Source: a virus (Duplodnaviria; Heunggongvirae; Uroviricota; Caudoviricetes). Taken from it: a DNA stretch of 6,552 bases. Positions 1 through 6,552 of this stretch are shown in pieces. Every line of letters begins with the position of its first letter. The first letter of the stretch is position 1. The stretch lies in the IMG/VR virus record IMGVR_UViG_2778261527_000003. The stretch is one strand, 5' to 3'. Under the pieces are notes generated by a model. The model was not told where the DNA came from. It was given only the letters and a program-made list of their open reading frames with translations, and ran no database searches. The translations under genes and the position numbers were made by a program.

Positions 1-564
1 TACCCGATACTTTTTCCATGCTTCCAGCAACGAGATTTCTTCCTCCGTTGCAATTTCCAGATCTGCAGCATCCTGAAGCGGCGCAATATGCTCACTGGCT
101 ACCTGCATCAGGTTGTTTTTTGTTTCTTCCGCCTCCCGGATCCGGAACAGTTTTTCTGCTTCCGTATCCTTCACCCAGGCTGTGCCGTTCCACTTCTGAA
201 ACTCCCCTTCCGGCGATAACCAGGTAACATTTTTCGGTAACGGACCGAGTTCAGAAATAAATAACGCGTCGCCGGAAGCCACGTCATAAACCGTTTTACC
301 CCGATGATCTTCAACGAGATGCCACGATGCCTCATCACTGTTGAAAACAGCCACAAAGCCAGCAGGAATATCTGGTGGTGCAATATCGGTACTGTTTGCT
401 GGCAGACCTGTATGAGGCGGAATATATGCGTCACCTTCACCAATAAATTCATTAGTTCCGGCCAGCAGATTATAAATTTTTATGGTCCGTGGTTGTTCAC
501 TCATTCTGAATGCCATTATACTCGCACCGAAAATGTCAGCCAGCTGCTTTTTGTTGACTTCCAT
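1..564 (-). CDS. tfa: In-frame fusion ORF: Nu1 codons 1-16 joined to a lambda Tfa-like tail fiber assembly protein; 3' end runs off the window start
   Basis: Own translation of the minus strand from ATG at 564..562 gives [16 protein letters not shown] (lambda Nu1 N-terminus as recalled) followed by [172 protein letters not shown], with no stop down to position 1. The second part matches lambda Tfa as recalled. Tfa's own ATG is at 516..514. Not in the ORF track because no stop lies inside the window. Confidence 0.8.
517..564 (-). pseudogene. nu1: Remnant of terminase small subunit gene Nu1 (first 16 codons only), immediately downstream of cosB
   Basis: [16 protein letters not shown] encoded at 564..517 on the minus strand; the homology stops abruptly and continues as tfa. 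Position relative to cosB R1 is as in lambda. Confidence 0.75.
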
Positions 565-584
565 TGTTCATTCCACGGACAAAA

Positions 585-713
585 ACAGAGAAAGGAAACG
601 ACAGAGGCCAAAAAGCTCGCTTTCAGCACCTGTCGTTTCCTTTCTTTTCAGGGGGTATTTTAAATAAAAACATTAAGTTACGACGAAGAAGAACGGAAAC
701 ACCTTAAACCGGA
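585..713 (-). other. cosB terminase-binding region: R1 (585-606), R2 (629-647, inverted), IHF site I1 (about 651-690), R3 (691-713)
   Basis: Three copies of the CGTTTCC(T/G)TTCT motif: R1 and R3 in one orientation, R2 inverted, with an AT-rich IHF-like segment between R2 and R3. Order cosN-R3-I1-R2-R1-Nu1 start as in lambda (recalled). Confidence 0.75.
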
Positions 714-741
714 AAATTTTCATAAATAGCGAAAACCCGCG

Positions 742-753
742 AGGTCGCCGCCC
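742..753 (-). other. cosN cohesive-end sequence (12 nt, GGGCGGCGACCT on the minus strand)
   Basis: Plus strand aggtcgccgccc at 742-753 is the reverse complement of the lambda 12-nt cohesive end; flanked by CGCGGGTTTTCGCTATT on the Nu1 side and GTTACG on the other side, as at the lambda end junction (recalled). Confidence 0.8.
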
Positions 754-952
754 CGTAACCTGTCGGATCGCCGGAAAGGACCCGCAAAATGATAATAATT
801 ATCATCTACATGTCACAACGTGCATCTACGCCATCAAACCACGTCAAATAATCAATTATGACGCAGGTATCGTATTAATTGATCCGCATCAACTTAACGT
901 AAAAACAACTTCAGACAATACAAATCAGCGACACTGAATACGGGGCAACCTC

Positions 953-1147
953 ATGTCAACGAAGAACAGAACCCGCAGAACAACAACCCGCAACATCCGC
1001 TTTCCTAACCAAATGATTGAACAAATTAACATCGCTCTTGATCAAAAAGGGTCCGGGAATTTCTCAGCCTGGGTCATTGAAGCCTGCCGTCGGAGGCTAA
1101 CGTCAGAAAAGATAGCATATACATCAATTAAAAGTGATGAAGAATGA
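953..1147 (+). CDS. ylcI: Small YlcI/YnfO-family (DUF3950) prophage protein, 64 aa, possible ribbon-helix-helix fold
   Basis: ORF MSTKNRTRRTTTRNIRFPNQMIEQINIALDQKGSGNFSAWVIEACRRRL...; basic N-terminus followed by a short strand-like segment and two helices. Family assignment from recall, not searched. Weak SD (GGGG) upstream. Confidence 0.55.
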   Translation: MSTKNRTRRTTTRNIRFPNQMIEQINIALDQKGSGNFSAWVIEACRRRLTSEKIAYTSIKSDEE

Positions 1148-1311
1148 ACATCCCGCGTTCTTCCCTCCGAACAGGACGATATTGTAAATTCACTTAATTA
1201 CGAGGGCATTGCAGTAATTGAGTTGCAGTTTTACCACTTTCCTGACAGTGACAGACTGCGTGTTGGCTCTGTCACAGGTTAAGTAGTTTGAATGATTAGC
1301 AGTTATGGTGA

Positions 1312-1518
1312 TCAGTCAACCACCAGGGAATAATCCTTCATATTATTATCGTGCTTCACCAACGCTGCCTCAATTGCCCTGAATGCTTCCAGAGACACCT
1401 TATGTTCTATACATGCAATTACAACATCAGGGTAACTCATAGAAATGGTGCTATTAAGCATATTTTTTACACGAATCAGATCCACGGAGGGATCATCAGC
1501 AGATTGTTCTTTATTCAT
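1312..1518 (-). CDS. ybcW: YbcW-like small prophage protein, 68 aa (lambda right-end orf family)
   Basis: [71 protein letters not shown]; GGAG SD 7 nt upstream of the ATG; same position relative to cos as in lambda/DLP12 (recalled). Confidence 0.7.
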
Positions 1519-1803
1519 TTTGTCGCTCCATGCGCTTGCTCTTCATCTAGCGGTTAAAATATTACTTCAAATCTTTCTGTATGAAGATTTGAGCACGTTG
1601 GCCTTACATACATCTGTCGGTTGTATTTCCCTCCAGAATGCCAGCAGGACCGCACTTTGTTACACAACCAATACTATTAATTGAAAACATTCCTAATATT
1701 TGACATAAATCATCAACAAAACACAAAGAGGTCAGACCAGATTGAAACGATAAAAACGATAATGCAAACTACGCGCCCTCGTATCACATGGAAGGTTTTA
1801 CCA

Positions 1804-2214
1804 ATGGCTCAGGTTGCCATTTTTAAAGAAATATTCGATCAAGTGCGAAAAGATTTAAACTGTGAATTGTTTTATTCTGAACTAAAACGTCACAATGTCT
1901 CACATTATATTTACTATCTAGCCACAGATAATATTCACATTGTGTTAGAAAACGATAACACTGTGTTAATAAAAGGACTTAAAAAGGTTGTAAATGTTAA
2001 ATTCTCAAGAAATACGCATCTTATAGAAACGTCCTTTGATAGGTTGAAATCAAGAGAAATCACATTTCAGCAATACAGGGAAAATCTTGCTAAAGCAGGA
2101 GTTTTCCGATGGGTTACAAATATCCACGAACATAAAAGATATTACTATACCTTTGATAATTCATTACTATTTACTGAGAGCATTCAGAACACTACACAAA
2201 TCTTTCCACGCTAA
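1804..2214 (+). CDS. ybcV: YbcV-like DUF1398 protein (putative envelope protein), 136 aa from ATG 1804
   Basis: ORF ...[51 protein letters not shown]...; GGAAGG SD 8 nt upstream of ATG 1804. The track ORF begins at TTG 1681 and an alternative ATG at 1762 lacks an SD. Sits between bor and ybcW as in lambda/DLP12. Confidence 0.7.
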
Positions 2215-2504
2215 ATCATAACGTCCGGTTTCTTCCGTGTCAGCACCGGGGCGTTGGCATAATGCAATACGTGTACGCGCTAAACCCTGTGTGCATCGTT
2301 TTTAATTATTCCCGGACACTCCCGCAGAGAAGTTCCCCGTCAGGGCTGTGGACATAGTTAATCCGGGAATACAATGACGATTCATCGCACCTGACATACA
2401 TTAATAAATATTAACAATATGAAATTTCAACTCATTGTTTAGGGTTTGTTTAATTTTCTACACATACGATTCTGCGAACTTCAAAAAGCATCGGGAATAA
2501 CACC

Positions 2505-2798
2505 ATGAAAAAAATGCTACTCGCTACTGCGCTGGCCCTGCTTATTACAGGATGTGCTCAACAGACGTTTACTGTTCAAAACAAACAGACAGCAGTAGCA
2601 CCAAAGGAAACCATCACCCATCATTTCTTCGTTTCTGGAATTGGGCAGAAGAAAACTGTCGATGCAGCCAAAATTTGTGGCGGCGCAGAAAATGTTGTTA
2701 AAACAGAAACCCAGCAAACATTCGTAAATGGATTGCTCGGTTTTATTACTTTAGGCATTTATACTCCGCTGGAAGCGCGTGTGTATTGCTCAAAATAA
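2505..2798 (+). CDS. bor: Bor lipoprotein (serum-resistance lipoprotein of lambdoid phages), 97 aa
   Basis: MKKMLLATALALLITGC... signal peptide with lipobox ITGC; full-length match to lambda Bor as recalled; opposite strand to the lysis genes as in lambda. Confidence 0.9.
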   Translation: MKKMLLATALALLITGCAQQTFTVQNKQTAVAPKETITHHFFVSGIGQKKTVDAAKICGGAENVVKTETQQTFVNGLLGFITLGIYTPLEARVYCSK

Positions 2799-2804
2799 TT
2801 GCAT

Positions 2805-2830
2805 GAGTTGCCCATCGATATGGTCAGCTC
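2805..2830. terminator. Imperfect hairpin between convergent bor and Rz (candidate bidirectional terminator)
   Basis: GAGTTGCCCAT-CGAT-ATGGTCAGCTC: 11-nt arms with 2 mismatches; lies in the 31 bp between the bor stop (2798) and the Rz stop (2830-2832). Confidence 0.4.
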
Positions 2831-3291
2831 TATCTGCACTGCTCATTAATATACTTCTGGGTTCCTTCCAGTTGTTTTTGCATAGTGATCAGCCTCTCTC
2901 TGAGGGTGAAATAATCCCGTTCAGCGGTGTCTGCCAGTCGGGGGGAGGCTGCATTATCCACGCCGGAGGCCGTGGTGGCTTCACGCACTGACTGACAGAC
3001 TGCTTTGATGTGCAACCGACGACGACCAGCGGCAACATCATCACGCAGAGCATCATTTTCAGCTTTCGCATCAGCTAACTCCTTCGTGTATTTTGCATCG
3101 AGCGCAGCAACATCACGCTGACGCATCTGCATGTCAGTAATTGCCGCGTTCGCTAGCTTCAGTTCTCTGGCATTTTTGTCGCGCTGGGCTTTGTAGGCGA
3201 TTGCGTTATCACGGTAATGATTGACCGCCCATGACAGGCTGACGATGATGCAGATAATCAGAGCGGATATAATCGCGGTTACTCTGCTCAC
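2830..3291 (-). CDS. rz: Rz inner-membrane spanin (i-spanin), 153 aa, apparent GTG start overlapping the R stop
   Basis: Translation [60 protein letters not shown]...INEQCR, lambda Rz-like; N-terminal TM segment. The codon aligned to the lambda Rz ATG is GTG at 3291..3289 (GTGA overlap with R stop) with GGGGG 7 nt upstream. The track start at 3303 is also GTG and lacks an SD. Confidence 0.8.
2889..3071 (-). CDS. rz1: Rz1 outer-membrane lipoprotein spanin (o-spanin), 60 aa, embedded in Rz in the +1 frame
   Basis: [24 protein letters not shown]...proline-rich...; lipobox VVGC; AAGGAG SD 7 nt upstream; entirely inside the Rz ORF as in lambda. Confidence 0.85.
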
Positions 3292-3785
3292 TGTTGCCCC
3301 CACAAACAGACTTCACGCTCAATCTCACGACGAGTCATCAGGCCTTTCCATTGCTTACCGCCAGCGTATGTCCAGCGACGCAGCTGATCACATGCGCCTT
3401 TGATATCGCCCTGGTTTATTTTGCGAAGAAGCGTCGATGTTCTAAAATTGCCAGCACCCACATTGTAAACGAATGAGTAAAGAGCGCCGCGCGTTGTTTC
3501 CGGTATATCGACTTTGATATACGGGTTAATTTGTCTGGCGACAGTGGCAAGGTCTTTATTCAAGAGTGCTTTGCATTCTGCTTTGGTATACGTTTTACCG
3601 AGCATGATGTCTTTTCCGGTGTGTCCGTGACATACAGTCCATACACCAACAATATCTTTGTATGGTATGTAGCTGACACCTTCCAGACCATCGTTACCAC
3701 TTGGGCCAGTGATTAACACTGATGCTATAGCAATTGCTCCGCCACCAATAGCAGCAGCAACGGCTTTTCGTAATGATGGAGGCAT
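3288..3785 (-). CDS. rrrD: SAR endolysin (T4-lysozyme-family muramidase with N-terminal signal-anchor-release domain), 165 aa, phage 21 R / RrrD type
   Basis: [56 protein letters not shown]...: Gly/Ala-rich weak TM (SAR) followed by an E-x8-D-x5-T catalytic motif; GAGGTG SD; start overlaps the holin stop (TAATG). Confidence 0.85.
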
Positions 3786-4000
3786 TATTCACCTCTCGCA
3801 GCCTTGCGCTTATCTTCTTTAATCTTGAAATAAAGGTTTGTCAGGTACGTCAGCAGGCCAAATACCAGGCTACCCAGCACACCTATTGCTGCCCACTGTG
3901 AGGGAGTGACTTTATCGAGCAGCTGTAAAAACCAGTAACCGGCACTACCTGCTGAGGTGCCATAGGCGACTCCAGTTGTTAACTTATCCATGAATTTCAT
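3785..4000 (-). CDS. essD: Class II pinholin with dual-start motif (phage 21 S / EssD type), 71 aa
   Basis: [71 protein letters not shown]: two TM segments, charged C-terminus, Met1-Lys-Phe-Met4 dual start; AGGTGG SD upstream of ATG 4000. The track ORF extends to an upstream start at 4045, not preferred. Confidence 0.85.
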
Positions 4001-4494
4001 AACCCCACCTCGCAGACAAAGCGGGTGTAAATTGAGGGAATACAACGTATCGCAAAAAAGCAGAAACGTAACTGACTCCGAGTCAGTGAATAACTCAGGT
4101 ATTGAGTTATCAGCTAATATCGAGACTCAAAAAATGGAAAAACCAGCTCGACGGCGGGTTTAAGCTGTGTGACGAAGTAACCACTCTTAACAGCATAACC
4201 AATTTTTTACGTACGTAAACCACTGAATGATATTTATGAGAATGCTACCGAGTGTTCAAAACATCACCACAAATACATAAGAAAACCTCAACAAATAACC
4301 AATAAATAATTTCCAGTGTTATTTTTAGCCGGTTTAAATTAAACAGACGAATTATAGAACCACCATAAATAACAGCCATTAATATAAATTAGCTAATAGA
4401 TTTATTTTTGTTCAAATAAGAGCCATAAATAGGTTTCGATAGAAAAAGTTCAGATAAAAATAGAGATCTACTTCACAAATTAAATGAGAAACTA

Positions 4495-4588
4495 AAACTT
4501 ACATCTTGAAATAATCACATTGATTAGATGAATATTTATCGCGCAGTGACATCATTTTTTAATAATAGTTCAAAAAAAAGGGCTCACG
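4495..4588 (+). promoter_or_regulatory. Porin promoter region with an OmpR-box-like element (about 4499-4518) and SD AAGGG at 4578-4582
   Basis: TTACATCTTGAAATAATCAC resembles ompC/ompF OmpR-binding half-sites (TTTACATTTTGAAACATCTA type, recalled). No unambiguous -35/-10 pair identified by eye. Confidence 0.35.
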
Positions 4589-5686
4589 ATGAAAAAATTA
4601 ACAGTGGCAATTTCTGCTGTAGCTGCATCAGTACTGATGGCGATGTCTGCTCAGGCAGCTGAAATTTATAATAAAGACAGTAACAAGCTGGATCTGTACG
4701 GGAAAGTTAATGCCAAGCACTACTTTTCCTCTAACGATGCAGATGATGGTGATACTACTTATGTTCGTCTTGGCTTCAAAGGCGAAACCCAAATCAACGA
4801 TCAGCTGACTGGTTTCGGTCAGTGGGAATATGAATTCAAAGGCAACCGCGCTGAATCTCAAGGTTCCTCCAAAGACAAAACCCGTCTTGCATTTGCAGGC
4901 CTGAAATTCGGTGACTACGGCTCAATCGATTACGGCCGTAACTACGGTGTAGCATACGACATCGGTGCGTGGACTGACGTTCTGCCAGAATTCGGTGGCG
5001 ATACCTGGACCCAAACAGATGTGTTCATGACTGGTCGCACCACTGGTGTTGCAACCTATCGTAACAACGACTTCTTTGGTCTGGTTGATGGTCTGAACTT
5101 TGCTGCTCAGTACCAAGGCAAAAACGATCGTAGCGATTTCGATAACTACACCGAAGGTAACGGTGATGGCTTCGGTTTCTCTGCTACCTATGAATACGAA
5201 GGATTCGGTATCGGTGCAACTTATGCGAAATCTGATCGTACCGACACTCAAGTTAATGCAGGGAAAGTTCTTCCTGAAGTATTTGCTTCCGGTAAAAATG
5301 CAGAAGTTTGGGCCGCAGGTCTGAAATATGACGCTAACAACATTTACCTGGCCACTACCTATTCTGAAACCCAGAATATGACTGTATTTGCTGATCACTT
5401 CGTTGCTAATAAAGCTCAAAACTTCGAAGCTGTTGCACAATATCAGTTCGATTTCGGTCTGCGTCCGTCCGTTGCTTACCTGCAATCTAAAGGTAAGGAT
5501 CTTGGAGTATGGGGCGATCAGGACTTAGTCAAATATGTTGATGTAGGTGCAACCTATTACTTCAACAAAAATATGTCTACTTTCGTTGATTACAAAATCA
5601 ACCTGCTTGACAAAAATGACTTCACTAAAGCACTCGGTGTAAGCACTGATGACATCGTTGCTGTAGGTCTGGTTTACCAGTTCTAA
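4589..5686 (+). CDS. nmpC: General diffusion porin of the OmpC/OmpF/PhoE family, prophage-encoded NmpC/Lc type, 365 aa precursor, intact
   Basis: Signal peptide [25 protein letters not shown]; porin-like beta-strand pattern rich in Gly/Tyr/Asp/Asn; C-terminal ...VGLVYQF with terminal Phe; located between Q and the lysis cassette on the opposite strand, as for nmpC in DLP12 and lc in PA-2 (recalled). Confidence 0.85.
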
Positions 5687-5696
5687 TCTGATTACG

Positions 5697-5736
5697 AAAA
5701 AGATATGTTGCGGGAGGCGTTGCCTCCCCAACATAT
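5697..5736 (-). terminator. Intrinsic terminator for minus-strand transcription, candidate tR' of the late operon
   Basis: On the minus strand: ATATGTTGGGGAGGC-AAC-GCCTCCCGCAACATAT (about 15-bp stem with one bulge) followed directly by CTTTTT (plus-strand AAAAA at 5697-5701). No U-tract on the plus-strand side. Confidence 0.6.
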
Positions 5737-5759
5737 AAGTGGCTCCCTCAAGCCACTTC

Positions 5760-5875
5760 CTTTAGGAGCACAACCTTGCTTCTAACTATATAAACCTTCT
5801 GTTATATATTACCCTTTATTTTTGGGGGCGTTGCAACGCCCCATTTTTAATAACTTTCAGTAAACAATTGGCATA
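5760..5875 (-). promoter_or_regulatory. Expected location of the Q-dependent late promoter (PR'-like) and Q-utilisation site
   Basis: Positional inference: immediately downstream of Q and upstream of the tR'-like terminator. Best sigma70-like candidate is TTGCAA (5831-5836) -N19- TAATAT (5806-5811) on the minus strand; spacing is non-canonical. Confidence 0.3.
5824..5850 (+). terminator. Rho-independent terminator for the porin / IpeX transcript
   Basis: GGGGCGTTGCAACGCCCC palindrome followed by ATTTTTAATAA on the plus strand; the minus-strand side is followed by CAAAAATAAAGGG, so it is unidirectional. Confidence 0.7.
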
Positions 5876-6259
5876 TTAATTAGAGTTATTAACAACGATA
5901 TCCATCTCTAACCGGATATCTAATGCCATTAACATCCCTTCAATTATGCCCTCAGCCTTCTGTAACCTTTTCCCGATATAACCATCAGAGCAGCAATGCT
6001 TACCTGCCAGTGACATGAATGTCATACCGACTACATAATAATCTACTAATAAATCGTGCAAATCGCTGTTGTTCTTTTTCAGACGGGCCATGCACCCGCA
6101 AATGATCATCGCGTCATCGTCACAACATTGCGGGCGAGATTTTACTTTTGAAGGAATTAATCCCTTAAAACCGGCGGCAATGGACGACCAGGTCACATCT
6201 TCATGATTATTAGCCGCCCACGCTCCCCAACGTTCAAGAACCATCTGAATATCACGCAT
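5876..6259 (-). CDS. quuD: Late-gene antitermination protein Q (QuuD-like), 127 aa from ATG 6259
   Basis: [60 protein letters not shown]...KHCCSD...; Cys-rich; GGAG SD 9 nt upstream of ATG 6259. The track start at 6274 is TTG. Matches DLP12 QuuD as recalled. Confidence 0.8.
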
Positions 6260-6276
6260 TAACTTTCTCCACAAAA

Positions 6277-6552
6277 TCAGGCCAGCACACCAATCGCCAG
6301 TGCGCGATCGATAAAACGAAATATCAGCTCCAGCTGGGAGCCATACTTCTCTTCAAATGCCACGGTACCCTGGCGACGCGCCTTACGCGTTAACCAGCCT
6401 TCTGCTTCCAGCCGTGCGATAGCCGTTCTGACGGTACTCATCCCCGCGCCAATCTGGCGGGCAATGGTTTCAATCGATGGCCAGCACACACCTTCGTCAT
6501 TACTGAAATCAGCCAGGCGGGCCATAATTGCCACGCTGGATAATTTCATGCC
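6277..6552 (-). CDS. Probable winged-helix/HTH DNA-binding protein, 90 aa or more; 5' end may lie beyond the window
   Basis: [64 protein letters not shown]...; the [17 protein letters not shown] segment looks like a recognition helix plus wing. The frame remains open to the window edge. Family not recognised with certainty. Confidence 0.5.

Follow-up and report, generated by a model that had tools for sequence, protein, structure and literature searches.

How did the beginning of Nu1, the gene for the small subunit of a lambda-type terminase, come to be read directly into a complete tfa, the gene for a tail fibre assembly protein, when in lambda the corresponding endpoints are separated by the remainder of Nu1, by genes A through J, and by lom and stf? 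This question is raised by the left end of the DNA stretch analysed here (6,552 nt, hereafter the window), where both gene parts lie on the minus strand. The join is a genuine deletion scar, and the element that carries it is a cryptic lambdoid prophage of DLP12 type in E. coli. The account developed below is that of an inherited scar of this type, created by a microhomology-assisted join, in which a final loss of a few kilobases is somewhat likelier than one large event and the resulting fusion is likely a relic; taken as a whole, we regard this account as very probable.

Translation of the minus strand from the ATG at 564-562 yields a frame that is free of stops as far as the window edge (188 codons) and in which 16 Nu1-derived residues are followed, in the same phase, by the N-terminus of Tfa; the tfa ATG at 516-514 (minus strand) is in frame with the Nu1 ATG at 564. 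The passage from Nu1 codon 16 into the tfa start, as described in the original prediction, is therefore borne out by translation, with the refinement that the Nu1 sequence kept amounts to 15 full codons plus 2 nt. Codon 16 of the fusion is an ATA composed of AT from Nu1 and the final A of the stf TAA stop codon, and the isoleucine is unchanged. It had also been remarked that this frame was missing from the ORF track, and rightly so, because it extends past the window end and ORFs that run off the end are unlisted. With the C-terminus supplied from the tfa allele that is 100% identical, the window ORF gives a complete predicted product of 207 aa, made up of the 16 Nu1-derived residues and the whole 191-aa Tfa.

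Alignment with lambda, which had been proposed as a way of locating the breakpoint and any microhomology, placed the join to within two nucleotides. Window positions 564-518 are identical to nt 1-47 of lambda Nu1, and positions 519-1 correspond to lambda 21970-22487 with 96.5% identity; the latter segment is a 100% match to the tfa of several lambda-like phages and of many E. coli genomes. The interval absent relative to lambda is 238-21971, or 21,734 bp. The BLAST pieces of the two homologies overlap by exactly 2 nt, an AT at 518..519 (minus strand), and the same overlap is obtained when the parents, ...GAGTAT^CC in Nu1 and ...GCAT^AATGG at the end of stf (the caret marks the break here and below), are compared with the product. 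Filler DNA is absent from the junction, which contains only the two parental sequences. An stf allele ending in GTATAA is present in strain GDSC2227PM (...CTTGTATAATGG), and if such an allele had been the parent the overlap would be GTAT, at 518-521.

The tfa part of the fusion lies at 1..516 on the minus strand and comprises codons 1-172 of 191, the gene exiting through the window start. From MAFRMSEQ onwards the fusion is collinear with lambda orf-194 over the full Tfa, and the Pfam family Caudo_TAP is matched by residues 88-207 of the 207-aa fusion with 146.1 bits against a cut-off of 22.1, Caudo_TAP_N also being listed. A cognate stf directly ahead, with the overlapping TAATG, is not found; stf is gone save for the final A of its stop codon. 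The fusion is included in a protein cluster of 9,381 members, of which the listed non-partial Tfa members are 191-194 aa long and start with MAFRMSEQ, and only two contigs in this cluster encode the 207-aa form. Since ordinary Tfa starts at MAFRMSEQ, the 16 residues that precede this motif are not a native N-terminus, which disposes of the possibility, raised at the outset, that they are simply how this tfa homologue begins in related phages.

Upstream of tfa, the Nu1 remnant (518..564, minus strand) retains its start codon and, ahead of it, a lambda-type cosN/cosB leader. Complete winged-helix DNA-binding and gpA-interaction domains are not to be found in the 15 codons and 2 nt that are left, and residues 1-19 of the fusion match the Pfam profile Phage_Nu1 (profile positions 1-19 of 164) with 17.6 bits against a cut-off of 30. 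Retention of cosB and of the Nu1 translation start had been anticipated, and alignment with lambda confirmed both and added cosN. The cosN cohesive end GGGCGGCGACCT (lambda nt 1-12) occupies 742..753 on the minus strand, is identical in alignment to that of lambda and K-12 DLP12, and is preceded by ...CGACAGGTTACG, matching the right end of lambda. The cosB region and Nu1 leader (lambda nt 13-190) follow at 565..741 on the same strand; within the 190 nt from cos through the leader there are 3 substitutions and a 1-nt deletion relative to lambda, all of them inside 565..741, and an inverted repeat, GGAAACGACAG / CTGTCGTTTCC, was detected within this region on the Logan contig that carries the fusion (L024). 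The lambda-type cosN/cosB is intact at window positions 565-753, and the window has no terminase gene of any kind.

That the scar belongs to a defective prophage, as originally proposed, holds up well: the element is lambdoid and of DLP12 type, and both flanks match DLP12. The late region of the window reads quuD, porin, essD, rrrD, rzpD (with Rz1 embedded), bor, ybcV, ybcW, ylcI and cos, which is the DLP12-type late order, with nohD coming next. To the right of the fusion, the Logan contig carries a pin-like resolvase gene, ynaE/ydfK, the ybcY methyltransferase gene, appY and ompT, so that the DLP12 right boundary beside ybcY - appY - ompT is found there as well. To the left, 10 kb of locus L023 end in an e14-like immunity region (S24 repressor, YdaS, CP76), short of the attachment site; NT1N25, a relative of the right arm, carries tRNA-Arg and intD.

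The DLP12 prophage of K-12 (nohD - aaaD' - 'tfaD - ybcY - tfaX - appY) resembles the window in late gene order, cos and right-hand neighbours, and it likewise represents a head-and-tail deletion that placed terminase genes beside tfa. It differs in that nohD is complete and some 300 nt of A remain, whereas the window retains 47 nt of Nu1 and a complete tfa. The suggestion that K-12 DLP12 could be used to place the breakpoint fails, as the K-12 junction is a different one (A' to Tfa at about residue 50), and an origin of the window from the K-12 junction is excluded, K-12 being without the first ~50 tfa codons.

Several other features of the prophage deserve mention. An nmpC-type porin gene (window 4589-5686, plus strand; 365 aa, Porin_1) is intact in the window prophage, in contrast to K-12 DLP12, in which the nmpC copy is interrupted by IS5. 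A second in-frame deletion scar is found at 6277-6549 (minus strand), with a break near 6370, immediately upstream of quuD; the 90-aa ORF that it created combines a HTH_36/GntR-type helix-turn-helix (residues 7-59) with the last ~30 residues of DUF968 (profile positions 144-171 of 171), and homology to strain TW14425 begins at window 6370. A seemingly intact Pin/Gin-family serine recombinase gene (L024 4813-5403; Resolvase + HTH_7, 196 aa) lies beyond the window, convergent with the fusion ORF and separated from the tfa stop by 98 nt, with no invertible segment or crossover site evident.

With regard to mechanism, the junction would be accounted for by illegitimate, microhomology-assisted recombination with endpoints at Nu1 nt 47 and at the final base of the stf stop. 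A short identity at the breakpoint without filler, as expected of a microhomology deletion, is what is observed (AT, or GTAT with the GDSC2227PM allele). In addition, a 9-nt identity, CATTCAGAA, is located at 504..512 (minus strand), where Nu1 nt 54-62 represent the deleted copy and tfa nt 5-13 the retained one; it sits 5-6 nt to the right of the breakpoint, with the two copies one base out of register. It is one of seven exact matches of at least 9 nt shared by the two parental regions (700 nt of cos/Nu1 and 2.5 kb of stf/tfa), and its proximity to the breakpoint has an empirical P of 5.2e-4 against random position pairs, in a test whose parameters were set after the match was seen. The most economical route would be a template switch or end-joining event anchored by this 9-mer and finished at AT (or GTAT): a nascent strand may have copied tfa leftwards through the 9-mer as far as AT and then re-paired on Nu1, with the 9-mer serving as the anchor and AT as the paired 3' end. 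Because the crossover itself falls outside the 9-mer, 5-6 nt away and with a register shift of 1 nt, we infer such an anchoring role without pressing it further.

No IS sequence is present at the junction. Quasi-sites of a Pin-type invertase were also considered as a cause and rejected on a scan for a single Din-type consensus. An invertase gene is present in cis, but sequences resembling the 26-bp crossover site of the Din family (Pin/Gin/Cin) were not found at either breakpoint: the consensus scanned had no match at up to 3 mismatches in L009 and L024, inspection by eye of Nu1 nt 47 and of the tfa start revealed nothing Din-like, and an inverted repeat linking tfa to pin is absent.

By itself, the junction does not reveal the number of steps by which it was reached, and it is the relatives of the two arms that bear on this point. 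For the left arm (window 518-6370) the closest relative, at 99.86% identity, is TW14425, whose Nu1 extends as far as nt 431 before a 1.2-kb stf remnant takes over. The right arm begins exactly at the AT and over 5.1 kb shares 99.82% identity with what is left at the DLP12 site in NT1N25, a strain in which the stf remnant measures 1.9 kb and has been joined to a point near bor/iss. B4103-1 has a full Nu1, scrambled tail-gene fragments and 2 kb of stf, and further junctions are found in S43 (Nu1 nt ~354 to stf) and GDSC2227PM (Nu1 codon ~172 to the stf end). Judged from these sequences, the DLP12 locus exists in many independently eroded states. Strain 2017-02-2CC (L028 737-1294) comes close to the window in that, following an intact cos, it has Nu1(1-30) and Tfa(38-end) fused in frame at a microhomology-type junction; this fusion, annotated as a tail fibre assembly protein of 185 aa, differs in its 5-nt TCTGC overlap and in the loss of the first 37 Tfa residues.

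The endpoints of the window fall outside those of its closest relatives, so a final deletion nested over older ones would be traceless; the same endpoints in a TW14425-like or B4103-1-like ancestor would correspond to a loss of ~1.6 or ~3.1 kb. The original prediction held that the junction implies a single large deletion. In lambda coordinates this would be one event of about 21.7 kb, stripping all head and tail genes from an otherwise complete lambda-like prophage. We consider this possible, if doubtful. It is compatible with the lack of leftovers from intermediate junctions, an observation that is non-diagnostic as a nested later deletion would look identical, but the nearest relatives of both arms, at 0.14% and 0.18% divergence, are already heavily deleted and have different junctions, and in B4103-1 the tail genes are reduced to scrambled fragments. 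A single event is thus not implied, and it is probably not the history of this prophage; a final step that removed a few kilobases from an already eroded prophage appears somewhat more likely than one 21.7-kb event. Two specific routes can be set aside. A simple deletion in a TW14425-like ancestor fits the left arm, but the tfa alleles of TW14425 and the window share only 96% identity and the right-hand neighbours differ too; an NCTC9040-type junction followed by a second deletion at ATAA is unparsimonious, the left arm being ten times closer to TW14425.

The breakpoints themselves are encountered elsewhere. Nu1 is also broken at nt 46/47 in NCTC9040, 1332KP and one IMG/VR contig, where it is joined to the last 7 nt of lom (GAGTAT^AAGTTCTGA), and in 2 HS-C, EcPNK006 and M23917, where the partner lies 32 nt past the tfa stop (GAGTA^CAAGAAC); these junctions are located at L001 3080-3100, L002 3085-3100 and L013 8674-8700. 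Both groups share with the window the cos/Nu1 remnant and a left breakpoint within 1 nt, but they have other partners on the right and lack a Tfa fusion. Divergence from the window amounts to 1.5-2.4% in their left arms, versus 0.14% for TW14425, and because the window is so much closer to TW14425, which keeps Nu1 to nt 431, the breaks at Nu1 nt 46/47 arose independently. On the tfa side, the breakpoint is shared to the nucleotide (GGGAT^AATGGCATTC) by an in-frame Nu1(142)-Ile-Tfa fusion of 326 aa (P0001) in the DLP12 loci of GCA_017721315.1 and GCA_015980445.1 (L014 6395-6405; the same gene at L015 2606-3586). There too the Nu1 site reads ...AT^CC, the codon changing from ATC to ATA; that fusion differs in its breakpoint at Nu1 nt 425, its other tfa allele and its K-12-like right arm without pin.

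A further site of repeated breakage is found just before residue 19 of tfa (...xTG^GCCGGAACT; GCCGGAACTAATGAATTT), where at least six unrelated left partners are joined in different prophages (L017/L018 ~4330; L019 ~4348; L020 ~2508; L021/L022 ~4153). The partners include the Stf N-terminus, Lom, J, a Q-type antiterminator and GpA, among others, all with a TG(G) overlap; chi-like sequences at these junctions show, by eye, partial resemblance only. The clustering at residue 19 looks stronger than the Nu1 coincidences, in a protein search that shows in-frame fusions only.

Two other groups break Nu1 at the same 1-2 nt with other partners, a reuse that plain random microhomology does not predict. 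One could imagine a process with a preference for certain sites or structures, by which lambdoid prophages are cut repeatedly at Nu1 nt 45-47 and at the beginning (5' end) of tfa; candidates are a quasi-site used by the Pin-type invertase encoded next door, the loop of a hairpin, or a nick site. Such a process would be in keeping with the finding that three genome groups each join Nu1 nt 46/47 to a partner of their own (the lom end, the start of tfa, and the position 32 nt past the tfa stop), with the joining of the tfa start to Nu1 nt 425 as well, with the at least six partners of Tfa residue 19, with the pin-like resolvase gene that adjoins tfa, and with the position of the three Nu1 breakpoints in the loop of a small predicted hairpin. 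The hairpin (Nu1 nt 37-54), however, does not exceed shuffled sequence in stability (z = -0.12) and was rejected as the cause; the Din-type consensus is unmatched within 3 mismatches, as described above, the inverted repeat between tfa and pin was not found, and each junction has its own patchy local homology. Moreover, the Nu1 classes are an ascertained sample, noticed for their likeness to the window junction, and the coincidence of two of them is of modest weight; on the assumption of 50-100 truncation classes, its probability is estimated at 0.03-0.1. A literature search for recurrent Nu1 or tfa breakpoints found nothing. A hot spot of this kind is thus improbable as an explanation of the window junction. 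The broader proposition, that the erosion of lambdoid prophages in E. coli is non-random and favours a few endpoints (Nu1 nt 45-47, the overlap of stf stop and tfa start, and codon 19 of tfa), each taken up independently by numerous partners, is rather improbable as well. If true, it would mean that a specific mechanism prone to breaks or switches, whether of an enzymatic or a structural kind, shapes the prophage remnants that survive, the window being one product, and the recurrence, if upheld across an unbiased census, would show that prophage erosion follows preferred paths.

Returning to the microhomology-assisted deletion, one may ask what became of Tfa synthesis. In lambda the tfa ATG is preceded by GAGG, tfa's own ribosome-binding site, which was lost with the deletion. 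For this reason, and in line with the original prediction, Tfa would need the Nu1 ATG as its start, and any Tfa made would depend on Q-driven late transcription. Expression of a Tfa extended by 16 aa is plausible as far as the sequence goes. The stf gene is absent from the element, however, and on this ground the fusion is most likely a neutral relic, its in-frame 207-aa ORF probably being an accident of phase. That the fusion was selected, the host or the prophage gaining from a Tfa translated at the Nu1 start, strikes us as very improbable, and no sign of selection emerged. Three in-frame Nu1-Tfa junctions are known (the window, L014 and L028) and could be read in this sense, but L014 came from a protein search that is blind to out-of-frame fusions, and the Nu1 junctions of TW14425 and GDSC2227PM enter stf-derived sequence out of frame. 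In addition, there is no stf left as a substrate for Tfa, and the junction is rare, occurring in 0 of 5,426 complete genomes.

The 207-aa protein was recovered by exact look-up from two assemblies besides the window, and the full fusion ORF is present at loci L023 and L024. One of the assemblies, NCBI GCA_904810445.1, has it on a contig of 208,660 nt that is recorded in three samples and differs from the window by 1 SNP in 6,552 nt; the other, Logan assembly SRR35139636, is 100% identical to the window over 4,655 nt. The exact junction DNA was not found in any of the 5,426 complete E. coli genomes, among which only three records cover both halves, as two pieces at least 700 nt apart, nor was it found in GTDB species representatives, IMG/VR or JGI metagenomes. 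Because two further assemblies carry it, the junction is neither a chance reading nor a one-off chimera; it is genuine and inherited in a small lineage. An assembly chimera of two repeated prophage sequences, which the original prediction had named as a possible undoing and which might be suspected from the multi-copy nature of cos/Nu1 and tfa (each at a median of 2-3 places per E. coli genome), has a practically negligible chance of being correct, given that the join shares 2 nt only, far short of what k-mer or repeat collapse would entail, that the same junction with its flanks occurs in separate assemblies of different origin, and that both flanks are collinear with the DLP12 locus.

The erosion of prophages by illegitimate deletion is a well-known process, and the window is a new instance of it, a case of ordinary decay with little consequence. 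The cryptic prophages of the DLP12 family are well known to decay step by step, and the window adds one more state to this series, although it matters little alone; absent from 5,426 complete genomes, the junction is a clean lineage marker. As to the retained cos, the terminase of an infecting lambda-like phage could in principle cut it, and packaging would then proceed towards tfa-pin-appY-ompT. The cos-nu1 and tfa regions of cryptic prophages recombine with infecting phage (PMC3945230), and an intact cos that lacks its terminase is the type of remnant with which infecting lambdoid phages can recombine (PMC3945230).

Follow-up and report, generated by a model that had tools for sequence, protein, structure and literature searches.

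The window, by which we mean the whole 6,552-nucleotide stretch of IMG/VR virus record IMGVR_UViG_2778261527_000003 that was analyzed, carries on its minus strand a truncated HTH_36 replication-type gene, the antiterminator Q gene quuD (Pfam E = 8.5e-54), the holin/endolysin/Rz/Rz1 lysis genes, ybcW, a cos site and a stub of the terminase small subunit gene Nu1 fused to the tail-fibre assembly gene tfa. The plus strand encodes an intact NmpC-type porin, bor, ybcV (DUF1398) and ylcI (DUF3950). The window represents the late region of an Escherichia coli lambdoid prophage of DLP12 type. The arrangement reproduces the late order of DLP12 (qsr'), namely Q, nmpC, S/R/Rz/Rz1, bor, ybcV, ybcW, ylcI, cos and the Nu1 homologue, and the window was collinear with both K-12 DLP12 (~98% identity) and the DLP12 remnant of TW14425 (99.9%). 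A DLP12 prophage is expected at argU, beside appY and ompT. These two relatives adjoin ompT, whereas the window contains only prophage, without chromosomal flank; the module is also found at other positions in intact prophages. In the assembly collection, the exact porin protein is listed for 17,393 blocks, and ten porin loci among the matches listed each contained Nu1 in full length along with A, the portal gene and further head genes.

In gene order the window parallels K-12 DLP12 from quuD through nmpC, essD, rrrD, rzpD/rzoD, borD, ybcV, ybcW and ylcI to cos. The two remnants differ in how they have been eroded. K-12 DLP12 retains a full nohD and an A fragment joined to tfaD, and its nmpC is disrupted by IS5; in the window, by contrast, Nu1 is cut at codon 16 onto the tfa ATG, the nmpC gene is uninterrupted and a deletion has taken out the stretch between the replication gene and Q. 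The coordinates of the features discussed below are collected in Table 1.

Table 1. Features of the cos region and of the two gene fusions in the window. Lambda positions are those of NC_001416.
Feature	Window position	Strand	Remarks
tfa, tail-fibre assembly gene	1–516	−	From its own ATG, in-frame fused to the Nu1 stub; Pfam Caudo_TAP E = 5e-30
Nu1 (terminase small subunit) stub	517–564	−	16 codons; identity to lambda ends at 518
Nu1 ATG	562–564	−	Lambda 191–193; distance from cos as in lambda
Equivalent of the complete cosQ-cosN-cosB cassette	573–810	−	Lambda 48446–182, 238 bp
R1	589–604	−	Lambda bp 151–166; 16-mer identical to lambda and to R2
R2	630–645	+	Lambda bp 109–124; inverted relative to R3 and R1; 16-mer CTGTCGTTTCCTTTCT identical to lambda
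I1 interval between R3 and R2, with IHF site I1	646–688	−	Lambda bp 66–108; A73G (681), T102C (652)
R3, critical TerS binding site	689–704	−	Lambda bp 50–65; C53T at 701
I2, AT-rich bent spacer between cosN and cosB	704–736	−	Lambda bp 18–50; identical to lambda
cosN, 16 bp	740–755	−	Lambda 48501–14; 16/16 bp identical to lambda; sole match in the window
12-nt cohesive end GGGCGGCGACCT	742–753	−	Single occurrence in the window; two flanking bp on each side within cosN
Predicted cosN nicks	754/753 (minus strand); 742/741 (plus strand)		
cosQ, packaging-termination signal, GGGTCCT	777–783	−	Identical to lambda 48473–48479, which we take to be cosQ of lambda; invariant in 6/6 aligned sequences
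NmpC-type porin, intact	4589–5686	+	365 aa; between Q and holin, on the opposite strand
HTH_36::DUF968 in-frame fusion	6277–6549	−	HTH_36 replication-type N terminus (residues 7–53) plus ~30 C-terminal DUF968 residues

Base-by-base alignment to NC_001416 revealed a complete lambda-type cos on the minus strand of the window, with subsites as defined by Murialdo and Feiss in 2022 (PMC9026076) and in papers of the Feiss laboratory (PMC4669245, PMC4856287). Lambda bp n falls at window position 754 − n for n from 1 to 137 and at 755 − n for n of 139 and above, with lambda 48502 at window 754. cosQ, cosN, I2, R2 and R1 were base-identical to lambda and all spacings were unchanged; lambda bp 1–52 showed no substitution or indel in the window, and bp 1–137 no indel. 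Homology to lambda stops at bp 237, which is window 518, and the resulting 283-bp match of the cos region (BLAST E = 2e-145) lies far above chance. The segment that the Feiss laboratory treats as a complete cos (lambda 48446–182, 238 bp; PMC4856287) is represented over its entire length.

Individual subsites were then scored. At the 16 bp that define cosN (PMC9026076), the window contains the 12-bp cohesive-end sequence, the conserved flanking base pairs and the partial two-fold symmetry, and no second GGGCGGCGACCT site was found in the whole window when up to two mismatches were allowed. cosQ is a highly conserved element of 7 bp (PMC4669245), and the extent and role of I2 follow PMC4856287. 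The I1 interval has the same length as in lambda; placement of the IHF core and IHF binding within it are predicted. The R-core CGTTTCCNTTCT occurs exactly three times in the window, at 589–600 (minus), 634–645 (plus) and, with one mismatch, 690–701 (minus), compared to a mean of 0.17 matches in shuffled versions of the window, none of which (0/200) reached three. These three matches are R1, inverted R2 and R3 in the order and orientation of lambda. Rfam, promoter and terminator scans of the cos area returned nothing relevant to cos. At base resolution, the alignment and the R-core search bear out the original prediction of an intact lambda-type cos with R3-I1-R2-R1 in canonical order and orientation. 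The interval it gave (565–760) does enclose cosN and cosB, but leaves cosQ, itself intact, outside, and the site lies on the minus strand. Its statement that all three R motifs are present holds; R1 and R2 equal lambda, and R3 carries one substitution.

The differences from lambda are few. Three substitutions fall in cosB (C53T, A73G and T102C), and four more lie upstream of cosN within the 238-bp segment, at lambda 48459, 48467, 48471 and 48486, all outside the 7-bp cosQ. The window shares with lambda the subsites, their order, orientation and spacing and the distance to the Nu1 start; apart from these seven positions, it differs in having no cognate terminase genes, Nu1 being reduced to 16 codons. 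One further discrepancy concerns G138 of NC_001416, which is missing from the window (between 617 and 618) and shifts the numbering of R1 and Nu1 in the reference by one. An altered R2-R1 spacing was considered and rejected, as DE3 and four other lambda-like sequences aligned also lack this base; by sequence comparison, G138 is probably a peculiarity of the lambda reference record.

Natural variation was surveyed in 18 lambda-type cos copies (loci L001–L021). Variable positions were bp 53, 54, 73, 85, 97, 102, 134, 137, 139, 145, 151, 176, 183, 187 and 188, and among these 18 copies no variation was found in cosQ, cosN, I2, R3 bp 55–65 or the R2 and R1 cores. As judged from these sequences, the pattern is consistent with the published functional map.

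The substitution that could matter most is C53T. A cos that only looks intact, with one change abolishing TerS binding and leaving a dead site, would most plausibly be explained by this base: it lies inside the 16-bp R3 (bp 50–65), the most critical of the R sites (PMC9026076), all three lambda R sites have C at this position, and a minor-groove contact of the TerS wing is predicted just 5' of bp 55–63 (PMC9026076). T53 may thus reduce the strength of R3 or of this contact. However, the bases of R3 that contact TerS are bp 55–63, and the mutations known to impair packaging are at bp 56, 58 and 59 (PMC9026076); all of these are unchanged in the window, where bp 53 is the sole change in R3. The original prediction had proposed that cosN and R3 be scored against lambda for disabling changes, and with cosN matching at 16 of 16 positions, none of the known ones was encountered. 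K-12 DLP12 and phage record 2H10 carry all three of T53, G73 and C102, and T53 recurs in phage record PhiR29_1 and in an intact prophage of E. coli 602354.

Evidence from recombinants and intact prophages points the same way. Over window 518–800 (283 positions), every base equals lambda, K-12 DLP12 or both; K-12 DLP12 differs from the window at only four of the 283, and at those four the window equals lambda. Recombination between lambda and K-12 DLP12 spans the cos region, with junctions that cluster at cos and in some cases lie to its right (De Paepe et al. 2014, PMC3945230), and all tested lambda-DLP12 recombinants were active, including carriers of DLP12 nu1 (PMC3945230). The DLP12 cos/nu1 segment, with its T53, gives viable lambda hybrids. 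Among complete E. coli genomes, at least 40 carry the exact 283-bp haplotype. In E. coli 602354, it immediately precedes a Nu1 of full length that matches lambda Nu1 at 180/181 residues; A, W, portal, protease, D, E, FI and tail genes come next, so that this copy belongs to a prophage whose lambda-type terminase and head module are intact. A search for the exact 199-bp cos in 20 fetched loci gave no match, and it was BLAST that recovered the exact haplotype in strain 602354. Because every base equals lambda or DLP12, the hybrids are viable and the haplotype sits beside an intact terminase module, the cos is judged competent for a lambda-specificity terminase supplied in trans and is probably cleavable. 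We regard a dead site as very unlikely.

The enzyme itself is gone from the window. As the original prediction had it, the terminase small subunit is down to 16 codons: the 47 nt of lambda sequence cover 15 full codons and the first two bases of the next, which still encodes Ile. The recognition helix of TerS comprises residues 17–24 (PMC9026076), and the stub ends before it, which would leave the product unable to bind DNA. The resulting Nu1(1–16)::Tfa ORF (window 1–564, minus strand) lies 3' of cos on the strand of the late transcript and keeps the Nu1 translation start, and its tfa part extends past the start of the window. The junction joins GGTGCGAGTAT to AATGGCATTCAGAATG with a 2-nt microhomology. 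A 9-nt sequence, CATTCAGAA, common to both junction parents, lies 5 nt beyond it. The tfa part was 96% identical to TW14425 and 94% to K-12 tfaD, compared to 99.9% to relatives for the rest of the window; the lower identity argues for a different origin of the tfa segment. An Rfam IS009 match (RF02111; window 1–173, minus strand; 195 bits against a gathering score of 117) was also detected inside the 3' part of tfa, where it is cut by the window end.

The extent of the loss became apparent from a close relative. Two deletions excepted, window 518–6367 was 99.9% identical to contig L011 (GCA_003793555.1), in which the module runs on into intact Nu1, A, W, B, C, D and E of an apparently complete prophage. 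In the first deletion relative to this contig, Nu1 after 47 nt is joined to the base preceding the tfa start codon, which eliminated the remaining terminase sequence together with every head and tail gene through the tail-fibre gene. The absence of terminase and structural genes asserted at the outset holds for A, W, B, C, D, E and the tail genes, but not for tfa, which is kept as a fusion to the Nu1 stub. The second deletion, at ~6363–6367, cost ~4.3 kb comprising DUF968, KilA-N, RusA, a LexA-like gene, Dam, PerC and most of the HTH_36 gene, and left the HTH_36::DUF968 fusion, for which no protein record was found in the assembly collection.

Three DLP12-type remnants, those of TW14425, K-12 and the window, have three different terminase-side deletion end points, and cos is kept in all three. 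In TW14425, the end point is a truncated Nu1 (annotated without its C terminus) joined to a tail-fibre fragment.

The Nu1::tfa junction was absent from 5,426 complete E. coli genomes, none of which matched in one piece, and exact searches did not find it in GTDB species representatives or metagenome contigs, so it is a rare and probably recent allele. Recent decay is indicated by the 99.9% identity that the window, its two deletions aside, shows to an apparently complete prophage. With so little divergence from the intact prophage, survival of cos needs no explanation other than that it has 'not yet been deleted'. In our preferred reading, one illegitimate deletion recently stripped a lambda-family DLP12-type prophage of all sequence between Nu1 codon 16 and the end of the tail-fibre gene. 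Taken together, the cos of the window is very probably the sequence-intact packaging site of a recently decayed DLP12-type prophage, a passive relic that would be competent in trans.

Because no terminase is encoded, the cos alone does nothing. A terminase from a superinfecting or co-resident lambda-like phage would act on it according to the lambda packaging scheme (PMC4669245, PMC4856287, PMC9026076), in which the cosB end is protected and packaged and the cosQ end is degraded (PMC4856287). TerL would nick cosN at the two predicted positions, and terminase would stay on the cosB end and feed cosB-side DNA into the prohead. Translocation would then run toward lower window coordinates, through Nu1'-tfa and into the flanking chromosome (the ompT side in relatives), while the cosQ end, with ylcI, bor, the lysis genes, nmpC and Q, would be left exposed to nucleases on the unpackaged side. 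The anatomy of the site, its identity to functional sites, the structure of the deletions and the prevalence of such sites are thus shown by sequence, whereas cleavage, the direction of packaging in the genome of the window and the absence of a selected host function are inferred.

A mature particle would require that another cosQ-cosN, oriented like the first, lie about one lambda length (some 38–51 kb) downstream; otherwise, packaging would be abortive or would yield only rare 'doc'-type particles. Sternberg and Weisberg reportedly found in 1975 that unexcised lambda prophages give rise to packaged host DNA (cited in PMC8008629). The original prediction had called packaging of the flanking chromosome speculative, and this caution was apt, as cos terminases need a second downstream cosQ-cosN (PMC6687093, PMC4669245). 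A headful cut is not available to these enzymes, and DNA left uncut prevents the tail from joining (PMC6687093). Packaging that began upstream can be terminated at a cos (PMC4669245), and since cosQ and cosN are both intact, the cos of the window could serve as the terminating site for packaging begun at an upstream lambda-, 21- or N15-type cos. Two other effects are realistic if terminase is supplied: (a) a terminase-made double-strand break would stimulate recombination between infecting phages and the remnant and (b) the remnant would offer a spare cos for phages to acquire.

These considerations bear on whether the orphan cos might be a launch pad for helper-mediated transfer resembling lateral transduction, moving the ompT, envY, nfrAB, cus and ent/fep side of the chromosome at meaningful frequency. 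The cos is competent as judged by its sequence, and packaging directed by cosB would enter the chromosome, which in TW14425 presents, in this direction, ompT, envY, nfrAB, a T6SS toxin locus, cus, pheP and the ent/fep cluster. Partner sites are common in the species: a lambda-type cos, counted when the match covers at least 80% of the query, was present in 3,980 of 5,426 complete E. coli genomes (about 73%), with a median of two and up to eight copies per genome. Helper packaging from a chromosomal cos is also established when a second cos is given, the Feiss assay yielding ~0.7–2.3 particles per cell from passive tandem prophages (PMC4669245). In that dilysogen assay and in lambda 'doc' particles, a chromosomal cos is used in trans and packaging proceeds from cosB into adjacent DNA, as would be expected here (PMC4669245; 'doc' particles as cited in PMC8008629). 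However, the assay has its second cos one genome length downstream and 'doc' particles are rare and defective, whereas no second cos is known for the window. The nearest complete relative, TW14425, was scanned as a proxy for the window's own genome: its 50 kb downstream contained no cosN with up to one mismatch, and the six matches with two mismatches correspond to the chance rate (5.2 expected). The need for a terminal cut at a second cos, and the block that uncut DNA poses to tail attachment (PMC6687093), weigh against such transfer. Lateral transduction by S. aureus 80-alpha and Salmonella P22 similarly runs unidirectionally from an in-situ site into flanking chromosome (PMC6687093, PMC8575938); these are pac phages, however, that combine headful termination with in-situ replication, while a cos terminase needs a second cos and the remnant is without a replication module. 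The truncated replication gene would also keep the locus from being amplified in situ. Transfer at meaningful frequency from this site is accordingly improbable in our assessment.

A cos without morphogenesis genes also recalls phage satellites, and defective prophages have been proposed as 'proto-hitchers' (PMC11389934). If the remnant were a PICI-like hitcher, it would mobilise itself in helper capsids. Gram-negative PICIs, such as the E. coli islands with Rpp, share with the window a lambda-like cosN, the lack of capsid genes and dependence on a helper (PMC9026076, PMC6739421). They differ in having their own cosB, read by Rpp-TerS, with rpp just after cos, and integrase and replication functions, none of which is present in the window. 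The cosB of the window is instead the helper's own lambda type rather than a distinct one read by Rpp (PMC9026076), the ORF after cos is Nu1(1–16)::Tfa and not an rpp-like gene, and only part of the replication gene remains, joined to a DUF968 tail. Integrase, excision and regulator genes were not found in the window, and packaging from this cos would leave behind the body of the prophage, which is on its cosQ side. With neither rpp nor a distinct cosB and with a truncated replication gene, a PICI-like satellite was rejected; the remnant is almost certainly not one.

Retention of cos in independently truncated DLP12 remnants (K-12, TW14425 and the window) could hint at selection. Orphan cos sites might, in that case, be selected entry and exit points for helper terminases, supporting chromosomal transfer between pairs of remnants and cos-proximal breaks that drive mosaicism. 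Were this so, infecting phages of lambda, 21 or N15 type would routinely use the chromosome as a place to begin or end packaging, and cos survival would reflect selection on phages or hosts. Nothing in the window supports this reading, and we give it, along with the regular chromosomal packaging that it implies, little probability. The passive relic described above remains our preferred reading.

An orphan cos in DLP12/qsr'-type cryptic prophages is already known and common, and only the deletion allele of the window is new. Fisher and Feiss are said to have observed in 1980 that a lambda cos mutant reverted through recombination with a defective prophage. The DLP12 cos has been drawn and used experimentally (PMC3945230), and the Feiss laboratory plates on E. 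coli C, K-12-type strains carrying defective-prophage cosN (PMC4669245, Methods). The interest of the cos was thus overrated in the original prediction: it is a textbook feature of such prophages.

The finding has little significance beyond annotation. For the lambdoid phages and their hosts, the cos may mark a place at which any lambda-specificity terminase can break the host chromosome, and it would be both a recombination hotspot and a donor for infecting lambdoid phages. Strains with an orphan cos would be poor hosts for cos genetics, since phages can rescue cos from them. If it were true that pairs of orphan cos sites support chromosomal transfer, cos phages would join pac phages in lateral-type transduction.

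Follow-up and report, generated by a model that had tools for sequence, protein, structure and literature searches.

What controls the intact porin gene carried by this prophage, and what occupies the 543 bp that separate it from the neighboring holin gene? The DNA examined here (the window; 6,552 nucleotides) is a DLP12/PA-2-type lambdoid prophage of E. coli, as indicated by its list of open reading frames (ORFs), its Pfam matches and the RefSeq annotation of identical DNA. Within it, the gap at positions 4046-4588 is bounded on one side by the essD holin gene on the minus strand, and on the other side by the porin gene on the plus strand. An initial annotation, made from the sequence alone, had proposed that an OmpR-box-like element in this gap places the porin under the control of the host EnvZ/OmpR system. 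We favor, with a probability of roughly three in four, a divergent two-part control region in which a CRP- and OmpR-controlled porin promoter shares the gap with a late pR′-tR′ module on the other strand.

The prophage locus and its intact porin gene

The gap is 92% identical over 543 bp to the interval between nmpC and essD in the DLP12 prophage of E. coli K-12, and 95% identical over 543 bp to the region upstream of lc in phage PA-2 (GenBank J02580). These alignments leave the OmpR-like box, the -35 and -10 elements and both annotated CRP sites identical in the window, K-12 and PA-2. The surroundings correspond as well. Q, a porin gene on the opposite strand and a holin gene form the same neighborhood as at the nmpC and lc loci, the gene order is identical, and the neighbors quuD, porin, essD, rrrD, rzpD and bor are all found in the window. 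The gap itself is present in 3166 of 5426 complete E. coli genomes. The coordinates of the features discussed below are collected in Table 1.

Table 1. Features of the porin-holin region and neighboring genes (positions are those of the window).
Feature	Position	Strand	Evidence or remarks
rrrD, rzpD/rzoD, ybcW		-	Window genes
bor, ybcV, ylcI		+	Window genes
essD, S21-type holin, dual start MKFM (ATGs 4000, 3991)	3785..4000	-	Pfam Phage_holin_2_1, E = 2e-35; RefSeq
Two adjoining hairpins, holin leader	4071..4111	-	4111-4089 and 4087-4071; partly common to SfIV
tR′-like intrinsic terminator	4128..4161	-	Stem 4160-4141, then U-run
Conserved initial transcribed block of putative pR′, TAAGAGTGGTTACTTCG...	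4162..4189	-	Presumed Q-loading/pause region
Putative pR′ core	4192..4219	-	-35 TTTACG 4219-4214, 16-bp spacer, -10 TATGCT 4197-4192
AT-rich spacer upstream of porin promoter	4226..4448		About 27% GC; most variable part of the gap
CRP site 2, core AGAGATCTACTTCACA 4462-4477	4460..4480	+	About -72 from the probable start, class I position
OmpR-like element, half-sites GAAACTAAAA / CTTACATCTT / GAAATAATCA	4488..4518	+	Three 10-bp half-sites; includes the box; overlaps -35
Porin core promoter (inferred)	4506..4543	+	-35 TTGAAA 4506-4511, -10 GAATAT 4530-4535, start G 4543 (or 4541)
Porin 5′ UTR, about 45 nt	4544..4588	+	1 of 45 columns variable among 51 alleles
Porin, nmpC/lc allele, 365 aa	4589..5686	+	Pfam Porin_1, E = 1.8e-156; RefSeq 'porin'
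Porin 3′ UTR, ends in intrinsic terminator	5687..5850	+	Stem 5825-5842 and T-run; terminator scan
Strong terminator downstream of Q, inside porin 3′ UTR	5696..5736	-	-21.3 kcal/mol, z = -5.4, then CUUUUUC
quuD, Q antiterminator (933W/H-19B/DLP12 type)	5876..6274	-	Pfam Phage_antitermQ PF06530, E = 9.8e-54

Relative to K-12, the window shows T/C substitutions at 4481, 4485 and 4493, in the stretch that separates the CRP site from the box. It also differs by an indel of 16 bp at 4049-4064, by a single additional A in the leader, and by a mismatched position in its tR′ stem. Among 51 distinct alleles of the region that we gathered from viral contigs, the three T/C polymorphisms are linked and yield two about equally frequent promoter haplotypes (T-T-T in the window and C-C-C in K-12), and one of the three is located inside the first putative OmpR half-site. 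The 16-bp segment at 4049-4064 (ATCGCAAAAAAGCAGA region), which is part of the holin leader and missing from K-12 DLP12, is also polymorphic among these alleles.

Taken as a whole, the gap contains 31.9% GC compared with 43.1% for the entire window. The initial annotation had described it as about 540 bp of AT-rich, non-coding DNA. Its length and its non-coding character hold, but the AT-richness is a property of positions 4201-4588 only (27.6% GC), whereas positions 4046-4200 have a GC content of 42.6% and constitute a separate functional unit. Likewise, the 175 bp of the gap closest to the holin gene are not AT-rich. The alleles vary unequally along the AT-rich part, with 63 of 248 columns variable in 4201-4448 versus 10 of 140 in 4449-4588. 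Two ORFs of the gap, 4245-4379 on the minus strand and 3990-4163 on the plus strand, have no Pfam match and are interrupted in 34 and 22 alleles, respectively, out of 51. Searches for tRNAs and Rfam families returned nothing within the gap, and a search for repeats there found nothing beyond short, low-identity pairs. A generic scan for sigma-70 promoters and terminators detected neither of the gap's promoters nor tR′.

The porin encoded downstream is identical to Lc of PA-2 at 362 of 365 positions, and to fragment 1 of K-12 NmpC at 343 of 346. Its complete ORF, with a full-length Porin_1 domain, sets it apart from K-12 nmpC, which is indeed split by IS5 as the initial annotation had stated. 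An uninterrupted 3′ end of the porin gene is common, since it is present in about 1920 of the 5426 complete E. coli genomes. The earlier suggestion that this is a lysogenic-conversion gene is also supported, since the protein is three residues away from Lc, the classical conversion porin of PA-2. Expression of Lc reportedly lowers the amount of OmpC, which is the receptor of PA-2.

The 3′ UTR of the porin gene, which from its reported location we take to be the ipeX region, ends in a terminator with a predicted fold of -13.9 kcal/mol (z = -3.2). Together with the terminator downstream of Q, this creates a pair of convergent terminators between Q and the porin gene (5696-5736 on the minus strand and 5825-5850 on the plus strand), and a transcript from the Q side would thus overlap that of the porin gene over about 150 nt.

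Two further observations concern other parts of the window. On the plus strand, the start codon of bor (2505) is preceded, at a distance of 53 bp, by a perfect PhoP box, TGTTTAGGGTTTGTTTA (2436-2452), and borD has been reported to belong to the PhoP/Mg2+ stimulon. In addition, the minus strand of positions 1-173 produces a strong Rfam match to IS009 (195 bits, against a gathering score of 117), a candidate small RNA of E. coli prophage regions. This match ends at the window edge.

OmpR and CRP at the porin promoter

The 20-mer that had been noted as resembling an OmpR box, TTACATCTTGAAATAATCAC, occurs only once in the window, at 4499-4518. The three-half-site element that includes it extends from about -55 to -25, across the -35 hexamer, when a start at G 4543 is assumed, and positions 4494-4516 are invariant in all 51 alleles. 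As references for comparison, the sites F1-F3 of ompF and C1-C3 of ompC were read from K-12 DNA. When placed in the OmpR register (4498-4517), the box matches ompC C1 at 14 of 20 positions, which equals the agreement between C1 and F1, the two genuine sites that are most alike. Dinucleotide shuffling of the gap nevertheless yields agreement of 14 of 20 or better with one of the six sites in 81% of cases, and shuffling of the proximal 150 bp alone does so in 42%. A position weight matrix (PWM) made from the six sites leaves the box outside the 15 best matches in the window because the box does not have the C at position 15 that is common to all six. The best PWM score in the gap is equalled by 68% of shuffles, and the matrix is itself weak, with leave-one-out scores ranging from -3.8 to 11.7. 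Neither the PWM scan nor the Hamming scan reveals further OmpR sites in the gap that score above background. Thus, the element exists and can be aligned with the ompC sites as had been claimed, but its resemblance to them is no better than that of shuffled DNA. An OmpR motif is not callable from sequence alone in DNA that is this AT-rich.

Because the motif match is at chance level, support for OmpR regulation comes from published experiments. All of the OmpR data were obtained with K-12, in which the box, -35 and -10 have the same sequence as in the window. A ChIP-exo study reports peak P4 at nmpC (576106-576166), assigns it the mode 'Rep', and lists it as previously characterized and confirmed (Seo et al., 2017). 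The coordinates in that study are those of NC_000913.2, and an offset of +777 at the nmpC locus converts them to version.3. As a check on the conversion, the ompF and ompC peaks land on F1-F2 and C1-C3, respectively, only when the.2-to-.3 offsets are applied. The converted P4 peak has the sequence ACTTCACAAATCAAACGAGAAACCAAAACTTACATCTTGAAATAATCACATTGATTAGATG, which corresponds to window positions 4470-4530. Its center, 4500, falls inside TTACAT, or six of the seven nucleotides of the reported OmpR core GTTACAT. Furthermore, nmpC expression rises 2.4-fold, from 19.0 to 46.5 FPKM, in an ompR knockout (Seo et al., 2017), which identifies OmpR as a repressor. The placement of the element across the -35 fits repression. 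The P4 peak is weak, with a signal-to-noise value of 2.26 compared with 43 for ompF and 65 for ompC. The proposal that the porin is tied to the host EnvZ/OmpR system is therefore supported by published ChIP-exo and knockout results on identical K-12 sequence, with OmpR repressing and CRP providing the main activating input.

Transcription of the porin gene probably begins at G 4543 or at a second G at 4541. A 2024 study of IS5 determined the PnmpC start by 5′ RACE to be a 'G', in agreement with Blasband (1986) and Coll (1994). The G that is located 45 nt upstream of the K-12 ATG corresponds to window position 4543, which is 43 bp from the ChIP-exo center. This assignment carries some uncertainty because the OmpR peak table gives a 'distance to TSS' of +43 which, when read by the sign convention that applies to ompF and ompC, would move the start to an A that is 131 nt, rather than 45 nt, upstream of the ATG. 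We prefer the G at -45 because it is a G, because the CRP site then takes up an activating position, and because this start fits the homologous ompD promoters described below. The activity of PnmpC is reported to depend on the 199 bp upstream of the ATG.

Both CRP sites annotated in J02580 map to identical sequence in the window, at 4165-4185 and 4460-4480. The proximal one, CRP site 2, equals the misc_binding feature at 1363-1383 of that record, and is the only one of the two that fits the CRP core consensus with no more than two mismatches. Genomic SELEX has recovered CRP binding near nmpC, and the 2024 IS5 study describes activation of PnmpC by CRP at two operators, repression by OmpR, IHF and MprA, and post-transcriptional control by RyhB. 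In addition, nmpC is strongly down at pH 4.4, and is both expressed and thermoregulated in strain CFT073.

These reports suggest the following model for the porin half of the gap. The promoter would be weak on its own and would be activated by cAMP-CRP bound to the class I site near -72 (4460-4480). Phosphorylated OmpR would bind at 4488-4518, overlap the -35 and hinder RNA polymerase, so that repression would be steric and porin expression would fall at high osmolarity or low pH. The poorly conserved AT-rich DNA further upstream is probably a mere platform for nucleoid proteins such as IHF and H-NS. Under this scheme, the lysogen would produce the porin at the direction of host regulators and without any dependence on the late operon.

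Could the element instead be plain promoter DNA, consisting of a -35 (TTGAAA) with AT-rich flanks, while the effect of OmpR is either indirect (for example, through sRNAs or changes to the envelope) or is exerted elsewhere in the ChIP-exo footprint? The shuffling results (equally good matches in 42-81% of shuffles), the failure of the PWM to rank the box and the weak ChIP-exo signal at nmpC all favor this explanation, as do two sequence comparisons. Distant ompD promoters share AAACTTA..TTGAA with the prophage promoter but not TTACAT, and an E. albertii allele retains the -35 and the -10 although TTACAT is missing. Nevertheless, we consider this explanation unlikely. The ChIP-exo peak is centered on TTACAT, with its six of seven core nucleotides, the nmpC site had been characterized as an OmpR site before the ChIP-exo study confirmed it, and the change in expression seen in the ompR knockout is in the direction expected for loss of a repressor.

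It is also conceivable that the element is mainly the operator of a different response regulator of the OmpR/PhoB family, with PhoP and CpxR as examples, or that IHF or H-NS acts on the AT-rich tract, with OmpR playing a minor role. PhoP is reported to repress nmpC in E. coli and a PhoP box has been predicted in the Salmonella gene, IHF and MprA are among the named repressors of PnmpC, and positions 4483-4502 on the minus strand match ompC C3 at 15 of 20 positions, which reveals how easily this DNA fits direct-repeat motifs. Yet a scan of the gap for PhoP boxes finds none with three or fewer mismatches at the box, and the nearest candidate (4556-4572) is at chance level, as are the matches to the IHF consensus in the gap. 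Moreover, ChIP-exo and knockout data exist for OmpR, whereas our survey of the literature found no comparable site data for the other regulators. We judge a minor role for OmpR to be very improbable, and retain direct repression by OmpR, combined with activation by CRP, as the preferred reading of the porin promoter.

A probable late promoter on the opposite strand

The holin-proximal portion of the gap resembles a module known from Shiga toxin phages. When positions 4138-4220 are compared with phage records, hundreds of Stx phages match at about 76-77% identity. One of these, Stx2c phage 06-3462, has a putative pR′ and a rho-independent terminator directly after Q. Its annotated pR′ (TTTACG / TATCAT) aligns with the pR′ core of the window, which is invariant in the 51 alleles. 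The adjoining block TAAGAGTGGTTACTTCG is near-invariant among the window, the Stx2c phage, SfIV and phiP27, and is present as a single copy in the window, where none is expected by chance. The tR′-like terminator can be aligned with the one that the 06-3462 annotation places after pR′, and also with its equivalents in SfIV and phiP27, such that the stems are kept and the loops vary. Also, QuuD is 79% identical to the Q protein of 06-3462. From these alignments, pR′ would be expected to be active in the window's prophage, and the minus strand from about 4220 to 4046 would represent part of the phage late operon, comprising pR′, a Q-loading initial transcript, tR′ and the holin leader.

The second CRP site annotated for PA-2, 'CRP site 1' (J02580 1067-1087), falls inside the TAAGAGTGGTTACTTCG block and differs from the CRP core at more than two positions. 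The late promoter, in whose initial transcribed region it is located, accounts better for the conservation of this site.

Several details of this module differ among alleles or annotations. The K-12 allele of tR′ has a predicted fold of -12.0 kcal/mol, whereas the window allele, in which an A at 4145 creates a C·U mismatch, reaches only -5.8 kcal/mol and is no better than shuffles. Position 4145 has two common alleles, A as in the window and C as in K-12. The weak stem is found in 29 of the 51 distinct alleles, and three more carry a G·U variant. The two hairpins in the holin leader fold at -15.5 kcal/mol (z = -2.6), and 5 of 200 shuffles are as good. For the holin itself, the annotated start is either 3991 or 4000, with RefSeq and the K-12 annotation choosing different ones, and the longest ORF extends to 4045. 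The MKFM sequence at 3989-4000 on the minus strand contains two ATGs at a spacing of three codons, a dual-start arrangement also found in lambda S and S21.

A second copy of pR′ is not present next to Q in the window, where the DNA that follows Q has no homology to the pR′ region of Stx phages. The location of the pR′-tR′ module on the holin side, with no homolog beside Q, suggests that the porin cassette is a moron that was inserted between Q and pR′, and that it does not form part of the late transcript. Other properties of the cassette are those of a moron: it has its own promoter, as known from the literature, its own terminator (5825-5842) and upstream DNA of 27% GC, and it is missing at the same site in Stx phages, where Q abuts pR′. 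A different arrangement, in which late transcripts start beside Q and run antisense through the porin gene, was dropped because it is 4138-4220, and not the Q-adjacent DNA, that is homologous to the Stx pR′/tR′ region. In SfIV (1493-2536), an opposite-strand gene is located just upstream of a pR′-like block and holin gene, and so the Q-pR′ junction may be a recurrent site of moron insertion.

Given that the porin promoter and pR′ occupy one 543-bp divergent region, one might speculate that host signals also reach the lysis cassette, although we regard this extension as quite improbable. Coupling could involve 'CRP site 1', which is at about +3 to +23 of pR′ and away from the porin promoter. 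Alternatively, the AT-rich tract could nucleate H-NS or IHF across both promoters, or the weak tR′ could permit Q-independent read-through into the holin and endolysin genes. If true, such coupling would mean that the host conditions basal lysis or the production of vesicles. In K-12 DLP12, NaCl or sucrose, low pH and a temperature of 28 °C repress a reporter of the essD-rrrD-rzpD promoter region (PMC7918800). The cues that repress this lysis reporter are those that lower nmpC, and the reporter fragment (-121 to +650) probably lacks the OmpR box.

Much of what the porin half of the gap reveals is already documented. The control of nmpC/lc by CRP as an activator and OmpR as a repressor is correct and known, as are the IS5 disruption in K-12 and the status of Lc as a lysogenic-conversion porin. 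The observation made in the initial annotation is therefore real and correctly interpreted, but ordinary, and carries little weight as a discovery. What is modestly new is the composite nature of the gap, with a late promoter on the other strand. The useful outputs are a coordinate map of the region, the placement of the porin cassette between Q and pR′, and the re-reading of 'CRP site 1' of J02580 as part of the conserved initial transcript of pR′.

Comparison with known porin and phage promoters

The porin promoter shares several characteristics with those of ompF and ompC. Its target is a general porin gene, its half-sites are phased at 10 bp, its box approaches C1, and OmpR is known from published work to occupy the K-12 nmpC region in vivo. 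However, ompF and ompC carry three tandem 20-bp OmpR sites between -100 and -40 and are activated by OmpR, whereas the window has one element that overlaps the -35, and the nmpC promoter is repressed. The C at position 15 that is common to the six ompF and ompC sites is missing from the box, and the ChIP signal at nmpC is about 20-fold weaker. The porin promoter thus does not match an OmpR-activated promoter of the ompF/ompC type, as defined by three tandem sites and activation.

A second comparison is provided by the chromosomal ompD promoters of Salmonella, Citrobacter, Enterobacter and Lelliottia, which align with the prophage promoter from the CRP site to the -10, and whose porins are 73-79% identical. 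In these promoters a near-consensus CRP site is exactly 10 bp further from the -35, or one helical turn, such that helical phase is preserved. They share AAACTTA..TTGAA around the -35 with the prophage, but TTATTA replaces TTACAT. They also have a longer leader and reside outside any prophage. An invariant sequence of 17 nt, TGAAACTTATTATTGAA, surrounds the -35 of the ompD promoters in all four genera and is found upstream of ompD at a distance of about 230 bp. Together, the ompD promoters and the E. albertii allele indicate that the core promoter is old and constrained, and that the TTACAT half-site belongs to the prophage lineage of E. coli alone.

On the opposite strand, the relevant system is the pR′-qut-tR′ region of Stx phages with a Q of the 933W/H-19B type, in which the promoter hexamers, the initial transcript of about 55 nt and the terminator stem are homologous to those of the window. 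In Stx phages this module overlaps the end of Q, and is followed by tRNA and stx genes. In the window, by contrast, the porin cassette separates it from Q by about 1.65 kb, and the holin gene comes directly after it.

Follow-up and report, generated by a model that had tools for sequence, protein, structure and literature searches.

The 6,552-nt stretch of DNA analysed here (the window) corresponds to the late region of a DLP12-type lambdoid phage; its genes and control features are collected in Table 1. On the minus strand, a fragment of an HTH/DUF968 gene precedes a QuuD-type Q antiterminator gene, which shows a distant relation to the Q21 structures 6P18 and 6JNX (E = 7.6e-8). The lysis genes lie further along the same strand, the ATG of the holin gene being at position 4000. 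Between Q and the holin gene, an intact porin ORF is carried by the plus strand, converging on Q and ending at position 5686. Its homologues in related phages and genomes bear the labels porin, OmpD or NmpC. The region 5687-5875 is probably the tail-to-tail junction between the Q gene of a DLP12/PA-2-type lambdoid prophage and a convergent porin cassette, or ‘moron’.

This arrangement is common: the 241-nt Q-porin junction was found in 2,509 of 5,426 complete E. coli genomes. E. coli phage PhiR29_1 and several chromosomes share it at 100% identity, and the quuD-nmpC junction of DLP12 in K-12 at 97.9%. Window positions were converted to MG1655 coordinates by MG = 580215 - window. The match in strain JB2 stops at 5811/5812, which merely reflects an IS5-family insertion.

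Table 1. Genes and control features of the window, with coordinates, strand and basis of assignment
Feature	Position	Strand	Basis or remark
HTH/DUF968 gene fragment	6549-6277	minus	
Q antiterminator gene, QuuD type, 127 aa	5876-6259	minus	Pfam PF06530, E = 8.5e-54
Porin gene, intact, nmpC/lc type, 365 aa	4589-5686	plus	ORF; Pfam Porin_1, E = 1.8e-156
Porin 3′UTR, 167-nt IpeX equivalent, from stop codon to H5 T-run	5684-5850	plus	identity to K-12
H1 hairpin and minus-strand T-run	5703-5736 and 5701-5697	minus	also 5′ stem-loop of IpeX
H2 hairpin	5737-5758	plus	8 perfect pairs; plus-strand loop CCCUCA
H3 hairpin	5762-5785	plus	
H4 hairpin, weak, AT-rich	5787-5808	plus	includes part of proposed -10
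H5 hairpin and T-run, intrinsic terminator of porin/IpeX transcript	5825-5848	plus	terminator scan; -14.2 kcal/mol
Proposed late promoter TTGCAA-N19-TAATAT	TTGCAA 5836-5831, TAATAT 5811-5806	minus	not supported
Sigma-E-like promoter GAACT-N17-TCACT, lysis cassette	4545-4571	minus	back to back with porin gene start
Likely true pR′: TTTACG (4219-4214), 16-nt spacer, TATGCT (4197-4192), predicted +1 A4185	4192-4219	minus	
Palindrome TTTACGTACGTAAA	4219-4206		
tR′-like promoter-proximal hairpin and T-run of pR′ unit	4138-4162	minus	
Holin gene essD, S21 type, first late gene	4000-3785	minus	Pfam PF04971, E = 2e-35; K-12 essD annotation
Endolysin gene	3785-3288	minus	
Rz	3303-2830	minus	
Rz1	3071-2889	minus	
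bor	2505-2798	plus	

A small RNA named IpeX was reportedly described in 2006 by Castillo-Keller et al. from the nmpC/lc porin 3′UTR of DLP12 and phage PA-2. Comparison of the porin 3′UTR of the window with K-12 ipeX (MG1655 574365-574531) gave 164 identical nucleotides among 167 (98.2%). One of the three substitutions falls in H3 and the other two in the H5 loop. An earlier reading made from the letters alone (hereafter the sequence-only reading) had called this segment IpeX-like. Judged by its identity to the published copy, the plus strand is indeed the already described IpeX RNA. A search of the whole window against Rfam 15 returned no family in 5687-5875 at E values up to 1; since IpeX appears to be without an Rfam model, we did not count this against the identification. 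IpeX measures 167 nt and is produced within the porin transcript (PMC12197685). It is also treated in the review PMC5069750, and reviews attribute to it the repression of OmpC/OmpF.

Published K-12 data place the ends of this transcript. By Term-seq, porin-sense 3′ ends lie at 574367/574366, that is window 5848/5849 (Adams et al., PMC7815308, supplementary file 1), and a further one at 574476, window 5739; the same study gives a Rho-dependent termination region, antisense to quuD, at 574331. In a TRS study, the ends at 574360-574371 carry the label ‘Primary ipeX’ and those at 574471-574481 the label ‘Internal ipeX’, the id of the locus in its tables being G0-17079 (PMC10687069). Mapped K-12 plus-strand ends thus correspond to window 5848-5854, after H5, and to about 5739-5742, after H1. 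The sequence-only reading had the plus-strand RNA end at 5850 rather than at 5736-5760; the first group of ends agrees with this, but the second shows that an end near H1 exists as well.

The hairpins themselves were recovered where they had been claimed. H1 and its T-run are present, the predicted RNA hairpin energy being -20.9 kcal/mol for the minus strand and -22.9 kcal/mol for the plus strand. The tract CTTTTTCG follows H1 on the minus strand only, where the hairpin and the subsequent CUUUUUCG form a terminator-like unit. H2 stands beside it with all its pairs perfect. The palindrome GGGGCGTTGCAACGCCCC at 5825-5842 makes up H5. It leads into ATTTTT when read along the plus strand alone; read along the minus strand it runs into A's, so it makes no terminator in that direction. 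Both the terminator scan and the K-12 3′ ends agree with the plus-strand terminator that had been read at 5824-5850. The plus-strand RNA 5687-5852 also folds far better than its shuffles (z = -7.75, none of 200 as good), in line with the structured 3′UTR that had been proposed. The excess is weaker for the minus-strand RNA (z = -3.86).

We then considered conservation in a set of 182 loci representing 47 distinct sequences, in which the junction is almost invariant. In a diverged lineage (L002), about 85% identical overall, H1, H2, H3 and H5 remain hairpins with compensatory changes. The H1 stem is kept in this way and its T-run reads T6; the H2 loop is unchanged next to two compensatory pair changes; and H3 differs in sequence while still forming a hairpin. 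H4 is not kept in L002. Among all loci, the H1 T-run is reduced to TTTT-A in about 36%. The H3 allele of the window forms G-U on the plus strand and A-C on the minus strand. When G-U and A-C were counted over the hairpins, the plus strand was favoured in H3 but the minus strand in H4. With hairpins pointing both ways, these counts do not indicate which strand is under RNA selection.

On the minus strand of this same DNA, the sequence-only reading had placed the late promoter and a short terminated leader analogous to 6S RNA. Spelled out as a model, this pR′ would start at about 5799 and give a 6S-/StxS-like leader of about 100 nt ending at H1. Such a leader would be fully complementary to IpeX, and with Q, readthrough would proceed antisense across the porin gene to the lysis genes. 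Like lambda pR′, this site lies directly after Q, and the intrinsic-terminator-like H1 unit does stand about 100 nt from the proposed start, inside the 50-260 nt expected of a late unit. The letters TTGCAA and TAATAT are present as claimed, but a spacer of 19 nt between them is non-canonical. The combination scored 8.1 bits in a crude sigma-70 matrix with hand-entered base frequencies; when the 216 nt of the region were shuffled, the best site was equal or better in 81% of cases. A consensus promoter scan did not report it either, detecting no minus-strand promoter in the 5687-5875 region.

Conservation gives a divided picture of this site. The proposed -35 lies in the H5 loop, for which the variants TTGAGA, TTGAAA, TGGAAA and GCAAAA were found. 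TTG and the final A are present in most loop variants, and TAATAT is nearly invariant, which counts in favour of the site. A -10-like TATAGT (5790-5785, minus strand), at about +10 to +15 from the proposed start, could moreover serve as a sigma-dependent pause element. Against this, the L002 loop is GCAAAA without TTG, its -10 is TAATAA, missing the last T, and it has no TATAGT. Separately, in a MAFFT alignment TAATAT falls opposite TATCAT, the -10 in Sp5-like and blc-type loci (TAATAT-ATAACAG with TATCAT-ATAACAG in the latter). We give this match little weight as support for a -10: the shared word, ATATAACAG, is only 9 nt long, the distance to -35-like hexamers varies between 15 and 19 nt, and in L003 the segment is also similar to an internal part of StxS, which it may match instead.

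Transcript data from K-12 point in the same direction as the score. No Q-sense (+) 3′ end is listed at the H1 T-run (MG1655 57450x-57452x) in the two data sets consulted, the Term-seq and TRS tables, and the claimed 6S-like terminated leader found no counterpart there; as these tables are thresholded, this is weak negative evidence. When the Q-pR′ region of Sp5 was compared with the window by blastn, no similarity was seen at 5697-5836. The site may represent a weak antisense promoter within IpeX. As a late promoter it is highly improbable, given a score at chance level, its degeneration in L002 and a clear orthologue of a mapped pR′ elsewhere in the window, at 4219-4138.

This orthologue was found with Sp5, the Stx2a phage of strain Sakai. 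By blastn, Sp5 Q corresponds to window 6259-5927 and Sp5 pR′ to 4220-4138 (76% over 83 nt, E = 4e-11), with nothing between. Conversely, the holin-porin spacer of the window matches the Q 3′ end/pR′ region of about 300 records of Stx and related phages. The Sp5 element, TTTACG-16-TATCAT, is annotated as pR′ together with its terminator in phage 06-3462. Stx phage dRNA-seq and Term-seq gave 257-258 nt from the start to the tR′ 3′ end (Sy et al., PMC7547250), the distance between the A seven nt after TATCAT and the T-run of the downstream terminator. We infer that the Sp5 element fits the TSS mapped in that study, whose absolute coordinates differ by genome version. Over residues 1-120, QuuD of the window has 78% identity to Sp5 Q, only the C-terminal tail being different (7 versus 24 residues), which makes a shared target promoter plausible.

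In the crude sigma-70 matrix the window element reached only 8.7 bits. Of 123 metagenomic or viral loci, 93 retain it, at a distance of about 1,450 nt downstream from H1, and in L002 it recurs beyond the porin gene as TTTACG-16-TATGAT, within AT-rich DNA that is otherwise unalignable. The hairpin that follows it in the window is weakened by one substitution (-6.2 kcal/mol versus -12.0 in K-12 and 58 other loci). For K-12, a Q-sense 3′ end spanning 577275-577283 (+), with its peak at 577277, appears in the TRS tables under ‘essD 5′ UTR’ (PMC10687069). This end falls on the T-run of the pR′ unit after the hairpin AAACCCGCCGUCGAGCGGGUUUUUCC, 49 nt from the predicted +1.

The RNA ending at 577277 could nevertheless come from an upstream sigma-E promoter instead of TTTACG-16-TATGCT. 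The primers and the ‘-121 to +650’ numbering in PMC7918800, citing Rueggeberg 2015, put the TSS of the lysis cassette near window 4540, and the window has a GAACT-N17-TCACT motif that is kept in L002. The late genes might then be transcribed mainly from this host sigma-E-type promoter (about 4571-4545), with Q working on those transcripts at the 4162-4138 terminator and TTTACG-16-TATGCT surviving as a relic. Three points make this very unlikely. Q-family proteins load at a QBE beside a sigma-70-dependent promoter-proximal pause (10.1101/651190). The key bases of TTTACG-16-TAT(G/C)(C/A)T are intact in both lineages and in Stx phages. Finally, the 49 nt between the predicted start and the mapped 3′ end are a typical leader distance. 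DLP12 Q is reported to bind the lysis-cassette promoter (Toba/Rueggeberg et al., 2013), which would agree with Q acting near the holin gene and not beside its own gene.

Most likely, therefore, the true counterpart of lambda pR′-6S-tR′ and of Stx-phage pR′-StxS-tR′ is the unit at 4219-4138, where QuuD would act. The late promoter expected at the junction would most probably be found 1.6 kb from there, immediately before the lysis genes. This location follows from homology and 3′-end data, not from direct mapping of 5′ ends; on that footing it is the outcome, a late promoter elsewhere, that the sequence-only reading had named as refuting its own proposal. Of the genome-wide TSS tables, the Cappable-seq and SMRT-Cappable-seq supplements have no entries at 5743xx-5745xx.

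What, then, would H1 do on the minus strand? It is best read as a putative terminator, with its T-run, for transcripts leaving Q. This reading draws on two loci (L003 and L004) in which a convergent blc lipocalin cassette occupies the same site and likewise begins with a Q-sense hairpin and T7 directly after Q. In such a scheme, H5 would stop porin transcription before it enters Q in antisense. H1 and its T-run would end non-antiterminated transcripts leaving Q and so shield the porin gene from antisense transcription. As each terminator stands beyond the other, the convergent RNAs would overlap by about 150 nt. The missing K-12 Q-sense 3′ end at H1 may reflect only a near-silent quuD.

Alternatively, H1 could serve to structure or stabilise the plus-strand RNA and have no terminator function on the minus strand, the A-run before it serving IpeX, for instance by offering Hfq or RNase E a single-stranded site. 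The K-12 plus-strand 3′ end right after H1 would fit a hairpin that protects or defines the RNA end there. The plus-strand fold far above chance, the common H3 polymorphism that pairs on the plus strand only, the degraded T-run in about a third of the loci and the empty Q-sense tables of K-12 are likewise consistent with it. We nonetheless regard this alternative as rather unlikely: the T-run is kept and even lengthened in the diverged L002, the unrelated blc cassette also starts with a Q-sense terminator, and the overall pair asymmetry between the strands favours neither.

A Q-sense RNA ending at H1, or one starting from a weak promoter at 5836-5806, would be complementary to about 100-150 nt of IpeX, so that early or late transcription of the prophage would directly control IpeX and the porin mRNA. 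We hold such control to be quite unlikely, and it is the sole mildly novel possibility raised by the locus. If true, the porin transcript could release IpeX when the double-stranded RNA is processed, or else induction could bring N- or Q-antiterminated readthrough in antisense that shuts off both porin and IpeX. Either way, the still unexplained mechanism of IpeX would be tied to the lysis-lysogeny state.

The comparison with Sp5 also delimits the porin cassette. Window 4221-5926 (1.7 kb) stands in place of a stretch of about 88 nt coding for the Q tail in Sp5. It brings another Q tail, followed by H5 as terminator, IpeX, and the porin gene together with its upstream region. Relative to Stx phages, the cassette would have replaced the Q tail and separated Q from pR′; we infer this direction of the event. 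The segment is present or absent between conserved flanks and possesses its own terminator, H5, at which K-12 3′ ends are mapped, as expected of a moron.

The finding is ordinary and largely already known, its plus-strand part being the known IpeX. Its main value lies in the correct annotation of a module that almost one in two complete E. coli genomes carries: ipeX with convergent terminators is the proper label for the Q-porin spacer, and the late promoter with its terminator belongs immediately before the holin gene. Of modest interest are the apparent insertion of the porin cassette between the gene for an antiterminator and the promoter it targets, truncating the Q tail, and an apparent Q-transcript terminator on the strand opposite a known regulatory RNA.

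Compared with known systems, the plus strand matches IpeX of DLP12 and phage PA-2 (nmpC/lc) in position, from the porin stop codon to a Rho-independent terminator, and in its 167-nt length. In K-12, nmpC is split by IS5, whereas the porin gene of the window is intact, as in PA-2. In lambda, a constitutive promoter after Q gives a short terminated leader, and Q allows readthrough. The arrangement first read at the junction shares this general logic with the pR′-6S RNA-tR′ unit. The window Q, however, belongs to PF06530, of the Q21 type and not of the lambda type, there is no sequence similarity, and the analogue of the lambda unit lies outside 5687-5875.

The closer relative is the pR′-tR′ unit of Stx phages (933W, Sp5, H-19B; StxS RNA; PMC7547250), with which window 4219-4138 shares the -35, a spacer of 16 nt, a start region of similar sequence (TAAGAGTGGTTAC) and a hairpin followed by a T-run. 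The 190-bp junction has no homology to this unit. In Stx phages the -35 overlaps the Q 3′ end, whereas in the window a 1.7-kb porin cassette stands between the two, Q has a short, different tail, and the long StxS segment is absent. Like phage morons, the cassette is an accessory gene with its own terminator, located between conserved phage functions and oriented against the flow of phage transcription. As in convergent gene pairs with overlapping 3′UTRs, the terminators are nested and the 3′ ends would overlap. Unlike the usual morons and convergent pairs, this cassette lies between an antiterminator gene and its target promoter, and the overlap itself is a known regulatory RNA.

Transcription of IpeX, the 167-nt porin 3′UTR RNA, was considered in K-12 (MG1655). 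There nmpC is split by an IS5 only 58 nt 5′ of the stop codon, and strong IpeX 3′ ends are nonetheless present. The K-12 IpeX start must therefore lie inside IS5 or at its edge, or transcription must come from an internal promoter. On the strand antisense to quuD, Adams et al. (PMC7815308) list a region of Rho-dependent termination at MG1655 574331 (minus strand), which would serve as a backstop against porin/IpeX transcripts reading through the IpeX terminator H5.

Features of the window and their coordinates
Feature	Window	Strand	Remark
Perfect palindrome, 14 bp, TTTACGTACGTAAA	4206-4219	minus	contains -35 of likely pR′
Hairpin of pR′ unit	4138-4162	minus	
Sigma-E-like promoter, GAACT-N17-TCACT	4545-4571	minus	TSS ~4540
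IS5-to-stop stretch of nmpC	~5629-5686		MG1655 574529-574591 (L006)
Rho-dependent region	~5884		
IS009 (RF02111)	1-173	minus	cut off by window end
Long near-perfect hairpin	584-650		A and T runs on flanks

The porin start codon and the sigma-E-like promoter of the lysis cassette are arranged back to back. This promoter is kept in the diverged lineage L002, and its position fits the published RpoE-dependent start of the DLP12 lysis cassette, as deduced from primer positions (PMC7918800).

Elsewhere in the window, IS009 gave a strong Rfam match (195 bits, E = 5e-48). The hairpin at 584-650 resembles a bidirectional terminator; its sole Rfam matches, to microRNA families, were weak and at chance level.

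In the likely late promoter unit, pR′, the promoter-proximal hairpin reads GCTGG in the window instead of GCGGG. This single substitution destabilises it: the strong form, seen in 58 loci, has -12.0 kcal/mol, and the weak form, seen in 24, has -6.2 kcal/mol. The palindrome at the -35 may mark a site where a protein binds, perhaps the Q binding element; alternatively, it could be a relic left over from Q tail codons. Its counterpart in the Stx phages Sp5 and 933W, TTTACGATCGTAAA, is a perfect palindrome too, with the two central bases swapped.

In strain JB2 (L090, ~2500, corresponding to window 5811/5812), the IS5-family element ISKpn26 interrupts the IpeX region at the TAATAT motif, taken in the sequence-only reading as a candidate -10. 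Strain 2015C-4136CT1 (L091) carries the porin gene and IpeX region (88.8% identical) beside yedK and ybcM, in a locus without any Q gene, which suggests a domesticated cassette remnant. In two further loci (L003 and L004, each 2290-2480), whose Q genes are relatives of the window's Q, the place of the porin cassette is taken by one that carries the blc lipocalin gene, also convergent. The Q-sense terminator of this blc cassette, GCCAGCCTCCCCAAAGGCTGG-T7, closely resembles that of Sp5 tR′/StxS, GCCAGCCTCCCCCAGTGGCTGGC-T6.
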